A stretch of 64,000 bases of DNA from an uncultured Gammaproteobacteria bacterium. Lineage in GTDB: Bacteria; Patescibacteriota; Microgenomatia; Daviesbacterales; UBA10151. The translations under genes were made by a program, and so were the position numbers. The stretch covers positions 1,311 through 65,310 of the forward strand of contig CAYHYM010000002.1 in assembly GCA_964360965.1 (NCBI GenBank), given 5' to 3'. Under the pieces are notes generated by a model, which saw nothing but the letters and a program-made list of their open reading frames with translations, made no database searches and had not been told where the DNA came from. Numbering within the stretch: the stretch's first letter is position 1; every line of letters begins with the position of its first letter. Positions 1 through 64,000 of this stretch are shown here, one piece after another.

Positions 1-222
1 CAAAAACTCAATGACAAATTGCCTAAATACTTATCAGGGGATACTGCCCTGTCCCATAAAACTGGTGAGATTGGTTTCTATACCCATGATGCAGGCATTG
101 TTTACTCACCAAACGGAGATTATTTGATTATAATTTTATCAGAAAGCGCCTCACCTGCCGCAGCCCAAGAACGGATAGCAACAGTTTCCAAAGCCGTTTA
201 TGATTATTTTATAAAATTATAA
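1..222 (+). CDS. C-terminal fragment of a serine hydrolase (beta-lactamase/PBP-like); the 5' end lies outside the window
   Basis: Reading frame is open from nt 1. KTG motif (SHKTGEIG) typical of serine beta-lactamase/PBP box III. Ends at TAA at 220-222. Confidence 0.4.
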   Translation, partial: QKLNDKLPKYLSGDTALSHKTGEIGFYTHDAGIVYSPNGDYLIIILSESASPAAAQERIATVSKAVYDYFIKL

Positions 223-231
223 GTTGCTTGT

Positions 232-1497
232 TTACCTTCTTAAAATTTTTTCAAACCTGGTGGTATCTTTAAAAGGACCTATTATTTGTAAGTTTATTCT
301 TTCAGAAACAAAAAGCTCCTGGGCCACTTCCTTGATATCATCTGCGCCAACCTCATCAATCTTTTTTAAATAATCATCAAATGATTCCACTTGTCTGTCC
401 AGGACATACTCCGTGCCAAAATATTCTGCCAAAAAATTGGTGGATTCCTGCCTGATGGCCAGTCTGCCTCTGATAATTTCCTTTCCCTTTTTTAACTCAT
501 CATCTGTTACTTTTTCGCTTGCCACTCTTTGCAGTTCTGCCACAATCACCTCCAAGCCCTCCTCAACTTTTTCCAGTTTAAGCCCTGCCGAACTTGCAAA
601 AAAACCAGTATCCTTAAAGGTTTCATGCCCTGCATCTACATGATAAGCCAGTCCTCTTCTCTCTCTAACAGAGATAAAAAGTCTGGAAGACATTCCCTCT
701 CCCAAAATAGTAGCCAAAATTCTGGCAGCATATCTTTTGGAGTTGTAACGGTCGTATCCCTCCACCCCCAAAACTAAATGAACTTGGTCTGTTTTTTTAT
801 AAAAAATATTGACCCTTGGTTTAGTTTGTTTTTTCCTTTTATAGGGATTAAAAGAGTGGGAAGATCTTTTGGGTAGATTTTGGAAAAATTCCCCTGCCAG
901 TTGTCTAATATTTTTAGGTAGCTTGCCGGCATATACCAGCACCATGTTTTGGGGAGAATAAAGATAGTCCATATAAGAAACAAAATCTGCTCTTTTTAAA
1001 GAATTGACAATTTTTTCTTCTCCTCCAATATCCCAACCCAGAGGTTGGTCTCCAAATTGTAATCTTTCATAGAGATCCCACACATAGCGGGTGGGGTTGT
1101 CTCTATACATCCGCAGTTCTTCTATAATTACTCCCTTCTCCCTGCCAATTTCCTCTTCAGCCAACAGTGATTCTTTGAGCATAGATGATAAAATATCTGA
1201 TGCAAGTCCCACATGTTTGGCAGCGGATTTGACCCAATAGACAGTATACTCTTTAGCAGTTCCGGCATTATTGACTGATCCAATACCATCAAGTAAAGTG
1301 GCTATTATTTCAGCAGTCGGGAATTTTGTGGATCCTTTAAAAAACATGTGTTCTAAAAAATGGGAAATGCCGTTTATATTTTTGGTTTCATATCTGGATC
1401 CGGCTCCTACACCTATTAGTGTGGTAACAGAATCAAGATGTGGTAGATCAACAGTTATTAGCGTTAATCCATTTTTTAAAGTAGTTAAATTATGCAT
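232..1497 (-). CDS. M16 family zinc peptidase (insulinase-like)
   Basis: HFLEHMFFKGS inverted zinc-binding motif (HxxEH) near N-terminus. Length 421 aa is typical of M16B. Confidence 0.8.
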   Translation of the reverse strand: MHNLTTLKNGLTLITVDLPHLDSVTTLIGVGAGSRYETKNINGISHFLEHMFFKGSTKFPTAEIIATLLDGIGSVNNAGTAKEYTVYWVKSAAKHVGLASDILSSMLKESLLAEEEIGREKGVIIEELRMYRDNPTRYVWDLYERLQFGDQPLGWDIGGEEKIVNSLKRADFVSYMDYLYSPQNMVLVYAGKLPKNIRQLAGEFFQNLPKRSSHSFNPYKRKKQTKPRVNIFYKKTDQVHLVLGVEGYDRYNSKRYAARILATILGEGMSSRLFISVRERRGLAYHVDAGHETFKDTGFFASSAGLKLEKVEEGLEVIVAELQRVASEKVTDDELKKGKEIIRGRLAIRQESTNFLAEYFGTEYVLDRQVESFDDYLKKIDEVGADDIKEVAQELFVSERINLQIIGPFKDTTRFEKILRR

Positions 1498-2831
1498 TTT
1501 TTAACTTTGGGTCCAGTTGGTGTATCTTCTATTTCAAAGCCCATTTTTTTAATTTTTTTCCTTATCTCATCTGATTTATTAAAATCTCCAGCTTGCCTGG
1601 CGTTTTCTCTTTTTCCCAATAAATCCCTAACCTCCTCAGGAACTTCTAGCGGTTTTCCCAAAATTTGATCCATTCCTAATCCCAAAATTTGATCCATTTT
1701 TAAAAGAGATTCTGCTTTGGCAGAGGTGGGATAACCAGATTTTACCATATCCCAAATGATAGCCAAAGCCTGGGGGGTATTTAAATCATTATTAACAGCT
1801 TCCATAAATTTTTGTTCATATTCAGCACAGCCTACTTTTACCTCTTTCCATTCTCTTATAGTTTCTCTTAAATTGTTTAAGGCATTTTGGGCAGCCCCTA
1901 AAGATTCCCAGGTAAAATTTAATTTATCCCTATAATGAGCAGTTAAACAAAGGTAGCGAAAACTTAAAGGGTCAAAACCTTTATCTTCCAAATCCTGTAG
2001 TCTATAAAAATTCCCGGCAGATTTTGCCATTTTCTGTCCATCAACTAAAAGATGCTCTCCTTCCACAAAAAAGTTGACAAATTTTTTGCCTGTTTTACCT
2101 TCACTCTGGGCAATTTCATTTTCGTGGTGGGGAAAAAGTAAATCTATTCCACCAGCATGTATATCAAAGGATTGACCCAAATATTCCTGGCTCATGACCG
2201 AACACTCAATATGCCAGCCAGGCCTGCCTCTTCCCCAGGATGAGTCATAACCCACCTCATCTGGTTTTACTGATTTCCATAAAGCAAAATCTTGGACATC
2301 ATCTTTTGAGTATTCATCTGACAAAATTCTGGTGCCACTTTTTAGCTCCCTCTTTTCAACACCGGATAATTTTCCATAATCAGGAAACTTTGAAATATCA
2401 AAATAAATCGAGCCATCTTTTTCCATATAAGCCAAACCATTTTCAAGCAAAACCTCTATGTATTTGATCATATGTCCGATGTGTTCTGTAGCCTTTGGAT
2501 AAACATTGGCAGATTTGATATTTAGTCTTGCCAAATCCTCAAAAAAAGCTTGTTCAAACGGCTTGGAAAATTCATTGATCCCCAGTCCCTTCTCCTTTGC
2601 CCCTTTGATAATCTTGTCTTCAATATCAGTAATGTTCATCACCCGATTTACAACATATTCATCAGTTTCCAAAACCCGTTTCAGGATATCCTCAAAAATA
2701 AAAGTCCGCAAATTGCCTATGTGGGCAAAATCATAAGTGGTAGGACCACAGGTATACAGACCCACTTTGGGTGGACTCAGGGGTTTAAATTCTTCTATAT
2801 TCCGAGTGAGAAAATTATAAAGTTTAAGCAC
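1485..2831 (-). CDS. cysS: cysteinyl-tRNA synthetase
   Basis: Class I motifs HIGN (HIGH) and KMAKSAGN (KMSKS). CGPTTYD N-terminal signature of CysRS. Confidence 0.9.
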   Translation of the reverse strand: MLKLYNFLTRNIEEFKPLSPPKVGLYTCGPTTYDFAHIGNLRTFIFEDILKRVLETDEYVVNRVMNITDIEDKIIKGAKEKGLGINEFSKPFEQAFFEDLARLNIKSANVYPKATEHIGHMIKYIEVLLENGLAYMEKDGSIYFDISKFPDYGKLSGVEKRELKSGTRILSDEYSKDDVQDFALWKSVKPDEVGYDSSWGRGRPGWHIECSVMSQEYLGQSFDIHAGGIDLLFPHHENEIAQSEGKTGKKFVNFFVEGEHLLVDGQKMAKSAGNFYRLQDLEDKGFDPLSFRYLCLTAHYRDKLNFTWESLGAAQNALNNLRETIREWKEVKVGCAEYEQKFMEAVNNDLNTPQALAIIWDMVKSGYPTSAKAESLLKMDQILGLGMDQILGKPLEVPEEVRDLLGKRENARQAGDFNKSDEIRKKIKKMGFEIEDTPTGPKVKKCII

Positions 2832-2849
2832 AGCCTAAATTGTAAAGGT

Positions 2850-4091
2850 TTATGATGTGTTTTTAAAGAGGTTGTTTGCAAATTCTTTAGCCCAATCTTC
2901 AGCTTGTCTATCTGTCAGTGTAATACTGACAATGTGAGATGATGTCTCTTTAGCAACACATCCCTTATCTATTTTGCTAACTAATAGTCTAACCTCTTTT
3001 TCACTAGCCACTCCATGACTGGAAATTAGTGGTCCCACTTGAGTTTGGAATTCAGCCATATTAGGAATCTCCTCACCCATGGCTTTTTTAATACAAATGC
3101 CTAAAAATGTATGAAAAGAATCTATATAAACTTGCCTTAAGTTACCTGGTGGTAATGTCCAGATACAGCTTTGAGGTAAAAAATCGCTTCTGAATCTTAG
3201 GTCAGCATCTCTAAAAAAAGCTGGTCTGTTAAAATTGGCAAAATTAATGGCTGCTACTCCCAAAAGTGCCGCCCCTTTATCCTCTGTGATTAAAGGAAAC
3301 TCCACAAAAGGAGATTGTCCTCCCATAAAATCCCATGCCATTGACCGTTCGATCTCGGCCCTCCTTTGAGTTTGAAAATGACCTCCCCCCCTGGTATCAA
3401 CGGCCAAAATAGGAGCAACCTTATGTCCCAGAGCGGCAAAGGCTCCTGTGATATCTTGAGCTGCTCTACCAGAAATTACCGTATCTATCAACACTATCTG
3501 ACTATTTTGAACACCTTGATAATTTTTTAGCTCTGCCACAATTTCGCCGGGGCTCAATTTTTGATCATCATGAAGCTCTCTTTGCATCTTACCCATCAAG
3601 AAATAATACCACCCAAGATCTTCCGGGTATTCCTTGCCTAAAGAGACCAGATCCAAAAATGCTCTGGCACAAGATTCGCGCAGTTTTCTGGCCAGCCATT
3701 CTTCTCCATTTTTCTCGTAAGATACATCAGCAGTAAAAGGGTAAAGTACCACATCTACCTGACTCTCGTCCGATTGATTATGTTGGATAATTCTCCCATC
3801 TGATAAAAATTCAAATACTCTTTTGGGATAATAATTGGTCTGTGAAGGATCTACCAAGGGATGAACTTCATCAAGAGATTTTAGAGCCTGATGAGCCAAT
3901 AAAAAAATTGGTACTGCTCCACGGGAAGGAATCAAAACAACAGGTTTTTTCCCTGCTGAAATGATGTTTTCAGTAATGGTGTGAAACCTCACGGCCACTT
4001 CTTCACAACCGGTGATATATTCACCAATAGACTGTTCTGACAATTCTGGTTCTCTAAATATAACTCCCTGTTCAGTTTTTATTTCACTCAT
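2850..4091 (-). CDS. hypothetical protein with a phosphoribosyltransferase-like nucleotide-binding motif
   Basis: Long ORF, 413 aa. VLIDTVISGRAAQ resembles the PRTase PRPP-binding loop. No other recognisable signature. Confidence 0.45.
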   Translation of the reverse strand: MSEIKTEQGVIFREPELSEQSIGEYITGCEEVAVRFHTITENIISAGKKPVVLIPSRGAVPIFLLAHQALKSLDEVHPLVDPSQTNYYPKRVFEFLSDGRIIQHNQSDESQVDVVLYPFTADVSYEKNGEEWLARKLRESCARAFLDLVSLGKEYPEDLGWYYFLMGKMQRELHDDQKLSPGEIVAELKNYQGVQNSQIVLIDTVISGRAAQDITGAFAALGHKVAPILAVDTRGGGHFQTQRRAEIERSMAWDFMGGQSPFVEFPLITEDKGAALLGVAAINFANFNRPAFFRDADLRFRSDFLPQSCIWTLPPGNLRQVYIDSFHTFLGICIKKAMGEEIPNMAEFQTQVGPLISSHGVASEKEVRLLVSKIDKGCVAKETSSHIVSITLTDRQAEDWAKEFANNLFKNTS

Positions 4092-4093
4092 AG

Positions 4094-4504
4094 TTAGCCA
4101 CCTACACCCCTGCCCATTTTTCGCTCAGCTAAGGTTCTGGCCCGAACTTCTTCCGGAAGAGGCTGTTTTTTCTTTTGTACCTCAAGCTGTTTGACCTGTT
4201 TCTTCTCTTGTTCTTGCTTGTCCCGAGCAATGTCAAGGGATTGCTGTTTTTCCCTGACTTTTCTTTGAGCCTCATCCAAATTTTTCCACCAGGCAATTTT
4301 TCTTCTGACCTCGGCCAATCCTTTCTGTTCCTGCTGCTGTTTTAAAAAGCTCTGCCTGGGGGTAAGTTTTGGTTGTGGCGGACCGGAGAAAACAGTCTGC
4401 GCTCCGATCTCAATGGCTTTACCCAGCTCATCAGCTGCAGGTTTTATTACAGCTTCCCCAATATCTTGCGGCAGTTGTCTAATAAATCCTTTGGAGTTTG
4501 GCAT
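4094..4504 (-). CDS. hypothetical charged, coiled-coil-rich protein
   Basis: ORF in the same orientation as the array. K/E/Q-rich C-terminal half. Confidence 0.45.
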   Translation of the reverse strand: MPNSKGFIRQLPQDIGEAVIKPAADELGKAIEIGAQTVFSGPPQPKLTPRQSFLKQQQEQKGLAEVRRKIAWWKNLDEAQRKVREKQQSLDIARDKQEQEKKQVKQLEVQKKKQPLPEEVRARTLAERKMGRGVGG

Positions 4505-4506
4505 AT

Positions 4507-5811
4507 TTAATTCTTTAACCCTTCCAGCAGTCCGGTAAATTTTTTGATATTTTCTGCTGAATTCTCAATTGGTCCCTGAATGGTTAAATTCAGTTTACTA
4601 AAATCCCAATATTTTTTCATAAAATTCATAATATCTTTCTTACTTACTCTTTCTATCATCTTAGCATATTCATCAGGTGTGTAAATTTTATCTTCCCATA
4701 ATAGATCACCCTCAATCCAACTGGCAATATTACCTGGATGATCAAACTGCATTAGTATTTGATTAACAGTATAATTTTTGGCAAAATTTAATTCTTCCTC
4801 TGTAGGACCATTTTCCAAAAAAGAAGTTAGTTCTTTTATGATCAGCTCCATCACTTCCTCTACCTTGTCAGGTGCTGTTTGGGTGGAGATATAAACATAG
4901 GCAAAATGTTCATAGGTAGTTGCTCCCATATCCACTCCATAAACTAAACCTCGCTGCAACCTTAATAATCTATACAACCTGCTTACCCTAAGTCTCCCTA
5001 AAATACTTCTGGCTATAGACTGAGGAACTTGCTTGAGGATTCCTTCAGAATCAGGGATGGTGGAAAAGCTTAAATCAATATAACAAGTATTTAAAGTTCT
5101 ATCCTCTCTAATAGCCACCCGTCTTCCTGTTAAATCCTTGTTAGTCAATTTGGGAAATCCGGGAAAAGTTTTACCAGGGAGATATTTGCTAAAAAACTTG
5201 TCTATTAACTCTTCAATAATACTGGTATCAAATCCCCCCACCACTACCAGATAGGTATTTTTAGGGTGAAAAAAAATAGACCAAAAATTAACTAGATCTT
5301 TTTTCTGTAATTTTTTAATTATCTCTTCTGATCCACCACTATCAAGTAAGAAAGGATGCCCTTTTTTATATCTTACTGATGAGAAAAATCTGCCTCTTTT
5401 ATACCAATCAGTACCCTGTCTTTGCCAAATTTCCTCCAGGATTGCCCCTCTTTCTTTTTCTATTCCTGTCTCTGGGAAAAGGGGCTTAAAAAACACTTCG
5501 TGTGAAACTTTTAACATATCCTCTAAATGATTTGCCGGACCATTAATATAAAACCTGATCATCTGCGGAGCAGTCATGGCATTAAAACTACCTGCCAAAC
5601 CCTCAATAAAGTTATAGATAGCTTCACTACTGCCAAAAGTAGGGGTACCTTCTATTAAAATATGCTCCATGAAATGAGCCAAGCCTGAAGTTTTAGGGGT
5701 ATCAAAAATTGAACCACCCTTAACAGACTCACTGATAAAAACAGACTTCATCTGTGGAATTGAATAAGTGGCAACTTTTAATCCATTTTTTAAAGTAAAA
5801 GTTTTTAACAT
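4507..5811 (-). CDS. M16 family zinc peptidase, second copy
   Basis: HFMEHILIEGT HxxEH motif. 434 aa. Paired with the upstream M16 gene, as M16 A/B subunits often are. Confidence 0.8.
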   Translation of the reverse strand: MLKTFTLKNGLKVATYSIPQMKSVFISESVKGGSIFDTPKTSGLAHFMEHILIEGTPTFGSSEAIYNFIEGLAGSFNAMTAPQMIRFYINGPANHLEDMLKVSHEVFFKPLFPETGIEKERGAILEEIWQRQGTDWYKRGRFFSSVRYKKGHPFLLDSGGSEEIIKKLQKKDLVNFWSIFFHPKNTYLVVVGGFDTSIIEELIDKFFSKYLPGKTFPGFPKLTNKDLTGRRVAIREDRTLNTCYIDLSFSTIPDSEGILKQVPQSIARSILGRLRVSRLYRLLRLQRGLVYGVDMGATTYEHFAYVYISTQTAPDKVEEVMELIIKELTSFLENGPTEEELNFAKNYTVNQILMQFDHPGNIASWIEGDLLWEDKIYTPDEYAKMIERVSKKDIMNFMKKYWDFSKLNLTIQGPIENSAENIKKFTGLLEGLKN

Positions 5812-6408
5812 TCAGTATTCTTTTCTTCCTTCCAGGGCGCGAGAAAGGGTTGTTTCATCAGCATACTCCAAATCTGATCCCACAGGCAGCCCCCTGGCAA
5901 TCCTGGTTACCATTATTCCCAAAGGGGATATTAATCTTTGGATATACATGGCAGTTGCCTCTCCCTCCATAGTAGGATTGGTGGCCAGAATTATCTCTTT
6001 TACCTTTCCATTTTTGAGCCTCGGTAAAAGCTCCCTTATATGAATTTCATCAGGCCCTATATTTTCCAGAGGGGAAATAACACCATGAAGAACATGATAC
6101 AATCCCTTGTAGTTGGCTTTCTCAAGCGCCAAAACATCTAAGGGGTTTTCCACAATCATTATCACGGACTTATCACGTCCTTCATCTGAACAAATATTAC
6201 AAGGATCCTCTTCTCCAATATTAAAACAGGTTGAGCAAAGAACTGTTCTTTCTTTCATCTGGACTGCTGCATCAGCCAAACTTTCAGCTTCTTCAATAGG
6301 AGCATGAAGTAAATAAAAGGTTAACCTTTGGGCAGTTTTTGGTCCAATCCCCGGCAGTCTTTCAAAAGCTTCGATTAAATTCTGTACACTCTTTGGAACC
6401 CTGGCCAT
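5812..6408 (-). CDS. recR: recombination protein RecR
   Basis: C4 zinc finger CSTCFNIGEEDPCNICSD followed by a Toprim domain. N-terminal HhH (GIGPKTAQR). Confidence 0.9.
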   Translation of the reverse strand: MARVPKSVQNLIEAFERLPGIGPKTAQRLTFYLLHAPIEEAESLADAAVQMKERTVLCSTCFNIGEEDPCNICSDEGRDKSVIMIVENPLDVLALEKANYKGLYHVLHGVISPLENIGPDEIHIRELLPRLKNGKVKEIILATNPTMEGEATAMYIQRLISPLGIMVTRIARGLPVGSDLEYADETTLSRALEGRKEY

Positions 6409-6424
6409 GTTGTGGCCAATTGTA

Positions 6425-6748
6425 TCACATCCCGGGGATGCCTAAACCGCCCATCATGGGTTTCATCTCTTCAGCTGCTACTTTTTGGGATTGTTTTAAA
6501 GCCTCATTAACTGCTTCTGTCACTTTTTGCGGATCCACTAGCCCTGAGCTAGCTTGCCCTGAGCCTGTCGAAGGGGTCGAAGGGTCTCCGGAAATTGACT
6601 GCACTTTTTGATCTGCTGTCATCACCACAGTTACCCCCCGATGTTCCACAGTAATTTTGATCATGGCCAATTTTTTTTGCATTTCCATGGCCTGATTCCG
6701 CATTTTTTTTAAATCACCCAACTGCTTTAAATTATCAAAAATTCCCAT
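6425..6748 (-). CDS. ybaB: nucleoid-associated protein YbaB/EbfC, carrying an in-frame low-complexity insert
   Basis: MGIFDNLKQLGDLKKMRNQAMEMQKKL matches the YbaB N-terminus. Conserved dnaX-ybaB-recR neighbourhood. Confidence 0.85.
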   Translation of the reverse strand: MGIFDNLKQLGDLKKMRNQAMEMQKKLAMIKITVEHRGVTVVMTADQKVQSISGDPSTPSTGSGQASSGLVDPQKVTEAVNEALKQSQKVAAEEMKPMMGGLGIPGM

Positions 6749-6766
6749 GGTATTATTTTAAAATTG

Positions 6767-7495
6767 TTATTGATATTGTTCAATTGCCAATTTTTTGGCT
6801 TCTTCCAAAATTTTTTCCTCACCGGGCAAAATTAGCCTTTGGGTTCTTTTAAAAGATGTTACCCCTCCATTTTGCACTTTTTGCCAAAAATCAATCTGCA
6901 ACTGATGCTCAACTGGCAATACCCTCTTTTGTAATGTTTCAGGGCTGTCATTATCCAAAATTTCCACCTGATGAGTCATCAAAAGTTCTCCCTGATCATA
7001 CTTCTTATTGACCTGATGAATGGTAGCTTCTGTTTGGAAGGGTCTTTTGATTCTTCTTGCAAAATTTAAAACTGCAGCGTGAACCCTTATTCCATACATT
7101 CCCACTCCCCCAAAATCAGGATAGCCTGGATCCAAGGGGCCTGGATGCTGATTAACAATTCTACCTTCAAACTGCTCAACCACATTTTCCGGAGTTAAAA
7201 CCATCCAGCCGTTTTGTGAAACCCAATTAACTTGATACTGGGCAAATTTATCAAGTAGAACCTGGCCATAACTTAAACGAGAAGCTTCCATATCCTCCAC
7301 CCCATCTTTTACCACCTTATATGGTGCTCTGGGCACAATCTCCACCTCCACCATCAATTTTTGAGCTTTTTCTACCACAGCTGCATCTTTATTATTGGTT
7401 ACCACCAACGCCACATCTACCTTCTTAGATTTGATAATGGCCTCAGTAGTGGTGCCTGAACCTGATGCCAAAATGGCCAACCTGATCTTTTCCAT
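6767..7495 (-). CDS. formyltransferase family protein (PurN/GART-like)
   Basis: N-terminal ILASGSGTT Rossmann start. NQHPGPLDP aligns with the PurN NIHPSLLP motif. Aligns with the PurN catalytic HxSLLP segment; no Asp-containing motif could be confirmed by eye. Confidence 0.55.
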   Translation of the reverse strand: MEKIRLAILASGSGTTTEAIIKSKKVDVALVVTNNKDAAVVEKAQKLMVEVEIVPRAPYKVVKDGVEDMEASRLSYGQVLLDKFAQYQVNWVSQNGWMVLTPENVVEQFEGRIVNQHPGPLDPGYPDFGGVGMYGIRVHAAVLNFARRIKRPFQTEATIHQVNKKYDQGELLMTHQVEILDNDSPETLQKRVLPVEHQLQIDFWQKVQNGGVTSFKRTQRLILPGEEKILEEAKKLAIEQYQ

Positions 7496-7504
7496 AATAG
7501 AATT

Positions 7505-9061
7505 CTAATCTATCAGTTTTCCTTCAAAGATTTCAGAGGCTACTCTAATTACTTCATCATCAGCAGCCACCTCCACATTGGCCACATCTTCCAATTTTTG
7601 AGGCCTGGCGCCCAAAACTGTGGACACCTTAATAGATTTTCCCAAAACATCTGAAAAGACTGATTCCAAAAGATCCCTGGACTTTGGCGCCTCCAATATT
7701 CTTTGATGAAAAGAATAGGGAACTTCCAAAATTACCATACCATCAGAGGCATCACTAACTTTAACTGAACGAAGCAGAGCCTCCAAAGAAAAATTAAAAG
7801 GACGGATGGTTTCTAAAACAAAACTCCATTTTTCTTTAAGCTTTAGGATATCAGGGGAATCAGAATTTGACGGTGGATGATTTATTTTTACTTCGTCATT
7901 CTGGAGGGATGTACCATCTCGGTACGTCCCGATAGAATCTTCCATAGATGCTATCGGTCGCTTCGCTCCCTCCAGCATGACAGAGGATTCGTTTTCGCAT
8001 ATTTCCACCACTGCCAGCTCCAGCGGCAGAGCAGGAATTGAGGCAAACTTCATTTTTTCCAAAGCTTGCTGTAAGGTATTCAAAGCGCCAGCCAAATAGT
8101 TGATGCTTAATTTATCTGCCAGATTGTCAAGCAGTTGGTATTGATCTTTTGGATACTCGAGCTCAACCAAACTTTCCCCCAGATCATGTTTGATAAGCAG
8201 GAGTTTTCGCAAGATATTAAGCATCTCCAAATTAAGCTGCCTTGCATCTACTCCCACCTCTAGTTGTCTGGTAATCTCCAATATGGCAGCTTTAACATCA
8301 TTTGAGGCTATTTTCTCAACTGTGCTAAATGCCTCTTCAAACCTGACTACTTGTAAAACCCCTACCACTAAAGCTGCCGTAATTTTGCCCTCCATGCTTG
8401 ATGCCTGATCTAACAGTTTTACTCCATCTCTAAAACTGCCATCTGAGGCTCTGGCCAGAATTTGTAAGGCCTCATCATCTATATCAATTTTTTCATCTTT
8501 GGCCACTTTTTGTAAAAGCGATAAAAGCTCCGGAACAGTGGCCAGTTTAAAATCCAGCCTTTGCACTCGGGATAAAATTGTGGCCGGTATTTTTTCTCCT
8601 TGAGTGGTGGCCAAAATAAAAAGGGCGTGAGTAGGGGGTTCTTCCAGAGTTTTTAAAAGGGCATTTAAAGCCTCTTGAGTTAACATATGCACCTCATCAA
8701 TGATGTAAACTTTTCTTTTGGCGCTGCTTGGTAAAAGTTTTACATTTTCCCGCAAGGCCCTGATATCATCTATTCCCCTGTTGGAAGCAGCATCAATTTC
8801 TATCAGGTCCAGATTAGATCCATCTGTAATAGATGAACAAGTAGAACATTTATTACAAGGAACATTCTGCTTTGCAGAACAATTTACCATTTTGGCCAAA
8901 ATTCGGGCTGTTGATGTTTTACCGCTGCCGCGAGGTCCTACCAAAAGATAGGCATGGGAAAGTTTTCCAGTCAAATATGCTGACTTTAGGTTTTTTTTAA
9001 CATGATCCTGACCAGCCAGAGCATCAAGAGTTTGCGGGCGGTATTTTAAATAAAGTGTCAT
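7505..9061 (-). CDS. dnaX: DNA polymerase III subunit gamma/tau
   Basis: Walker A GPRGSGKTSTARILAK. Zinc module CSAKQNVPCNKCSTCSS. Contains an 87-bp in-frame palindromic insert at 7895-7981. Confidence 0.9.
   Translation of the reverse strand: MTLYLKYRPQTLDALAGQDHVKKNLKSAYLTGKLSHAYLLVGPRGSGKTSTARILAKMVNCSAKQNVPCNKCSTCSSITDGSNLDLIEIDAASNRGIDDIRALRENVKLLPSSAKRKVYIIDEVHMLTQEALNALLKTLEEPPTHALFILATTQGEKIPATILSRVQRLDFKLATVPELLSLLQKVAKDEKIDIDDEALQILARASDGSFRDGVKLLDQASSMEGKITAALVVGVLQVVRFEEAFSTVEKIASNDVKAAILEITRQLEVGVDARQLNLEMLNILRKLLLIKHDLGESLVELEYPKDQYQLLDNLADKLSINYLAGALNTLQQALEKMKFASIPALPLELAVVEICENESSVMLEGAKRPIASMEDSIGTYRDGTSLQNDEVKINHPPSNSDSPDILKLKEKWSFVLETIRPFNFSLEALLRSVKVSDASDGMVILEVPYSFHQRILEAPKSRDLLESVFSDVLGKSIKVSTVLGARPQKLEDVANVEVAADDEVIRVASEIFEGKLID
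7895..7981. repeat. 87-bp palindromic element with 15-bp GTCATTCTGGAGGGA terminal inverted repeats, inserted in-frame in dnaX
   Basis: Left end gtcattctggaggga. Right end tccctccagcatgac (reverse complement gtcatgctggaggga). Internal cccgatagaatc / gatgctatcggtcg pairing. Confidence 0.8.
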
Positions 9062-9447
9062 TGGTGATGAATTCCTAACAGATGATCTACTCCGTGTTCC
9101 ACTAAATCTTTAATTTCATCTTCCACTGAAATTCCGTCCAAGCTGGCATCTTCCAAAGCTTGAGCATAAGAGATGACAATATCCCCCAATCTTAACCACC
9201 TGTCAGGAGAGGACACAAAACCTACTGGATTTGGATCTTCCAAGGCAAAAGATAAAATGTCAGCTGTTGAGTCAATCCCTCTATATTTTCGATTTAGCTC
9301 ATGCATCTTACGATCGCCTATGATGCTAACACCGATCTCTACTCTACCCGTTACTCTGTGTTTTTTCAACGAGTCTATTATTGCATCTTTAATGGCATCC
9401 CTGTTAATATTATATCTCGGATCGGAAGAAACAATAATATTTATCAT
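9058..9447 (-). CDS. ybeY: rRNA maturation endoribonuclease YbeY
   Basis: Metal-binding H3 motif VEHGVDHLLGIHH. 129 aa. Confidence 0.85.
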   Translation of the reverse strand: MINIIVSSDPRYNINRDAIKDAIIDSLKKHRVTGRVEIGVSIIGDRKMHELNRKYRGIDSTADILSFALEDPNPVGFVSSPDRWLRLGDIVISYAQALEDASLDGISVEDEIKDLVEHGVDHLLGIHHQ

Positions 9448-9455
9448 ATTCCTTT

Positions 9456-9535
9456 GTCATTCCGGACTTGATCCGGAATCTATATAATTATTTGTATGGA
9501 TCCTGAATCAAGTTCAGGATGACACTAGGGTGTCA
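9456..9535. repeat. intergenic GTCAT-family palindromic element (nested hairpins)
   Basis: gtcattccggacttgatccggaatc ... cctgaatcaagttcaggatgacactagggtgtca. Related copy at 11271-11301. Confidence 0.7.
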
Positions 9536-9968
9536 GCTTGCCCCTAACTATCCCACTTACAACATTCCCGTCAGCTTGACCTTTAACCTTCCCCATCACC
9601 TTTCCCCTCACCTTCCCCATATCCTGCAAAGAAGTAGCTCCTATTTCATTTATAGCCTGTTGGACTATATTAGTCAATTCCTCAGTTGAAAGTTGAGCTG
9701 GCAGATATCCTTCTAAAATTTTTAGCTCTTGTTCTTCCTTTAAAGCTTGCTCCTCTCTACCTCCAGACCTAAAACCAGAAGCTGCTTCAGATCTCCTCTT
9801 AGTCTCTTTTTGAATAATAGAAATCACATCCTGATCAGATAATTCCTGTCCTTTGGCAATCTGGACATTATGGATTTCAGATAAAAGCAACCGCAAGGTG
9901 GATATTTTTACTTCCTCACGATCAAACTGCGCCTGTTTTAAATCTTCTTGTATTGTAATCAGTAACAT
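9525..9968 (-). CDS. GatB/YqeY domain protein
   Basis: Typical YqeY sequence with ILEGYLP and GKVMGKVKG motifs. Confidence 0.8.
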   Translation of the reverse strand: MLLITIQEDLKQAQFDREEVKISTLRLLLSEIHNVQIAKGQELSDQDVISIIQKETKRRSEAASGFRSGGREEQALKEEQELKILEGYLPAQLSTEELTNIVQQAINEIGATSLQDMGKVRGKVMGKVKGQADGNVVSGIVRGKLTP

Positions 9969-10165
9969 TAACTACCAAATCTTTTGGCCCGCATAATTTT
10001 TCTTCTTTTTTCCGCTAAATATTCCTGCCGAAGCTGTGAGGGTTTTCTATAAAATTCCCTTTGGCGGATCTCCTGTACCACACCCTCCAAAAGAACCTTC
10101 TTTTGGAACTTTCTAATAACCGAATTAGTATTATCTCTGGGACCAGCTTTTACTATGATGCTCAT
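9968..10165 (-). CDS. rpsU: 30S ribosomal protein S21
   Basis: 65 aa, basic. The IRKFQKK...EIRQREFYRKPS...RRK pattern matches bS21. Confidence 0.85.
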   Translation of the reverse strand: MSIIVKAGPRDNTNSVIRKFQKKVLLEGVVQEIRQREFYRKPSQLRQEYLAEKRRKIMRAKRFGS

Positions 10166-11250
10166 TTTAACTCACCCACCATCTTCTTTAGAAGATCCAA
10201 CGTTCTAGTCTGTCTTAAGGCATGGCGAAGATGCAATCTTGGTTCTTGCGCTTCAAACTGTCTTTTTACCCTCTCATCTGTAATCTTCTCCACTTCTGCC
10301 TGAAGCTCCTCCTCACTCACCTGGATATTTTCCAATCTTGCAACTTCTGCCAACCCCAATTCCATCCGCATATTTTTCTCAGCCTGCGGCTTCCATTCAT
10401 TTTTGAGCTGTTCTAAGGTTTTCCCTTGTCCCTTTAAGTAATCCTCCAAGAGTAACCCCATATCAGCCACTCTTCTCTGCAAGGATACCAGCATTCTGTT
10501 TAACTCATCGCTGATCAACACCTCAGGCAGCTCAACCGCGGTAATTTTTTCCACCTCCTGCAGGATGGCCTCTTCAAAATCAAGTTCGGAATTGAGTTTA
10601 ACATGATCTTCCAAATCTTTCCTGATTTTTAATCTCAGGTCAGCCAAACCTGCTGACCCCATGGCTTTGGCAAAAGTATCATCTGGTCCGGCTGCGCTGG
10701 ATTGCCCGTTTGATGATGGAGTCTGAGATGGCTGGTTTTGTTGAAAATTAATTGATCCGCCGGAACTGCTTCGCGCTTGCGCAGCTCCTGCGCCCACACT
10801 CCATCTTTTATACAAATCATCAATCACCTTAGCAACTTCCTCATCAGTCACGAGTTTGGTGGTAGGTCTTGTTACTTTTATTGTTTTATAATCTCCCACA
10901 GTAACTTGCGGCCTGTTGGTGATAGTGGCTTTATATTGAAGCTGACCACCTTTGGCATAAGAAATCAGTTGGTACTTTGGATAATCAATGGGGATAACAT
11001 CAGTGCCTTTTAAAGCCTCTATTAAAAATGATGGTTGAACGCTTTTTAACACTTCATCCTGAAGTTTAACCCCCAAAGACTGCTCAACCATGCTGCCAGG
11101 GGCAGTACCTTTTCTAAAACCAGGCAATTCCACATCAAGGGATAACTTTGTCAGGACCTCATTCCATTTAGGTTCTAAATCTACCCATGGAACAGTAATG
11201 GTTACTTCAACAATACTCTTTGGTTGTTTAATAATATTTTTCTGAATCAT
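10162..11250 (-). CDS. tig: trigger factor (short form, with a low-complexity insert)
   Basis: N-terminal ribosome-binding signature GFRKGTAP. Insert SSSGGSINFQQNQPSQTPSSNGQSSAAGP is encoded by a GC-rich patch. Confidence 0.75.
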   Translation of the reverse strand: MIQKNIIKQPKSIVEVTITVPWVDLEPKWNEVLTKLSLDVELPGFRKGTAPGSMVEQSLGVKLQDEVLKSVQPSFLIEALKGTDVIPIDYPKYQLISYAKGGQLQYKATITNRPQVTVGDYKTIKVTRPTTKLVTDEEVAKVIDDLYKRWSVGAGAAQARSSSGGSINFQQNQPSQTPSSNGQSSAAGPDDTFAKAMGSAGLADLRLKIRKDLEDHVKLNSELDFEEAILQEVEKITAVELPEVLISDELNRMLVSLQRRVADMGLLLEDYLKGQGKTLEQLKNEWKPQAEKNMRMELGLAEVARLENIQVSEEELQAEVEKITDERVKRQFEAQEPRLHLRHALRQTRTLDLLKKMVGELK

Positions 11251-11325
11251 AGGCTGTTTAACGTTTTTGCGTCACTATTTTCAGGATGACACTTGGTGTC
11301 AATTTAACAGAAATCATCTTTAAAA

Positions 11326-12642
11326 TCAATTAGACTTAATAATATCAATCAATTGTTTTAAATCTTTAAAGTTCGTTTCCTTTTCTGATCTTTTTTTAAC
11401 CTCTAATTTATCTTTGGCTCGCCCTGAGTTTACCTGCAGTGAGCCACTCGGTCCTGAGCTCGTGGCCGAAGGGCTTGTCGAACCTGCCGAATGGGCCGAA
11501 TGGGTCTTTTTAGAAATAACCACTCTGTAGGGAATTCCAATTAAATCAGCATCGGCAAATTTTTCTCCGGCAGATACATCTACTCTGTCATCAAACAAAA
11601 CCTCAATTCCTTCAACTTGCAGTAATTTATAAACCTTTTCCGCCTCCCTCATTACAGATTCTTGATCCAAATCCAATCCCACCAAATGAACCTGATATGG
11701 AGCTACAGACTCCGGCCAAATAATGCCTTTTTCATCATTAAATACTTCCACAATTGCTCCCATGGTTCTTGATATCCCCAAACCATAACAGCCTGCGGAG
11801 ACCAGCTTCTCTTTGCCATCCCGATCAACAAAAGTTAATTTAAAAGTTTTGGCAAACGACTCCTTTAAGGGGAAAATATTACCAACCTCAATAGACCTTT
11901 CCAGCGTTAAATTCCCTCCACATTGAACACATTTTTTATCTTCTGCAATTTCTGCATTTGTGGCAGTTTTACAACTCTCACAGACAAAAACAGTATCTTC
12001 TCCTGAAGGAGTCAGGGTTTGAAATTCCAAAGACAGGTTTGAAAAAGTACCTCCACCTGCTTTAGTCTCCACAACTGGTAGAGTCAATCTTTGAAAAATT
12101 TTCAGATAAGCCTTCCTGACAATTTGGTAATACTCATCCCTATCGCTATCATCTGTATGAAAACTGTACAGATCCTTCATCAAAAATTCTCTTCCACGAA
12201 GTAATCCTGCTTTAGCCCTTGGCTCATTTCTAAATTTGGTTTGAACCTGATAAAGACACAAAGGTAAGTCTCTGTAAGATTTTGCGTATTCTTTTACCAG
12301 AGGATAAATTATCTCTTCGTGGGTTGGTCCCAAAACCAAATCAGAGCCACCTCCTTTTAATTTAAAAAGTACATCAAAAGAGGAAAACCTGCCTGTTTTT
12401 TTCCAAGCATCAGCAGGGTGTAAGGCTGGCATAACCAACTCATGTGCCCCAATATCATTCATTTCCTCTCTGACTATATCAGAAATCTTATCTAAAACTC
12501 TCCAACCTAAGGGTAAATAGGTATAAACTCCAGCCATCTCCTGATGGATAAAGCCAGCTCGAGTTAGTAACTGATGATTGATGGACTCAGCCCCTGAGGG
12601 GGCTTGCTTTAAAGTTTTCGGGAAAAGTTTTGAGTATTTCAT
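11326..12642 (-). CDS. proS: prolyl-tRNA synthetase (compact form lacking the large editing domain)
   Basis: Class II ProRS N-terminus (HQLLTRAGF..., VMPALHPADAWKKTGR). Zinc module CESCK...CVQCGG. C-terminal Ser/Pro-rich tail encoded by a palindromic element. Confidence 0.85.
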   Translation of the reverse strand: MKYSKLFPKTLKQAPSGAESINHQLLTRAGFIHQEMAGVYTYLPLGWRVLDKISDIVREEMNDIGAHELVMPALHPADAWKKTGRFSSFDVLFKLKGGGSDLVLGPTHEEIIYPLVKEYAKSYRDLPLCLYQVQTKFRNEPRAKAGLLRGREFLMKDLYSFHTDDSDRDEYYQIVRKAYLKIFQRLTLPVVETKAGGGTFSNLSLEFQTLTPSGEDTVFVCESCKTATNAEIAEDKKCVQCGGNLTLERSIEVGNIFPLKESFAKTFKLTFVDRDGKEKLVSAGCYGLGISRTMGAIVEVFNDEKGIIWPESVAPYQVHLVGLDLDQESVMREAEKVYKLLQVEGIEVLFDDRVDVSAGEKFADADLIGIPYRVVISKKTHSAHSAGSTSPSATSSGPSGSLQVNSGRAKDKLEVKKRSEKETNFKDLKQLIDIIKSN

Positions 12643-13412
12643 CTTACACGTCTTCCCTCACGTTCGAAATCTCCACTTCCATCATTTTTATCCTCTTTAT
12701 TCCTCTCTTTTTGAACCTCTCTTTGTTCTTTTTTATCAGAATGTTCTTTCTCCTTTTTTGACTTTTCTTTTTCCTCTTTTATCTTCTTTTCTATCTCTTC
12801 TATTTTCTTACGAGCTTCATCAATCTCTTTAGCATCAACTCCTCCTTGAGGAGGTTTAGAAGGGGTTACAGGTTGAGCTGACGGAGTGGGTCTTTGGGTA
12901 GGAACTGGAGTCGCAACCAATGTAGCAGATGGTTCTGGTGGAGAAACAACTTCAGTAATGGGCGGGGTTGTAATTTGGTTTGAAGCCTGTTCTAATCCCT
13001 GATCATATTTTTTTATAGAATCCAAAAGTTGATCTGTTAATTGCTCTTTCCTTACAGGATCTTCCACTTTTGCTAACTCATTTGCTGCTATGTCTGTTTG
13101 GGAAACCAGCTCATTTAAAGTTTTAGAAGCAGATTTACCTTGAGCTATTAATGTAGAAAATTCTTTAAATCTTCTGTCAGATCTGGCTGCGGAAAACCAG
13201 GCGCGGGTTATGGGGTTCAAAGATGCAACTGCATATATTCCATCCTCCAAAATCCTTTTAATTGGGTAAGTCGCATCACCAGGCACGGCATTATTGGAAA
13301 TTAAAGCCAAACTGGATGGTGGAAATAATACTATGGCCAAAATTAGAGTGGCAGTAGAGATAATCTTAACCATAATACTAGTATACACCAGAGAGAATTT
13401 TGGAAAGATCAT
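12639..13412 (-). CDS. hypothetical secreted or membrane-anchored protein with Pro-rich linker and Lys/Glu-rich tail
   Basis: N-terminal hydrophobic helix, PT-rich region, KEKEK tail. Confidence 0.5.
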   Translation of the reverse strand: MIFPKFSLVYTSIMVKIISTATLILAIVLFPPSSLALISNNAVPGDATYPIKRILEDGIYAVASLNPITRAWFSAARSDRRFKEFSTLIAQGKSASKTLNELVSQTDIAANELAKVEDPVRKEQLTDQLLDSIKKYDQGLEQASNQITTPPITEVVSPPEPSATLVATPVPTQRPTPSAQPVTPSKPPQGGVDAKEIDEARKKIEEIEKKIKEEKEKSKKEKEHSDKKEQREVQKERNKEDKNDGSGDFEREGRRVR

Positions 13413-14520
13413 TAAAAGTGACCAGTATCATCAAGGTCAACAGGATGGCAAATCCCACACCATGAACCCATTTTTCAACTTGAGCATGAACCCTTTTGCG
13501 CGTTATGGCCTCAATCAAAAGAAAAAACAGCCTGCCTCCATCAAGAGCCGGAAATGGCAGCAAATTTAACACAGCCAGGTTTAAAGATAACAGGGCCATA
13601 AAATCAAAATAGGAAATAACAGGGTTGTGACTTTTGGTTAAAATGATATTGGCAACATAAGTTATTCCCACAGGCCCTGATACTGTGGAGGAAAGCGGGG
13701 TGAGATTTCTCTCTTGTATAGCTTGTCCCACAAAATTTCCCAAGATTCTTCCTGAATAAGCTATCAAATTAACAGAATGTAAGGGTCCGGATAAAATTTT
13801 TTGCCACATATTTTGATATTCAAGATCAGCAATCTGGATCTGCAAAAGCCCCACTCCCAAAGGCCCTTCTCCTTTGGGCGGCTCTTTTCTGGGGGTTATT
13901 AGCACACTCCGAAAACTTCCCCTTTCACCAGATAAGGTAAGTTTCACCCGCTCTCCTGCCAATTTTTTAATTTTATCCAGCAGGTCCAAACTGCCACTCA
14001 CTGGCTGATCATCAACAGCCATAATCGTTTCTCCTATCTTTATACCGGAAATTTGAGCCGGAGAATCTTTGGATATGCTTTGCACCAATACCTGCGACTC
14101 AACTTTTTGATTTACTCCCACAAACTGATGGTTAAAATAAAGCGGAATTTTAGTTTTAAAACCGGAGAATCCTAAAACAATATAAAGCAATACCCAAGCC
14201 AAAATCAGATTCATTACCACCCCTGCAACCACCACTAATATTCTTTTGCCAACATGCGCTGCTGCAAAAGAGCGTTTGTTCTTGAGGATATCTTTATCTA
14301 CCTCATCCTCTCCCAGCAGGCGTACAAATCCTCCAAAAGGCAGCCAATTTACAGAAACTATTGTTTCCCCAATCTTTTTGCCCCAAGCCCTGGGGGGAAT
14401 ACCAAAACCAAATTCCTCAACTTTAATCCCAAATTTTTTGGCTATTAAAAAATGGCCCAGTTCATGAATAACCACCAAAAATAAAATAGTTAGTATAAAA
14501 ATTATAATGGAAAAAATCAT
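13378..14520 (-). CDS. rseP: site-2 protease RseP (M50 family) with PDZ domain
   Basis: HELGHFLIAKKFG HExxH in TM1. C-terminal LDG motif (PALDGGR). Confidence 0.85.
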   Translation of the reverse strand: MIFSIIIFILTILFLVVIHELGHFLIAKKFGIKVEEFGFGIPPRAWGKKIGETIVSVNWLPFGGFVRLLGEDEVDKDILKNKRSFAAAHVGKRILVVVAGVVMNLILAWVLLYIVLGFSGFKTKIPLYFNHQFVGVNQKVESQVLVQSISKDSPAQISGIKIGETIMAVDDQPVSGSLDLLDKIKKLAGERVKLTLSGERGSFRSVLITPRKEPPKGEGPLGVGLLQIQIADLEYQNMWQKILSGPLHSVNLIAYSGRILGNFVGQAIQERNLTPLSSTVSGPVGITYVANIILTKSHNPVISYFDFMALLSLNLAVLNLLPFPALDGGRLFFLLIEAITRKRVHAQVEKWVHGVGFAILLTLMILVTFNDLSKILSGVY

Positions 14521-15071
14521 ATCTGAGTTAACTCCTTTTCCTTAGCTTCCCCCAACTCTTCCACCTCAAGTATTTCCTTATCAATCAGCTCCTGCAGCAG
14601 TCTTGCGCGCCTGAAATTCTCATCCTCACCAAATTGTCCCTGTCCCACCTGCTGCTGCCAGCCGTGACGGGTATCCTGGCGGATTTGTCTGATCTCCACT
14701 TTCACATTTTCCATTTTTTGATGAAGCAGTTTGATAAACTGCTCTCTTCGCTCCTCAGTCAGCGGTGGATGAGGCAGGCGTATCAGCTGACCGTCGCTGA
14801 CGGGATTTAACCCCAAATTTGATCCTTGAATTGCCTTGATAACATTATCAACCAAAGAGCTATCCCAAACCTGTACTATTAAAAGCGTGGGCTGCGGGGC
14901 TGAAATGGTTGCCACCTCATTAAGTTTCATCCTTCCCCCATAAGCTTCAACTAAGATTCCTTCCACCAGAGACGGATTGGCTCTGCCAGCCCTAATGCCG
15001 GCAATTTCCATCTTAAAATGATGAAGTGCATCCTCTATCTTTTGATTAACATCAGTTAAAACAGGGTCCAT
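14517..15071 (-). CDS. frr: ribosome recycling factor
   Basis: The R..GRANP...V..YG pattern matches RRF. Confidence 0.9.
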   Translation of the reverse strand: MDPVLTDVNQKIEDALHHFKMEIAGIRAGRANPSLVEGILVEAYGGRMKLNEVATISAPQPTLLIVQVWDSSLVDNVIKAIQGSNLGLNPVSDGQLIRLPHPPLTEERREQFIKLLHQKMENVKVEIRQIRQDTRHGWQQQVGQGQFGEDENFRRARLLQELIDKEILEVEELGEAKEKELTQI

Positions 15072-15142
15072 AAATTAACTTAATACTAAAGACTGAATAC
15101 TTAAAACTTTTTATTTTTTAGTCTTTAGTTTTCAGTCTTAAG

Positions 15143-15628
15143 TTATTCCCCTAAAGCTATTCTTTCGAATTTTCCAACTCGGATATTTTCCCCCAATTTT
15201 CCAACTACAGATTTTACCAGCTGATCAACAGTCATCGAATTATCCCTAATATACTCCTGATTAAGTAATTCCTCAACAGATGAAGGTTTCATGGAAGCAA
15301 TTTGTAAGGTAAGCTCATGAGCCAAATTCTTAAAATCATCAGTCCTTGCAACAAAATCCGTTTCACAAAGAAGTTCCACTAAAACTCCCACTTTCCCTCC
15401 ATGGGAATAAACATCTACCACTCCAGCTTTAACTTCTCTTTCAGATTTGGAGATAGCTTTGTCCAATCCTTTCTGTTTTAAGATTTCTAAAGCTTTTTTA
15501 ACTACCTCCTCTGAGTAACCTTTCTTCTTAGCTTCAACCAATTCTCTAGCAGCCTCTAATGCTTTCTTTACATCTGCTATTCCAGCACCTGTTTGTTCTC
15601 GAATTTTTTTTATATCTTTAATATCCAT
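15143..15628 (-). CDS. tsf: elongation factor Ts (short form)
   Basis: MDIKDIKKIREQTGAGIADVKKAL UBA-like N-terminus. Start moved to the internal Met to avoid overlap with rpsB. Confidence 0.85.
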   Translation of the reverse strand: MDIKDIKKIREQTGAGIADVKKALEAARELVEAKKKGYSEEVVKKALEILKQKGLDKAISKSEREVKAGVVDVYSHGGKVGVLVELLCETDFVARTDDFKNLAHELTLQIASMKPSSVEELLNQEYIRDNSMTVDQLVKSVVGKLGENIRVGKFERIALGE

Positions 15629-15641
15629 AGCGAACGAGTCT

Positions 15642-16343
15642 CTACAGCGTGAGCGGTGCGTGGGATTTACCTTCCTGATATGCCCCCACAACTGCCTGTG
15701 TGATTATTTTAATTGATTTGATGGCATCATCATTGCCCGGAATAGGAAAATCCAGCAGGGTTGGATCAGCATTTGAATCTGCAATGGCCACCAATTTAAC
15801 ACCAATTCTGTTAGCCTCATTTACAGCAATTCTGTCTTTTTGGGCATCAATTAAAAATAGGGCATCCGGAATTTTACCTAAATTCTCCACCCCTCCATAA
15901 TCACGCTCCAATTTTAATACCTCTCTATCTATCAGCATCTGCTCTTTTTTGGTAAATTTATTAAGCTCCCCTTTTGATCTTTTCTCTTTTAGCTCTTTTA
16001 ATTTTTTGATATTTTTGGAAACTTCTTCAAAATTGGTCAGAAATCCGCCTATCCAACGATTTGCCATATACGGCGCTGCTACAATTTTGGCCAGCTCTTC
16101 CACCACTGCTTGAGACTGCTTTTTAGTACCCACCAAAAGTAAAACTCCACCTGTTTGGCCCAAATTATATACATAATCACAAGCCTCTTTCAGGTATTTT
16201 TCCGTTAAAGTCAAATCTATTATTTGAACTCCTTCTCTGGCTCCATAAATATATGGACCCATTTTGGGGTTACCGCGGGAAACCCGGTGTCCAAAATGAA
16301 CACCAGCCTCAAGAAGTTGTTTGGCTGTTGGAACTTTAAACAT
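15642..16343 (-). CDS. rpsB: 30S ribosomal protein S2
   Basis: KQLLEAGVHFGHRVSRGNPKM is the canonical S2 N-terminus. Start placed at MFKVPT; the ORF track extends to 16436. Confidence 0.9.
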   Translation of the reverse strand: MFKVPTAKQLLEAGVHFGHRVSRGNPKMGPYIYGAREGVQIIDLTLTEKYLKEACDYVYNLGQTGGVLLLVGTKKQSQAVVEELAKIVAAPYMANRWIGGFLTNFEEVSKNIKKLKELKEKRSKGELNKFTKKEQMLIDREVLKLERDYGGVENLGKIPDALFLIDAQKDRIAVNEANRIGVKLVAIADSNADPTLLDFPIPGNDDAIKSIKIITQAVVGAYQEGKSHAPLTL

Positions 16344-16656
16344 ATCAGTCTCTTGTACCTCCTCAAGGTTTGTGGCCTCAGAGACTTTAACCACCTTGAG
16401 TGTATAATGAGGGGAGTATATCAGGACTAGCCCCAAGAGTCAACGTCTGCCATCTTGAGGGACTCTCCTCATCTGCCTTCTAATCTGTCTATCTTGTTCA
16501 AGAATTGGTACTGGTTCCAACCGAAAGGTGGAAAATCTGGGATGAAATCTGACAAACTTATTCTTTATTAGTCAATGGGGAAATTTAATATACGGCGAAT
16601 TTTATTGCCGATACAGTATCGGAATAAATATAACGAAACAGTATCAACTTGGAAAT

Positions 16657-18378
16657 TCAGCTTCTATCAAAGAATTCTACTTTTGAGGCAGGGTCAGGAC
16701 GTTGATCTAACTTAATACCAGAAAGATAGAGATCAGAGTTAGCAATTAGCTGATTGGCTTCATATGCTAATGCCCGATAGTTGATATGTCCACCAGGTCT
16801 ATATCTTAAGTCAGTAAAATAGAGAGCCTGTTTAGGATTACCATGCATATAAAAATCAACCATTTGGCCAAGTGGCATCACGTTGGCTACAAAGCTAAAG
16901 TCTGCTTTATCTCCATATTCAGTTTGTACTTTATCCATTAAACTATATACTCCCTCATAATACCTCTCCATGTCAGTAGTAAAATCTTCTGCCTGCTCTT
17001 CAAACTGATCAACAGCCACTAAATATAATGGCAAACCAAAGCCTTTACAGAGTACCTGTTCTGCTTTCTGTCTACCCCAGGCTTCACCATAAAGCAGTGG
17101 CATAGGCATAAATCTACCCCAGGCTCTTTGTCTGTTAAAATCTCTTTGCACTCCTAAATCAGCAAACACTTGTAAGGTTATATCAGTAACAGCAGCCATA
17201 TAGGAAGGCTCTCGGTACTTATCATGACCATTAAAAATAATTTGACTAATGCGACGTTTAGTTTCATCACTTCTGGTGGACAACCAGCCGTTGACTACCT
17301 CAGCTGGAAGAGCTGGCCAGAGAGTTTGTACGTACTGCATAGCTACCCTTTCCCCCAAACTTATTTGACCCGGTAACAAATTGATTACCTGCTCTTTTCT
17401 TTGAGGAAAACTACCATAGGCTTTAGCAACTCTGAGCAAATCTTCTTTACCCCCAATAAATGTTTTTAACTGCCTTAAGTTTTCATTAACTGTATTATCT
17501 GCTTCGGTATGTCTAATTAAACTGGGTGATTCAGCTTTAAAGATAAGTAATTTTTCAGTCTCTGCATCAGGAGCCAAAAAGGCTTCTAGTTGATTAGCAT
17601 ATCTCCTGTAAAAGGGCACATGTGAAGCCTGAAGTAGAGAAATTATTCTAGACCAGTCTCTAGAGGAGGTCTCGTAAGAAAAACCAGTGCCCTGGCCAAA
17701 CAGCAAAAAGTATCTGGCAGAGTCCAGTACCCGAGAGTTCAGTGCTCCTTTTTGACTGGCATCTGGCTGATAAAATTCTTCATAGGCAGAAGTTAACTTT
17801 TCCCTGTGTTTAGCAAATAACTCTAATGAGAGTCCTCCCAATCCTTGATATTCTTCTTCAATCTCTGGGTTCATTTCATCTATAGGTAAATAGTTACTCA
17901 GTGGATGAAGTACTGCTCTTCTAAAAGAGGGCTGGTAACGGGTGGATTTTTCCTGACCAGAGATGATGTAACCTTCATGAAACATAGTAAAAGCTAGGTG
18001 CATGGGGGTTAAGTGATGGTCTACCTGAATTCTGGCCATATCTCCTACCGACTTATGTCCATATCCAGCAAACATATCATCAATCTTTTGATCAGGATCC
18101 ACTCCTTTTTCACCCATTTCATGATAAATGTCCCAAGGAGTTCCCGGGGCTCTGGATTGCCTGGCTCCACCCCAAGCTTTATGGGCAGCCGTTCTTTTTT
18201 CAGGATTAGCTAGAGGGGAAGTTACTACAACTCCACTCTGTAGATCTTCCATACAGATCATATCCAATCCTGTCTGATCAGCTGAATACCTAAACCAGCG
18301 ATAACCATTATGAGTTAATTCTTTAATTGGTAATAATTCTTGCTGCTCAGACATGTATTCCTCGTATTCCTTTGGCAA
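16657..18378 (-). CDS. large divergent ThyX-like (flavin-dependent thymidylate synthase family) protein with a degenerate active-site motif
   Basis: GHKSVGDMARIQVDHHLTPMHLAFTMFHEGYIISGQEKSTRY aligns with the ThyX block GHETPFEH...FRHRIASYNELSGRY, with RHR replaced by HEG. The C-terminal VMPLGQMVDFYMHGNPKQALYFTDLRY aligns with ThyX [27 protein letters not shown]. Roughly 330 aa lie between the two blocks. Confidence 0.5.
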   Translation of the reverse strand: MPKEYEEYMSEQQELLPIKELTHNGYRWFRYSADQTGLDMICMEDLQSGVVVTSPLANPEKRTAAHKAWGGARQSRAPGTPWDIYHEMGEKGVDPDQKIDDMFAGYGHKSVGDMARIQVDHHLTPMHLAFTMFHEGYIISGQEKSTRYQPSFRRAVLHPLSNYLPIDEMNPEIEEEYQGLGGLSLELFAKHREKLTSAYEEFYQPDASQKGALNSRVLDSARYFLLFGQGTGFSYETSSRDWSRIISLLQASHVPFYRRYANQLEAFLAPDAETEKLLIFKAESPSLIRHTEADNTVNENLRQLKTFIGGKEDLLRVAKAYGSFPQRKEQVINLLPGQISLGERVAMQYVQTLWPALPAEVVNGWLSTRSDETKRRISQIIFNGHDKYREPSYMAAVTDITLQVFADLGVQRDFNRQRAWGRFMPMPLLYGEAWGRQKAEQVLCKGFGLPLYLVAVDQFEEQAEDFTTDMERYYEGVYSLMDKVQTEYGDKADFSFVANVMPLGQMVDFYMHGNPKQALYFTDLRYRPGGHINYRALAYEANQLIANSDLYLSGIKLDQRPDPASKVEFFDRS

Positions 18379-19006
18379 TTAGCTTTGGTTTTATACAAAG
18401 TATAATCCTTTCATGGACTGATTTTATGTCCTCGGTTCCATCTAATAAAACTGCATTGGGATGTTCTTTAGTATATTCTAAATACCCCTCTCTTAATTTT
18501 TTAGAAAACTCTAATCCCTGATGTTCATATATTAAATCTTGCCCCTGCCGATCTTCATTTGATCTCCTTCTAAAACTTTCTTCTGCCGGAATATCTAGCA
18601 CCACAGAAACATCTGGCTGATACTTGTATCCTACAACTAGCCTACTAAGACTCTGGACAAAATCTGTAGCACCCTGAGTATATCCCTGATAGACATAAGT
18701 TGATGGCTCAAAACGGTCTGTAATAACTGTTACCCCCGATGATAAATTTGGCTCCACTATACTTTTAAGAAACTCTACTCTAGCAGCATAGAAAAGCAAA
18801 GCCTGAGCCTGAGGATCCATCATTTTATCTCTTTTCTTAAGTAAAATCTCTCTAATTTCTTCACCCACTTCTGTTCCACCTGGCTCTCTGGTTTGCACAA
18901 CAGGTAAACCTTTACCCTCCAAATATTCTTTCAATAAACCAGACTGAGTAGTTTTACCAGAGTTATCAATTCCTTCAATAACAATAAATAATCCTTTTTC
19001 AACCAT
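18347..19006 (-). CDS. tmk: thymidylate kinase
   Basis: P-loop IEGIDNSGKTTQ. TREPGGT motif. Confidence 0.85.
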   Translation of the reverse strand: MVEKGLFIVIEGIDNSGKTTQSGLLKEYLEGKGLPVVQTREPGGTEVGEEIREILLKKRDKMMDPQAQALLFYAARVEFLKSIVEPNLSSGVTVITDRFEPSTYVYQGYTQGATDFVQSLSRLVVGYKYQPDVSVVLDIPAEESFRRRSNEDRQGQDLIYEHQGLEFSKKLREGYLEYTKEHPNAVLLDGTEDIKSVHERIILCIKPKLIAKGIRGIHV

Positions 19007-19643
19007 GAAGTACTCCATTTCCATTTATGAAATTTTTCCAATATTCACTCGGTATTGGTCTGGGGTCTTCTGAATACTCATTACTATATCTTTTACTCCC
19101 TAAAGAGGGATCTCCATATAAAACATCCGCCGGAGAAGATAAAATTGAAAACCTCATCTGTCCTACCGGCATATTTGGATAGACAATGATCGGTCTCTCA
19201 GTTAGATTAGTTATTTCCAAAGTGCCGTGTCCCCTAAAACCAGGATCAAAAAATCCAGCTGTAGCATGGACCACAAAGCCAAGTCTGCCTAAGCTGCTTT
19301 TTCCATCTAAATTACCTATCAACTGTGCAGGAAAACCAATCCACTCACGAGTAACTCCTAAGAAAAATTCTCTTGGATGTATAGCATGCCCCCTAACTGG
19401 ATCAATAACTTCATAGTCATAAAAATCTTCTACTGGCTTTTTAAGATCTATAGCCGCCTCTCGTACTCTACCTCTGGAAATAAAGGCCAATGTTCTGGCC
19501 AAGTGTAACTCAAGAGAGGCGGGTTGAATATCTAAAGCACAAGGAGCCTTTATCTCTATAAGTCCTGAATCAATCGCTAGTTTAATATCTGGACGGGATA
19601 AAACTGCACCTGGGTATTTTAGGAAATGTAACTCTTCTACCAT
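18999..19643 (-). CDS. dcd: dCTP deaminase (dUTPase superfamily)
   Basis: Length and beta-rich pattern match Dcd, including the conserved GVID-like VIDP region. Confidence 0.65.
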   Translation of the reverse strand: MVEELHFLKYPGAVLSRPDIKLAIDSGLIEIKAPCALDIQPASLELHLARTLAFISRGRVREAAIDLKKPVEDFYDYEVIDPVRGHAIHPREFFLGVTREWIGFPAQLIGNLDGKSSLGRLGFVVHATAGFFDPGFRGHGTLEITNLTERPIIVYPNMPVGQMRFSILSSPADVLYGDPSLGSKRYSNEYSEDPRPIPSEYWKNFINGNGVLHG

Positions 19644-19724
19644 AAGCTTGTCACACAGCGCTAAATCAATTTATACAAAATGGGGAAATTTTTCAAGTCC
19701 CCAAAATGGGTTTATATCAGTAAA

Positions 19725-20234
19725 TTAATCTCTTTTGCTGGGTTCTAGGTAGAAAAGATTAGCTCCTCTTTTCTTCCACTGATTTACTATTTCAGCTCTG
19801 GTAGTATTTGGCCAATAAACTGATACAGCCACAAAGTTAACTTTAAGTTTCTCACTAACTTGAACTAAAGTATCTAATAACTTTTCACCCACTGTTTCTT
19901 CACCAATCAGATGAGGTATCTCCACAATACCTGTCGGTGATTTTCCAAAAGATGGAGGACAAACTAAAAAAGACTCATCATATGGACTAAATTTACGTCC
20001 TTCTAAAACATACTGATAAAAGTGATTTCTTCTAGCCCCCAAAGGATACATTGACTCCACCACGGTAGCTGATAATTTTTCTAAATCACCTAACCCTTGA
20101 CAGGAAATTAGATTTAACCTTGAAAGTAGAACTGCAGCATATAAAGGGTCAAGGTAGTTTAAATTAATTATTGTTTCACCAAGCGGAGTAGTAGGATAAA
20201 GTGGCCTTTGAACTTCAACTCGGTCAATTACCAT
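19725..20234 (-). CDS. hypothetical protein
   Basis: 169-aa ORF in the operon orientation upstream of dcd. No motif recognised. Confidence 0.45.
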   Translation of the reverse strand: MVIDRVEVQRPLYPTTPLGETIINLNYLDPLYAAVLLSRLNLISCQGLGDLEKLSATVVESMYPLGARRNHFYQYVLEGRKFSPYDESFLVCPPSFGKSPTGIVEIPHLIGEETVGEKLLDTLVQVSEKLKVNFVAVSVYWPNTTRAEIVNQWKKRGANLFYLEPSKRD

Positions 20235-20329
20235 AAATTTTGGGGAGATTTTTAGGGGCCCCCTTTAAACTATCAAGTACCCATGTTTTTGTCAAGGAGT
20301 AACAACCATCTACACACCTTGGATGTGTG

Positions 20330-22390
20330 CTAGGTAGACACCTTAGTATTATCCCTACCTTTCGGCTTTGTCCAACTAGCATATTTGCACTTGGGCCAGT
20401 TTTTACAGCCATAAAAAGTTCTACCTTTGCGGGTTCTTCTGACCACAACCTCTCCACCATCATCAGGACATAAACCTGCTATTTTTTCTTCCAAAGATTC
20501 TGTATATTTACATTCAGGAAATCCGGAACAGGCCAAAAACTTGCCGAATTTGCCTGTCCGGACTATCAGTTCTTTACCACAATCCGGACATTTTTTACCT
20601 GCATACTCCACAACCAATTTAACTTTCTCGGCAGTTTCAATAATCTCTGCCAATTTTTTGGCAAAAGGAGTATAAAACTCTCTTAAGGTGGGCACCCATG
20701 ATCTCTCTCCTCTGGAGATCTCATCCAACTCATCCTCCATTTGGGCGGTGAATTGATAATCCACTATATCGGCAAAATTTTTAACCAGAAAATCAGTCAC
20801 AGCAAACCCCAATGCAGTGGGAATAAACCTTCGCAGCTGCCTTTCCACATAAAATCTGTCCACAATTATGGATAAAATTGCAGCATAGGTAGAAGGCCTG
20901 CCAATGCCCAACTCCTCTAATTTTTTAATTAAAGATGCTTCAGTATATCTTGGAGGTGGTTCTGTGAAATGCTGTCCAGGAATGATCTGGATCAGATTAA
21001 GTGGATCATTTTGTGAAAGCTTTGGTAAAACTTGTTTTTTCTCTTCACCATCTTCCCTTGACTCGCCGGAGCCTTCGGCGGAGGCGGTTTCTGCCTCTTT
21101 GCCATATAATTTTAACCAGCCATCGAACTTAATCACAGAACCAGTTGCTCTTAGCAAGTACACCTCGAAGGAGTCAAAGCCCACCTTCGAGGTGGAGGCC
21201 TTCACATCCACTGTGGTTTGATCCATCACTGCTTCATTCATCTGACAGGCCACAAATCTTTTCCAAATTAGATCATATAGCCTGACATGATCCCTGTTCA
21301 TCCCTGGTAAGCTTCGCAAGGCCTGGCCTTGCGTGCGTACATCAGTCGTCCTTATCGCCTCATGAGCTTCTTGTATATTTTTGGCTTTGGATTTGTATAA
21401 TCTTGGGCTTTTGGGTAAATATTGTCTACCAAACTCTTTACCAATAAATTCTCTGGCAGATGCAATTGCCTGGGACGCAAGATTTACTGAATCAGTTCTC
21501 ATATAAGTGATTAAACCCCGCTCATAGAGATTTTGGGCCAGCATCATGGCACGCCTGGCGCTAAATCCTAGCCTGTTTGAGGCTGTTTGCTGCAGGGTGG
21601 AGGTGGTAAATGGAGGAAAAGGGTAGCGGCGAACTTCTTTTTTGGTAACTTTGGCAATCTGATAATCTGCTTTTTGCAGATTTTTTACATGCCCATCAGC
21701 TTCATTTTTATTTTTAATGGTTAATTTTTTACCATTTTGTTCTATTAAGATTGCAGTAAAGGAGGCGAAGTCTGAGCCAACCAACCCCAATATAGCTTCA
21801 ATTATCCAGTACTCCTGAGGTTTAAAAGTGGTAACTTCTCTTTCTCTTTCAACCACAAGGCGTAGCGCCACAGACTGCACCCTTCCGGCAGACAAACCCC
21901 TTTTAACTTTTTGCCAAAGAAGTGGAGATAATTTATAACCAACCAATCTATCCAAAACTCTCCTGGCTTGTTGAGCATCAACCAGTTTTAGGTCAATGCC
22001 ACGAGGATTCTCGAAGGCTTCTTTAATGGCCTCTGGAGTAATCTCATGGAAGACCACTCTTTTAATGTCTTTGCTGATACTCCGATCCACTGACCCACTG
22101 ACTAACTGGGCTATATGCCAGGCAATGGCCTCACCTTCCCGATCAGGATCTGTGGCTAGCCAAAGTGTTTTGGTTCCTTTAGCAATTTTTTTTAAGTTAT
22201 TAACAGTTTTTAATTTGGCTTTGGGAATAATATATCTAGGTTCAAAATTATGTTCCACATCCACTCCCAAATCGCCTTTGGGCAAATCTCTTACATGCCC
22301 CATGGAAGCCTCAATTTGATATTTATCACCTAAAAAGCTCTGGAGGGTGCGCGCCTTAACAGGTGACTCAACTATCACTAAATTCTGCAT
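20330..22390 (-). CDS. topA: DNA topoisomerase I with C-terminal C4 zinc ribbons
   Basis: Toprim N-terminus LVIVESPVKARTL. Two C-terminal CxxC...CxxC zinc ribbons. Start placed at MQNLVIV. Confidence 0.9.
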   Translation of the reverse strand: MQNLVIVESPVKARTLQSFLGDKYQIEASMGHVRDLPKGDLGVDVEHNFEPRYIIPKAKLKTVNNLKKIAKGTKTLWLATDPDREGEAIAWHIAQLVSGSVDRSISKDIKRVVFHEITPEAIKEAFENPRGIDLKLVDAQQARRVLDRLVGYKLSPLLWQKVKRGLSAGRVQSVALRLVVEREREVTTFKPQEYWIIEAILGLVGSDFASFTAILIEQNGKKLTIKNKNEADGHVKNLQKADYQIAKVTKKEVRRYPFPPFTTSTLQQTASNRLGFSARRAMMLAQNLYERGLITYMRTDSVNLASQAIASAREFIGKEFGRQYLPKSPRLYKSKAKNIQEAHEAIRTTDVRTQGQALRSLPGMNRDHVRLYDLIWKRFVACQMNEAVMDQTTVDVKASTSKVGFDSFEVYLLRATGSVIKFDGWLKLYGKEAETASAEGSGESREDGEEKKQVLPKLSQNDPLNLIQIIPGQHFTEPPPRYTEASLIKKLEELGIGRPSTYAAILSIIVDRFYVERQLRRFIPTALGFAVTDFLVKNFADIVDYQFTAQMEDELDEISRGERSWVPTLREFYTPFAKKLAEIIETAEKVKLVVEYAGKKCPDCGKELIVRTGKFGKFLACSGFPECKYTESLEEKIAGLCPDDGGEVVVRRTRKGRTFYGCKNWPKCKYASWTKPKGRDNTKVST

Positions 22391-22405
22391 AAAATACTCC
22401 TTATT

Positions 22406-22548
22406 GTCATTCTGAGTGTAACGAAGAATCTCTTGCGAATGCAAGTACTATTGTAGTGATGTTGTCAAGGGTCGCCGAAGGCGACCCGCAGACCCTGAGC
22501 ACTGAGCTTGTCGAAGTGTCGAATGGGTCAATAGTTCGACTACGCTCA
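22406..22548. repeat. composite GTCAT / cctgagc / gtcgaa...gaatgggtc repeat cluster upstream of topA
   Basis: gtcattctgagtgtaacgaagaatc. gtcgccgaaggcgac palindrome. ccctgagcactgagcttgtcgaagtgtcgaatgggtc, shared with copies in ybaB, proS and at 37600-37720 and 61650-61720. Confidence 0.7.
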
Positions 22549-22788
22549 CTATTCAAAATCAGAATCCAAAATTTGTGGGTTAACCTTTTCCAACTCCACC
22601 TTTAGATCAGTAGAAGAATTAAATTTAAATTCCTTTTTAATTGGAGTTGGAGATGGAACTGGAGTCTGAACTGTCCCGGAGAAGGGACTTATCATTTTTT
22701 TACCTTCCCACCCTTGGGGTGCAAACTTAAAAATTGTTATAACTGTTATAACAATTAAAATTATTATAAAAATTACCTTTTTATTCAT
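22549..22788 (-). CDS. small membrane-anchored hypothetical protein
   Basis: N-terminal TM helix IFIIILIVITVITIF. Confidence 0.4.
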   Translation of the reverse strand: MNKKVIFIIILIVITVITIFKFAPQGWEGKKMISPFSGTVQTPVPSPTPIKKEFKFNSSTDLKVELEKVNPQILDSDFE

Positions 22789-23143
22789 TTAAAGCCTTTC
22801 CTGCCTCTTTTTTAGCCCTTAATACCTTGCCTTTTAAAACCTCCAGACTGGAACGTAACCCGGCTTTTGAAGAAAATTCTTGAGCTCTCTGATATGCAAT
22901 TGCCTCTGCAGCATACGTTATCCAATAATCAGCTGATTTTATGGGTGTATCCACTCCCCCAAAAGCCACTCTAGTTTCTGTAATTCCCTTTCTATCTCTC
23001 AACTGCTCCATAATAGCAGCAAGCCTTGAAACATCTTCTTCAAATCTATTACAAACTTTTTGATTTATCTGATCAGTGGCTGGCGCTGCCAAAACAGTAA
23101 TGGGGGTGATAAACAGTATACACAACAAAACCAACCACTTCAT
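22781..23143 (-). CDS. secreted hypothetical protein
   Basis: Signal-peptide-like N-terminus MKWLVLLCILFITPITVLAAPA. Confidence 0.5.
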   Translation of the reverse strand: MKWLVLLCILFITPITVLAAPATDQINQKVCNRFEEDVSRLAAIMEQLRDRKGITETRVAFGGVDTPIKSADYWITYAAEAIAYQRAQEFSSKAGLRSSLEVLKGKVLRAKKEAGKALNE

Positions 23144-23238
23144 TATATTTAATAATACACTAAAAAGTCATTCTGGAGCGAAGCAATAGAATCTTTTTAT
23201 CGAGGGGATCGAGAGGTCGGAATAGAACCGGGCGGACC

Positions 23239-23742
23239 CTATCTTGGTGATCTAAGTAGTACAGAGGGTAGAGATAACGCTGAAAGTATTACCCCTACAA
23301 CAACTGCTATTGTTCCACCAACCATCAAATAAGTGTTTCTCTCATCACTCTGCTGAAATGATTCCCTGAGGGTGGCGGCATAACTTTGTCTCTCTGCTTG
23401 TTTATCTAAAATATCTAAATCATCATTCAATCTATTATCTAATCCAGCTGCTACTTGTTTTATCTCTGCTATCCTGGCTCTGAAACTGGCTGTGTCTAAA
23501 GTATTACCCCATTTATTCCAAGTTTGAGCATCTACCAATTTAGTTATCTCCCCTGAAGCACCTTTTAGTTCAGACTTGGCAGCACTTACCTCATCTCCAG
23601 ACAAAACTCCCTTAGCCTGATCTACTTGAGGGTCAATTATCCCATTTATTTCCATATTATCTACCACTCCTACAGCCAAAGATGCACCTCCTAATAAAAA
23701 TGCAGTCACCCCTCCTAAAAATACTATTCGCTCAGTTCTCAT
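23239..23742 (-). CDS. membrane hypothetical protein (N- and C-terminal TM helices)
   Basis: Hydrophobic termini with a coiled-coil-like middle. Confidence 0.5.
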   Translation of the reverse strand: MRTERIVFLGGVTAFLLGGASLAVGVVDNMEINGIIDPQVDQAKGVLSGDEVSAAKSELKGASGEITKLVDAQTWNKWGNTLDTASFRARIAEIKQVAAGLDNRLNDDLDILDKQAERQSYAATLRESFQQSDERNTYLMVGGTIAVVVGVILSALSLPSVLLRSPR

Positions 23743-23772
23743 TGATTAAATATTATAGCATAGATCAGATAA

Positions 23773-26292
23773 CTATGCAACTAATATCTCTGGGCCACTT
23801 TTAAACATTTGTCCTTTCTCTATTTTTCTCTCTAGAATTTTTCTAGATAAATTAGCTTCTAGGGTATCTTGAATTAATCTTCTTAAGGGTCTTGCTCCAA
23901 GTACTGGATCAAAGCCGCGTTTGGCCAGTTCCCCTACCAACTTTTGATCAAATTCCACCAAATATCCCTGTTCTTTTAACCTACCCTGAAGCTGAACCAG
24001 TTTAAGTTGAACAATTTTTTGAAGATTATCCTCTGTTAAGGATTTAAATAACACCACATCATCAAAGCGGTTTATCAGCTCTGGTGTAAAAATTTGCAAC
24101 AGTTCGTCATTGACCTGCTTATTAAGCTGGAGGAGACTTTTTCCATCTTTAAGTCCCCTGGCTATAATTAAAGAGGCGGCATTAGAGGTGGCAATAATAA
24201 TGGTGTGAGTAAAATCAATGGTTCTACCTGACCCATCTGTTAACCTGCCATCTTCTAAAACTTGTAAAAATAAAGTCAAAATTTTTTGATCTGCTTTTTC
24301 AAATTCATCCAAAAGCAACAGGGCATATGGTCTTATCCTAACTGCTTCTGTAAGCAATCCTCCTTCTCCCGATGCGCCGATCAACCGACTCACTGAATCA
24401 GGATTCTGATATTCCGACATGTCAAATCGCAAAAAAACTGCTGCATTTTTAAAGTATTCTTGAGCCAAAATCCTGGCCAGTTCTGTTTTACCCACACCTG
24501 TGGGCCCTACAAATAAAAATGAACCAATGGGGCGGTTTGCCTCCCGGAGTCCTGTGGCAGATCTTCTTAAAGAATCAGAAACTGCTTTGACTGCCTCTTG
24601 TTGATCAATCAGCTTTGTGTGAATTTGATCTTCCAGATTGAGCAGTTTTTGCTTCTCCATATTTCCCACCTCTAAAACAGGCACATTGATTCTGGAAGCC
24701 ACCACTTCCTGGATAATTTTTTGAGTAATCCAACCATCTGCAGATTGAGTTTGAGCCTGTTCCAAAATGGCAATGGCTGAGTCCGGCAAAACCCGATCAT
24801 GAATCAGCCTGGCAGCCAGCTGAACGCATTTTTTAATGGCCAAATATGATACTTTAATCTTTTGTTTTTTTTCTATTTGGGCACTTCGCTGTTCCAAAAT
24901 CATCACAGTCTCATCCTCTGATGCGGGAGGAAGTTCCACTTTGGTAAAAAGCCTGGCAAAGGAGCCATTTTTCTCCAATGTTTTGGTATAATTTTCAGGT
25001 TCAGTGGTGGCAATAAACTGAAAATTGGCGCCTTCCAGATATGGCAGCATTAATGAGTATAAATTATACTCAGATCCCACTTCACCCAGACTTAAGTTGT
25101 GAATTTCCTCAACTGCCACTATCACATTTTGGGTAAATGATACTTCTTCAAAAATATTTTTGACCCGATCTGCCAGCTCTCCCTGGGTCCTGATGCCTGA
25201 TAACAGTTTTGTCAAATTGAGCAGCACCAGTCTTTTGATAGCTAAAGCTGTGGGCGCATTGCCTTTGACAATCTGCCTGGCCAACAATTGTAAAAAAGCA
25301 GTTTTACCTGATCCCGGGGGTCCCACCACCACTACATTTTTTTGCGTTTCTTGAGATAAGATATTAATAGCCTGCGATACCACCTGTAATCTTCCGATAA
25401 AATCTGCAAAACCAACCCCTGAGGCCTCTCTGGTTAAATCAACTGAAACGCTGTCCAAATCTGGAGTTGGTACTCCAATCCAGCCGCGATTTACCCCTTT
25501 TAAGTGTCTCACGACAAAATCATCATCCCAGATAAAAACAGACCGTTTTAAATTTTTCTTTATTTCAACATAAAATAAAGCTTCCTCCACATCTGTTAAT
25601 TTAAGATCCATTTTTAAAAGAAAATTGTCAATCCCCTGTTGAGTTTTTAATGCTGCCACAAAAAAATGACCCCAGGTAATGTAGGGACTGCAAGGACTAC
25701 AACTCCTTCTGGCCAAATCAAAAGCCAGCTGTCCCACAAGATCTACATCAAGGGCTCTAAATTGAGAAAAATTGCCCGCATCTTTTTCCAAGTAACTAAG
25801 CAATTCCCTAACCTCCCAACTACCCAACAGATTTATCCAGGATAAATTTTCCTTTTTGACAGATGAGCTTTGCCAAAAACCCTGACCTTCCCGAATGAAC
25901 CACACTTTTTTATGAGGATGAGTCAGGGTGTGGAAGAAAAAAATACCGGCTCCCAAAAACAGTCCCATCCTGCTCCAAAACCCCCCAATATCAAAAATGG
26001 CAAAAAAGGGCAAAAACAAAAAGTAGCCTGTTAAAAGTAACATAAAGAAAGCCACCAAAGCAAAAGCGAAAAGGCCAATTAAAATCCTTACTATTCTAAA
26101 TATTAGACTCAAAATTCTGCCTATGGGGCTGGCATCATGAAAAAGAGGCACCAATAAAAGCCTCCACATCAGACTTACTGCCAGATCTTCTTCCAGAAAA
26201 AGGATTAAATTTCTAAAGCTACGGGCAAAAACAAAAAGGCATTCATAGTACCAGAACCTTAGTAAATGAATAGGCAACATCAAATACTTCAT
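23773..26292 (-). CDS. Clp/Hsp100-family double AAA+ ATPase with an N-terminal transmembrane region replacing the Clp_N domain
   Basis: Two Walker A motifs (VVVGPPGSGKTAFL and FLFVGPTGVGKTELAR). Sensor-2 region GARPLRR. First ~130 aa are strongly hydrophobic (LILGLFAFALVAFFMLLLTGYFLFLPFFAIF). Confidence 0.75.
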   Translation of the reverse strand: MKYLMLPIHLLRFWYYECLFVFARSFRNLILFLEEDLAVSLMWRLLLVPLFHDASPIGRILSLIFRIVRILIGLFAFALVAFFMLLLTGYFLFLPFFAIFDIGGFWSRMGLFLGAGIFFFHTLTHPHKKVWFIREGQGFWQSSSVKKENLSWINLLGSWEVRELLSYLEKDAGNFSQFRALDVDLVGQLAFDLARRSCSPCSPYITWGHFFVAALKTQQGIDNFLLKMDLKLTDVEEALFYVEIKKNLKRSVFIWDDDFVVRHLKGVNRGWIGVPTPDLDSVSVDLTREASGVGFADFIGRLQVVSQAINILSQETQKNVVVVGPPGSGKTAFLQLLARQIVKGNAPTALAIKRLVLLNLTKLLSGIRTQGELADRVKNIFEEVSFTQNVIVAVEEIHNLSLGEVGSEYNLYSLMLPYLEGANFQFIATTEPENYTKTLEKNGSFARLFTKVELPPASEDETVMILEQRSAQIEKKQKIKVSYLAIKKCVQLAARLIHDRVLPDSAIAILEQAQTQSADGWITQKIIQEVVASRINVPVLEVGNMEKQKLLNLEDQIHTKLIDQQEAVKAVSDSLRRSATGLREANRPIGSFLFVGPTGVGKTELARILAQEYFKNAAVFLRFDMSEYQNPDSVSRLIGASGEGGLLTEAVRIRPYALLLLDEFEKADQKILTLFLQVLEDGRLTDGSGRTIDFTHTIIIATSNAASLIIARGLKDGKSLLQLNKQVNDELLQIFTPELINRFDDVVLFKSLTEDNLQKIVQLKLVQLQGRLKEQGYLVEFDQKLVGELAKRGFDPVLGARPLRRLIQDTLEANLSRKILERKIEKGQMFKSGPEILVA

Positions 26293-26295
26293 ACC

Positions 26296-26652
26296 TTATT
26301 TCACTCTAATCAAATTTCCATCAAGATCCAGTTCCACAAAATGTTTGGCCCGTCCCTCAATAAAGGCCGGACATTGATTTTGGGAATCATCATCTAAAGC
26401 TTGCCTGGGACTGTGGGCAATATCAACCACCCAACCCGGAGAAATATCATTGGATAAACATGGACCCTGGGAAAAATCTAAACCTGCCTCTTTTTTTGTT
26501 TGATATAAATGTTGGGCCTGATTAATAGCATTATCCGCCTCTCTCCAAATACCGGGCTTATAACTTGTGGGAGTAACATTTCTAAGATAGATCAGAAATG
26601 CGGATATCAAAATTACAGTCAATGAAACTATTAAAATTGTTGATTTAGGCAT
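26296..26652 (-). CDS. secreted hypothetical protein
   Basis: N-terminal TM/signal ILIVSLTVILISAFLIYL. Confidence 0.5.
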   Translation of the reverse strand: MPKSTILIVSLTVILISAFLIYLRNVTPTSYKPGIWREADNAINQAQHLYQTKKEAGLDFSQGPCLSNDISPGWVVDIAHSPRQALDDDSQNQCPAFIEGRAKHFVELDLDGNLIRVK

Positions 26653-26682
26653 AGATTTAAACCTAAAGATAAGTATAACACT

Positions 26683-27765
26683 TTAGGGAATTTTACAATA
26701 AATTCCAGACCCTAAGTTTCTGACCACCCCTTTTATTTCCATTTTTAAAAGACCCGATGAAACCTCGGCTGCGCCAAGTTCCAAAATCCTGCATATTTCA
26801 TCTATGTGTTTATTATCATTTTGAAGACAATCAATTATTTTCTTTTCATTTTCGGAAAGATCTGAAACTTTAACCATCTCCTTTTTTACTCCCTCCATTC
26901 CCAACTCCTGTAAAATTTCAGATGAGTCAAAAACCGGCCTGGCCCCTTCTTTGATTAAAGACATTGGGCCTTTTGATAGATCAGAGGTGATTGGTCCTGG
27001 CACGGCAAAAACATCTCTTCCTTGTTCCAAAGCCAATCTGGCAGTAATCAAAGAACCGGAATCCTGAGCCGCCTCGGTTATCAAGACTGCCAAAGATAAC
27101 CCGGCTATAATACGGTTGCGGGAAGGGAAATTTCCGGCCAGAGAAGGATAATCAGGAGGATACTCGGAAATGACAGCCCCAAAACCTTCCGCAATTCTCT
27201 TTACCAGTTGGGTATTTTCAGCCGGAAAGATTTTATTTAACCCCCCACCCAAAACAGCCATAGTTCGGCCCTTCGGCAGGCTCAGAGCAGTCTTGTGCGC
27301 TTGAGTGTCAATCCCCCTGGCCAAACCTGAAACAATGGTAAAGCCTGACAGAACCAGATCACGGGTAAATTTTTCTGTTACCAGCTTGCCGTAACCAGTC
27401 ATTTTTCTGGTACCCACCACAGCAATGGCCCGATCATCCCCAGGTACAATCTCACCTTTATAGTACAAAACTATGGGAGAATCATAAATTTGTTTAAGTA
27501 AGTCAGGGTAGTTATCGTCAAAAATTGTTAACCAGGAAACACCCATCTTCTTAATAGACTCAGCATAAAGGATAGGATCCAGAATCTTTCTGGTTTCTGC
27601 CAAAAGATCCAAAACAGTTTGCGGCACCCCTATTTGTCTAATCTCCTTTAAATTAGCCTCCCAGGCCAGTTTCGGATCTTTAAAATAATCAATTATTGCC
27701 TTCAGCCTAATAGGACCTAGCCCATCAATACTATGCAGCGCCAAAAGATAAGCAATATTTTTCAT
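26683..27765 (-). CDS. dprA: DNA processing protein DprA (Smf)
   Basis: Rossmann-like DprA core GNFPSRNRIIAGLSLAVLITEAAQDSGSLITARLALEQGRDVFAVPG. Start placed at MKNIAY. Confidence 0.85.
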   Translation of the reverse strand: MKNIAYLLALHSIDGLGPIRLKAIIDYFKDPKLAWEANLKEIRQIGVPQTVLDLLAETRKILDPILYAESIKKMGVSWLTIFDDNYPDLLKQIYDSPIVLYYKGEIVPGDDRAIAVVGTRKMTGYGKLVTEKFTRDLVLSGFTIVSGLARGIDTQAHKTALSLPKGRTMAVLGGGLNKIFPAENTQLVKRIAEGFGAVISEYPPDYPSLAGNFPSRNRIIAGLSLAVLITEAAQDSGSLITARLALEQGRDVFAVPGPITSDLSKGPMSLIKEGARPVFDSSEILQELGMEGVKKEMVKVSDLSENEKKIIDCLQNDNKHIDEICRILELGAAEVSSGLLKMEIKGVVRNLGSGIYCKIP

Positions 27766-27793
27766 AATTACCAACTCTTAAGTGTAAAAGGTA

Positions 27794-27820
27794 CTCTTCA
27801 TTATATTCTCGGTCGAGAAC
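27794..27820 (-). promoter_or_regulatory. 27-bp palindrome-plus-TATAAT module, copy upstream of dprA
   Basis: Minus strand reads gTTCTCGaCCGAGAAtataatgaagag, about 30 nt before the dprA ATG. Identical to 28312-28338. Confidence 0.6.
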
Positions 27821-27828
27821 GTTTTGTA

Positions 27829-28311
27829 TCAAAACTTTATAGTACTCGACTCGAAAATACTTACCCATTCGTCTATTCCAACCTTTTTAATATACTCATT
27901 TAGTAGATCAGCACAATTCTTTTTGCTTACCCAAATGCTATTTTGAAACCTTATAAACCCTAATTGTTTTAATTGATGTCTTAATAAATCTCTGGCCTTT
28001 CTCCTTTTTTCTGGAATATCCCACATTATTATTCTCCATTTCCCATCCCATTTTTCATCCTCCAGTTTCATCTTTGCCCAAAGTGCCTTAGTCTTTCCCT
28101 CGTCAGTAATTCTAGCAGCTAGCTCTTCATCACTTATTAGTTCTACAAATCCATTTTCTCTAAGCCTTTTAAAAACAAGTGCCAGCTCTGATTTTTTAAC
28201 TGGTCTCTCTAACAAAGGATTGTGTATAAAATCATCAAACTTAACATAACCATCCACTGTTTTTTCTAAGGTTAGGAGAACTATTTTAGCCAAGCTATTT
28301 TTCTTATTCAT
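27829..28311 (-). CDS. small PaaX-like regulator: winged-helix N-domain plus Cas2-like C-domain
   Basis: C-terminal WRIIMWDIPEKRRKARDLLRHQLKQLGFIRFQNSIWVS follows the Cas2/PaaX-C pattern (YDI...RRR...L...G.R.QNSVF). Flanked by identical 27-bp modules. Confidence 0.55.
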   Translation of the reverse strand: MNKKNSLAKIVLLTLEKTVDGYVKFDDFIHNPLLERPVKKSELALVFKRLRENGFVELISDEELAARITDEGKTKALWAKMKLEDEKWDGKWRIIMWDIPEKRRKARDLLRHQLKQLGFIRFQNSIWVSKKNCADLLNEYIKKVGIDEWVSIFESSTIKF

Positions 28312-28338
28312 CTCTTCATTATATTCTCGGTCGAGAAC
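28312..28338 (-). promoter_or_regulatory. 27-bp palindrome-plus-TATAAT module, copy abutting the start codon of the PaaX/Cas2-like gene
   Basis: Identical 27-mer. The TATAAT lies 6 nt before the ATG, implying a leaderless transcript. Confidence 0.6.
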
Positions 28339-28407
28339 TTATTGTCAATACAGCATAACCATTCCCTCTTGACATCTGATAGGATAAGTTATTTAATACA
28401 GCTAATT

Positions 28408-29094
28408 ATGCCAGCAGAAGTTCCATTTAGCTTTAAATATACCAATCTGAGTGATAAGTTTTATTTAGAATCAAGAGTGGCTAGTAATCAAAAAGATCTT
28501 GAAGAAACATTAGAGCACATCCACATTGCTAGATATATGGCAGTCCAAGAAACTCAAGATATAGTAAAGGCTACTATGGAAGGGTGGATGGAAAGAACCC
28601 CTAGATCTACCTGGTGGGAACAAAAACCTACTAAAATGACTGCCTCTGTCAATGTTGACCTCCAGCATTTAGCTATAGCGGGCTGGAAATATTCAGGTCG
28701 TGAAGGACTATCCTTCCCTCCAGGAATAGAACCCTACAAACCTTATCTTCTACAACTGACGTATAGAAAGTATCCACAATATGCTAATAGAGATGTGGAT
28801 GAGGCTGTAATCATTAGATGGGAGCAAGCTGCTGTTGAGAGAAGAGCAGATTTAGAATTACTTCGCCTTAGGAGTAGTCGAGCTGAATTTAGCTTTAGAA
28901 ATGATAATGGACCTTTCTGGATGCTACAAGAAACTGCCAAGTGGATTAATTTTTTTGCGGCTGAAGCTGCAGTTAGAAACCCCGTCTTAGTAGATGATCC
29001 TGAATATGGTGAGGATGATGAGGCAACAATTATTTTTGAGAATAGAGATGTCGCAGTAGAAACCGCAACCTCACTCCCCCAAGGTTCTGGCTGA
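28408..29094 (+). CDS. hypothetical protein (Trp/Arg-rich)
   Basis: ORF with ATG at 28408. No motif recognised. Converges on the PBP2 gene. Confidence 0.45.
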   Translation: MPAEVPFSFKYTNLSDKFYLESRVASNQKDLEETLEHIHIARYMAVQETQDIVKATMEGWMERTPRSTWWEQKPTKMTASVNVDLQHLAIAGWKYSGREGLSFPPGIEPYKPYLLQLTYRKYPQYANRDVDEAVIIRWEQAAVERRADLELLRLRSSRAEFSFRNDNGPFWMLQETAKWINFFAAEAAVRNPVLVDDPEYGEDDEATIIFENRDVAVETATSLPQGSG

Positions 29095-30879
29095 ATCTGT
29101 GGCAGTCTGATAAGTATCCTGTATCAGTTTACTTTTCTCTTCAGAAAAGAACCAGCGAAAAACTTCTTTAACAATAGGTGAGGCAACAGATGACCCTTCT
29201 CCTCCACCTTCTATCAGAACTGTCATGGCTATTTTGGGGTCATCTGAGGGAGCAAAAGATGTATACCAGGCATGAGTTCTGCCTTTGGGGTCACCATATT
29301 CTGAAGTACCAGTTTTGCCAGCCGTTTTAATGGGAAAGGTAAAAAAAGGCCAGGCAGTACCACCTGCTGATGCCACCTGCTCCAATCCCTCTTTGATTAC
29401 TTTGATATGCTCCGAAGAGGCAATATTTTCTGCCAAAATCTCGCTCTTAAACGCTTTTTGTATATTTCCATTTTCATCTGTGATCTTAAGCAGAAGCTGC
29501 GGCCTAAAAAGCTTGCCGTCTGCAGCGATAAATGAAGTGATCCCCAAAATTTGCAAAGGGGTGGTCAATATAAAACCCTGGCCAATTGATAAATGCAGCG
29601 TATCTCCGGGAAACCAGACTTCCCCTTTTTCTTTTTTCTTCCAAGTCTCATCCGGCACTAGTCCCATATCCTCCTGGGGCAAATCTATCTTAAGTTTCCC
29701 TCCCAAGTGCAGTTTTCTGGCCCATTCGGAAAGCATTTTTTCACCTATAGTTTGTCCCACTCTGTAAAAATAGGTATCGTTTGATCTTTTGAGGGCTTTT
29801 TTAATATCAACCGAACCCTCAAGTCTTCCATATTGGGTAAAATACCAGTTGGTAAAGCGAAAAGACCCCAAAAAAATTTCTCCCGTATCCTCAATTTGAG
29901 TCTGGGGAGTAATTTTGCCTGAGGACAGCGCTGCCAGGGCAGATACAATTTTAAAAGTTGAGCCCGGCGGATACTGACCTGCTATGGCCCTGTTTAAAAG
30001 CGGAGCATCTTTTCCTTGTAAAATTTGTTCAATTTCCCTTTCATCAGCCTGGCTGGTCAATACATTACCATCAAATGAAGGTAAAGAGGTAAGGGCTAAC
30101 ACCTGTCCGGATTTAGGGTCCATGGCCATGGCCGCGCCGCAGCAGCTGCCGCTCTTTTTAATGGCAGCAGAAAGTTCATCAAAAAGAATCTTCTGGATGT
30201 CAGCATCCAAAGTTAAAGTAATACTTTTGCCGGGGATTGGGGCAACCGCTCTTAGGGTTCTTATGATCCTGCCCAAATTGTCAACCTCAATCACTTCCCC
30301 ACCATCCACTCCCCGCAATATATTCTCATAGTAAGCCTCCTCTCCCAGCTGACCCACCCGATCGCCAATTTTATATCCGGAAAACTTAACATCTTTAAGC
30401 TGATTCTCTGATATTTCTCCCACATAACCTACGCTGTGAGCTGCCATCTCACCCAATGGATAATGCCTTTTTGAATCAATTTCCAAATTGGAAAAGTTGG
30501 GATCTTCACTCACTTCCATTTTCAAAGCCTGTTCCCGGGATAACAGGACGGCTTTTTTACTCTTGGGATCAACCAGCCTAAAAGCGGGGGAATTGGCTGC
30601 CAGCACCCTACCATTACGGTCAAAAATAACCCCCCGGGGAGCATGGATCACTTTTATGGCAATCCTGTTTCCTTCAGCCAATTGTCTGTTTTTTTCTCCC
30701 TGGGTAATTTGCAAATGGAAAAGGCGTAAAAAAAGAACAAAAAATAAACCTGCTGCAAATGTTAAAAACCAAGTCCTTTGCCAAAGGGTGGTATTTTTTT
30801 GTAATACTCCGGGCGTTTTAAAACCAGGCAAAAGCGCATCTTCCCATTCTTCAAATATTTTTTTTCCGGATTGGTCCAT
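29071..30879 (-). CDS. mrdA: penicillin-binding protein 2 (class B transpeptidase)
   Basis: STFK (SxxK), SIGQG (SxN-like) and KTGTSE (KTG) motifs. Lies downstream of mreCD. Confidence 0.85.
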   Translation of the reverse strand: MDQSGKKIFEEWEDALLPGFKTPGVLQKNTTLWQRTWFLTFAAGLFFVLFLRLFHLQITQGEKNRQLAEGNRIAIKVIHAPRGVIFDRNGRVLAANSPAFRLVDPKSKKAVLLSREQALKMEVSEDPNFSNLEIDSKRHYPLGEMAAHSVGYVGEISENQLKDVKFSGYKIGDRVGQLGEEAYYENILRGVDGGEVIEVDNLGRIIRTLRAVAPIPGKSITLTLDADIQKILFDELSAAIKKSGSCCGAAMAMDPKSGQVLALTSLPSFDGNVLTSQADEREIEQILQGKDAPLLNRAIAGQYPPGSTFKIVSALAALSSGKITPQTQIEDTGEIFLGSFRFTNWYFTQYGRLEGSVDIKKALKRSNDTYFYRVGQTIGEKMLSEWARKLHLGGKLKIDLPQEDMGLVPDETWKKKEKGEVWFPGDTLHLSIGQGFILTTPLQILGITSFIAADGKLFRPQLLLKITDENGNIQKAFKSEILAENIASSEHIKVIKEGLEQVASAGGTAWPFFTFPIKTAGKTGTSEYGDPKGRTHAWYTSFAPSDDPKIAMTVLIEGGGEGSSVASPIVKEVFRWFFSEEKSKLIQDTYQTATDSARTLGE

Positions 30880-30880
30880 G

Positions 30881-31300
30881 TTAGAATCTTTCTTCCCAAA
30901 ATTTGACTATGGCAAAAATAGGTATGGATAAAAAACCCTCTATTAATAATATAATGGGAAAAATATTGATGGTCTCACCCAAAAGCATTGAGGCCAGTAT
31001 TCTATCTACAGATACCCCTATCACTCCCAGGACCACCACAGTTAAAAAATGCGCTGATAAATGAGATCTGGACACCACTTGAGTCAGCTGCACCAGTACC
31101 AGATAGATGATACTTTGCACTCCCAGTTGGGTAAAATTTAAATGAGACATTAAAAGACCCATCGAAAATGCCAAATAGAGGTTTGATCTATCCACTCTCA
31201 CAAATGATCTTAAAATAAGGACCAGCAGCACTAAATTTACCCCTAAAATGGTATTTTGAAGCAAGGACAAAGCCACAAGAAACACAATTAAAGTTTTCAT
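30881..31300 (-). CDS. mreD: rod shape-determining protein MreD (polytopic membrane)
   Basis: Hydrophobic 139-aa protein between mreC and PBP2. Confidence 0.6.
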   Translation of the reverse strand: MKTLIVFLVALSLLQNTILGVNLVLLVLILRSFVRVDRSNLYLAFSMGLLMSHLNFTQLGVQSIIYLVLVQLTQVVSRSHLSAHFLTVVVLGVIGVSVDRILASMLLGETINIFPIILLIEGFLSIPIFAIVKFWEERF

Positions 31301-32085
31301 TCTATAATGATAAAAACAAGCTCTAAATCTCTGATATCAAAAATGGGGGCAAGGATGGCTTTTTTAAAAACTTCATTTTCCTTTTCCTCAACCCTGGTCA
31401 CTTTACCCAACACCAATCCCCTTGGTAAAAAATTCTCCAGCCCTTCCGTATAAACCAGGTCTCCCGCTTGTATTTTTTCTTCATGCAAAATTTTATCAAA
31501 CAGCATTTCCTGGCCAAATTGGCCTGTCACAACTCCTTTGGCTTTCCCCGAAAGCCCCTGGGAAAAAGCGGAAATTTTGGAATCCGGATCTGTCAGTAAT
31601 TTGACATTGGCCCCTTTTTCGGATGTCTCAGTTACCTGACCGATCAAATTATCTTTAAAAACAACAGCTTGATTTTTCTTCACCTTATCATTTGAACCTC
31701 TGTCTATTTTTAAATGCCTACTTAGTCCAATCGGTCTGGCAACAAGCAAATTAAAAATCTGTGGATTTAAAGACTGTTGTTGGGAAAGTTGCGCTTCTAC
31801 CTCTGCCAGTTTATTGCGAAGCTTAGCATTTTCTGATAACAGCTCCCCCAGCTGCTCTTTTAAGGCTTTGTTTTCCTGAGCAGACAAACGGGCGGCAAAA
31901 ATAAAATAAAACTGGCGCTCAAACCCCTGTTTGGTTTTATATAGACCAAAAGTTATGGGATTGGTTAAATAATAGAGAGCAATTTTAGGCCATTTGAGGA
32001 AATTGATGCTGTCTAAACCAAAGATCATCAGTGATATCAGTATCAGGATGAGGAATAATTGCAGGTTGGGAATAACTTTATCCAT
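31297..32085 (-). CDS. mreC: rod shape-determining protein MreC
   Basis: N-terminal TM, coiled coil (LKEQLGELLSENAKLRNKLAEVEAQL), then beta-rich domain. Confidence 0.75.
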   Translation of the reverse strand: MDKVIPNLQLFLILILISLMIFGLDSINFLKWPKIALYYLTNPITFGLYKTKQGFERQFYFIFAARLSAQENKALKEQLGELLSENAKLRNKLAEVEAQLSQQQSLNPQIFNLLVARPIGLSRHLKIDRGSNDKVKKNQAVVFKDNLIGQVTETSEKGANVKLLTDPDSKISAFSQGLSGKAKGVVTGQFGQEMLFDKILHEEKIQAGDLVYTEGLENFLPRGLVLGKVTRVEEKENEVFKKAILAPIFDIRDLELVFIIIE

Positions 32086-32647
32086 CTGGGAAAATATACC
32101 ACATTTTAAAGGTGAGGATAAAGAGAGGGAGTTTTGGGCTACTCATGATTCCACAGAATATGTTGATTGGTCTAAGCGGGGAAAAGATGATACTTTCGGA
32201 GAGCGAAAACTAACTGAGCCCCAGGATCCCACCTGTTGTCAGGTTTAGCCCAAAAGGCGCCCAACCAAAGCCCATTAGCATTGCGTTCCAGTTTGAACAC
32301 GTTCGGATTACCGTTACGGTCAGTAATGTATGATATGCCAACTACCTCTCACTGCTTACATAATTTATTTTAAAAGATGTATAGCTGTATTTTATTCGCG
32401 GATTAATCCGACAAGCACATCACACCAAGTAATTCTTTTTTAAGACAATATAAATCACTCCGAGGAAAATCGTAACCTCCCTCGTTCCCGATCTATAACT
32501 ATCAGAAGGATCTTGAAAAGCCTTAGCCTATCTTTTGTCAAGATTCAGAAGGGAATTGAAGGGTAAGTGAAGATTTTAATGATTGATCTTCTTTGAGATT
32601 ATTTGTCTTAGTTGACTGGGAACTATCCTTTAAAATAAACTTAAGGC

Positions 32648-32836
32648 ATGCTTACTAAGAAAGATAAAGAAGATATTAAGGATATTGTGGTTGATGTCTT
32701 AGAAGATGTGGTTATGCCATCATTTGATCTTGTGGCAACAAAAACAGATTTGAAAAAAGTTGAAACCAGATTGGAAACTGTTGAAACCAGCGAAGAACGC
32801 ATTAAAAATCTAGAATCACAAAGAGCGCTCACCTAA
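32648..32836 (+). CDS. small coiled-coil hypothetical protein (XhlA-like pattern)
   Basis: 62-aa ORF with realistic composition (DLKKVETRLETVETSEERIKNLES). Weak call. Confidence 0.3.
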   Translation: MLTKKDKEDIKDIVVDVLEDVVMPSFDLVATKTDLKKVETRLETVETSEERIKNLESQRALT

Positions 32837-33044
32837 GGGAAAATATACCAGAAAACTACCATAACTATTCAGTATTTCCCGGAAACTGTCATCCCTGCGA
32901 AGGCAGGGATCCAATTAACTATTTCTGCTAATTAGATTCCCGCATATGCGGGAGTGACACTGGGAAGAACTGAACTCATACAAACTACCCTATTGACAAA
33001 GGTGTAAGTAAAGTATTATTTTAAGAAACAACTGCTCCAAGATA

Positions 33045-33932
33045 ATGGCTGAGAGAATATACAACGAACTCTTTGATCAACAGCACGCTCTTCGAAAACA
33101 TACCTGTGTTGGCTTAGATACTAATGACGAAGTTGTTCAACAAATGGTGGAGGGTGGCCTTGAACTAGAAGGAGATACTCCAGGTGAGCTAGTAGTTGCT
33201 TATAACACCATGGTGCTCGAGGAAACTGCCGATATAGCTGGAATATATAAACCTAATTTACAATTTTACTTAGGGTTAGGATATGAGGCGATAACTACCT
33301 TAAAACAAACCTTCCAAAAAGCTCACTCTATTGCTCCCGAAGTTCCCATAGTTTTAGATGCTAAATTTCAGGATATTGATTCTACTAATAACGGTTCAAT
33401 GAAACTTCTAAAATTCCTAGAAGCAGATGGGGCAACTTTGCATGTTTATTTAGGTAGCCAGGCTAGCAGCCCATTTCTAGATGTAAAAAATATGGGATTC
33501 TTTGCTTTAGATAGAACTTCTAATCCAGGAGCTGGTGAGTTTCAAGATTTATGGGTAGCTACTAATCAGGGAGAGCCAGCAACAAAAAAACTATATGAAG
33601 TGGCGGCTGAGATTATTCATGAGAAATGGAACCGTAATGGCAACTGCGGTTTGGTAGCTGGAGCCACTTATCCAGATGAAGCTGGAATAATTAGAAATAT
33701 TGTTGGATCAGATCTGATGGTGCTATTCCCGGGTGTAGGCACTCAAGGTGGTACAGCACCTGAAATAGTTCTCCAGGCACTTAGAAGAGGTCAAAAGGGA
33801 GTTGTCAATGCTTCCCGATCTACCATATTTGCTGCAAGGTTGGAAGGGGAAACCCAAAGACAGGCCATTAGAAGAGCTGCTTTTAAACTTCACGATGAAA
33901 TATTTGATACTCAAGAGCAATTAGCAGCATAA
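33045..33932 (+). CDS. pyrF: orotidine 5'-phosphate decarboxylase (long type-2 form)
   Basis: VGLDT, the IVLDAKFQDIDST D-x-K-x-x-D-I-x-x-T motif, and C-terminal VLFPGVGTQGG. Confidence 0.8.
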   Translation: MAERIYNELFDQQHALRKHTCVGLDTNDEVVQQMVEGGLELEGDTPGELVVAYNTMVLEETADIAGIYKPNLQFYLGLGYEAITTLKQTFQKAHSIAPEVPIVLDAKFQDIDSTNNGSMKLLKFLEADGATLHVYLGSQASSPFLDVKNMGFFALDRTSNPGAGEFQDLWVATNQGEPATKKLYEVAAEIIHEKWNRNGNCGLVAGATYPDEAGIIRNIVGSDLMVLFPGVGTQGGTAPEIVLQALRRGQKGVVNASRSTIFAARLEGETQRQAIRRAAFKLHDEIFDTQEQLAA

Positions 33933-33933
33933 G

Positions 33934-34587
33934 ATGGCAGCTGAAGCAGAAAGAACAAGTCAAATCCTTTTGGACATTGGGGCTGTGACCCTTAATTTAG
34001 AAAATCCTTACACTTATGTATCTGCAATCAGAAGCCCTGTTTATACTGATTGCCGTCTCTTAATGGGTTATCCTCAGGAAAGAAGAACCATTGCTCACTT
34101 ACTTGCTGAAAAGATAGCTCAAACAGGAAATTTTGATGTTATTGCTGGCACAGCCACAGCTGGTATACCCCATGCTGCTTGGGTATCAGAAAGATTAGGC
34201 AAACCCATGGTTTATGTTAGAAGTGAAGCTAAAGGTCATGGCAAACAAAACCAGATTGAGGGTCCAACCATATCTGATGGTCAAAAAGTAGCTGTGGTAG
34301 AAGATTTAATATCTACAGGTAGTAGCTCTATCGCAACCGTTGAAGCTCTCAGAGAAGCCGGAGCAACAGTTGATTTTATCTTTGCCATTATGACTTATGG
34401 GATGGCTAAAGCTGATGAAAATTTTGCCAAGACTAGGGTTAGACCAATTGTTTTAGCCACCTTTGAAGATCTAGTCACAAAAGCAGCAGCCATAGGACAA
34501 ATTAATGATAGCCAAAGAGAGGTTATTTTAGACTGGACTAAAGATACTGCTGGTTGGTGGAATAGAGTTCAAGGTCAAACTACCTAA
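33934..34587 (+). CDS. pyrE: orotate phosphoribosyltransferase
   Basis: PRPP-binding motif VAVVEDLISTGSS. OPRTase-like N-terminus. Confidence 0.85.
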   Translation: MAAEAERTSQILLDIGAVTLNLENPYTYVSAIRSPVYTDCRLLMGYPQERRTIAHLLAEKIAQTGNFDVIAGTATAGIPHAAWVSERLGKPMVYVRSEAKGHGKQNQIEGPTISDGQKVAVVEDLISTGSSSIATVEALREAGATVDFIFAIMTYGMAKADENFAKTRVRPIVLATFEDLVTKAAAIGQINDSQREVILDWTKDTAGWWNRVQGQTT

Positions 34588-35387
34588 AGTAGGTCTGTTA
34601 AAGGGGTGGCCATATTCCATAAAGTTTCAAAAATTGTTTTTTGCATATTAGCAAAATTTTCACCTTCTATTTCAAACCCATTAATCTCTCGATCATGCAA
34701 ATATAGTTCAGCAAAGATATTGTCATAGATAAAAGTTTCTCCTTTAATCCAAACATGCTGTTGGTCTATCCCTCTGATAGAAGTGGGGAGTGTTCTGCCA
34801 ATTGATGTACCAGCATATTTTCTGACTGACTCTAAAAGATGTTCTCTGGGGTTAACTAACACTCTCTCTTTAATCTGTCTTTGTTTTGATTCACTAACAA
34901 AGCTTTTATAAAAGTTAATCCCCACATAACTACCCCTACCCCAAGCACTATAAACTAAAACTGTCTCCTTGGTACTTAAAGTATTCCATAGAAGCTGTCT
35001 TGCTCCTGAAACCCCTTTATAGTAACGGACAGTGGCTGGTTGAGGCCTTTTATTTCCGGGTAAGGATTCAATCACACTTTCCAAATGATCTAGTTTATCC
35101 ATCTGGGTTTGCAGCTCAATCAATTTTTCCCTTAAAGTGTGCTTCATAGAACTTAGGGGGTAAGGATTAATCCTGACAAAGTTGTCTTCTACAATTCTTT
35201 CCACCAATCCCAGTTGTAGGAGAATTTTTAAACTATCTGCCACAGTGGTTCTGGGGATACTTGCTAAGTTAGCAATTTCTTGAATTCTTAAAGAGCCGTG
35301 TTGGATTAAAGTTAGATATATTAAAACTTGATTTTCAGATAAGCCAAATCTTTTTAGCTCGTTTTTGACCTCTTTTAAATTTGCCAT
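34584..35387 (-). CDS. TrmB-family (archaeal-type sugar-regulator-like) transcriptional regulator
   Basis: N-terminal wHTH LSENQVLIYLTLIQHGSLRIQEIANLASIPRTTVADSLKILLQLGLVE plus a C-terminal ligand-domain-like region. Divergent from the DHODH-like gene. Confidence 0.6.
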   Translation of the reverse strand: MANLKEVKNELKRFGLSENQVLIYLTLIQHGSLRIQEIANLASIPRTTVADSLKILLQLGLVERIVEDNFVRINPYPLSSMKHTLREKLIELQTQMDKLDHLESVIESLPGNKRPQPATVRYYKGVSGARQLLWNTLSTKETVLVYSAWGRGSYVGINFYKSFVSESKQRQIKERVLVNPREHLLESVRKYAGTSIGRTLPTSIRGIDQQHVWIKGETFIYDNIFAELYLHDREINGFEIEGENFANMQKTIFETLWNMATPLTDLL

Positions 35388-35488
35388 TTTTGTTTAATAA
35401 TAATGGCAGGTTACAAAGTTAGAAAAATGACGACAAATTCCGTCATCAGATTTACTAACTTGGTGGATATTAACATAATTAGATTAAC

Positions 35489-36652
35489 ATGACTAGAGAA
35501 GTTATAGGGCTACCATCAGCAGAATCTTTAAGACACCCCAACCAACCACCACTTTTATATCAAATGGATAGATCATGGATAGCTAATGTTTATGCAGGAC
35601 CACAATGGTTAGGTGATTACCCTCCTTTACCAAAAAATAAAGATTATAGCTTTTTGGGTAAAAGAATAATCTCTCCGATAGAGTGTGCTGCAGGTCCAGC
35701 AGGAGGCAGAAAGTGGACCGCCTTTGCTCTTAGAATGGGGTTTGGCATAGTTAACCAAAAAACAATGAGAACAATTGCTTGGGAAGCCAATCAGCTTCCT
35801 AATATCACTTTGGTAGAAGAAACAGATTTGGTTGATGAGCAGAATATGCCAGATCATTTACTAGGAAGTTTTGATTTAAAAGATGCGGGTAGATATCTTA
35901 ATATGGGTAACTCTTTTGGTAATCCATCATTTCCCGTAATAGACTGGACTAATGATTTTAGACAACAATTAAAGGATGTCGGAGATGGTCAAATACTAGC
36001 CATGAGTGTCACCCCATCTATTAGAGATAATCCACTCTGCAAAGAGTTGTTTGGTAGGGACTCGGAAGTTGATTTAGCTATTGAAGCTGCTAATGATCTA
36101 GTTCATGGTGCAGTGGCTGCAGCTGTAGCAGGAGCAACTATGGAAGAGATGAATGTTTCTTGCAATAACGTAGTACAACATCCTCAAGAAGGACAGATGT
36201 ATATGAACGCCCCCCTAGTCGGTTACGCAGTCAGATCATTTAAAGAGATATCTCCTGGAGTAGATATAGGTATCAAATGCGGGCCATTTAGAAGCGCTGA
36301 CCAGACGACCAGAACTATTGATGCTTGTCAGGGAGAATTAAATTTTATCTCTCTAATTAATACCTTTCCAGCTAGAGTAGTAAATCCTGAAGGTGTTGCT
36401 GTTATGCCAGGGAGAGAACAGATTGGTTTTTCCGGTCCAGCTATTCAAGATGTGGCATTAAGAAACGTCGAATGGGCTGCTAAAGCTAGGGATAGTTTAG
36501 GTATATCTCTTGGTATTAAGGGTGGTGGAGGTGTTAATACTCCGGAAGATGTGGATAGATTTATAAACGCTGGAGCTGATGTAGTTTTTGTTGCAAATCG
36601 CTTTTTACGAGATCCCCTTTTCGCTTATGAATATTACCTCTACAAACACTGA
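35489..36652 (+). CDS. dihydroorotate dehydrogenase family 1-like protein (Cys active site)
   Basis: NVSCNNV matches the class-1 DHODH NxSCPN active-site motif. C-terminal IKGGGGVNTPEDVDRFINAGADVVFVANRFL matches the FMN-binding GxGGI...AGA tail. Confidence 0.6.
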   Translation: MTREVIGLPSAESLRHPNQPPLLYQMDRSWIANVYAGPQWLGDYPPLPKNKDYSFLGKRIISPIECAAGPAGGRKWTAFALRMGFGIVNQKTMRTIAWEANQLPNITLVEETDLVDEQNMPDHLLGSFDLKDAGRYLNMGNSFGNPSFPVIDWTNDFRQQLKDVGDGQILAMSVTPSIRDNPLCKELFGRDSEVDLAIEAANDLVHGAVAAAVAGATMEEMNVSCNNVVQHPQEGQMYMNAPLVGYAVRSFKEISPGVDIGIKCGPFRSADQTTRTIDACQGELNFISLINTFPARVVNPEGVAVMPGREQIGFSGPAIQDVALRNVEWAAKARDSLGISLGIKGGGGVNTPEDVDRFINAGADVVFVANRFLRDPLFAYEYYLYKH

Positions 36653-36687
36653 CCTTCTTTGAATATTTTTGTCTCAATTGAAAACAG

Positions 36688-36984
36688 TTATCTAGGTATA
36701 AAATGTAGCTCTACTTTCATTCCTATAGCATTGGCTAATCTTTTAATTAAAGATAGAGATGGGCTGGCATTAGCATTCTCTAACCTAGAAATAACAGCCT
36801 GTCCTGTTCCCATTCTTCTAGCTAACTCCTCTTGACTAATTTTTTTCTTAACTCTGGCATCAATCATAGCTTGGATGATAGTAAATTCTGGCTGCAAATC
36901 TTCATAAGCCTTTTTAGCTCCTTTAGTAGATAAGAGTAGTTTTTTGAGTTCCTCAACCGTATAATATTTAGGTGTTTTTTTCAT
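36688..36984 (-). CDS. HTH XRE-family antitoxin (HigA-like)
   Basis: HTH_XRE core ISQEELARRMGTGQAVISRLEN. Overlaps the upstream toxin gene by 4 nt. Confidence 0.7.
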   Translation of the reverse strand: MKKTPKYYTVEELKKLLLSTKGAKKAYEDLQPEFTIIQAMIDARVKKKISQEELARRMGTGQAVISRLENANASPSLSLIKRLANAIGMKVELHFIPR

Positions 36985-37283
36985 AATTGATACTCCTTAA
37001 GACGCTTCCTAGCTGTTTCTATTTCCTTTTTAGGGATCTTCTGACTCTTCTTTTTAAAACCATTTACTACAACCATTGTTGTACCTACTTTACCTATGAG
37101 CAATCTAATATCACCTGGCCTTAACTCCCATAAATTATTTTCTATCTTTTTTAAATATTGTCCTGGTAAATTAAATCCATTTTTCTCAAACAACTCAATA
37201 TACCCTTGGGCCCGACCTTGATCTGCTTCAACACAAGAATCTAGAAACTTTTTGACTCGTCCATCAGTGATTACTGTCAACAT
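36981..37283 (-). CDS. RelE/ParE-superfamily toxin (HigB/Gp49-like)
   Basis: LWELRPGDIRLLIGKVGTTMVVVNGFKKKSQKIP matches Gp49/HigB-like toxins. Toxin lies upstream of the antitoxin. Confidence 0.65.
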   Translation of the reverse strand: MLTVITDGRVKKFLDSCVEADQGRAQGYIELFEKNGFNLPGQYLKKIENNLWELRPGDIRLLIGKVGTTMVVVNGFKKKSQKIPKKEIETARKRLKEYQL

Positions 37284-37339
37284 AATTTTATGATAAATTT
37301 GTCATAATGTCAATCCTTCGACTATGCTCAGGACAAGTT

Positions 37340-37591
37340 TTATCTTAATCCTCTGGTCACTATATCTACTAACTCAGCGATACCCTCAATTACATAATCA
37401 GGCTTAGCTAGAGCTATATCTTCTCCTCCAAAACCATAAGTTACTCCTACCGTTTTTACTCCAGCTGCTCTTTCTAAAACTGCAAAGCCATTGGCAGAAA
37501 GTGCATATTCATATGCCTGAAAAATAAACTCTCTAGTATCGAGCAAAGTTCCATCAACATCCAGTAGAACTGCTACTTCTCCTTCTATCAT
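37340..37591 (-). pseudogene. HAD-superfamily phosphatase remnant (motif I and C-terminal motifs retained, core missing)
   Basis: LLDVDGTLLD is HAD motif I. GVTYGFGGED...KPDYVIEGIAEL is the HAD C-terminus. Only about 85 aa remain. Confidence 0.5.
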
Positions 37592-37720
37592 CTTAACCCT
37601 CCTGTTACCCCTTCGACCCATTCGATTAACACTCAGGTCTTCGACTCCGAGGTCGCTCAGACTCGAGGAGGTCGTACTGAGTGGAATCGAAGTACGGCTT
37701 CGCTCAGGGTCGTGGTCGGT

Positions 37721-38776
37721 TTAACGCAAACCTCCCGTGACTTTAACTTTAGACAGTAAATCCAGATTATTTAACACTTCCCCACAGCCCCTAACCACAG
37801 TAGTTAGCGGATCATCTACCACGACAACCGACAGCTTAACCTCCTGAGTAATTTTTTTATCCAAACCAGCAAGTAATGCCCCTCCACCGGCCAAATATAT
37901 ACCATGGTCTAAAATATCAGACATTAGTTCCGGAGGTGTTTCTTCCAAAATCTCCTGAATCCCGGAAACTATTTGATTGACTGTGGGAGCAATAGCTTCC
38001 CTGACCTCATCAGAGGTAATTTTTAAACTTTTTGGCAGTCCTGTTGATAAATCTCTTCCTCTTACCACAGCCTCTTTATTCCCCATGTCATAGGCTGAAC
38101 CTATGTCAATTTTTATCTCTTCAGCTGACCTTTGTCCTATCAAAAGAGAGTAGCGCGTTCTTAAATAATTGATGATATCCTCATCCATCTCATCACCACC
38201 AATCCTCAAAGATTTATTTATCACCATTCCTCCCAAAGATATCACCGCAATCTCTGTGGTTCCCCCCCCAATATCTGTAATCATCACCCCTTGCGGCTCC
38301 TCTATACTCAGTTTGGAGCCAATGGCAGCTGCCATTGGCTCCTCTATTAAAAAAGCCTGCCTGGCTCCAGCTGACAAACAAGCATCCTGTACTGCCCTTC
38401 TTTCCACCTCTGTCACCCCGGATGGAATGCCCACCACTACCCTTGGTTTGGGAATTTTTGGCAGCCCCCATTTGGTGGTGGGGGGGTTTTTATGAACCTT
38501 TTGGATAAAATAGCGCAGCATGGCCTCAGTGGTATCAAAATCGGAAATAACCCCGTCCCGCAAAGGTCTGACTGCTTCAATGGCAGCAGGGGTTCTGCCC
38601 AGCATTCTTTTGGCCTCAGAGCCAACAGCCAAAATTTGTCTGGTTTTTCTATGCAGCGCCACCACACTTGGCTCCCGGATGAGGATTCCTTTGCCTTTAA
38701 CATAAACTAAGGTATTAACAGTGCCTAAATCAATACCTATATCATGGGAGAAAATTTGCCAGATGCGATCTAACAT
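37721..38776 (-). CDS. mreB: rod shape-determining protein MreB
   Basis: Actin-like ATPase start IGIDLGTVNTLVYVKGKGIL. DIGGGTTEIAV phosphate-2 motif. Confidence 0.9.
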   Translation of the reverse strand: MLDRIWQIFSHDIGIDLGTVNTLVYVKGKGILIREPSVVALHRKTRQILAVGSEAKRMLGRTPAAIEAVRPLRDGVISDFDTTEAMLRYFIQKVHKNPPTTKWGLPKIPKPRVVVGIPSGVTEVERRAVQDACLSAGARQAFLIEEPMAAAIGSKLSIEEPQGVMITDIGGGTTEIAVISLGGMVINKSLRIGGDEMDEDIINYLRTRYSLLIGQRSAEEIKIDIGSAYDMGNKEAVVRGRDLSTGLPKSLKITSDEVREAIAPTVNQIVSGIQEILEETPPELMSDILDHGIYLAGGGALLAGLDKKITQEVKLSVVVVDDPLTTVVRGCGEVLNNLDLLSKVKVTGGLR

Positions 38777-38842
38777 GATGGGAGTTTAACACATAAAGCT
38801 TTCCTCAAACAAGGTTTTCTGGTAAGCTAGTGGCAAGAATCT

Positions 38843-40933
38843 ATGCTTGACAAAATCATTCAATATTCTTTTTATCTTTTATTCTTTCTCACTCCCCTTT
38901 TTTGGACTCCTGTAAATTATGAGCTTTTTGAATTCAATAAAATGCTGCTGGTTTACTTTTTAACCATTGTAATAGTGCTGACTTGGATTTTAAAAATGAT
39001 AAATCAAAAAACACTGATCTTAAACAGGACCCCCTTAGATATTCCACTTCTTTTATTTTTGGGAGCGAATATCTTGTCTACCATCTTTTCCATAGATACC
39101 CATACTTCTATTTGGGGATACTACTCAAGATCAAATGGGGGGCTTCTATCCATAGTTTCATACCTGCTATTATATTGGGCCTTTGTTTCAAACATGGATG
39201 CGCCCAAGGTCTTAAACACCCTCAAGTTTGGGTTAGTATCAGGACTGATCATCTCTTTATGGGGAATTGCAGAACACTTTGGAGTGTCACCTTCTTGTGT
39301 GATCTTGCGAGGGGAATTCAATGCCTCCTGTTGGATACAGGATGTGCAATCCAGAGTTTTTGCCACTTTAGGCCAGCCCAACTGGCTAGCGGCATACCTT
39401 GCCATGTTAATTTTTCCAAGCTTATATTTCTTTTTAACAGCCAAAAACCGTATACTACAAACTACCTACTACCTACTACTAGTTACCTCTTATCTGGCTT
39501 TTACTTTTACCTACTCCAGAGGCCCAATTTTGGGGCTGATAACTGGAATGATAGTGTTTCTCATTCTGTCATTCCCGCGTAGGTCATCGACCGTCGGGAT
39601 GACAAAAAGGGTACTTATCGTTTTAGCTACATTTTTTCTTATCAATCTCCTCTTTGGCTCTGCCTTAACCAACTTTAGACTGGTCTCCAAATTTGCCCCC
39701 CCACCCAGACCGGCTATTTCACTACCTACTCCAGCCTCAACTGTCACCCAGCTTGAACAAGGCGGAACCGAATCAGGACAAATCCGCTTGATTGTCTGGA
39801 AAGGGGCTTTGGAGATCTTCAAACATTTCCCAATTTTTGGTTCAGGTGTGGAAACCTTTGCCATATCCTACTTCCAGTTCCGGCCACAGGCTCATAATTT
39901 GGTCTCAGAATGGGATTTTTTATATAACAAGGCCCACAATGAGTTTTTAAATTATTTAGCCAATACCGGACTGGTGGGACTGGGGACATATTTGATAATT
40001 ATTATAACTTTTATAATAATTATACTAAAGCGCAAAGGAACCGACCATTTACTACTTTTATCCCTCCTTGCCAGCTATTTAAGCTACCATGTGACCAACT
40101 TTTTTGGCTTTTCCGTTGTTGCAACAGCCCTCCTTTTTTACCTATTTCCAGCATTAGCCTTTGTTGCCACAGAATCCACAAAAGCGCTTAAATTGTCAAC
40201 TGTCAATTGGATCTACCGTCGTCCCCTTTACACCAAACTTGCCAAAGGCGTGGTGATCTTTTTAACTCTCTATCTTCTATATTTCATTATTAAGCTTTGG
40301 TATGCGGATAACCTTTTTGCCAAAGGCATGAAAGAATCAGAGACCGGTAATGTGGGATCATCTTATAATTTTTTATTGTCTGCCAGCATTTTAAACAGCA
40401 ACGAGCCATTTTATAGATCTGAGCTGTCATTTGCAGCAGCCTCTGCAGCGCTGTCTCTTTCACCGGGTGAAGCCACGCTTTCGACAAAACTTAAAGATCA
40501 GGCCACTCAAGAATCAGAAAAAGTGCTTAAATCATCCCCCAAAAATGTGTCATTTTGGCGAACTGCCATCAGAACCTATTTTCAACTATCAGCTCTTGAT
40601 GAATCATTTTTCCCAAAAACCATGGCAGCCCTTGATCAAACCATCAAGCTGGCTCCCACTGATGCCAAACTGTACTACAACAAAGCCATACTTTTGGGAC
40701 AAAAAAATGATAATGAAGATGCCAAAGAAGCTTTAAAAAAAGCCATTGAACTTAAACCAAATTATAGGGAAAGTTACCTTGCTTTAGGGATATTTTACTT
40801 TGATGAAGGAAAGAGTAAAGAGGCTGTTGAGACTATGCAAAAAGTGCTGACTTTAGTGCCGGGTGATGCTGATGCGCTTAATCAGCTTAATGAGTGGGGC
40901 AAGCAAGGAATTGCTACGCAATCAGGGCAATGA
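38843..40933 (+). CDS. polytopic membrane protein with an O-antigen ligase/polymerase-like (Wzy_C) domain and C-terminal TPR repeats
   Basis: More than 10 TM helices. NKAHNEFLNYLANTGLVGL matches the WaaL/O-antigen-ligase motif. C-terminal TPR-like region (AKLYYNKAILLGQKND...ALKKAIELKPNY). Contains a 36-bp GTCAT-TIR insert at 39568-39603. Confidence 0.7.
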   Translation: MLDKIIQYSFYLLFFLTPLFWTPVNYELFEFNKMLLVYFLTIVIVLTWILKMINQKTLILNRTPLDIPLLLFLGANILSTIFSIDTHTSIWGYYSRSNGGLLSIVSYLLLYWAFVSNMDAPKVLNTLKFGLVSGLIISLWGIAEHFGVSPSCVILRGEFNASCWIQDVQSRVFATLGQPNWLAAYLAMLIFPSLYFFLTAKNRILQTTYYLLLVTSYLAFTFTYSRGPILGLITGMIVFLILSFPRRSSTVGMTKRVLIVLATFFLINLLFGSALTNFRLVSKFAPPPRPAISLPTPASTVTQLEQGGTESGQIRLIVWKGALEIFKHFPIFGSGVETFAISYFQFRPQAHNLVSEWDFLYNKAHNEFLNYLANTGLVGLGTYLIIIITFIIIILKRKGTDHLLLLSLLASYLSYHVTNFFGFSVVATALLFYLFPALAFVATESTKALKLSTVNWIYRRPLYTKLAKGVVIFLTLYLLYFIIKLWYADNLFAKGMKESETGNVGSSYNFLLSASILNSNEPFYRSELSFAAASAALSLSPGEATLSTKLKDQATQESEKVLKSSPKNVSFWRTAIRTYFQLSALDESFFPKTMAALDQTIKLAPTDAKLYYNKAILLGQKNDNEDAKEALKKAIELKPNYRESYLALGIFYFDEGKSKEAVETMQKVLTLVPGDADALNQLNEWGKQGIATQSGQ

Positions 40934-41196
40934 AATCAATAAAAACTATCATTGCAGAAACTAAATTCAAAGCCAGGCCTAAAAACATCAGCCGTGAGTT
41001 TCAAGTTTATGGAGTCTATCTGGCAGAAACTTTAAATGATACCAAACACTATTCTTTATATATCAAGCTGGCTAAAGAGCTGCCCAGACCAATTTTAGAG
41101 GAGGCCTTAAATTTCACCAAGGGATATTATGGAGCCAAATCAAAAGCCAAAATCTTCATGTGGAAATTACAGCAATTAAAGAGTAAAATAATATAA
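40930..41196 (+). CDS. hypothetical protein
   Basis: ATGA overlap with the upstream stop codon. 88 aa. Confidence 0.4.
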   Translation: MKSIKTIIAETKFKARPKNISREFQVYGVYLAETLNDTKHYSLYIKLAKELPRPILEEALNFTKGYYGAKSKAKIFMWKLQQLKSKII

Positions 41197-41198
41197 AT

Positions 41199-41513
41199 AT
41201 GGCTGAAGAAAAATTTGATCAATCATCCCGACCTGTTCCTCTTGCAGAGAGTGATCTTTCTCCTATTAAACCTTTAACTGCTTCTAACGTGCTAAAAATT
41301 GCCCAAAGATACATCGAAGCTTCATTCGCCAATAGAAGATTTAACAAAATAATTGCTCAAGCCACAGGAGATATAGATGAAGAAGTCATTATGGAATTTC
41401 ATTATGAGGCAGGACAAGCTGATGCATTCAGGAAAGTCTTAAAAATGGTGGGCCAGGACAATTTAGTATCCAAAGTCAATAAAGGTCTGGATCAAGTGAT
41501 TGAACAGCCTTAA
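41199..41513 (+). CDS. hypothetical protein
   Basis: 104-aa ORF immediately downstream. Confidence 0.45.
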   Translation: MAEEKFDQSSRPVPLAESDLSPIKPLTASNVLKIAQRYIEASFANRRFNKIIAQATGDIDEEVIMEFHYEAGQADAFRKVLKMVGQDNLVSKVNKGLDQVIEQP

Positions 41514-42115
41514 AGGGAGAGAATTTGGGAATAATCGTGCGGGACAAAACTTAACTTTCTTGGTAAAATTTTATGGTCCTTCCATCTTCGACGGTTTTTG
41601 GGGTCAACTTGTATCTGGATCGAATGGTTAAAACCTGCCGGCTCAATATTGGGCAAACCGCTGATATTTAATTCCGCTTGTTCACCTTCATCAGGATAAA
41701 GAAGATATCCGAACCTTCCAACCTGTAAATGTTCTATCAGATGAACGATTTTTAACTGATCAGCATCTACCTCACCCAACCTAATCCTGATGGCAATTTC
41801 CCAGGCAGTAATTCTCCCATCCTCTGGTAAATACTCCAAGAAATGTTGTTTGGCCCCAAAACCCAAAAAATGCTGACTCCATAAAATGGCACCGTCATCA
41901 GTTGCAAAAGTACCATTAGGCTTTAAGCTTTCAGGCTTAATTCCTGACTTTAAACGCCTGATAATGGGAGGCAAATCCCAAGTAGCACTTAGTTTTGTAT
42001 GCACTAATTTATCCAATTTGTTACAATCCCCATAATGGAAGTTGTCAAAGCGCCTGATCCCAGGCTTAAAATTCAGACAAAACCTGTCAAAAAAATAAAT
42101 CCAGCTCTTTTGCAA
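41510..42115 (-). CDS. hypothetical protein (start uncertain; annotated ATG overlaps the def start)
   Basis: 201-aa ORF. Its 5' 80 nt overlap the def N-terminus. Confidence 0.4.
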   Translation of the reverse strand: MQKSWIYFFDRFCLNFKPGIRRFDNFHYGDCNKLDKLVHTKLSATWDLPPIIRRLKSGIKPESLKPNGTFATDDGAILWSQHFLGFGAKQHFLEYLPEDGRITAWEIAIRIRLGEVDADQLKIVHLIEHLQVGRFGYLLYPDEGEQAELNISGLPNIEPAGFNHSIQIQVDPKNRRRWKDHKILPRKLSFVPHDYSQILSL

Positions 42116-42610
42116 ATTTTAAAAGAGATGATTAAACTGACCAAAACCTTTAAGGAACCGGAAGGTGTGGGTTTGGCCTCCACCCAAATAGGTTTGGATG
42201 AGGCTTTTTTTGTAGCTCGCCTCGATGAGTCGGCGAAGCCACGCCAAAGGCGGGCGAAGCGGGCCAAAAATGGCAATCCGCCAGCTGGCGGATTTATTTC
42301 TGTTATAAATCCTAAAGTTTTATCTTATGGTAAACGCACTAAAAAATATTTTGAAGGATGCCTGTCTTCTCCCAATATTTGGGGTGAAGTTAAAAGATAT
42401 ACCTTAATGAAGGTTTCTTACCAGGATTCACATGGAAAATCCATCACCCAGACTTTCAAAGGAATCACTGCCTGGATTTTCCAGCATGAAATGGATCACT
42501 TAAATGGAATTTTATTCCAGGATCGGGTTTTGCAACAAAAAGGCAAGTTTTTTAAATTTACAGGCCGTGATAAAACAGGTCAGGATATATTTGAAGAGGT
42601 AACAATATGA
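42035..42610 (+). CDS. def: peptide deformylase with an in-frame basic insert
   Basis: Motifs GVGLASTQIG, EGCLS and HEMDHL. Insert DESAKPRQRRAKRAKNGNPPAGG is encoded by a GC-rich repeat. Confidence 0.85.
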   Translation: MEVVKAPDPRLKIQTKPVKKINPALLQILKEMIKLTKTFKEPEGVGLASTQIGLDEAFFVARLDESAKPRQRRAKRAKNGNPPAGGFISVINPKVLSYGKRTKKYFEGCLSSPNIWGEVKRYTLMKVSYQDSHGKSITQTFKGITAWIFQHEMDHLNGILFQDRVLQQKGKFFKFTGRDKTGQDIFEEVTI

Positions 42611-43476
42611 AAAAAATTGTTTATTTCGGTACTCCTGAGTTTAGCGCCTATATCCTGGAAAAACTGCTTCAGTTTTGCCAGACAAAAAAATTCATTGTTC
42701 AGACAGTGGTCACTAGAGCAGATAAACCTGTGGGCAGAGAACAGACTGTGATGCAATCTCCAGTTGCCATGGTGGCCCAAAAATATGGCATTCTTGCTTT
42801 AAAACCACTTAAGCTTGATGAGCAGTTCCTCATTACCAACTACCCACTACTAACTGCTGACCTCTTCATAGTGGCTTCTTATGGCAAAATTATCCCTCAA
42901 AGTTTACTTGATATACCCAGGTTAGGCTCAATTAATGTTCATCCATCTCTTCTACCTAAATATAGGGGGCCAGCACCAATCCTTACCCCCATCTTAAATG
43001 GTGATAAAGAAACTGGAGTAACAATCATGTTAATGGACGCGGAAATGGATCATGGGCCACTTCTTGCTACAAGCAAGATTAGTATATCAGATCAGGATAA
43101 TCATCAGACTCTGACTACAAAACTTGCTCAGGGGTCTGCCCCACTTTTAATTGAAACTTTGGTTAAATTTGTTGGGGGAAGGATAAAACCCAAGAAACAA
43201 AAACACTCTCAGGCCACTTTTACCAAGTTTACCAAAAAAGAAGATAGTTATTTTGATATTAGCAGTCCCCCTGATCCAGAGGTTTTAGAAAGAATGATCA
43301 GGGCATATTATCCCTGGCCAGTTGTTTGGACCCGCTTTCGCCCTTCGGGCTCCAGCGGGCAAGCCCGCATCGTTAAATTCCTACCCAACAATATGCTGCA
43401 AATGGAAGGCAAAAAGCCAATATCTTTCAAAGACTTCCTAAACGGCTACCCAGATTTTCCCTTTAAAAGTATTTAA
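42607..43476 (+). CDS. fmt: methionyl-tRNA formyltransferase
   Basis: N-terminal IVYFGTPEFS. HPSLLPKYRG formyltransferase motif. def-fmt operon. Confidence 0.85.
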   Translation: MKKIVYFGTPEFSAYILEKLLQFCQTKKFIVQTVVTRADKPVGREQTVMQSPVAMVAQKYGILALKPLKLDEQFLITNYPLLTADLFIVASYGKIIPQSLLDIPRLGSINVHPSLLPKYRGPAPILTPILNGDKETGVTIMLMDAEMDHGPLLATSKISISDQDNHQTLTTKLAQGSAPLLIETLVKFVGGRIKPKKQKHSQATFTKFTKKEDSYFDISSPPDPEVLERMIRAYYPWPVVWTRFRPSGSSGQARIVKFLPNNMLQMEGKKPISFKDFLNGYPDFPFKSI

Positions 43477-43632
43477 AATTTGAAATTTAGTAAAAAATTT
43501 GTATAATTCATCCTTGGTGGAGAAAGTGGCAGCAGAGATTTCCCACTTGCAGACAATCCAAGCACTTAAATAGCTTTCAAGATTTCCTCAATAGTTATCC
43601 AGATCTTCCAATAATTTCTCTTCCTCCTAAAA

Positions 43633-45477
43633 TTAGACTTTAAGATCACCATAACGAGCGTAAATATGACCTCTATGTCCAATTGCTTCCACCAGACAGT
43701 TGTTACCACCCAAAGGATTGTAAACTATTCTAAAATCACCTACTCTATCAACTAATCTTTTACCACCGGACCACTCAATCATTTTAGGTCGAACTTGACC
43801 TAAGGCAAACATCCTGATATGCTCACTCATTTTATCAACATCTTTTGGCCTGGGATGTCCCCCCATTAGTTCAGTCAGTGAGAATCTGGAAGAATTTATA
43901 ACATGATATTTAGGTTCTGGCAACTCTGTTGTATTAACTGGTTTAGGCCCAGCCAAATATTGAGCTATAGGAGTGAACACTTTACTCACCTTATGATGCT
44001 CCCTCTTTGGAAATGGTAACCTAATAGGCTCTTGCCAAACAGCTTCTTGATCTACTTGAGCAGGTTGAACTTCTGCTTGTTCCACTCTGCGATAATCAGA
44101 CAATCTGATTGGTTCCCGATTGGGATGCATTTTTCTGGCTTCTTCTAATATGGGAGGCAAGATATCGGAAAATACTGCTTTGATAAAATGTTCGTGATCT
44201 ACTACAAGTTTGGCTGGCATTCCATAAAATTTACCATTCTGACCAATTTCTAAAGTAAGATGAGTTTCATCATCAGCAAAATGCAAAATAAGGACAAGAG
44301 TTTGTTTGTTTTGGCAAGTCAAAGTTATATTAGTTACAACATGACCTTCCGGCATTTTAAAATTTAGTTGTCTGTGAGGTGAACGCATCACATCAGAATA
44401 TAAATCCTTAAAATAGAAATCTATCAATCTATCAATTAAATTATCCGAATTATTATAAAGACCTTCAAGTTCTGTATCTGTCAGCTTATTTTTACCATAA
44501 AATTGAGCAAATTGATCTAGAGCCCGACCATCCGTTTTTTCATCATAATGTTGGTATTTTTCTAAATTAGCAGGTAAAGTTTTTTCTCTATATGCCTCTT
44601 TGGCCCCCATCTCCATTGTTTCTAATATCCCGCTGTTTCTCCAGAAGAATGGGGAAAAGGAAGTTTCTACCCTGGTTTGAAAAAGCTTGATGGCAGATGA
44701 AGGTGTAATGCCAAGCCTTCCTGGCATGTATATGCCCAAAGCCAGTGGCAATCCTGGCTCGGTGTAGGCTAAAGTTTTACGAAAGGAGAACTCATCCTTA
44801 AGACCCATATCAAAGTTAACCATTAAATCTTTATAGTAGTCAAAGTAAGCGACCAGCCTATTATGCAAAGGATGTAAGGAGGGGAAAACTAAATTTTTCT
44901 GCTCGGGCCTGGCAAATTCTTGTGTTGCCAAATAGATCATGGCCTGGAGCATAACCGGAGATCTTCCAGCATGAAACATCCGATTTATTCTTCTGATACC
45001 TTCTGTGGGAAGGGGCAGGGACATTTGCTCTATATCAAAAAAAGAAGTTCCTTCAGAAGTTATTAAACCCAAAAAATTACTGCCACCTAATTCTTGAGAA
45101 TAAAAATCCTGCTCTTTGAATCTTTTGATTGCTGATTGGGGAAGAGTAACTAAACCTTTGTTTTCTGTTTGAGCCCGCTCCAAAAATATGGACAGTCCTC
45201 TTCTAACTTCCAGCCAGCGGCTTATAAAAGGTTTACCCCTATAAATAACTTTAGTGGGTTGGTGATCTTGTTCGTCAACAATCTGATTCCATTCATCTAT
45301 AGTTTCACCTAATAAATTATAATGTCTATTGTATTGCCCAGCTAAAGCCTGTGCTGAAGATGAATTTGATGACCTATTTTTGCGTCTGTCGGCACGGTTA
45401 CCTAGCCCAACTTGAGGCTGGGTTTCTTGTTGGCCAGGTTGTATTTCCCTTCTGTCAAACATTTTATTAGGCAACAA
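43633..45477 (-). CDS. large hypothetical protein with a C-terminal RelE/ParE-like toxin-fold domain
   Basis: C-terminus RVGDFRIVYNPLGGNNCLVEAIGHRGHIY matches the RelE/ParE core RVGDYRIIY...IL.IGHRKDIY. The N-terminal ~540 aa are unrecognised. Confidence 0.5.
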   Translation of the reverse strand: MLPNKMFDRREIQPGQQETQPQVGLGNRADRRKNRSSNSSSAQALAGQYNRHYNLLGETIDEWNQIVDEQDHQPTKVIYRGKPFISRWLEVRRGLSIFLERAQTENKGLVTLPQSAIKRFKEQDFYSQELGGSNFLGLITSEGTSFFDIEQMSLPLPTEGIRRINRMFHAGRSPVMLQAMIYLATQEFARPEQKNLVFPSLHPLHNRLVAYFDYYKDLMVNFDMGLKDEFSFRKTLAYTEPGLPLALGIYMPGRLGITPSSAIKLFQTRVETSFSPFFWRNSGILETMEMGAKEAYREKTLPANLEKYQHYDEKTDGRALDQFAQFYGKNKLTDTELEGLYNNSDNLIDRLIDFYFKDLYSDVMRSPHRQLNFKMPEGHVVTNITLTCQNKQTLVLILHFADDETHLTLEIGQNGKFYGMPAKLVVDHEHFIKAVFSDILPPILEEARKMHPNREPIRLSDYRRVEQAEVQPAQVDQEAVWQEPIRLPFPKREHHKVSKVFTPIAQYLAGPKPVNTTELPEPKYHVINSSRFSLTELMGGHPRPKDVDKMSEHIRMFALGQVRPKMIEWSGGKRLVDRVGDFRIVYNPLGGNNCLVEAIGHRGHIYARYGDLKV

Positions 45478-45700
45478 CCGAAGCTTCAGTTACTTCGGGT
45501 CTCTTATATGGGGCTTTCACAATCCTTAAACACTTAGTACAATATTTTTTACCTTTATATACATGCAAATTAGGTTTTTGGACTCTTTTGTGAATAGGCG
45601 CTCTTAGAGCCCACACACCTCCTGCTCCTGAGGATCCTTTTTTATGCCTGGAGAAAGAGATCATGTTCTTACCTTTACCACAACGGTAACAGATTAACAT
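45467..45700 (-). CDS. rpmB: 50S ribosomal protein L28
   Basis: CYRCGKG N-terminus. SFSRHKK...KPNLH matches the bL28 pattern (N.SH..N.TKR...PNL). Confidence 0.65.
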   Translation of the reverse strand: MLICYRCGKGKNMISFSRHKKGSSGAGGVWALRAPIHKRVQKPNLHVYKGKKYCTKCLRIVKAPYKRPEVTEASVVA

Positions 45701-45716
45701 ATGGTAGAATTATATC

Positions 45717-46355
45717 ATGAATCCTGAGTTTTTAGCATTATCAATCATTATCCTGTTATTTTCCGTCATCTTACATGAGGTCATGCATGGATATGTAGCC
45801 TTAAGGTTTGGTGACCATACGGCACAGCGGGCTGGTAGATTAACCTTAAATCCTCTTCCTCATATTGATCTATTTGGCACCATACTTTTGCCAGGACTTT
45901 TGATCCTGTCCGGCTCCCCCATTCTGTTTGGCTGGGCCAAACCTGTGCCTGTAAACCCTTTAAATTTTTCCAACTTAAGAAAGGGGGAACTGTTGGTCTC
46001 ATCTGCCGGCATACTGGCCAACTTTGCTTTGGCTGCCGCTGCTACCATCCTCTACCACATCCTCAATGGTTTACCTCAAACTTTCCCTTTTTTGGTGGGA
46101 GCCCTGCTGCGCTTTACAGTTACCATTAATTTGGTGTTGGCAATTTTTAACCTTTTTCCCATTCCACCTTTGGATGGATCAAAAGTGCTTTTGTCTCAGC
46201 TGCCATATAAATTGGCCAAACAATATCAAAAACTGGAACAATATGGCTTTATCATTTTACTGATTCTTCTGATGATCCCATTTGGCCAATCATCACTTTT
46301 ACAAACTATCTTGGGTTTTTTGGTGAGAATATTTTCCAGAGTATTGGGATTTTAA
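45717..46355 (+). CDS. M50-family (site-2 protease-like) membrane metalloprotease
   Basis: HEVMHGYVA HExxH within TM1. Polytopic. PPLDGS LDG-type motif. Confidence 0.7.
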   Translation: MNPEFLALSIIILLFSVILHEVMHGYVALRFGDHTAQRAGRLTLNPLPHIDLFGTILLPGLLILSGSPILFGWAKPVPVNPLNFSNLRKGELLVSSAGILANFALAAAATILYHILNGLPQTFPFLVGALLRFTVTINLVLAIFNLFPIPPLDGSKVLLSQLPYKLAKQYQKLEQYGFIILLILLMIPFGQSSLLQTILGFLVRIFSRVLGF

Positions 46356-46707
46356 ACCATTTAAATACCGTAATCTACACAACCCTATTGACAAACATCA
46401 TAAGCTGTGCAACAATTAAATTACCCTAAAGGGGCTTAAGTAGATGGCCTTAAAGGGTGACTGTCCCTACATAGCACGTTTAAAGCCAAAATATTTTTCT
46501 TCACTGTTTTGTAACTTTACGGGAGTTCGGAGTAGACGTTCAGTTTACATGAACGTCTCAGAACACCCACCTCAATATAATTGAGGGAAAAATTTGGCTA
46601 AACGACTATAGTAGGGAGGAATTATTCTAGTTAGTTTGTAATAATTTACTTCTTCCACGATTTATATCGTAAATATTTCTAATTTTTTGGTAGAATATAC
46701 TGTGTGT

Positions 46708-46782
46708 GCCTCCTTAGCTCAATGGTAGAGCAACGGTTCTGTAAACCGTCGACGACAGTTCGATTTCTGTCAGGAGGCTCCA
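46708..46782 (+). tRNA. tRNA, probable anticodon UGU (Thr), atypical anticodon loop (apparent C33) and 8-nt T-loop
   Basis: Cloverleaf: acceptor gcctcct/aggaggc, D-arm gctc-aatggta-gagc, anticodon arm acggt-tctgtaa-accgt, T-arm gacag-ttcgattt-ctgtc. CCA is encoded. Confidence 0.55.
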
Positions 46783-46807
46783 TGTTTACAGTGAGCGAAG
46801 CCGAACT

Positions 46808-46879
46808 GCCGACATAGCTTAGTGGCAAAGCACTTCATTGGTAATGAAGAGAGCGCGGGTTCGATCCCCGCTGTCGGCT
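46808..46879 (+). tRNA. tRNA-Thr (anticodon GGU)
   Basis: Acceptor gccgaca/tgtcggc. Anticodon arm cttca-ttGGTaa-tgaag. T-arm gcggg-ttcgatc-cccgc. Confidence 0.8.
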
Positions 46880-46914
46880 CTGGATTTACTTAAGACTGAA
46901 GACTTAATACAAAA

Positions 46915-47271
46915 ATGGCATTCAGATTTAGGAATTTTCCGATTTATGAGGATATACGTTCGTTCATTAAAGATATCTATCAATTGGCTAATAAGCTACC
47001 AAAACAGGAACAATTTGAACTAGCTTCTCAATTAAGGCGCGCAGCTACCTCTATATTACTTAATCTAGCAGAAGGTTCTATGAAAAGATCTGATGCGGAG
47101 TTTAATCGTTTTCTAATGATCTCAGTGGGTTCAGTAAGCGAAATTGTAGCTATTTTAGACGTTTGTTTTGACCTGGATTATATTAGTGCTCCAACACATC
47201 AACAATTTATGCTAAAATGTGAATCTATTGCTAAAAGACTCTATGGTTTTAGTAGAAGATTAAAATCTTAA
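46915..47271 (+). CDS. four-helix-bundle protein (23S rRNA intervening-sequence protein family)
   Basis: LAEGS motif and LL.IS.GS...E pattern of the TIGR02436-like family. Located among tRNA genes. Confidence 0.6.
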   Translation: MAFRFRNFPIYEDIRSFIKDIYQLANKLPKQEQFELASQLRRAATSILLNLAEGSMKRSDAEFNRFLMISVGSVSEIVAILDVCFDLDYISAPTHQQFMLKCESIAKRLYGFSRRLKS

Positions 47272-47304
47272 GTCTTTAGTGTTATGTATTAAGTATTTTG
47301 TAAT

Positions 47305-47478
47305 ATGGCTAAAAAGGGAAATAGACAATTAATATCTTTTCAATGTTCTGAATGTAAAAACAGGAATTATACCTCATCAAAAAACACTATCAATAGCAAA
47401 GATCGTCTTACTTTGAACAAATTTTGTAAACATTGCAGAAAGCATACAGAGCACCAAGAGGTCAAAATAGGCAAATAA
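47305..47478 (+). CDS. rpmG: 50S ribosomal protein L33
   Basis: Translation MAKKGNRQLISFQCSECKNRNYTSSKNTINSKDRLTLNKFCKHCRKHTEHQEVKIGK (57 aa, C4 zinc ribbon). Absent from the ORF track because it is under 60 aa. Confidence 0.85.
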   Translation: MAKKGNRQLISFQCSECKNRNYTSSKNTINSKDRLTLNKFCKHCRKHTEHQEVKIGK

Positions 47479-47514
47479 ACTAAATTTTTTCCTCTTAAAA
47501 TTTTAACCCCATAT

Positions 47515-48216
47515 TTGACAAATGAGTTCGAACCATATATGATGGTTGTGAAACCCATGCCCTATTCCATAGATACTAAAGAAAAAGCAATATCCCTTCG
47601 AAAACAGGGATACTCCATAAAAGAAGTTGCAGCACTACTCAATATAGCACAAAGCACATCTTCTTTATGGTTAAGGGAGATAATACTTTCACCTCAAGCA
47701 CAAGATCGCCTCAGAGATAGGAAAATTCTAGGGCAATATAAAGCTATTGAAACTCATAGAAAAAAGAGGTTATCTGTAATAAATGGATTCCATAAAATAG
47801 CTCTGGATGAATTATCAAAGGTTAAATTTAATAAAGCTATATATAAACTTTTGTGTGCGCTCTTTTTCTGGACAGAGGGAGGGAGATCAACAGATAGCTA
47901 TGTATATTTTATTAACTCTGATCCTGTTATGGTAAAAACTTTTGTCAAACTTCTTCATCTGTCTTTCCCTATTGAAGAAAGAAAACTGCGTGCTATGGTC
48001 CAAATACACGAGTATCATAACGATGTCGATACCAAGAAATTTTGGTCAGAAATAACACAAATTCCTGTTGGTCAATTCTCTAAAAGTTATTTAAAACCTC
48101 ATACAGGAAAAAGGATTAGAGACGGATACCAAGGAAGTATAAGAATAAGATATTACGATTATAAGATTGCATTAGAACTACGCGCATTCTATAATGTGTT
48201 GGCTCAAATAATATAG
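47515..48216 (+). CDS. HTH-domain protein, possible degenerate LAGLIDADG-type homing-endonuclease-like protein abutting tRNA-Trp
   Basis: N-terminal HTH (YSIKEVAALLNIAQSTSSLW). LFFWTEGGRS weakly resembles LAGLIDADG. Stop codon overlaps the first nt of tRNA-Trp. Confidence 0.35.
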   Translation: MTNEFEPYMMVVKPMPYSIDTKEKAISLRKQGYSIKEVAALLNIAQSTSSLWLREIILSPQAQDRLRDRKILGQYKAIETHRKKRLSVINGFHKIALDELSKVKFNKAIYKLLCALFFWTEGGRSTDSYVYFINSDPVMVKTFVKLLHLSFPIEERKLRAMVQIHEYHNDVDTKKFWSEITQIPVGQFSKSYLKPHTGKRIRDGYQGSIRIRYYDYKIALELRAFYNVLAQII

Positions 48217-48259
48217 GGGTGTAGCTCAGTTGGTAGAGCACTCGTCTCCAAAACGAGCG
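48215..48259 (+). tRNA. tRNA-Trp (anticodon CCA); only 48215..48259 given
   Basis: Acceptor aggggtg/cgcccct. Anticodon arm ctcgt-ctCCAaa-acgag. T-arm gtagg-ttcgact-cctac. Discriminator G at 48259; the 3' CCA is not fully encoded. The acceptor 5' end is read as starting at the a at 48215. Confidence 0.8.
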
Positions 48260-48344
48260 GTCGTAGGTTCGACTCCTACCGCCCCTGCAAAATCTATCTA
48301 TACAATGTATTGACAATTAATGTACAAAAGGTTACTATACTCAT

Positions 48345-48647
48345 GTGGCTTTTGGTATTAAGTTTAATGAGGAAAAAAATGAATTACTGAAAGCTACAAG
48401 AAAAGTTAGTTTTGAGGATGTCTTGGAGGCTTTCAAGGAAGAGAAACTGTTAGCTGATATTGCTCACCCAAGTCAAAAGCATCCTCATCAGAAATTATAT
48501 GTAATAGAAATTAAAGGGTATGCATATGCAGTTCCCTATGTTTTAGATACTAGAAAACAAGAAATATTTTTGAAAACAGTCTATCCAAGTAGAACGTTGA
48601 CAAAAATATATTTGAAAGGTGAAAAGTATGAAAAAAAGAAAAAGTAA
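48345..48647 (+). CDS. brnT: BrnT-like type II toxin (DUF497 ribonuclease)
   Basis: IKFNEEKNELLKATRKVSFEDVLEAF matches the BrnT signature FEWDE.KN..N..KHGVSFEEA. Confidence 0.7.
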   Translation: MAFGIKFNEEKNELLKATRKVSFEDVLEAFKEEKLLADIAHPSQKHPHQKLYVIEIKGYAYAVPYVLDTRKQEIFLKTVYPSRTLTKIYLKGEKYEKKKK

Positions 48648-48936
48648 TCTTTTTGATAATTTGCTTTTAGATAAGCAAGAAAAACTACTGGAAGAATCCT
48701 TGGAAAGAGGCGAATTTGAGGACAGTCCTAATTTTGAAAATACTAAGAGAATGTTGCAGGAAGCGGCAACCCGGTATTCGGAGTTGCATACTTCCAAACC
48801 AGTTACACTTAGGATCAACCAACTTGATTTAATTAAAATTAAAGCCAAAGCCAAACGAAAACAAATCCCCTATCAAACGCTGATCGGGGCTTTACTTCAT
48901 GAGTATGCTGTAGGAGAAAAAGATTTAAGTCTATAA
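48619..48936 (+). CDS. brnA: BrnA-like antitoxin
   Basis: C-terminal IKIKAKAKRKQIPYQTLIGALLHEYAVG matches the BrnA motif KAKA...GIPYQTLI..LH.YA.G. Overlaps brnT. Confidence 0.7.
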   Translation: MKSMKKRKSNLFDNLLLDKQEKLLEESLERGEFEDSPNFENTKRMLQEAATRYSELHTSKPVTLRINQLDLIKIKAKAKRKQIPYQTLIGALLHEYAVGEKDLSL

Positions 48937-48958
48937 TACCTTCCAACATAGTCCTTCG
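48931..48958. repeat. direct repeat copy 1 (ctataataccttccaacatagtScttcg)
   Basis: Starts at the brnA stop codon. Second copy at 49818-49847. Together they bracket the 49117-49653 gene. Confidence 0.7.
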
Positions 48959-49116
48959 ATAAACTCACCATAAATTCACCAAGACCTGCCCAGTGTGCTT
49001 ATTTTGGACTATAATAGCAAGCTTTTCTAGGATCGCTCTAAATCAAGTCCCTAAATCCTAATAAAGGTTGACGCTTTGGAACTGCTACCTTTTTGATACA
49101 TCTTGAAAAGATATTA

Positions 49117-49653
49117 TTACTCTGCTTTTTTTGCAATTTCCCTAGGTTGATCCAAGAAATCATCTCTTAACCATAATCCTCCTACCCGTAAAATGGTCTC
49201 GATATTTAAGGCATTTTTATAGACATATTCCTTGACTGGATTCATCATTGCATCTTCTTTTAGAGAAAGTAAAACATTCCTAGCTGTTTCTTGAACATCA
49301 TATTCTGTATAATCTTTTGGTAAAGAATTTTTAAGATTCTTCAATAAAAATTCTTTACTCTCATCAAGAATTTTCTCTAAGCCACTTTCTCTAATTAACA
49401 TTGCACCATATTCTGTAGGCTGTAACGGGCTACCTGGTGCCTCTGTTAGTAAATGATCTAACTGAATTCCAGCACTTCTGAAATAAGTTTGAATTTCGAT
49501 AATAGCATTGCCCATCCTCTTAATGGATCTACCTAGAGGATCGAGCTTACGATTCAAAATAATCACTATGAAAAAAGCTAGAATAAGAAATGGTGTAATA
49601 TTACTTGGGGTAATCCCCACATATTTTAGAAATTCAAAAATTTCACTTAACAT
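49117..49653 (-). CDS. hypothetical membrane-anchored protein, flanked by 28-30-bp direct repeats
   Basis: N-terminal TM (ITPFLILAFFIVIIL). No motif recognised. Confidence 0.5.
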   Translation of the reverse strand: MLSEIFEFLKYVGITPSNITPFLILAFFIVIILNRKLDPLGRSIKRMGNAIIEIQTYFRSAGIQLDHLLTEAPGSPLQPTEYGAMLIRESGLEKILDESKEFLLKNLKNSLPKDYTEYDVQETARNVLLSLKEDAMMNPVKEYVYKNALNIETILRVGGLWLRDDFLDQPREIAKKAE

Positions 49654-49817
49654 TCTTTTCTCCCTCCCATCTAGCCATTATAATCTTGATTGTAACGTTT
49701 GGGTACTAATATTAAAAGTATCAAACTATCCCACCCATTTCGATTAAGCTATTACAGATTTATAAATCGATAAGATAAGCTAGGCATAGCTTTGAAGTAG
49801 AATAAATCTATTATTTT

Positions 49818-49847
49818 CTCTATAATACCTTCCAACATAGTGCTTCG
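49818..49847. repeat. direct repeat copy 2
   Basis: ctctataataccttccaacatagtgcttcg. Confidence 0.7.
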
Positions 49848-49938
49848 GCTTCGCTCAGTATAAATTTACCCTTCGGTAAACTCAGGACAAGCCAGGGCCT
49901 GCATATCAGAACGAACTTGACTATGTTAACATATAAGT

Positions 49939-51252
49939 ATGGCTGATGATCCACCAAGAAAGCAGCATGAGCATGCCTCTTTGATTTTCCCCAAAGACTT
50001 TTTATGGGGAACTGCCACATCTGCCCATCAGGTAGAAGGGAACAACTTTTTTAATGATTGGTGGGACTGGGAAATACGCCATCAGCCTTTATCCATGCGC
50101 TCAGGGCGAGCCTGTGACCAATATCATTTATATGAAAAAGATTTTAATCTGGCCCGCTCTTTGGGCCATAATGCCCACAGGTTATCTATTGAATGGTCCA
50201 GGATAGAACCCGAAGAAGGAAAATTTGATGAGGCTGAAATTGAGCATTATGTTAAGTTACTTAAATACCTTAAATCGCTTAATTTTAAGGTGATGTTGAC
50301 TCTTTGGCACTTTACACTTCCGAAGTGGTTAGCAGATAGGGGTGGCTGGGAAAATGGTAAAACTGTTGATTATTTCATCAGATTTGTGGAAAAAATTGTA
50401 CCCAAACTAAAAGATGATATTGATCTATGGATCACCATCAATGAACCTGGAGTGGCTGTTTCTCAGGGGTATTTAGTGGCTGTTTGGCCTCCCCAAAAAA
50501 AGAGCAAATGGGCTGCTTTGAAAGCCTACTGGAATATGACCCAAGCTCACAAAAAAGCTTATAAAATCATCCATAGACTGGTACCAGACGCTCAAGTTGG
50601 TATAGCCAATAACCTAGCTTCTTTTGATGCCTTTCATCACCACTCGGTCTTAGAAGGAATCTCTGAATGGGGACTAGATATTATTAATAATCACCTATTT
50701 TATAAATTAACAGGCATGGGAACCCATGATTTTTTAGGCATTAACTATTACTTTAATCAGTATATTAGCTTCAGTGGCAAATCCAGATTTCCTTCCCTGG
50801 TTGATATCTCAACCACTAAAAAAGATGTTTCTGATATGGGATGGGAGATCTATCCGGAGGGGATGTTTGACATATTGATGGACTTTTCTGATTATCACAA
50901 ACCGATGTATATTACTGAAAATGGTTTGGCTTCTACCAATGATGATCGTAGGGTTAGGTTTTTACTCTCTTATCTTAAAGAAATTTATCATGCCATCCAA
51001 ACAGGAGCGGATGTGAAAGGATATTTTCATTGGAGTCTAATTGATAACTTTGAATGGACAGACGGCTTTACCCCCAGATTTGGTCTGATGGAAGTTGACT
51101 ATTCTACTCAGAAGCGTATTCCCAGACCCTCAGCTTATGTTTATCAAGAAATTATTAAGCATAATGGTATAGAACATAAAATGTTAAAACTACTTGGCCA
51201 TGGATTAAATGTAGAAGAGGAGCTAAAAAAGATGGCCAAAAAGGATCATTAA
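49939..51252 (+). CDS. glycoside hydrolase family 1 beta-glucosidase/beta-galactosidase
   Basis: GH1 N-terminal signature FLWGTATSAHQVEG. Acid/base region TINEP and nucleophile motif ITENG. Confidence 0.85.
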   Translation: MADDPPRKQHEHASLIFPKDFLWGTATSAHQVEGNNFFNDWWDWEIRHQPLSMRSGRACDQYHLYEKDFNLARSLGHNAHRLSIEWSRIEPEEGKFDEAEIEHYVKLLKYLKSLNFKVMLTLWHFTLPKWLADRGGWENGKTVDYFIRFVEKIVPKLKDDIDLWITINEPGVAVSQGYLVAVWPPQKKSKWAALKAYWNMTQAHKKAYKIIHRLVPDAQVGIANNLASFDAFHHHSVLEGISEWGLDIINNHLFYKLTGMGTHDFLGINYYFNQYISFSGKSRFPSLVDISTTKKDVSDMGWEIYPEGMFDILMDFSDYHKPMYITENGLASTNDDRRVRFLLSYLKEIYHAIQTGADVKGYFHWSLIDNFEWTDGFTPRFGLMEVDYSTQKRIPRPSAYVYQEIIKHNGIEHKMLKLLGHGLNVEEELKKMAKKDH

Positions 51253-51809
51253 TGACTGAACAAGTACAACCCCCTGATTTTCGTAGGCAGCTCTGGATTG
51301 ATCTTCTTAAAGCGGCGCGGGAAGGTAGACCAATCAGTGAACAGGACAAGAAGGCCTTAGAGTTAAGAAAGTTATGTCTTCAGGTAGCTGATACTTTAAC
51401 AGATTTAGTGATTGATCCTAAGATTGAAAATAGTGTAGAAGAGGCTGAACTAGTTGCTAAGCTAGCAGATGAGTTACAAAACATCAAAGAATATGGTGTT
51501 GTAGGCAGTATGCATGTAGGGGACCCCCCAGAATCATTTAATACTACCCTCAAAATGACTGAATATCTGGCAGGACAAATTATAAACGCATTGGAACAAG
51601 CAACTTTAGTTACACCTACCCAGATTAATCCTCAACTAGAAGAATTTAGTGAGGTCTACCAGAAAACACCAGATGGAGTAATGGCTATGATGAATAGTGA
51701 CTATATCTCTCCAAACGTGACTGATTTTACTGTAATAGTTGGAGTTAGAAATTTAACACGCGCAAGACTTTACGCTGACTTAGAAAGTTCTCTAGAAAAT
51801 CAGACCTAA
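51252..51809 (+). CDS. hypothetical protein
   Basis: 185-aa ORF. ATGA overlap with the GH1 stop. Confidence 0.5.
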   Translation: MTEQVQPPDFRRQLWIDLLKAAREGRPISEQDKKALELRKLCLQVADTLTDLVIDPKIENSVEEAELVAKLADELQNIKEYGVVGSMHVGDPPESFNTTLKMTEYLAGQIINALEQATLVTPTQINPQLEEFSEVYQKTPDGVMAMMNSDYISPNVTDFTVIVGVRNLTRARLYADLESSLENQT

Positions 51810-51865
51810 GAATAAAAAGGCGTAGCTTGAATGCTACAGTGTCCACATAGTATGGTAAATACAGT

Positions 51866-52762
51866 ATGAATTTTTTAACTATTACTGTCTTAGGTTATGC
51901 CTTAAATGGTTTGACTGTCTTAATTGATAAAATTTTACTCAATAAAGCTCTGCCACACCCCATTATTTATACCTTTTATATCTCTGTGATGGGTTTTGTG
52001 ACGATTTTTTTTGCCCCCTTTGGATTTCACCTAAATTTTGGAGTAGCGCTCTGGGGCACCCTAGCTGGTATTTTTGGAGTTTTGGGTACTGTTGCCTATT
52101 TTGAAAGTTTAAAACATGGAGAAGCTTCCACGGTCCCAGCTGTAATTGGGGCTCTAAATCCTATTTTTACTCTCATTTTAGGCTTTGCCCTATTTAAAGA
52201 TACTTTAACTACTACCCAAATTTTAGCTTTTTTTACTTTACTTTTGGGAGCAGCTATTTTAACTACTAAGTACTGGATGAAAGTAAGAGTAAATAAACAA
52301 CTAGCTTTGATGTTCCTGTCAGGATTTTTATTTGCCCTGACAGCTTTAACCTTAAGAGAGTCTTTTTTAGCTAGTAATTTTATCTCAGGACTAGTAGTTA
52401 GTAGAGTAGCTGGAGGTTTGTTAGTGCTGCCACTTCTTTTTTCCTCTCATTTTAGAATCCAGATATTTGCTTCAAGGTTAACTAAACACCACTTTGCTAA
52501 TAAAACCTCTATGCTTTTATTAGGGGGGCAGTTAATGGGAGCTGTAGGAGGACTCCTTCTGACCTTTGCTATCTCCCTAGAAAATCCAGCTTTAGTTAAT
52601 TCCCTGTTTGGAGTTCAATATCTGGTTATTCTAACAGTAGCTTTGAGTTTATATAAAAAGCATCCTCATCTTTTCGATGAGAGATTAACCAAATCTGTGG
52701 TCATTCAAAAAATTATAGGAGTATTATTTTTAAGTCTTGGTCTTTACCTACTGGCAACATAA
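51866..52762 (+). CDS. EamA/DMT-superfamily transporter
   Basis: Ten predicted TM helices in two repeat halves. Confidence 0.7.
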   Translation: MNFLTITVLGYALNGLTVLIDKILLNKALPHPIIYTFYISVMGFVTIFFAPFGFHLNFGVALWGTLAGIFGVLGTVAYFESLKHGEASTVPAVIGALNPIFTLILGFALFKDTLTTTQILAFFTLLLGAAILTTKYWMKVRVNKQLALMFLSGFLFALTALTLRESFLASNFISGLVVSRVAGGLLVLPLLFSSHFRIQIFASRLTKHHFANKTSMLLLGGQLMGAVGGLLLTFAISLENPALVNSLFGVQYLVILTVALSLYKKHPHLFDERLTKSVVIQKIIGVLFLSLGLYLLAT

Positions 52763-52763
52763 C

Positions 52764-53795
52764 ATGAAGAAAGTATACAAAAAGATTAACCATACAAAAC
52801 ATTTAATTATCATCGTAGCCTTGGGAATAGTTGGACTTTTTACTGTTTTAGTTATGGGTAATATTTATTATGAAAAAATTTATCCTGTCTCATCCAGTGT
52901 TCAATTTGGAGTCACTTTTTCTCCTTATTATGCTCAGGATTTAGGACAAGATTGGAAAACCACCTATTTAAGTTTAATCCAAGATTTAAAAGTTAAAAAT
53001 ATCAGATTAAATAGCTACTGGGATATCATCCAACCTGCTCCAACCCAGTTTAATTTCCAAGATTTAGATTACATGTTTGATCTGGCCAGTAAAAATAATG
53101 TTAAAGTTTTATTGATAGTGGGCATTAAACAGTCTCGCTGGCCAGAGTGTAGAATTCCAGGGTGGGCCAAGGAGCTATCTTTAGGTGAACGTCGTCAAAA
53201 AAATCTAGAGTTTATAGAGAAAGTTATCACCAGATATCAAAATAACTCCAGTTTATGGGCTTATCAGGTAGAAAATGAACCTTTGCTTAACTATGGACAT
53301 GCTTGTGATCCTCATGATAGAGATTATTTAAAACAAGAGGTGCAATTTGTTAAAAAATTAGATCCTCGAAAACCTATTATTCTAACTGATTCTGGAGAGC
53401 TAAGATTTTGGAGAACACCTATGCAGCTAGCTGATATTTTTGGTACTACCCTTTATCGTGAAACTTATAATCCCATCCTGGGCTATTTTTACTGGCCGCT
53501 ACCTCCTGCCTTTTATAATTTTAAATCTAGCTTAATTACCAAAATATTTGCCCAGGGAATTCAAAAAACCATTATTGTGGAGCTTCAAACTGAACCTTGG
53601 CTTCCTCAAGAACCCGCTAAAATACCAGTTGAGGATCAAATTGAGATTTTTGACTTAGATAATTTTAAAAATAATGTAGAGTTTGCCAGAAGAACTGGTT
53701 TTGATACCACTATTTTATGGGGGGTTGAGTGGTGGTATTATATGTCCTCAAAAAATCATCCAGAATATCTGGAATATGCCAAAACACTATTTTAA
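52764..53795 (+). CDS. membrane-anchored clan GH-A glycoside hydrolase (GH5-like TIM barrel)
   Basis: N-terminal TM. VENEPL catalytic acid/base NEP motif. Later EL.TEPW region. Confidence 0.5.
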   Translation: MKKVYKKINHTKHLIIIVALGIVGLFTVLVMGNIYYEKIYPVSSSVQFGVTFSPYYAQDLGQDWKTTYLSLIQDLKVKNIRLNSYWDIIQPAPTQFNFQDLDYMFDLASKNNVKVLLIVGIKQSRWPECRIPGWAKELSLGERRQKNLEFIEKVITRYQNNSSLWAYQVENEPLLNYGHACDPHDRDYLKQEVQFVKKLDPRKPIILTDSGELRFWRTPMQLADIFGTTLYRETYNPILGYFYWPLPPAFYNFKSSLITKIFAQGIQKTIIVELQTEPWLPQEPAKIPVEDQIEIFDLDNFKNNVEFARRTGFDTTILWGVEWWYYMSSKNHPEYLEYAKTLF

Positions 53796-53906
53796 AAAGA
53801 GCTGTCCCTGAGGTGTATCTCATCTTCTGCTAAATTCCCTCTTGCATAAATTCAATTCAATTTATAAAATGCCCTCAAAGAGAGAGTAGAATGCCTGCAG
53901 GTAAAA

Positions 53907-56129
53907 ATGAACAAGTTCTTGCTCCGCCCCCTATCCCTTGTCCTTCTTTTGTCCCAATTTATCTTGATTAAAATAGGTGAGTTGCCTTTTTGGCTAATTA
54001 GCAGGACGCTTGCGTTAGCAAGCAAGAGAGTGAGGTTGCCGGCCGAAGCGTTCCGCTGGCATCGTGGTCGTGGCCGTCCACCCAAATTATGGAATAAAAT
54101 TCCCCAAAAAATTAAGATCATTACCTCTATAGCGGTTTTGGCATTAATTTTTTTTCTCTATACCAATTTTGTTTTTATGGCTGCTTATCAGTTGCCAAAC
54201 CCTGATCGTCTTACCTCCCCCACCCAACCCTTAACAACTGAAATTTATGACAGAAAGGGACAGCTTTTATACAGGCTTTATGAGGACAGAAACAGAAGCC
54301 TGATTAAATTTGAAGATTTGCCAAAATATCTGATACATGCCACTATTGCCATAGAAGATAAAAATTTTTATCAGCATCTAGGCGTAGATTCATCAGCCAT
54401 CATCCGGGCTATTTATCACAACATCACCCAAAAAAACCTGCAAGGCGCCTCCACCATTACCCAGCAACTGATCAAAAACACTCTATTAACAACCGAACAA
54501 ACATACCAGCGAAAAATAAAGGAAATTTTTTTGGCATTTTGGGCAGAGAGAATTTATTCTAAAGACCAGATTCTTAAGATGTATTTTAATGAAGCGCCAT
54601 TCGGGGGAACCGCCTGGGGAGTAGAGGCTGCCTCGCAAACTTATTTTGGGAAAACCACCCGCGATCTAAATTTGGCTGAATCAGCCTATCTGGCAGGGCT
54701 GCCGGCCTCACCCACCCAATTTTCACCTTTTACCGCATCTTTCCAGGTGGCCAAAACCCGCCAAAAAGAGGTCTTGAGCAAAATGGTGGAGGCAGGATTT
54801 ATTGACAAACTACAAGCTCATGAAGCTACAGATAAACCTTTAAACTTACTGCCCCAAAAAAACAGTATTCTGGCCCCGCACTTTGTGATGTATGTTAAAG
54901 ATTTGCTCTCTCAAAAATTCGGTCCCAGAGTGGTTTCCCAGGGTGGGTTAAAAATTACCACCACCCTGGATTTAAACCTTCAGCAAAATTTGGAAAAAAT
55001 TGTCAAAGAAGAAGTGGAAAAATTAACAGAACTTAATGTGCAAAATGGAGCAATTCTTGTAACTGACCCAAAATCCGGACAGATTCTGGCTATGGTGGGA
55101 AGTAAAGATTACTATCAGGAAAGCTTTGGTAATTTCAATGTGACAACAGCCCTGCGCCAACCAGGCTCATCCATCAAACCAGCAACCTATGCAGCGGCTT
55201 TTGAGGCAGGATACTCCCCGGGCAACACCATTTTAGATGCTCCGGTTAACTTTATTCAACCAGGCAGCAAACCTTACTCTCCCCTAAATTATGATGGTAT
55301 ATTTCATGGGCCTGTATCAATACGGGTAGCCTTAGGTTCATCTTATAATGTGCCTGCTGTAAAGATGCTCTCCACAGTGGGAATTCCCCGTATGATTGCA
55401 ACTGCCAAAAGTTTGGGGATCACCACTTTTGATCCGCCAACTGGCGGACCACAAAGGTTTGGTCTATCACTGACTCTGGGTGGTGGAGAGGTTAAAATGA
55501 TTGACATGATGGCGCTTTATGGCACATTTTCCCAGATGGGCCGATTTAATCGGCCCACACCAATTCTTAAGGTGACAGACTCAAATGGAAATGTCCTGGA
55601 AGAATACTCCAACCAGAGTATCCAAGCGCTCCAGCCTGAAATTGCCTATCTTGTAACTCACATCTTATCTGATAACAAAGCCAGAACCCCTGCTTTTGGG
55701 GCAAATTCACAGCTTTTTATCGCAGACCATCAGGTGGCTGTAAAAACCGGCACCTCTGATAATAAAAGGGATAACTGGACCTTTGGCTATACCCCTTCCT
55801 TTGTGGTGGGGGTGTGGGTGGGCAATAATGACAACTCCCCCATGAACCCTACTTTAACCTCAGGTGTAACCGGTGCCGCTCCTATTTGGAATAGGATTAT
55901 GAAGCAGCTTTTGGCAAATCATCCCTTTTTAGGATTTGTCCGTCCGGCAGGGATTGTTGAGGCGCAAATTGACGGAAGACAAGATCTGACCCTTTCCAGA
56001 AATATTCCCAAATCTTTAGTCAGGATTAGAAAAGATGGTGATAACTTTCACTATTCTGATGCCTTCTCAACGTTTGCCACCTCCTCTGCCGAGTCAAACT
56101 CGGCTAGGACGTTTGACAGTACAAATTAG
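53907..56129 (+). CDS. class A penicillin-binding protein (PBP1A; GT51 transglycosylase plus transpeptidase)
   Basis: GT51 motifs IAIEDKNFYQHLGVD and STITQQL. Transpeptidase motifs SSIK (SxxK), SYN and KTGTSD. Confidence 0.85.
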   Translation: MNKFLLRPLSLVLLLSQFILIKIGELPFWLISRTLALASKRVRLPAEAFRWHRGRGRPPKLWNKIPQKIKIITSIAVLALIFFLYTNFVFMAAYQLPNPDRLTSPTQPLTTEIYDRKGQLLYRLYEDRNRSLIKFEDLPKYLIHATIAIEDKNFYQHLGVDSSAIIRAIYHNITQKNLQGASTITQQLIKNTLLTTEQTYQRKIKEIFLAFWAERIYSKDQILKMYFNEAPFGGTAWGVEAASQTYFGKTTRDLNLAESAYLAGLPASPTQFSPFTASFQVAKTRQKEVLSKMVEAGFIDKLQAHEATDKPLNLLPQKNSILAPHFVMYVKDLLSQKFGPRVVSQGGLKITTTLDLNLQQNLEKIVKEEVEKLTELNVQNGAILVTDPKSGQILAMVGSKDYYQESFGNFNVTTALRQPGSSIKPATYAAAFEAGYSPGNTILDAPVNFIQPGSKPYSPLNYDGIFHGPVSIRVALGSSYNVPAVKMLSTVGIPRMIATAKSLGITTFDPPTGGPQRFGLSLTLGGGEVKMIDMMALYGTFSQMGRFNRPTPILKVTDSNGNVLEEYSNQSIQALQPEIAYLVTHILSDNKARTPAFGANSQLFIADHQVAVKTGTSDNKRDNWTFGYTPSFVVGVWVGNNDNSPMNPTLTSGVTGAAPIWNRIMKQLLANHPFLGFVRPAGIVEAQIDGRQDLTLSRNIPKSLVRIRKDGDNFHYSDAFSTFATSSAESNSARTFDSTN

Positions 56130-56157
56130 CTGGTTACGCACGCAAGGCCTGGCCTCC

Positions 56158-56550
56158 CTACTCACCCAGCGCCACCCAGCCTCTTAGGTCTTTTTTTGAA
56201 AGTTTGAGGGGTGAGGTAATAAAAGGATCAACTTCCCCTATAAAAATTAAAGTGCCATATTTGGCAGTTTCTTTACCTTTCCAGTAACTTTCATCAACAG
56301 CTAACTTACTTCCATACTTTTCCCTGACCTCCCCGATATCCCCAACCTCTAACCCATCATAAAAGATCACTTTTTTTACTCTAAATTGACCGATTGGATC
56401 TTTTCCAGAAGGCTTTATATAAACCAAATCCCCTGCTGATATCTGGCCAAAAGGTGGATCGCGCCTTTTAGAAAACCTGCTTTCAATAGTTTTTTTACCG
56501 GATAAAATTAACTCCCCCACATCATTTTTAAAAATAGCCAGATGTTTCAT
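56158..56550 (-). CDS. ASCH (PUA-like) domain protein
   Basis: ILSGKKTIESR matches the ASCH core. Confidence 0.65.
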   Translation of the reverse strand: MKHLAIFKNDVGELILSGKKTIESRFSKRRDPPFGQISAGDLVYIKPSGKDPIGQFRVKKVIFYDGLEVGDIGEVREKYGSKLAVDESYWKGKETAKYGTLIFIGEVDPFITSPLKLSKKDLRGWVALGE

Positions 56551-56647
56551 AGCTTGGCCATTATATCATTTAAGAAGATATTGATTATCATATGTCTACC
56601 TGTTATACTTGACAAAGTTCCTCCAAAATTGGAGGATTTTTTATACT

Positions 56648-56842
56648 ATGAATAAAGTGATCAGCTTTTTGAATGAAGCGAAAGAAGAGTTAAATAAGGT
56701 AGCCTGGCCCACCAGGGAGCAAACTATCCGCTACACTGTTTTGGTTATTTTGGTGACTGTGGTTGTTGGGGTGGCCTTGGGAGGGTTAGACTATATATTG
56801 ACTTTACTGACTACCTTTTTAATAGAAAACTATGGAAGATAA
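56648..56842 (+). CDS. secE: preprotein translocase subunit SecE
   Basis: Start moved to MNKVISFL. KVAWPTREQ motif plus a single TM. Immediately upstream of nusG. Confidence 0.8.
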   Translation: MNKVISFLNEAKEELNKVAWPTREQTIRYTVLVILVTVVVGVALGGLDYILTLLTTFLIENYGR

Positions 56843-57389
56843 ACAAACAGGCAAAACCGATGTTCCAGGCGCCCGTTGGTATGTGGTCCATACCTATTCC
56901 GGGCATGAAAATAAAGTGTCAGCCCAGCTGAAACAAAGAATAGAATCAGAACGTCTGGAAAACAAAATTTTGGAAATTTTGGTGCCTATTCAGAACAAAA
57001 TTGAAATTAAATCAGGTAAAAAAGTAACTGTGGCTGAAAAAATTTTTCCGGGATATATTTTGGTAAAAATGGTAATGGATGAGGCTTCCTGGCTGGCTGT
57101 CAGAACCACACCAGGAGTAACCGGTTTTGTGGGTATGGGTTCAAAACCTACTCCCATCTCCGATGATGAGGTTAAAACCATCATTCAGTTTACCAAAGCA
57201 GAAACACCCATCTTCAAACAGGTATTTGAAATCTCTGATACTGTTAAAATAGTTGACGGGCCTTTTGCAGATTTTATTGGTAAAGTGGATAACGTGGATG
57301 AGGAAAGAGGCAAGGTGAAGGTATTAGTGTCCATATTCGGACGCGAGACACCGGTAGAACTTGATTTCCTACAGGTTCAAAAGATATGA
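56832..57389 (+). CDS. nusG: transcription antitermination factor NusG
   Basis: NGN domain WYVVHTYSGHENKV. C-terminal KOW. Confidence 0.9.
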   Translation: MEDKQTGKTDVPGARWYVVHTYSGHENKVSAQLKQRIESERLENKILEILVPIQNKIEIKSGKKVTVAEKIFPGYILVKMVMDEASWLAVRTTPGVTGFVGMGSKPTPISDDEVKTIIQFTKAETPIFKQVFEISDTVKIVDGPFADFIGKVDNVDEERGKVKVLVSIFGRETPVELDFLQVQKI

Positions 57390-57427
57390 CACCACTATAG
57401 TGGTGAGCGAGCGAAGCGAGTCGAACC

Positions 57428-57850
57428 ATGGCTAAGAAAGTTAAAACTTATATTAAATTAAACATTCCGGCAGGACTAGCCACTGCTGCCCCGCCTGTGG
57501 GACCGGCTTTGGGCCAGCATGGTTTGCCCATCATGGAGTTTGTCAAAGCTTTTAATGAAAGAACTGCAGAAAAACAGGGCAATATCTTGCCTGTAGTAAT
57601 CACAGTTTATGAGGATCGGACTTTTTCCTTTATCACCAAACAGCCACCTGTGGCTGAAATGATCAAAAAAGCCCTGAGTTTGGAAAAAGGATCCGGAAAA
57701 GCTTTAAAAGAACCTGTGGGGAGTATAACTCATACTCAAGTTGAGCAAATTGCCCGCTCCAAAATGCCGGATTTAAATACTAGAAATCTTGAGGCTGCCA
57801 CAAAAATTGTGGAGGGAACAGCCAGATCAATGGGGGTTAAAGTACAGTAA
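57428..57850 (+). CDS. rplK: 50S ribosomal protein L11
   Basis: [25 protein letters not shown] is the canonical uL11 N-terminus. Confidence 0.9.
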
Positions 57851-57904
57851 ATGAAAGGAGAACCCTTCGTCCTGAGTTAGTCGAAGGACGAAGTGAGTCG
57901 AACC

Positions 57905-58741
57905 ATGGGTAAAACTAAAATTAAAATAATAGATGATTCTGCTGCGGTTGGTAGACAAGATGAGTTGGTGGAAAAATTAAAAACAGAACTGGGAATAAAA
58001 GATGTACAGCAAAAGAATGGTAAGCCGGCAAAGTCTGAGTCAGCCAAAGCAATGGGTGAAGTTAATGACAAGACTAAAAAAGCCCAAAAGACTGGCAAAG
58101 CCAAACCCAGATCTAAAAAATACCAGGAACTGGTCAAAGATCTGGACAGATCCAAAACTTATCCTATTCCGGAAGCAGTTGACATGGTTAAAAAATTGTC
58201 CTATGCTAAATTTAATGGGACCTTAGAAGCTCATATAAATACCGCACAAACGGGGATCGCTGGTTACGTCTCCTTACCCTATGCGTCCGGCAAGAAACTT
58301 AGCATTTTAGCTTTTGGCCCTCTGCCCTCGCCCGAGGAATATGAAGGAGTAAGTTTTGGTGATGATTCAACCATAGAATCCATTTCCCAGGGTAAGGTGG
58401 ATATTGATTTGATAATAACTACTCCCGAATGGATGCCTAAACTTGCCAAAGTAGCCAAAATTTTAGGACCTAGGGGTTTAATGCCCAGCCCCAAAAATGG
58501 CACAATAACTGATGACATTAAGAAAACTGTAGAGTCCTTCCAAACCGGAAAAACAGAGTATAAAACAGAACCTAAGACCCCCATTATCCATCTGGCTCTG
58601 GGGAAATTAGACCAACCAAATGAGGAACTTGAGGCCAATGTTAAAATTCTGCTTTCTACTTTGGGCAAAACCAGAGTTAAAAAGGTATCTTTATCCCCCA
58701 CCATGGGACCATCTGTTAAGGTGGATTTAGCTTCTGTGTAA
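57905..58741 (+). CDS. rplA: 50S ribosomal protein L1 with a ~70-aa Lys-rich N-terminal extension
   Basis: uL1 core starts at KKYQELVKDLDRSKTYPIPEAV. Start placed at the ccATGG context shared with rplK. Confidence 0.85.
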   Translation: MGKTKIKIIDDSAAVGRQDELVEKLKTELGIKDVQQKNGKPAKSESAKAMGEVNDKTKKAQKTGKAKPRSKKYQELVKDLDRSKTYPIPEAVDMVKKLSYAKFNGTLEAHINTAQTGIAGYVSLPYASGKKLSILAFGPLPSPEEYEGVSFGDDSTIESISQGKVDIDLIITTPEWMPKLAKVAKILGPRGLMPSPKNGTITDDIKKTVESFQTGKTEYKTEPKTPIIHLALGKLDQPNEELEANVKILLSTLGKTRVKKVSLSPTMGPSVKVDLASV

Positions 58742-59704
58742 AGCTTTTTTTAGGATCATTCTCAGATCAATCTTTAAAAAGTAAACAGAAATGATGCCAA
58801 AAATTAGGATAAAGACAGCAGTTAAAATATGAAACAGCACCACCATGGCAGAGGCAAGGTTGGGTTCAAGTCCAAAAACTCCGGAAAAAATCAGCAAGCC
58901 TGATGCTTCAGCAGATCCCACATAGCCCGGTGCTGCCGGAATAAGGTAAGTTAAAGCAGACAGAAGTTGTCCCAAATACATATTAATAAAAGGCTGGGGG
59001 TATGAAATGGCCAAAAAAGTAAAATACCAGATGGCTGCATCTGTGGCGTATGCCAGTATAGTTAAAAAAAGGAGCGAAAATAAATCTATTGGCTTCCTAT
59101 TTAAAATAGTAAAAGAATCTAAAATAAAACTACTAAACCTCTCAAAATATATCTTAATATTCTTAAATATTAATAGATTAATCAAAAATTTAACTAATTT
59201 TTGAGCAAAATCTTTATTAAAAATGGCTAAATAAGTTACAAGCAAGGCTAAAGATAGTATAATAATTATAATTGTTATAAAATTTATACTAAGAGAGGTG
59301 GGAATTATCAGCAAAAGTACACCTGATAAAAGTAAAACCACCAGAAAATCCAAAAAACGGTCCAAAAATACCCATACCAGTGATTTTGAAAGCGGCAAGC
59401 CATATTGGGTATTTAAATAAATTCCCTTGGCTATTTCCCCTGCTCTGATGGGAATATAAAAATTAAAAAGCATGGCTACCCCGTTTAAGAAAAGCAAATC
59501 AGAAAATTTAATCCTTTTAATCTTGGAAAGAAAAATTTTAAATCTTAAACTTCTAATAAAAATGGAAAAAAATAGAAAAATAAACACTAAAATAAGATAG
59601 GACAGGTTAGTTTGGGAAAGAGTTAAAAAAATTTGTCCAACATCTACAAATTGCAGCCATAAAAAAATCAGCGCCAATCCTATCGCTGTATTAAGTGCTA
59701 GCAT
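58727..59704 (-). CDS. polytopic membrane protein of the flippase-like/lysyl-phosphatidylglycerol-synthase TM (UPF0104) type
   Basis: 8 TM helices. Lys/Arg-rich loops. Wedged between rplA and rplJ. Confidence 0.5.
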   Translation of the reverse strand: MLALNTAIGLALIFLWLQFVDVGQIFLTLSQTNLSYLILVFIFLFFSIFIRSLRFKIFLSKIKRIKFSDLLFLNGVAMLFNFYIPIRAGEIAKGIYLNTQYGLPLSKSLVWVFLDRFLDFLVVLLLSGVLLLIIPTSLSINFITIIIIILSLALLVTYLAIFNKDFAQKLVKFLINLLIFKNIKIYFERFSSFILDSFTILNRKPIDLFSLLFLTILAYATDAAIWYFTFLAISYPQPFINMYLGQLLSALTYLIPAAPGYVGSAEASGLLIFSGVFGLEPNLASAMVVLFHILTAVFILIFGIISVYFLKIDLRMILKKALHRS

Positions 59705-59734
59705 ATAATTAACTATACTTCAAAAAGATAAACT

Positions 59735-60535
59735 TTGTATAATAAAATTATGTTTACTACTTTAAAACAAAAAATTATTCTGGCCATCTATATCTTTATT
59801 CTTATTTCAATACCAATTGGCTCGTATCTGGCATCTTCCCGTCAAACTTATAAAAGCAAAGCCGCAGAAGCAGATCATGTCATTATTTCTTCACCTGATG
59901 AGGAAAAAGAAAAATCTGCCACCAAATCTGCCAAAAAAACAACCACTCCAGCTTCCACTCCTTCGCCTTCGCCCACAGTGGCTGTATCTTTTGGGCCTAC
60001 CATGAACTTAAAGCTTATTTTGGAAGGAAGACCCAAAGACAAATATGCCGGCAAAGTTTTTATTGGCATTGCCGAAGGGACATCTTTCTCATCTGGCGGG
60101 CCCAAATATCTGCTGCAGTTTACTATAGACTTGCCCTCATCTGGATTTTTTGAAGGTTTGTCTTTGGCAGGACTCTCAGCTGGCACTACTTACTCAGCCT
60201 ATATCAAACCTACAGTTCAAATTGCCACCTCTTCCGCTTTTATCATGTCACCATCAATTACCAATTTAAACAGCGGAGCTCCTTTGACCATTTTAACAGG
60301 TGATTTAAATGAGGATAACACCATAAATTCGGCTGATTACTCCATTGCCAAGGCAGCTTTTGGCGCAATACCATCATCCTCAAATTGGAATGAAAATATT
60401 GATTTTAATAAGGATCAAAGAATAAACAGCTTTGATTTGGGGCTGATTGTTAAAAATTTTGGCAAAACAGGACTGTCCGGAGTGTGGATTTCACCCACCC
60501 CCGCCACTAAATCAGGATCAATTGACAAATTATAA
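59735..60535 (+). CDS. secreted protein with C-terminal dockerin-like repeats
   Basis: N-terminal TM/signal. STP-rich linker. Paired Ca-binding-like repeats DLNEDNTINSADYS and DFNKDQRINSFDLGLI. Confidence 0.55.
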   Translation: MYNKIMFTTLKQKIILAIYIFILISIPIGSYLASSRQTYKSKAAEADHVIISSPDEEKEKSATKSAKKTTTPASTPSPSPTVAVSFGPTMNLKLILEGRPKDKYAGKVFIGIAEGTSFSSGGPKYLLQFTIDLPSSGFFEGLSLAGLSAGTTYSAYIKPTVQIATSSAFIMSPSITNLNSGAPLTILTGDLNEDNTINSADYSIAKAAFGAIPSSSNWNENIDFNKDQRINSFDLGLIVKNFGKTGLSGVWISPTPATKSGSIDKL

Positions 60536-60589
60536 CAACTAAGGTAAAATTATAACAGCTTAAGATAGTAGGCAGGTTAAAATTTTGAC

Positions 60590-60636
60590 CATAAGACTTA
60601 CTGAGGCAAAAACTCCTCGGTAGAAGGAGTTTTTTA
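60590..60636 (+). promoter_or_regulatory. hairpin that sequesters the rplJ Shine-Dalgarno (L10-leader-like)
   Basis: aaaactcctcggtagaaggagttttttaATG. The stem aactcct/aggagtt contains the AGGAG ribosome-binding site. Confidence 0.4.
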
Positions 60637-61197
60637 ATGGCTAAAACAAGATTACAAAAAAAGCAAACAATTACTGATTTAAAGCAAAAGCTTGACCGGG
60701 CCAAGGCTGTGGTTTTTGCAGATTATAAAGGCTTAACCATGAAGCAGTTATCTGATCTGCGAAGTAAACTGTATGACCTTAACGCAGAGTTTACAATTAC
60801 CAAAAATACTCTTCTTAAAAGAGCTTTAGCAGCGATGGGTGACAGCGAGGAGGGATCCCTGGCGATCTTTGATGGTCCCACAGCCACCCTTTTTGCTTAC
60901 GGCGATGAAATCTCCCCTATTAAAACTTTGGCCAAAATCTTAAAAGATGCAGGCCTTGGTAAGGTAAAAGCCGGATTTTTGAGGCTCCAGGGGGACGCCT
61001 TGGAGGCACGATTTGAGGCACTTGATGAATATAGAGTAATTTCACTTTCACAGCTTCCAGGAAAAGATGAACTCAGAGGACAAACCGTAAGTGTATTATT
61101 TGCTCCCCTTCAGGGGATAGTTGGAGTCCTAAATGGTAATTTAAGAAATCTGGTATATGCATTAAATCAAATTAAATTACAGAAAGGTGGTGAATAA
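60637..61197 (+). CDS. rplJ: 50S ribosomal protein L10
   Basis: [25 protein letters not shown] matches the uL10 N-domain. Confidence 0.9.
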
Positions 61198-61205
61198 AAT
61201 TTACT

Positions 61206-61637
61206 ATGGCAAACGATACACAAAAATTGGAAAAAATTAGCGCTCCGCTGAGTAATTCCTTAAAAGGAATTATAGAACAAATTGAAAAACTTTCTGTTTT
61301 GGAACTGGCTGATTTGGTTCATGCACTCGAAGATAGATTTGGTGTTTCAGCGCAAGCTTCGGTTGCTGTTGCAGCAGGACAGGCCGCCTCCGCACAAGGC
61401 TCCGGCGAGCCGATGGAAGAAAAAACAACTTTCAATGTTGTTTTAACTCAAGCAGGAGCAAATAAAATTGCAGTTATTAAAGCTGTAAGAGAATTGGTTC
61501 AAACATTAGGATTAAAAGAAGCTAAAGATTTGGTAGAAGCAGCTCCAAAACCTGTTTTGGAATCTGTAAACAAAGCTACTGCTGAAGAAGCAAAAACTAA
61601 ATTAACAGCAGCTGGAGGAACAGTTGAGTTGCAGTAA
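61206..61637 (+). CDS. rplL: 50S ribosomal protein L7/L12
   Basis: N-terminal dimerisation helix, Ala/Gly hinge, [11 protein letters not shown]...KLTAAGG. Confidence 0.9.
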
Positions 61638-61783
61638 TGCAACGAAACCCTGAGCATAGTCGTACTTCGAGTTCCCTCAGTATGACCCTGAGTGCTAATC
61701 GAATGGGTCGAAGGGTGGAATTACAGTGAATGAAATTGAGGGATTGACACCCATTGTTTTCTTATGATATACAATGAGACAGA

Positions 61784-62017
61784 ATGGCAGACAAGTTATC
61801 ACTTGACAATTTACCTGATCTTTTAACAGTTAGAGAAGTGGCTGAAATTTTAAGAGTCTCTCCTTTAACCATTAAAAGATGGGGTAAAAGAGGCAAACTG
61901 CCTGCCATTAGAATTAATTCCAGAGGAGATAGAAGATATAAGAAGGAAGCCGTACTTTGGCTGCTGGGAATAACCCAGAAATCATCAACAAGTGAAACTC
62001 AGCAATCATCTTATTAG
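61784..62017 (+). CDS. excisionase/MerR-like HTH DNA-binding protein
   Basis: LLTVREVAEILRVSPLTIKRW helix-turn-helix. Confidence 0.55.
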   Translation: MADKLSLDNLPDLLTVREVAEILRVSPLTIKRWGKRGKLPAIRINSRGDRRYKKEAVLWLLGITQKSSTSETQQSSY

Positions 62018-62060
62018 CCTGCTAACTGGTCATGAATATGTTGTCACAAAGGCAAAATAA

Positions 62061-62579
62061 TTACTCAGTAGTTATTTGAGCATGGACCCTGTAGGTTGGA
62101 TTTGGTTCAAAAACAATCTCACCCCTTTTTTCAACTATATAATAAGCAAAGCCTGACTTTTCTTCTACTGTCTTATAATCATGGTCAATGGGATCTGATG
62201 AAGAATTATCAAGCACCACTAAAAAGTTTTTACCGGTATTAACAACAGCATGACCAAATCCGGAAGGTACCACCACTGTTTTACCTACCACCAATGTGAC
62301 TACTTTAAACTCTTTTGCCTCACCTTGCTCATCATTTCTTTGCATCAGCAGTATACCTTGACCAAAAAGGCACTGATAAATTTCAGCTGACATGGATTTA
62401 TGAAAATGCCCATGAGTTTTATAATATTCCTGGCCCAAAAGGCCGGACATTAAAACTGTGATATTATACCCCTTTCCGGTAATCACAAAATAAATTTCCT
62501 TTATTGTTTTTGATGGGCTTATCAAAACATCTTTGATATCTTTACTGGTTTTGGTAATGATAACTTTATTTAACATCAT
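62061..62579 (-). CDS. cupin-type (archaeal-like) glucose-6-phosphate isomerase family protein
   Basis: THGHFH metal-binding-like cupin motif and GFGHAVVNTG. Size ~170 aa fits cPGI. Confidence 0.45.
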   Translation of the reverse strand: MMLNKVIITKTSKDIKDVLISPSKTIKEIYFVITGKGYNITVLMSGLLGQEYYKTHGHFHKSMSAEIYQCLFGQGILLMQRNDEQGEAKEFKVVTLVVGKTVVVPSGFGHAVVNTGKNFLVVLDNSSSDPIDHDYKTVEEKSGFAYYIVEKRGEIVFEPNPTYRVHAQITTE

Positions 62580-62597
62580 CTTAGCTTACCAGTATAC

Positions 62598-63311
62598 TTA
62601 TCTTTTAGTCAATAAAAGAAAAAGATATTTAAAAAGTTTAAGCTGCCTTTTAATCCTCCAGGGCTGATTAGTAAGTCTAAATAACCATTCCAGGCCCAAA
62701 GACCTTAAAAAGTAAGTGGCTCTGGGAACTATTCCTGAAAGATAGTCCAATGATCCGCCCACACCCATGGCCACTTTTACCGGAATGTGAGGCAAATTTT
62801 GAGCAATCCAGTATTCCTGTTTAGGATGACCAAAAGCCACAAATAGGATATCAGTGGGAGGAAAGTTGCGAGGGGGCAACCTGCCTTCTCTATCTACCTC
62901 TCCACCACTTTCCGCAAATGTCACCTTAAGTTTAGGATATTTTATTTTTAAGCACTCTGCAGTTTTTTCTGCAGTTTGGTTTCTTCCTCCCAAAAAAGCA
63001 ACTGAAAACCCTCTTTTGGCTGACATTTCCACCAATTTTTCCATCAAATCTACTCCGGGAGTGGTATTTTTGATCTTACCTGATAATTTTAGACCCATAC
63101 CATCTGGAATAGATAAATCTGCGCTGTTTAAGATCTTTTTAAAACCAGGATTATTTTGAGCATCGACTATAAATTCAGGATTAGGAGTCACAATAAAATG
63201 CTTTTCCTCTTGCAAGGCCAGGCCTTGCAAGGCTAACCAATTGTAAACTTTCTTTAAAGCCTCATCCATTGTGACATCATCAATTTTAACTCCCAAAATA
63301 TCTATTTTCAT
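62598..63311 (-). CDS. WecB/TagA/CpsF-family glycosyltransferase
   Basis: MKIDILGVKID start and IVTPNPEFIV...DGMGL pattern of the WecG/TagA family. Confidence 0.75.
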   Translation of the reverse strand: MKIDILGVKIDDVTMDEALKKVYNWLALQGLALQEEKHFIVTPNPEFIVDAQNNPGFKKILNSADLSIPDGMGLKLSGKIKNTTPGVDLMEKLVEMSAKRGFSVAFLGGRNQTAEKTAECLKIKYPKLKVTFAESGGEVDREGRLPPRNFPPTDILFVAFGHPKQEYWIAQNLPHIPVKVAMGVGGSLDYLSGIVPRATYFLRSLGLEWLFRLTNQPWRIKRQLKLFKYLFLLLTKR

Positions 63312-63331
63312 AAAAAATACTTTCTGTTCGT

Positions 63332-64000
63332 TCAGGATGACAATAACACCTTTAGTGTTTCCTTTGCACATTTTTCCCAGGAAAACCTTTTGATGTTTTC
63401 AAAACCTGCTTTTACACTTTGCACTCTCCACTTTGCACTTTGCACTTTTTCCATCCCCCTCACTATATCATCAATGGAATATGGATTCACCAAAATGGCA
63501 GCCTTGCCAGCTACGTTTCGGTTTACACGAACGTAGCCAGCCACCTCCGGCATACTTGACACATCCGATGTGATCACTGGACATCCGCAAGCCTGAGCCT
63601 CCAAAATAGGTAATCCAAACCCTTCAAAAAGAGAGGGAAAGAGCAGAGCTTTGGCTCCGGAGTATAGGGCCGGTAAATCTTTATCAGCTACATAACCCAG
63701 GAATTTAACCTTATCTTCTATACCTAGCTTCTTAGGAAGCTGATAAACCTCATCACTCATCCAACCTTTGGAACCAGCAATTACAAGTTTAGAAGCGGCG
63801 AAGTCACGAGCGACTATTGAAAAAGCCTTAATTATCCTCTCCAGATTCTTCCTGGGCTGTACAGTCCCCACAAATAGAAAGTACTTTCCCTCCTCTATAT
63901 CAAAGTATTTCAATGTATTTCTAAGTATTTCTTCTTTTACTGATCTAAACAACTCCTTATCATACCCCTCATATACCACTCTGATTTTATCCTCTTCTAT
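63332..64000 (-). CDS. GT4-family glycosyltransferase, C-terminal domain only (N-terminus beyond the window)
   Basis: EGFGLPILEAQACGCPVITSDVSSMPEVAG matches the GT4 E-x7-E region. The reading frame stays open to the window edge. Confidence 0.7.
   Translation of the reverse strand: MEEDKIRVVYEGYDKELFRSVKEEILRNTLKYFDIEEGKYFLFVGTVQPRKNLERIIKAFSIVARDFAASKLVIAGSKGWMSDEVYQLPKKLGIEDKVKFLGYVADKDLPALYSGAKALLFPSLFEGFGLPILEAQACGCPVITSDVSSMPEVAGYVRVNRNVAGKAAILVNPYSIDDIVRGMEKVQSAKWRVQSVKAGFENIKRFSWEKCAKETLKVLLSS

What the first reader, a model, noticed from the sequence alone, without database searches (positions are those of the whole stretch)
32086..37720. 5.6-kb island splitting mreB from mreCD-PBP2, carrying pyrF, pyrE and a class-1 DHODH-like gene under a TrmB-type regulator
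mreB (37721-38776) and mreC-mreD-mrdA (29071-32085) are normally contiguous. Here they are separated by a segment with opposite-strand genes. The segment encodes OMP decarboxylase, OPRTase, a DHODH family-1-like enzyme (NVSCNN active-site motif) divergently paired with an archaeal-type TrmB regulator, a HigB/HigA-like TA pair, a HAD-phosphatase remnant, palindromic elements at both ends, and a 560-bp non-coding stretch. Only the last three steps of UMP synthesis are present in the window (no pyrB/pyrC), which suggests salvage of orotate or dihydroorotate. The TA pair and the gene remnant point to horizontal acquisition. A palindrome tgacgacaaattccgtcatca in the divergent promoter region (35410-35435) is a candidate TrmB operator.
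Basis: partly seen in the sequence, partly recalled or inferred. Interest (0 to 1): 0.6.

Follow-up and report, generated by a model that had tools for sequence, protein, structure and literature searches.

The report
Conserved regulator–operator switch on pyrD
The segment between mreC and mreB is not a foreign island but this bacterial lineage's usual pyrimidine gene cluster, and it carries a previously undescribed, widely conserved TrmB-type regulator, 21-bp operator and promoter unit that controls dihydroorotate dehydrogenase in ultra-small (CPR/Patescibacteria) bacteria.

Summary
The horizontal-acquisition reading fails its own refutation test. Eleven other independent loci from Daviesbacteria-like Patescibacteria carry pyr genes between mreC and mreB. 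There are no end repeats, integrase, tRNA or GC shift. The HAD gene is a resident gene that decayed in place.

The TrmB-like protein has a TrmBL2-like architecture. It is divergently paired with a DHODH-family gene in 21 of 23 distinct loci, although the DHODH belongs to at least four non-orthologous types, including a bona fide class 2 enzyme. Every locus has the same layout: a 21-bp palindrome (TGACGACGa-N3-tCGTCGTCA), a 2-nt gap, TTTACN, 17 nt, then CATAxT. The window's site is 35428-35448.

The DHODH-like protein belongs to a sizeable DHODH clade that no curated NCBIfam model reaches. Synteny and gene fusions with pyrC, pyrE and pyrF link it to the pyrimidine pathway.

No pyrB or pyrC lies in the 64 kb. 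Whether the genome lacks them cannot be told.

The parts
29071..32085 (-). mrdA (PBP2), mreD and mreC: the left flank of the locus
   Evidence: NCBIfam and Pfam. The same flank is seen in 11 related loci.
32093..32185 (+). Truncated CopG-type antitoxin, a toxin-antitoxin gene remnant without a start codon of its own
   Evidence: PF12441, E 1.4e-9, 39 bits against a cutoff of 28; profile positions 2-32 of 79.
32648..32836 (+). 62-aa coiled-coil ORF. It may be a shortened relative of the 95-114-aa small ORF that precedes pyrD in L004, L009 and L123.
   Evidence: Only the N-terminal 14-21 residues are similar, MLTK(K/Q)D..., E about 0.01-0.02. L009, L004 and L123 are clearly homologous to one another. 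Tentative.
32868..32975 (+). Strongly structured intergenic element, a multibranch hairpin of unknown role
   Evidence: MFE -48.7 kcal/mol, z -5.93, 0 of 200 shuffles fold as well. No Rfam match. Not repeated in the window.
32993..33022 (+). Promoter-like site upstream of pyrF: TTGACA, 18 nt, TATTTT
   Evidence: A consensus match only. No TrmB-type operator is nearby.
33045..33932 (+). pyrF, type-2 OMP decarboxylase
   Evidence: TIGR02127, 144.4 bits against 110.6. 36-43% identical to pyrF of related loci. Best database hits reach 48% and the named ones are all CPR.
33934..34587 (+). pyrE, orotate phosphoribosyltransferase
   Evidence: TIGR00336, 130 bits against 106.8. 43-51% identical to pyrE of L012, L013 and L027. 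A different type from the 240-aa pyrE of L004 and L010.
34584..35387 (-). TrmBL2-like transcription factor: winged HTH, long helix and PLD-like domain. It is the predicted local regulator of pyrD and of itself.
   Evidence: PF01978. AF2 pLDDT 91.4. Foldseek best matches TrmBL2 5bpd at E 2e-13 and TrmB 3qph. At least 85 full-length homologues, up to 78% identical. Divergent from a DHODH-family gene in 21 of 23 loci.
35428..35448 (.). 21-bp palindromic operator TGACGACAAATTCCGTCATCA
   Evidence: The only PWM hit of 8 bits or more in the window, at 26.4 bits. Unique by regex, with 0.05 expected. Homologous sites lie at the same position in all related loci.
35451..35479 (+). Predicted pyrD promoter: -35 TTTACT, 17 nt, -10 CATAAT. 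The ATG lies 9 nt after the -10, so the mRNA is nearly leaderless (inferred).
   Evidence: The same layout (palindrome, 2 nt, TTTACN, then a -10-like hexamer after 17 nt in 18 of 20 loci, read as CATAxT in most) is seen in all 20 loci examined.
35489..36652 (+). pyrD: a divergent class-1-like dihydroorotate dehydrogenase of the 'A1' clade, with Cys225 in the motif NVSCNN
   Evidence: PF01180. AF2 pLDDT 91.9. Foldseek places it in the DHODH/DPD fold at E about 1e-15. The catalytic and FMN motifs are invariant and align to 1ep1. Synteny with pyrB, pyrC, pyrE and pyrF. Fusions to pyrC, pyrE and pyrF domains.
36688..37283 (-). HigB-like (Gp49) toxin 36981-37283 and HTH_3 antitoxin 36688-36984. They overlap by 4 nt. 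The pair is specific to this genome.
   Evidence: PF05973 at E 5.6e-16 and PF01381 at E 1.7e-13. Absent at this position in L013 and L021. Other toxin-antitoxin types occupy the slot in L092 (MazE-Fic) and L123 (RelE-like by my reading).
37340..37621 (-). HAD phosphatase remnant. About 125 residues have been lost from the middle, in frame.
   Evidence: NCBIfam PRK13288 covers residues 51-89 of the remnant against profile positions 172-211 of 215, and the HAD_2 model covers the N terminus. Full-length 198-207-aa HAD genes lie at the same position in L013 and L021.
37606..37700 (-). Hairpin-rich element upstream of the HAD remnant. A shorter second copy lies at 61660-61715(+).
37721..38776 (-). 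mreB: the right flank of the locus
   Evidence: PF06723, 460 bits. 67-78% identical to MreB of the related loci.

Best explanation
The segment is the pyrimidine gene cluster that Daviesbacteria-like Patescibacteria normally keep between mreC and mreB. In this genome the cluster has been remodelled.

- pyrC and pyrB are not at the locus.
- The slot between pyrE and pyrD holds a TrmBL2-like transcription factor, transcribed divergently from pyrD.
- A HigB/HigA pair has been inserted between pyrD and the resident HAD gene.
- The HAD gene has lost its middle.
- A CopG antitoxin remnant lies next to mreC.

The functional core is a conserved regulatory unit. A dimer of the TrmB-like protein binds a 21-bp palindrome (35428-35448). 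The palindrome ends 2 nt upstream of a sub-optimal -35 box of the pyrD promoter (TTTACT, 17 nt, CATAAT). It also lies in the upstream region of the regulator's own gene.

Shown by comparison: the regulator, operator and promoter keep a fixed geometry and stay linked to a DHODH-family gene across many Patescibacteria. This holds even where the DHODH has been replaced by a non-orthologous type.

Inferred from geometry only:
- The protein most likely activates pyrD. The site is centred near -48 and abuts a weak -35 without covering it.
- It most likely represses its own gene.
- It most likely responds to a pyrimidine-pathway metabolite bound by its PLD-like domain.

The 387-aa DHODH-like protein is the pathway's PyrD. 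It belongs to a deep class-1-like DHODH clade with a Cys base. Its electron acceptor is unknown, and curated models do not recognise the clade.
For: Ancestral locus:
- pyr genes lie between mreC and mreB in L004, L008, L009, L010, L012, L013, L021, L092/96, L097/98 and L123.
- A full-length HAD gene lies next to mreB in L013 and L021.
- No end repeats and no GC shift. No tRNA near the segment.

Regulator module:
- 85 full-length homologues.
- A divergent DHODH-family neighbour in 19 of 23 distinct loci, and one gene further along in 2 more.
- Partner types differ. L092's is a class 2 DHODH that passes NF003652 (312.9 against 267) and TIGR01036 (280.7 against 200). L094 and L097 are class-1A-like. 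L095 and L099 are A1-related. L101, L110 and L111 are another type.
- The regulators of the window and L092 are 78% identical, but their DHODHs share no significant similarity.
- The operator PWM carries 24.1 bits. In 1.63 Mb of fetched DNA, every hit of 20 bits or more is the single site upstream of a TrmB-like gene, and nothing else reaches 18 bits.
- The gap between palindrome and TTTACN is 2 nt in 20 of 20 loci, and the spacer is 17 nt in 18 of 20. L120-L122 agree.
- Loci that lack the regulator (L004-L013) also lack the operator.
- The fold matches TrmBL2 and TrmB.

PyrD assignment:
- Invariant K91, N141-S-F-G, E220, N222, C225, N227, K263, N291, G313/G316 and G347-G348.
- Motif-by-motif alignment to L. 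lactis DHODH B.
- DHODH fold.
- One operon of pyrB, pyrF, pyrE, pyrC and pyrD in L010.
- pyr neighbours in most Patescibacteria and Acidobacteriota loci.
- Fusions with DHOase, OPRTase and OMP decarboxylase domains.
Against: - No experiment supports any of this. Binding, the sign of regulation and the ligand are all inferred.
- The PWM specificity test is partly circular, because the PWM was built from the sites it recovers.
- Two regulator loci (L113, and L112/117) lack a DHODH neighbour.
- In several loci the regulator and DHODH stand alone, far from other pyr genes. A role of the DHODH outside UMP synthesis is therefore not excluded.
- The window's PyrD is the most divergent member of its subgroup, at most 45% identical to any other. 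Its active-site loop has Asn where the family has Pro (NVSCNN against NLACPN).
- It scores far below every NCBIfam DHODH cutoff: 49 bits against 269.
- There is no operator upstream of pyrF-pyrE, so the regulator cannot explain control of the whole cluster.
Confidence: 0.75

Rival explanations
1. The segment is a recently acquired genomic island that split mreB from mreCD. It brought in a three-step orotate or dihydroorotate salvage route under an archaeal regulator.
For: Toxin-antitoxin genes and two gene remnants are present. pyrB and pyrC are absent from the 64-kb window. [quoted passage not shown]
Against: The arrangement is conserved in 11 other independent loci of the lineage. The HAD remnant derives from a resident gene. 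There are no terminal repeats, integrase, tRNA or GC anomaly. All close homologues of pyrD, pyrF and the regulator come from CPR bacteria. The salvage sub-claim stays open on its own, at roughly 0.3.
Confidence: 0.05
2. The module is the same but the sign is opposite. The TrmB-like protein is a repressor of pyrD, for example with a pyrimidine end product as co-repressor, or relieved by substrate. It acts by blocking polymerase contacts at or upstream of the -35 box.
For: The palindrome ends only 2 nt from the -35 hexamer in every locus, so steric occlusion is possible. From my own knowledge, archaeal TrmB proteins mostly act as repressors. The same site must repress the divergent regulator gene.
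Against: The site never overlaps the -35 or -10 hexamers. The -35 (TTTACN) and -10 (CATAxT) are consistently sub-optimal, although consensus-like TTGACA boxes occur elsewhere in the same segment. That pattern is typical of activator-dependent promoters.
Confidence: 0.3
3. The DHODH-like protein is not a dihydroorotate dehydrogenase. It is another flavin TIM-barrel enzyme, for example dihydropyrimidine-dehydrogenase-like or dihydrouridine-synthase-like.
For: It falls below all curated DHODH cutoffs. Foldseek scores DPD about as well as DHODH. Some family members, in Planctomycetota and Proteobacteria, have no pyr neighbours.
Against: Operon membership with pyrB, pyrC, pyrE and pyrF. Fusions to pyrC, pyrE and pyrF domains. 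The same slot and the same regulator/operator are occupied by a bona fide class 2 DHODH in L092. The DHODH motifs are conserved, including the Cys base.
Confidence: 0.07
4. The palindrome is merely an intrinsic terminator or a chance hairpin.
For: The terminator scan flags 35448-35428(-) as a stem followed by a T-rich tail.
Against: It lies between two divergent start codons, so there is no upstream gene for it to terminate. The arms are conserved in sequence while the centre varies and no T-run follows in other loci, including GC-rich ones. Conservation of sequence rather than of pairing points to a protein-binding site.
Confidence: 0.03

Closest known systems
TrmB family regulators of Thermococcales and haloarchaea (TrmB, TrmBL1, TrmBL2)
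   Same: An N-terminal TrmB winged HTH (PF01978), a long dimerisation helix and a PLD-like domain. The best structural match is TrmBL2, 260 aa, E 2e-13. The DNA site is palindromic and of similar size to those I recall for the archaeal regulators.
   Different: This is a bacterial (Patescibacteria) subfamily. Like TrmBL2 it lacks the C-terminal sugar-binding domain. Unlike TrmBL2, which the PDB entry describes as a chromatin protein, it has one highly specific site per locus. Its target is pyrD rather than sugar transport or glycolysis genes. It works with a bacterial sigma-70-type promoter.
Known bacterial pyrimidine regulators (PyrR attenuation protein; ArgR, PepA, RutR and PurR at carAB). 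From my own knowledge and from the abstracts of PMC6245113 and PMC5839063 listed.
   Same: They control de novo pyrimidine synthesis genes.
   Different: The protein family is different. The regulator binds DNA at a promoter rather than attenuating through RNA. The predicted regulon is a single gene, pyrD, plus the regulator itself. No site precedes pyrF-pyrE.
Dihydroorotate dehydrogenase classes 1A (L. lactis PyrDA, 1dor), 1B (PyrDB, 1ep1) and 2 (E. coli, 1f76)
   Same: The FMN TIM-barrel fold, the ExNxSC(P)N loop with a Cys base as in class 1, and the motifs containing the conserved Lys, Asn and Gly residues.
   Different: Only 15-19% identical to any solved structure. The fold is about equally distant from classes 1A and 2 and from DPD. 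There is a non-hydrophobic N-terminal extension of about 55 residues with its own conserved motif (YDxxKxWExN...GP). No pyrK partner is at the locus. No curated DHODH model is reached. The electron acceptor is unknown.
The canonical mreB-mreC-mreD(-mrdA) operon
   Same: All four genes are present and conserved, on the same strand.
   Different: In this lineage mreB is separated from mreCD-mrdA by the pyr cluster, which has variable content and orientation. This is a stable lineage trait, not a recent disruption.
Type II HigB/HigA toxin-antitoxin modules
   Same: A Gp49/HigB-like toxin lies upstream of an HTH_3 antitoxin, with a 4-nt overlap.
   Different: Nothing unusual. It is one of at least three unrelated toxin-antitoxin types found at the same pyrD-mreB junction in relatives.

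Membership tests
Dihydroorotate dehydrogenase (PyrD) | FMN-binding TIM-barrel of the DHODH/DPD fold | tested here: met
   AF2 pLDDT 91.9. Foldseek matches DHODH classes 1A and 2 and DPD at E about 1e-15, with target-normalised TM 0.70-0.77 for DHODH chains.
Dihydroorotate dehydrogenase (PyrD) | Active-site loop with the catalytic base (Cys in class 1, Ser in class 2), and conserved Asn and Lys for orotate and FMN | tested here: met
   E220-x-N222-x-S-C225-x-N227, K263, N291, GxxG and GG are invariant in 23 family members. They align to ELNISCPNV, VKL, INT, GGLSG and GMGG of 1ep1. The window has Asn226 where the family has Pro.
Dihydroorotate dehydrogenase (PyrD) | Reaches curated family thresholds | tested here: inconclusive
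   The Pfam PF01180 gathering score is met, 39.8 against 27. Every NCBIfam DHODH model is missed: best 49.1 bits against 269. The same holds for relatives.
Dihydroorotate dehydrogenase (PyrD) | Genomic linkage to the other UMP-synthesis genes | tested here: met
   Operons and clusters with pyrB, pyrC, pyrE and pyrF. Domain fusions with pyrC, pyrE and pyrF.
Dihydroorotate dehydrogenase (PyrD) | Oxidises dihydroorotate to orotate; identity of the electron acceptor | not testable with these tools
   Needs an enzyme assay or complementation.
DHODH class 1B | A PyrK (FAD/2Fe-2S) partner encoded alongside | tested here: not met
   No such gene appears in the window segment or in any of the A1-type loci read.
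DHODH class 2 | Ser catalytic base and a hydrophobic N-terminal quinone/membrane domain | tested here: not met
   The base is Cys225. The N-terminal 55 residues are polar and mostly coil in the model.
TrmB family transcription factor | N-terminal TrmB-type winged helix-turn-helix | tested here: met
   PF01978, 48.9 bits against 25.6, residues 11-68.
TrmB family transcription factor | Coiled-coil helix plus PLD-like effector/dimerisation domain | tested here: met
   The AF2 model has a helix at 79-108 and an alpha/beta domain at 119-259. Foldseek matches TrmBL2 and TrmB over the full length and PLD-fold proteins for the C-terminal domain.
TrmB family transcription factor | C-terminal sugar-binding domain (TrmB proper, TrmBL1) | tested here: not met
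   The protein ends at residue 267, as TrmBL2 does (260 aa). No PF11495 match.
TrmB family transcription factor | Sequence-specific binding to a palindromic operator | tested here: inconclusive
   The comparative evidence is strong, but binding itself was not and cannot be tested here.
Horizontally acquired genomic island | Absent from related genomes at the same site | tested here: not met
   Present in 11 other independent loci of the lineage.
Horizontally acquired genomic island | Mobility signatures: integrase or transposase, flanking repeats, tRNA target, deviant composition | tested here: not met
   None of the ORFs is a recombinase. No shared end repeat longer than 10 nt, and GC is 38.7% against 39.4%. 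The tRNAs are 9 kb or more away.
Type II toxin-antitoxin (HigBA-like) | Small RelE-superfamily toxin upstream of, and overlapping, an HTH antitoxin | tested here: met
   PF05973 at E 5.6e-16 and PF01381 at E 1.7e-13, with a 4-nt overlap at 36981-36984.

The most novel reading that the evidence does not exclude
The TrmBL2-like protein is a dedicated, ligand-responsive regulator of dihydroorotate dehydrogenase throughout Patescibacteria. That would make it the first transcription factor-operator-promoter unit defined for this radiation. It has stayed in place while the enzyme beneath it was repeatedly swapped between non-orthologous DHODH classes. One of those classes, the 'A1' clade present here and currently annotated as 'hypothetical protein', would be a further DHODH class with a new electron acceptor. 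Its non-recognition would mean that pyrimidine auxotrophy has been over-called in CPR genome reconstructions.
Probability: 0.35. Interest if true: 0.72.

Novelty: new variant of a known kind. Interest (0 to 1): 0.55.

Why it matters
- It corrects an attractive but wrong reading. The break in mreBCD is an old lineage trait, not a recent insertion.
- It yields a precise, testable cis-regulatory model (protein, 21-bp site, promoter, target) for a group of bacteria in which, as far as my searches and knowledge go, no such regulator-operator unit has been described and which cannot be grown alone.
- The same regulator and operator sit over at least four unrelated DHODH types. This gives a clean natural example of non-orthologous enzyme displacement beneath a conserved control element.
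- It supplies independent evidence that the unrecognised A1 clade does the DHODH job.
- That clade comprises 638 clusters at E of 1e-30 or better. Its closest named relative is labelled 'hypothetical protein' by NCBI. Pathway reconstructions may therefore miss pyrD and overstate nucleotide auxotrophy in CPR bacteria and some Acidobacteriota.

Tried and rejected
- **Mobile-element reading.** I looked for inverted or direct repeats between the two ends, tRNAs and other RNAs and a compositional shift. Nothing was found.
- **pyrB or pyrC remnants.** I searched the 'non-coding' DNA and the whole window with relatives' proteins and found none.
- **Wider regulon.** A PWM scan of the 64 kb for further operator copies, especially upstream of pyrF, found none at 8 bits or more.
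- **Palindrome as terminator.** Rejected on position and on its pattern of conservation.
- **Known RNA element in 32000-37800.** No Rfam match even at E of 1 or less.
- **The 62-aa ORF as a member of the small-ORF family upstream of pyrD.** Only the first 14-21 residues match, so this stays tentative.
- **The 250-aa ORF at 28342-29094.** It has no family match and is not similar to the 253-aa ORF in the same slot of L123.
- **Literature.** Searches for a described CPR DHODH clade or a TrmB-type pyrimidine regulator found nothing relevant.
- **AFDB fold search.** The library was not available.

Full report
**1. What is in the sequence**

| Feature | Coordinates | Strand |
|---|---|---|
| mrdA (PBP2) | 29071-30879 | - |
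| mreD | 30881-31300 | - |
| mreC | 31297-32085 | - |
| 62-aa ORF | 32648-32836 | + |
| pyrF (type 2) | 33045-33932 | + |
| pyrE | 33934-34587 | + |
| TrmB-type HTH protein, 267 aa | 34584-35387 | - |
| DHODH-like protein, 387 aa | 35489-36652 | + |
| HTH_3 antitoxin | 36688-36984 | - |
| Gp49/HigB-like toxin | 36981-37283 | - |
| HAD fragment, 93 aa | 37340-37621 | - |
| mreB | 37721-38776 | - |

Relatives' pyrB and pyrC proteins find nothing anywhere in the 64 kb, not even fragments.

Three details need correcting.
- The palindrome lies at 35428-35448.
- The 560-bp 'non-coding' stretch begins with a truncated CopG-type antitoxin at 32093-32185 (PF12441, E 1.4e-9).
- The hairpin-rich elements near the two ends (32868-32975, z -5.9; about 37630-37700) are unrelated to each other. 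The ends share no repeat longer than 10 nt.

**2. It is not an acquired island**

The DHODH-like protein has few close relatives: 25 by word-seeded search, the best 45% identical, one of them named Candidatus Daviesbacteria. I read the DNA around these relatives and around relatives in species-representative genomes.

Every Daviesbacteria-like locus has pyr genes wedged between mreC and mreB. The usual frame is DprA, PBP2, MreD, MreC, then the pyr genes, then (HAD) and MreB, followed by a Wzy/TPR gene. This holds for L004, L008, L009, L010, L012, L013, L021 and L123, and also for L092/96 and L097/98, which were found through the regulator.

MreC is 47-65% identical across these loci, so the arrangement is old. 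Gene content and orientation vary.

| Locus | Arrangement |
|---|---|
| L010 | pyrB-pyrF-pyrE-pyrC-pyrD in one operon |
| L013 | pyrF-pyrE-pyrC-pyrD |
| L012 | pyrE-pyrB-pyrC-pyrD, no pyrF |
| L008 | two PRT-like genes and pyrD only |

Further points agree:
- GC content is ordinary, 38.7% against 39.4%.
- No recombinase or tRNA is nearby.
- The closest homologues of pyrF (at most 48% identical; named ones are Uhr-, Wildermuth- and Berkelbacteria), of pyrE (43-51% to L012, L013 and L027), of pyrD and of the regulator are all from CPR bacteria.
- The HAD 'remnant' is what is left of a gene that is full length (198-207 aa) at the same position in L013 and L021. The window copy keeps about 30 N-terminal and about 40 C-terminal residues.

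Toxin-antitoxin pairs are the only clearly mobile items, and the pyrD-mreB junction is a hot spot for them. The window has HigBA there, L092 has MazE-Fic and L123 has a pair that I read as RelE-like.

**3. The regulator, operator and promoter module**

The 267-aa protein has at least 85 full-length homologues, up to 78% identical. Those that carry a name are from Parcubacteria or the Patescibacteria group.

Its model (pLDDT 91.4) has three parts: a winged HTH, a 30-residue helix and a PLD-fold domain. It matches archaeal TrmBL2 best (E 2e-13) and TrmB next. Like TrmBL2 it lacks the sugar-binding end domain.

I read 23 distinct loci with enough upstream DNA. These came from six contig look-ups and a metagenome scan.
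- In 19 the gene is transcribed divergently from a DHODH-family gene.
- In 2 the DHODH is the second gene of the divergent operon (L106, L121).
- In 2 there is none (L113; L112/117, which has a pyrE-like gene instead).

The partners are not orthologous.
- L092's passes the curated cutoffs for quinone-dependent class 2 DHODH (312.9 against 267; 280.7 against 200).
- L094 and L097 are class-1A-like.
- L095 and L099 are distant relatives of the window's type.
- L101, L110 and L111 are yet another type.

L092 has the same mre-embedded layout as the window: mreC, then pyrF and pyrE, then the regulator, then pyrD, then a toxin-antitoxin pair, then mreB. Its regulator is 78% identical to the window's, yet the two DHODHs share no significant similarity.

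Between regulator and DHODH every locus carries the same 21-bp palindrome, consensus TGACGACGa-N3-tCGTCGTCA, with 24.1 bits of information.
- In 1.63 Mb of fetched DNA, each hit of 20 bits or more is the one site upstream of a regulator gene. Nothing else reaches 18 bits.
- Loci without the regulator have no site.
- In the window the only hit of 8 bits or more is 35428-35448, at 26.4 bits.

The geometry is rigid. The palindrome is followed by exactly 2 nt and then TTTACN in 20 of 20 loci. A 17-nt spacer follows in 18 of 20, and then a hexamer that reads CATA(A/C)T in most loci. L120-L122 agree.

In the window this reads TTTACT, 17 nt, CATAAT (35451-35479). The pyrD ATG lies 9 nt further on.

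The palindrome therefore spans about -58 to -38 of the predicted pyrD promoter. It lies 2-60 nt (usually about 10 nt) upstream of the regulator's start codon.

The conserved arms, variable centre and absence of a T-run in other loci argue for a protein-binding site rather than a terminator.

**4. How it most likely works**

Shown by comparison: the regulator, its operator and a DHODH promoter form one conserved unit that persists through repeated replacement of the enzyme gene.

Inferred from geometry:
- A dimer binds the palindrome.
- The site abuts but never covers a consistently sub-optimal -35/-10 pair, whereas consensus-like TTGACA boxes occur elsewhere in the segment. I therefore favour activation of pyrD.
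- The same site sits in the promoter or 5' region of the divergent regulator gene, which implies autorepression.
- The ligand is unknown. A pathway intermediate or end product bound by the PLD-like domain is the natural guess.

The opposite sign, repression of pyrD, remains a serious alternative at about 0.3.

pyrF-pyrE have their own promoter-like site and no operator. The regulator therefore appears to control only the redox step.

**5. The DHODH-like protein**

The model (pLDDT 91.9) has the DHODH/DPD TIM-barrel fold. It is about equally distant from class 1A, class 2 and DPD, at 15-19% identity.

The family alignment keeps the Lys, the NSFG motif, E-x-N-x-S-C-x-N with Cys as the base, Lys, IN, GxxG and GG. 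The last five align to the corresponding motifs of L. lactis DHODH B.

The window protein has NVSCNN where the family has NLACPN. One other regulator-linked DHODH (L106) also has SCNN.

A profile search finds 638 clusters at E of 1e-30 or better. Relatives occur in Saccharibacteria; in Levy-, Nomura- and Moranbacteria; and in Acidobacteriota, Verrucomicrobia, Planctomycetota and others.
- In most Patescibacteria and Acidobacteriota loci the gene is adjacent to pyrE, pyrF, pyrC or pyrB.
- Natural fusions join the domain to OPRTase, OMP decarboxylase and DHOase domains.

No NCBIfam DHODH model reaches its cutoff for any member tested. NCBI labels the closest named relative 'hypothetical protein'.

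I file it as a DHODH by fold, motifs and context. It is not a member of class 1A, 1B or 2. There is no pyrK gene, no Ser base and no hydrophobic N terminus.

**6. Comparison with what is known, and novelty**

The protein kinds are known: TrmB-family factor, DHODH, HigBA, HAD and the mre genes.

I could not find three things described anywhere in the searchable literature:
- a TrmB-family regulator dedicated to pyrD;
- its operator;
- the A1 DHODH clade.

I therefore rate the finding a new variant of a known kind. The 'island' itself is ordinary lineage synteny.

**7. Open points**

- Whether the genome truly lacks pyrB and pyrC is not decidable from 64 kb. I put a truncated, salvage-type pathway at about 0.3. 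The three mre-embedded loci that carry the regulator (window, L092, L097) all lack pyrC at the locus, whereas most regulator-free loci of this kind keep it (all except L008). This is suggestive but not conclusive.
- The sign of regulation, the ligand and the DHODH's electron acceptor all need experiments.

Noticed in passing
L092:734-1843 (also L093 and L096): A bona fide quinone-dependent class 2 DHODH, passing NF003652 and TIGR01036 cutoffs, sits in a Daviesbacteria-like CPR genome. As far as I know, such bacteria are generally thought to lack quinones and respiratory chains. What accepts its electrons is unclear.
   Followed up: partly
proteins P0116, P0117, P0136: Some A1-type DHODH domains are fused to an MGS-like domain, the domain I recall from the C-terminal end of CarB, and to a class II aminoacyl-tRNA-synthetase-like (tRNA-synt_2) domain. 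P0136 also carries a PRTase domain. These multi-enzyme architectures are unexplained.
   Followed up: no
window 32868-32975: A 108-nt multibranch structured element lies between the 62-aa ORF and the pyrF promoter-like site. MFE is -48.7 kcal/mol, z -5.9, and 0 of 200 shuffles fold as well. There is no Rfam match. One 20-nt hairpin arm recurs at the cut end of L013 (18654-18673). Its function is unknown.
   Followed up: partly
window 37606-37700(-) and 61660-61715(+): A repeated element (CGTACTTCGA.TTCC.CTCAGTA.GACC ... CTGAGTG.TAATCGAATGGGTCGAAGGG) occurs upstream of the HAD remnant. It occurs again, without its inner hairpin, in an intergenic region 24 kb away. It includes the ATG annotated as the start of the HAD remnant, so that start codon may not be real.
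   Followed up: partly
window 32093-32185(+): A truncated CopG-type antitoxin (PF12441) lies immediately beside the mreC start. A 58-residue open stretch on the opposite strand (32175-32348) has no family match. This looks like the wreck of an earlier toxin-antitoxin insertion.
   Followed up: partly
pyrD-mreB junction: window 36688-37283; L092:84-724; L123:8356-8882: Three unrelated toxin-antitoxin types occupy the same junction in three related genomes: HigBA, MazE-Fic, and a pair I read as RelE-like with its antitoxin. This is a local hot spot for toxin-antitoxin turnover.
   Followed up: partly
L004:9619-9963, L009:9669-9956, L123:6879-7166; window 32648-32836: A small coiled-coil protein (95-114 aa, MLTKQDL...LPPL) is conserved immediately upstream of the A1-type pyrD in loci that lack the regulator. 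The window's 62-aa ORF shares only its first 14-21 residues and now sits upstream of pyrF.
   Followed up: partly
pyrE genes: window 33934-34587; L004:7809-8543; L009:7514-8173; L092:2782-3294: At least four mutually very dissimilar OPRTase-like types (217, 244, 219 and 170 aa) occupy the pyrE slot in related loci. pyrE, like pyrD, therefore appears to undergo replacement within the cluster.
   Followed up: partly
window 28342-29094(+): A 250-aa ORF between the PaaX_M/Cas2-like gene and mrdA has no Pfam or NCBIfam match. A different, unrelated 253-aa ORF occupies the same slot in L123.
   Followed up: partly
window 27829-28311(-): A 160-aa protein with a PaaX central (Cas2-like) domain, PF20803 at E 1.3e-24, lies next to dprA. 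Genes with the same domain are found at the same place in L008, L009 and L092.
   Followed up: no
loci L014, L015, L017-L020, L022, L055 and others (Planctomycetota, Nitrospira, Proteobacteria): Full-length relatives of the A1-type DHODH in these phyla show no pyr genes within 10 kb. In those lineages the family may be a paralogue with another role.
   Followed up: no
protein P0007 (MBI2011612.1): NCBI annotates the closest named A1-type DHODH, which sits inside a pyrC-pyrE-pyrF cluster, as 'hypothetical protein'. This annotation gap could make CPR genomes look as if they lack pyrD.
   Followed up: partly

Follow-up and report, generated by a model that had tools for sequence, protein, structure and literature searches.

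A RelE/HigB-like domain joined to a domain without known relatives in a candidate single-chain effector of Daviesbacteria-like Microgenomates

RelE-type ribosome-dependent nucleases are classically small proteins restrained by a separate antitoxin. In a 64,000-nucleotide stretch of contig CAYHYM010000002.1 (the window), a first-pass annotation had described a minus-strand ORF of 614 codons with a RelE/ParE catalytic core at its C-terminus, lying against a gene called rpmB (bL28). The question raised by this locus is what a RelE-like domain does at the end of so large a protein, and what holds it in check.

An unbroken minus-strand ORF occupies 43633..45477 and encodes 614 aa when counted from the first TTG (45477), its final residues being ...RVGDFRIVYNPLGGNNCLVEAIGHRGHIYARYGDLKV; all residue numbers here follow this 614-aa numbering, with TTG 45477 as residue 1. 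The closest homologues start with MLDRREVL or MLDRREIQ and align to the ATG at 45462 (M6), indicating that translation likely starts at this ATG. The fusion-protein CDS would then span 43633..45462 on the minus strand (stop codon TAA, 43633-43635), and its 609-aa product likely begins 4 nt past the stop codon (45467-45469) of a 77-aa ORF upstream. An 11-nt overlap with rpmB, reported earlier, hinges on TTG 45477 and is probably an artefact, whereas the tight coupling to a small upstream gene holds, in the form of a 4-nt spacer (45463-45466). When 1.84 billion proteins were searched with a profile of the fusion protein, 198 representatives were retrieved at E<=1e-3 and at least 132 at E<=1e-30; the latter were nearly all 560-630 aa long and covered the profile end to end. 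There were 42 full-length homologues in a 90%-clustered database, and AlphaFold2 (AF2) modelled the full-length protein at pLDDT 85.2 and pTM 0.83. The uninterrupted frame, the homologues throughout its length and the confident model bear out the original ORF call, and the fusion gene is a genuine gene.

The C-terminal ~90 residues of the fusion protein are predicted to adopt a RelE/HigB-like fold (aa 521-614; 43636..43917, minus strand). In the AF2 model, the topology of this domain is beta1, alpha1, alpha2, a four-stranded antiparallel sheet and a C-terminal helix, and the domain modelled alone reached pLDDT 91.8. The best Foldseek match of the domain model was the RelE structure 2khe (prob 1.00, TM 0.64/0.67), and the first 11 PDB matches were RelE/HigB/PfiT toxins; the RelE/HigB matches had TM 0.58-0.67 and prob 0.97-1.00. 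Further matches included 9g12, 3g5o, HigB 5ycl/6kml, aRelE 3bpq and the RelE domain of Cami1 (8phb; prob 0.60-0.75). RelE-type toxins again ranked first when the full-length model was used. Structural comparison of the C-terminus, as first suggested, thus found the RelE/ParE fold. The RelE/ParE assignment stood by both sequence and fold, except that the unit is the whole domain of ~90 aa (aa ~521-609) rather than the final 45 residues.

At the sequence level, a profile of the C-domain matched the RelE structures 2khe (E=0.0066), 3g5o, 9g12 and 1wmi in the PDB. Sialidase matches obtained by searching the PDB with the single C-terminal sequence were spurious; the RelE structures were found only with the profile. 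The Pfam model PF05016 (ParE_toxin) matched 15 of 39 homologous C-domains at E<=1 (best 1.2e-5), indicating that the tie to the RelE/ParE superfamily is real but distant; the window protein itself scored 13.5 bits at full length and 17.2 bits for the domain alone, below the 23-bit gathering threshold. In PHROGs, 'RelE-like toxin' was matched by 6 of 42 family members and nothing else was matched. Canonical RelE/ParE toxins were not retrieved by the family profile among its 198 matches in 1.84 billion proteins. By these profile comparisons, the C-domain, with a median family pI of 9.8, is its own small subfamily of the RelE/ParE superfamily.

The remainder of the protein comprises a tail, a large domain and a linker. 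A basic N-terminal tail (aa 6-39; 45361..45462, minus strand) is predicted to be disordered (pLDDT 42-57), has a median pI of 10.3 and carries an N-R-x-x-R-R motif, with R28 kept in 96/116, R31 in 94/119 and R32 in 102/118 sequences. The N-terminal domain (aa 40-450; 44128..45360, minus strand), delimited by conserved columns and a pLDDT mostly of 90-98, is chiefly helical in the AF2 model, with a four-stranded sheet at aa 371-412. It contains the conserved motifs G.SL.DIE.M, YFDYY, P(A/G)RLGITPSS..K, YQ.YD...D, HLTLE and YG.P and the conserved polar residues D148, E150, D213, R254, S261, K264, D316, T408 and E410. Nonetheless, this domain of ~410 aa had no recurrent match in Pfam, PADLOC, PHROGs or PDB sequences and no credible Foldseek match in PDB or BFVD, and no recognisable sensor or antitoxin features were found in it. 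PADLOC gave only lone, weak, mutually inconsistent matches to single family members and no recurrent defence model. Kinase-like structures returned by Foldseek (eEF2K, Vps34, ATR, ROP5) were noise (prob <=0.1, rmsd 11-19 A). HLTLE-x-D-K was likewise rejected as a PD-(D/E)xK motif, because its D and K are unconserved; the window protein has G and Q at these positions.

The linker (aa 451-520; 43918..44127, minus strand), defined by pLDDT and column counts, is disordered at aa 461-496 in the AF2 model, with pLDDT <50 at 461-486 and 494-496, and column counts show a conserved basic patch, K-x-x-(K/R)(R/K)(R/K), at 491-496. Abutting the RelE-like domain, aa 500-514 carry a short hydrophobic helix and a proline motif, both conserved (L-T-P-hydrophobic-x-x-hydrophobic-L...P-x-hydrophobic-P), the helix lying at 503-509 with a surrounding pLDDT of 78-80. 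No signal peptide or TM segment was found in the window protein, whose maximum Kyte-Doolittle 19-residue score was 0.98. The first-pass annotation had found the region ahead of the RelE-like domain unlike any family, and this was confirmed for its ~520 aa by searches of Pfam, PADLOC, PHROGs, NCBIfam and the PDB, none of which placed it in a recognised family. Judged from sequence comparison, what is new here is the joining of a known fold, the RelE type, to a domain of ~410 aa without known relatives.

This joining is near-universal in the family, almost all full-length matches spanning the whole profile. The N-domain and the C-domain each show 25% mean pairwise identity across the family; by this measure they have co-diverged at an equal rate. 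The N-domain also occurs alone, in a complete gene of 465 aa (P0087), and the C-domain occurs behind an unrelated 200-aa N-terminus (P0154). A scan of GTDB species representatives with one narrow peptide pattern gave 5 loci, a count that is not a full taxonomic census. No family match was found by tblastn among 50,697 phage records, and a literature search turned up no relevant account of a RelE fusion in CPR bacteria.

Of the two neighbours of the fusion gene, the L28-like 77-aa ORF is on the upstream side, and fmt, in convergent orientation, follows 156 nt beyond the downstream end; no antitoxin-sized gene is adjacent, in line with the original observation that a separate antitoxin gene is missing. 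No conserved small partner gene was seen in 10 homologous loci, and Rfam matches near the locus were three tRNAs only, with no leader or regulatory RNA. A terminator scan found no terminator-like site between the 77-aa ORF and the fusion gene on the minus strand, and the two are probably co-transcribed.

Because no separate antitoxin was found and the N- and C-domains diverge at the same rate, we infer that the N-domain restrains the effector. We tentatively propose that the fusion protein is a single-chain, self-restrained RelE-type effector joined to a new regulatory domain, with the following putative mechanism. It would be a two-module soluble cytoplasmic protein, apparently confined to Daviesbacteria-like Microgenomates (CPR), whose effector is the predicted C-terminal RelE/HigB-fold domain of ~90 aa. 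The RelE family suggests, by analogy, an effector that would enter the A site of the ribosome and there either cleave the mRNA or block it. A flexible basic linker of ~60 aa would tether it to the ~410-aa N-domain, and this domain, together with the conserved helix that immediately precedes the RelE-like domain, may hold the effector in check until infection, stress or linker proteolysis releases it. The activity of the fusion protein as an RNase or on the ribosome is putative, and so are its autoinhibition and its trigger. A single-chain toxin with an intramolecular antitoxin, one of the options raised at first, is the best available reading by inference.

The effector reading bears directly on the catalytic residues. 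The catalytic set of E. coli RelE consists of K52, K54, R61, R81 and Y87. In hhalign against E. coli RelE, R583 (127/133, 95%) is in register with R61; R602 (112/132, 85%, plus H12 and K8) with R81; position 578 (R101/K24) with R56; and position 606 (Y77/F39; 59% Tyr, 30% Phe) with Y87. The equivalents of K52 and K54 (positions 574 and 576) show no conservation across the family columns. The proposed check of catalytic Arg, Lys and Tyr residues therefore gave equivalents of R61, R81 and Y87 but no conserved counterparts of the two lysines. In addition, the window copy has Ala (A558) where the family conserves the Glu of its F-E-x-G motif. The conserved Arg positions are also part of the Pfam ParE_toxin model, which comprises ParE and RelE-type toxins, and RNase activity is therefore unproven by them. 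The unconserved lysines, the Phe at 606 and A558 count against an active single-chain effector, and they equally favour the view that the RelE-fold domain is catalytically dead and acts as an adaptor that binds RNA, the ribosome or a protein and so targets or regulates an activity of the conserved N-domain. The many conserved polar residues of the N-domain and its ability to stand alone in P0087 are consistent with such an adaptor. However, in a family that has diverged to 25% identity, 85-95% of members keep R583 and R602, and the domain remains strongly basic. Catalytic residues also vary widely among genuine RelE-family RNases (YoeB, HigB, YafQ), and no known enzymatic motif or fold was found in the N-domain with Pfam and Foldseek. 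We consider the adaptor unlikely, although it deserves serious weight.

The upstream gene suggests a different role. The 77-aa ORF (45467..45700, minus strand) is a zinc-ribbon protein (C4..C7 / C54..C57), a candidate divergent bL28 on the basis of PDB matches, hhalign and homologues. Its only PDB sequence matches were D. radiodurans L28 (E=0.023, 0.38 and 0.71); its profile matched L28 of solved ribosomes at E=0.21-0.40, and hhalign with Thermus L28 aligned 35 columns (pairwise E=0.0039, probability 8.6%). Pfam Ribosomal_L28 (PF00830) gave E=6.7 and 7.2 bits against a cutoff of 27 bits, and NCBIfam gave nothing. The ORF has 414 homologues at 65-90% identity, one of which is labelled 'ribosomal protein L28' by JGI, and the protein is strongly conserved between loci (65-89% identity). 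It is comparable to bL28 in size and basic character, and its N-terminal C-x-x-C-G-K ... G-G-V ... K-R-V-Q-x-P-N-L-H recalls the Thermus/Deinococcus-type L28, whereas in its C-terminal half a short CxxC zinc ribbon replaces the usual beta-hairpin region. The earlier rpmB call is therefore plausible but unproven: the likeness to Deinococcus/Thermus L28 is weak, both Pfam and NCBIfam miss it, and a highly divergent bL28 is a plausible identity. In published surveys, Daviesbacteria are recorded as lacking bL28 (PMC9297842). If the 77-aa ORF is bL28, it would fill this gap and revise the picture of ribosomal-protein loss in that group.

A bL28-like neighbour invites a further reading, in which a lineage-specific housekeeping factor associates with the reduced CPR ribosome, for instance in rescue, hibernation or quality control. 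It would work with the bL28-like protein and be co-expressed from a bL28-X operon. Of 10 informative family loci, the window and 5 other distinct loci have the L28-like ORF immediately upstream of the family member, and a seventh locus has it within 1 kb; both variant architectures (P0154, C-domain only; P0087, N-domain only) lie downstream of an L28-like gene. Other contexts are also translation-related (ychF/rpsF-ssb-rpsR and rpsB). The Microgenomates ribosome itself is unusual, with bL9 missing and L1-stalk features altered (PMC9297842). The association is one-way, however: of 27 informative L28-like loci, a family member is present in only 3. Some family members are also sited elsewhere (L005, L008, L011). 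In two equally related genomes (loci L018 and L020), the slot that separates the L28-like gene from fmt holds different, unrelated genes, a GH5-like secreted protein and a 527-aa protein; TA modules (PIN/MazE, AbiEii, HicA) also occur in or beside this slot. The flanking genes share 49-89% identity in all loci, against 55% or 29-35% for the fusion protein, which thus evolves much faster than its flanks, housekeeping genes among them. This rate, the variable slot, the few L28-like loci with a family member, the nearby TA modules and the shuffled architectures (P0087, P0154) point to an accessory or conflict-like gene. A conserved operon of the L28-like and fusion genes therefore fails from the L28 side. 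The link to the L28-like gene looks positional, and the fusion protein does not look like its dedicated partner, although a functional link retains some likelihood, with seven of the 10 informative family loci near that gene. The variable slot and the few L28-like loci with a family member weaken the suggestion, made from the rpmB linkage, of a dedicated ribosome factor, and we regard a housekeeping role as improbable. There is only a slim chance that the protein is a clade-specific ribosome-bound factor sharing an mRNA with a cryptic, highly divergent bL28. In that case the RelE fold would be repurposed as an A-site probe for rescue, hibernation or quality control, in a lineage whose ribosome has no bL9 and an altered L1-stalk region, and the ~410-aa N-domain would be a new fold serving as its anchor or regulator.

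A ParE-type DNA-gyrase poison domain on a regulatory domain would share the superfamily and the best Pfam match, PF05016, and ParE structures (3kxe, 5ceg, 8c24) are among the Foldseek matches. However, PF05016 spans RelE-type toxins too, RelE/HigB structures outrank ParE in Foldseek (prob 0.97-1.00 vs 0.2-0.8), both helices are short and RelE-like in the AF2 model, and there is no evident gyrase link, which makes this reading very unlikely. Polymorphic toxins with the BECR/RelE fold class are established and share the layout of a large N-terminal region and a small C-terminal toxin fold, but a secreted toxin with an N-terminal delivery region and a downstream immunity protein is largely refuted here, the protein having no signal peptide, TM segment, secretion or trafficking domain, no conserved immunity gene and, with fmt convergent, no same-strand gene downstream, and a C-terminus that is unswapped among members and co-diverges with the N-domain.

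The single-chain, self-restrained effector can be compared with known systems. The fold and topology of its last ~90 aa are common to RelE/HigB type II toxins (T. thermophilus 2khe, M. tuberculosis RelE1 9g12 and RelE2 3g5o, HigB 5ycl/6kml), with which it also shares basic charge and the R-x-G-D-Y-R-I (R56/R61) and G-x-R-x(3)-Y (R81/Y87) motifs. In contrast, type II RelBE toxins are stand-alone proteins of ~85-100 aa with an adjacent antitoxin gene (RelB, HigA, ParD, YefM/Phd type) and, in E. coli RelE, K52/K54; here the domain ends a 609-aa protein, no such gene lies beside it and the family has no conserved equivalents of these lysines. EzeT is a fused toxin-antitoxin protein. CapRel-SJ46 is another (PMC9712102). 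The fusion protein resembles both in the probable pairing of a toxin with a restraining or sensing module in one chain, in having no antitoxin gene, and in being accessory and fast-evolving; it differs in that the toxin there is a toxSAS or zeta kinase and here a C-terminal RelE fold. If the N-domain is truly a sensor or intramolecular antitoxin, it would be a new regulatory module, one that resembles nothing solved, in CPR hosts, about whose stress responses and defence almost nothing is known. Cami1, a CARF-RelE effector of type III CRISPR, is a ligand-gated, ribosome-dependent RelE fusion (PMC11229360), and the likeness lies in a large N-terminal module, here putatively regulatory, followed by a C-terminal RelE fold (8phb/8phj). 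The fusion protein differs in its unrelated N-domain, for which no matching fold was found: PADLOC gave no recurrent CARF match in the family (one weak match in 1/42 members, E=0.0057), and no CRISPR-cas genes were seen in the inspected family neighbourhoods. Cami1 is nevertheless the precedent for wiring a RelE fold to a sensor domain, and the fusion family would be a second, independent wiring.

The minus-strand gene at 43633..45477 is one unbroken ORF, encoding 614 aa when counted from its earliest possible start (TTG), and its product ends in ...RVGDFRIVYNPLGGNNCLVEAIGHRGHIYARYGDLKV. Among 5.8 billion proteins, a word-indexed search returned 42 homologues of 550–668 aa, none with a Pfam annotation; their named sources were Candidatus Daviesbacteria or the 'Microgenomates group'. 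An exhaustive profile search against 1.84 billion cluster representatives gave 198 matches with E<=1e-3, of which 132 had E<=1e-30, and nearly all full-length matches covered the 598-position profile from end to end. With the 42-sequence alignment as input, AlphaFold2 modeled the protein at a mean pLDDT of 85.2 and a pTM of 0.83. The GC content of the gene is that of its surroundings, and the chromosomal flanks are ordinary (Wzy_C/TPR, def, fmt, M50 peptidase, two tRNA-Thr genes, rpmG and tRNA-Trp). The ORF is a genuine gene, as the first-pass annotation had assumed; homologues, strong representative matches and the model all bear this out. The nearest homologues begin MLDRREVL... (P0003) and MLDRREIQ... 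(P0007), matching MFDRREIQ..., which is read from codon 6 of the mechanical ORF, an ATG at 45462. Because homologue N-termini align there, the product is likely 609 aa and starts 4 nt past the upstream stop codon (45467-45469), which replaces the 11-nt overlap with rpmB proposed earlier. The orthologue in CP066688, a complete Daviesbacteria genome, has its ATG 27 nt past the upstream ORF. Despite the revised start, the gene is closely coupled to the upstream L28-like ORF; a terminator scan found no terminator-like site between them on the minus strand, and the two are probably co-transcribed.

Numbered on the 614-aa ORF, the protein opens with a basic disordered tail (aa 6-39) bearing a conserved N-R-x-x-R-R motif. 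The N-domain (aa 40-450) was modeled confidently as mainly helical with a single four-stranded sheet (aa 371-412), and carries the conserved motifs G.SL.DIE.M, YFDYY, P(A/G)RLGITPSS..K, YQ.YD...D, HLTLE and YG.P. The linker (aa 451-520), disordered at 461-496, has a conserved basic patch (K491, then Lys or Arg at 494-496), after which come a short hydrophobic helix and a proline motif, both conserved (aa 500-514, pLDDT ~80). The C-domain (aa 521-609) is arranged beta-alpha-alpha-beta-beta-beta-beta, then a short C-terminal helix. The N-domain had no recurrent match in Pfam, PADLOC, PHROGs or PDB sequences, and Foldseek gave nothing credible for it in PDB or BFVD, in agreement with the initial impression that the region before the RelE core was unlike any family. 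It is separable from the C-domain: the N-domain alone is a complete 465-aa gene in the homologue P0087, and in P0154 (303 aa) the same C-domain stands behind an unrelated 200-aa N-terminus. In the fused majority, both domains are equally diverged (mean pairwise identity 25% each).

The C-domain falls below the Pfam ParE_toxin threshold, scoring 13.5 bits at full length and 17.2 bits as a domain alone against a cutoff of 23 bits. The same model matched 15 of 39 homologous C-domains (best E=1.2e-5), and the PHROG 'RelE-like toxin' matched 6 of 42 family members. A profile built from the 39 C-domains found solved RelE-family structures in PDB (2khe, E=0.0066; 3g5o_B; 9g12; 1wmi). In Foldseek, the best three PDB matches of the full-length model were M. 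tuberculosis RelE toxins (prob 0.93-0.99). For a domain-only AlphaFold2 model (pLDDT 91.8), the best eleven matches were all RelE-family toxins, led by T. thermophilus RelE 2khe (prob 1.00, TM 0.64/0.67, rmsd 3.5 A, 93 columns); the rest were Mtb RelE1 and RelE2, HigB, archaeal RelE and PfiT, and the next ranks held the Cami1 RelE domain, YafQ and BrnT. BFVD matches were small viral RelE-like proteins only. The modeled C-domain is solidly assigned to the RelE-type fold and, at fold level, to the RelE/ParE superfamily. The first-pass annotation had staked its C-terminal RelE/ParE core on such a structure comparison, and the fold was found.

The register of catalytic positions was taken with hhalign against E. 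coli RelE: R583 aligned with R61, R578 with R56, R602 with R81 and Y606 with Y87. Of 133 family sequences, 127 have Arg at position 583 and 112 at position 602 (His in 12, Lys in 8); position 578 is Arg or Lys in 125, and position 606 has Tyr in 77 and Phe in 39. Of the catalytic Arg/Lys/Tyr equivalents that the first pass had proposed to inspect, R583, R602 and Y606 (Tyr/Phe) are conserved, whereas positions 574 and 576, equivalent to RelE K52 and K54, show no conservation in the same 133 sequences. A family-specific F-E-x-G motif lies past helix 2, with Glu in 108/133 and Ala in only 3/133; the window protein reads F-A-L-G, with Ala at codon 558 (43804..43806). The C-domain is basic (median pI 9.8), and the N-domain is roughly neutral. 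Catalytic residues differ widely between genuine RelE-family RNases, and the same conserved arginines occur in the Pfam ParE_toxin model, whose scope takes in ParE as well as RelE-type toxins; thus, sequence cannot decide the activity of the C-domain. A catalytically dead RelE fold serving as adaptor for an N-domain activity, which the unconserved lysine positions would suit but the retained arginines speak against, is rather unlikely.

The upstream ORF (45467..45700, minus strand), labeled rpmB at first pass, encodes a 77-aa CxxC...CxxC zinc-ribbon protein. Its only PDB sequence matches were Deinococcus radiodurans L28 (E=0.023, 0.38 and 0.71), and hhalign aligned it with Thermus L28 over 35 columns, ...G-G-V...I-x-K-R-x-Q-x-P-N-L (pairwise E=0.0039, probability 8.6%). 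This weak resemblance favors the label, but Pfam Ribosomal_L28 does not recognize the ORF (E=6.7, 7.2 bits, cutoff 27 bits) and NCBIfam gave no match. Almost all of its 414 close homologues are nameless, one JGI record being 'ribosomal protein L28'. Copies lie at L001 5737-5973, L004 4752-4967, L006 4762-4980, L007 3113-3358 and L009 4755-4985 in the comparison loci, and identity between loci is 65-89%, which fits a ribosomal protein; bL28 is a plausible identity. Daviesbacteria lack bL28 according to Tsurumaki et al. (PMC9297842). If the ORF is true bL28, it would be the 'missing' one, and the literature could need correction; such a cryptic bL28 candidate, in bacteria described as bL28-free, adds to the value of the finding. 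The called-gene table of CP066688 omits this ORF. The M50 peptidase gene and the L28-like ORF are divergent, and just 16 nt (45701..45716) lie between their start codons (45717 and 45700), so that each promoter must sit either within the coding region of the opposite gene or at a greater distance.

The recurrent gene order is M50 peptidase (divergent), L28-like, fusion gene, fmt (convergent), def, a ~86-aa gene, Wzy_C/TPR and mreB. The L28-like ORF is immediately upstream of the family gene in the window and five other distinct loci, and a seventh has one inserted gene; counted from the family side, 7 of 10 informative loci are linked. The two odd architectures likewise follow an L28-like gene, P0154 (L017 344-1255) starting 3 nt past it (92-340). 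P0087 belongs to a same-strand string of L28-like, 79 aa, 400 aa, P0087 and 539 aa (L016 1-4886 / L015 955-4088) without Pfam matches; by eye, ...SPD...IDAIVECK... in the 539-aa neighbor resembles a PD-(D/E)xK nuclease motif. Other family members follow ychF and precede rpsF-ssb-rpsR, follow thyA-folA-glyA, or follow a 197-aa gene of unknown function. Two members of 32% identity lie on contigs titled 'uncultured Gammaproteobacteria bacterium' (CAYUJR010000007.1, CAZDTO010000082.1), unlike all other named members (Daviesbacteria/Microgenomates).

Counted from the L28 side, a conserved operon partnership was unsupported: among 35 metagenomic L28-like loci, 27 had at least 800 nt downstream and only 3 of these carried a family member. 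The slot before fmt instead held a GH5-like secreted protein (L018, a 1-Mb contig, 4306-5958) or an unrelated acidic 527-aa ORFan (L020/L021; L020 4475-6058) in genomes as near the window by flanks as family-bearing ones (def 65%, M50 81%, L28 79-84%). Elsewhere (L022-L056), the slot past the L28-like match was occupied by various ORFans of 65-305 aa; ten of these other occupants were scanned, and none had a Pfam match. The fusion protein evolves much faster than the flanking genes, with 55% identity in a single locus and 29-35% elsewhere, against, in the same loci, 60-68% for def, 49-63% for fmt and 66-82% for M50. Variable contents, the few L28-like loci carrying the family and fast divergence indicate that the gene sits in a variable, accessory slot downstream of a small gene that is conserved. 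The L28 linkage is largely positional, which weakens the first-pass suggestion of a ribosome factor; a genuine ribosome-associated housekeeping factor linked to a divergent bL28, which the family-side count would suit, is improbable.

TA modules in or near the slot comprise PIN/MazE, AbiEii, HicA and a BrnT/BrnA-like pair. The window holds a probable type II TA module ~3 kb from the fusion gene, in which a BrnT-like toxin (48345..48647, +; weak, E=0.0027) is overlapped by a CopG/BrnA-like antitoxin (48619..48936, +; E=2.8e-5). The stretch 46708..47478 contains tandem tRNA-Thr genes (TGT, GGT), a 23S-rRNA-intervening-sequence-protein gene (46915..47271, PF05635 E=4e-30) and rpmG (47305..47478); homologues of the intervening-sequence-protein gene adjoin the slot in L003. 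A 201-aa ORF (41510..42115, minus strand), antisense between a 104-aa ORF and def, has no Pfam match, shares 81 nt with the start of def and may be spurious; L001 and L007 have unannotated genes of 162-308 aa on that strand, in the interval from the family gene to fmt.

Starting from the observed architecture, fold, residue conservation and distribution, we tentatively favor, at just short of even confidence, a self-restrained single-chain RelE-type effector. A basic RelE-fold domain with Arg/Arg/Tyr, its obligatory fusion through a flexible linker to a co-diverging domain, an accessory, fast-evolving and modular gene and a TA-rich neighborhood lead to this model, as does the lack of an antitoxin gene; the neighbors are the L28-like ORF and convergent fmt, as the first pass had noted. 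The N-domain would restrain the effector and possibly sense, and the conserved helix directly before the RelE domain may add to the restraint. Binding of a ligand or protein, or cleavage of the exposed linker, would release a putative ribosome-targeting RNase. A ParE-like gyrase poison would suit the Pfam ParE_toxin match, but ParE structures ranked lower in Foldseek (prob 0.2-0.8), and we consider it very improbable. A secreted polymorphic toxin is the least credible reading, since no segment of the protein is hydrophobic (the highest 19-residue Kyte-Doolittle score is 0.98), which predicts a soluble cytoplasmic protein.

As a single-chain RelE-type effector, the protein would recall two fused precedents, the CARF-RelE protein Cami1 (PMC11229360) and CapRel, a phage-protein-sensing fusion of toxin and antitoxin (PMC9712102). 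It falls outside type II RelBE modules, as its C-domain is part of a larger protein and lacks an antitoxin, and outside Cami1, as it lacks a CARF domain and CRISPR context; at most, it may work like these systems by analogy. The linkage to a ribosomal protein that had seemed unusual carries little of the interest, which lies in the firmly assigned fold and the novel N-domain: the protein is a putative RelE-fold effector fused to a new, uncharacterized domain of ~410 aa and confined to a small CPR clade.
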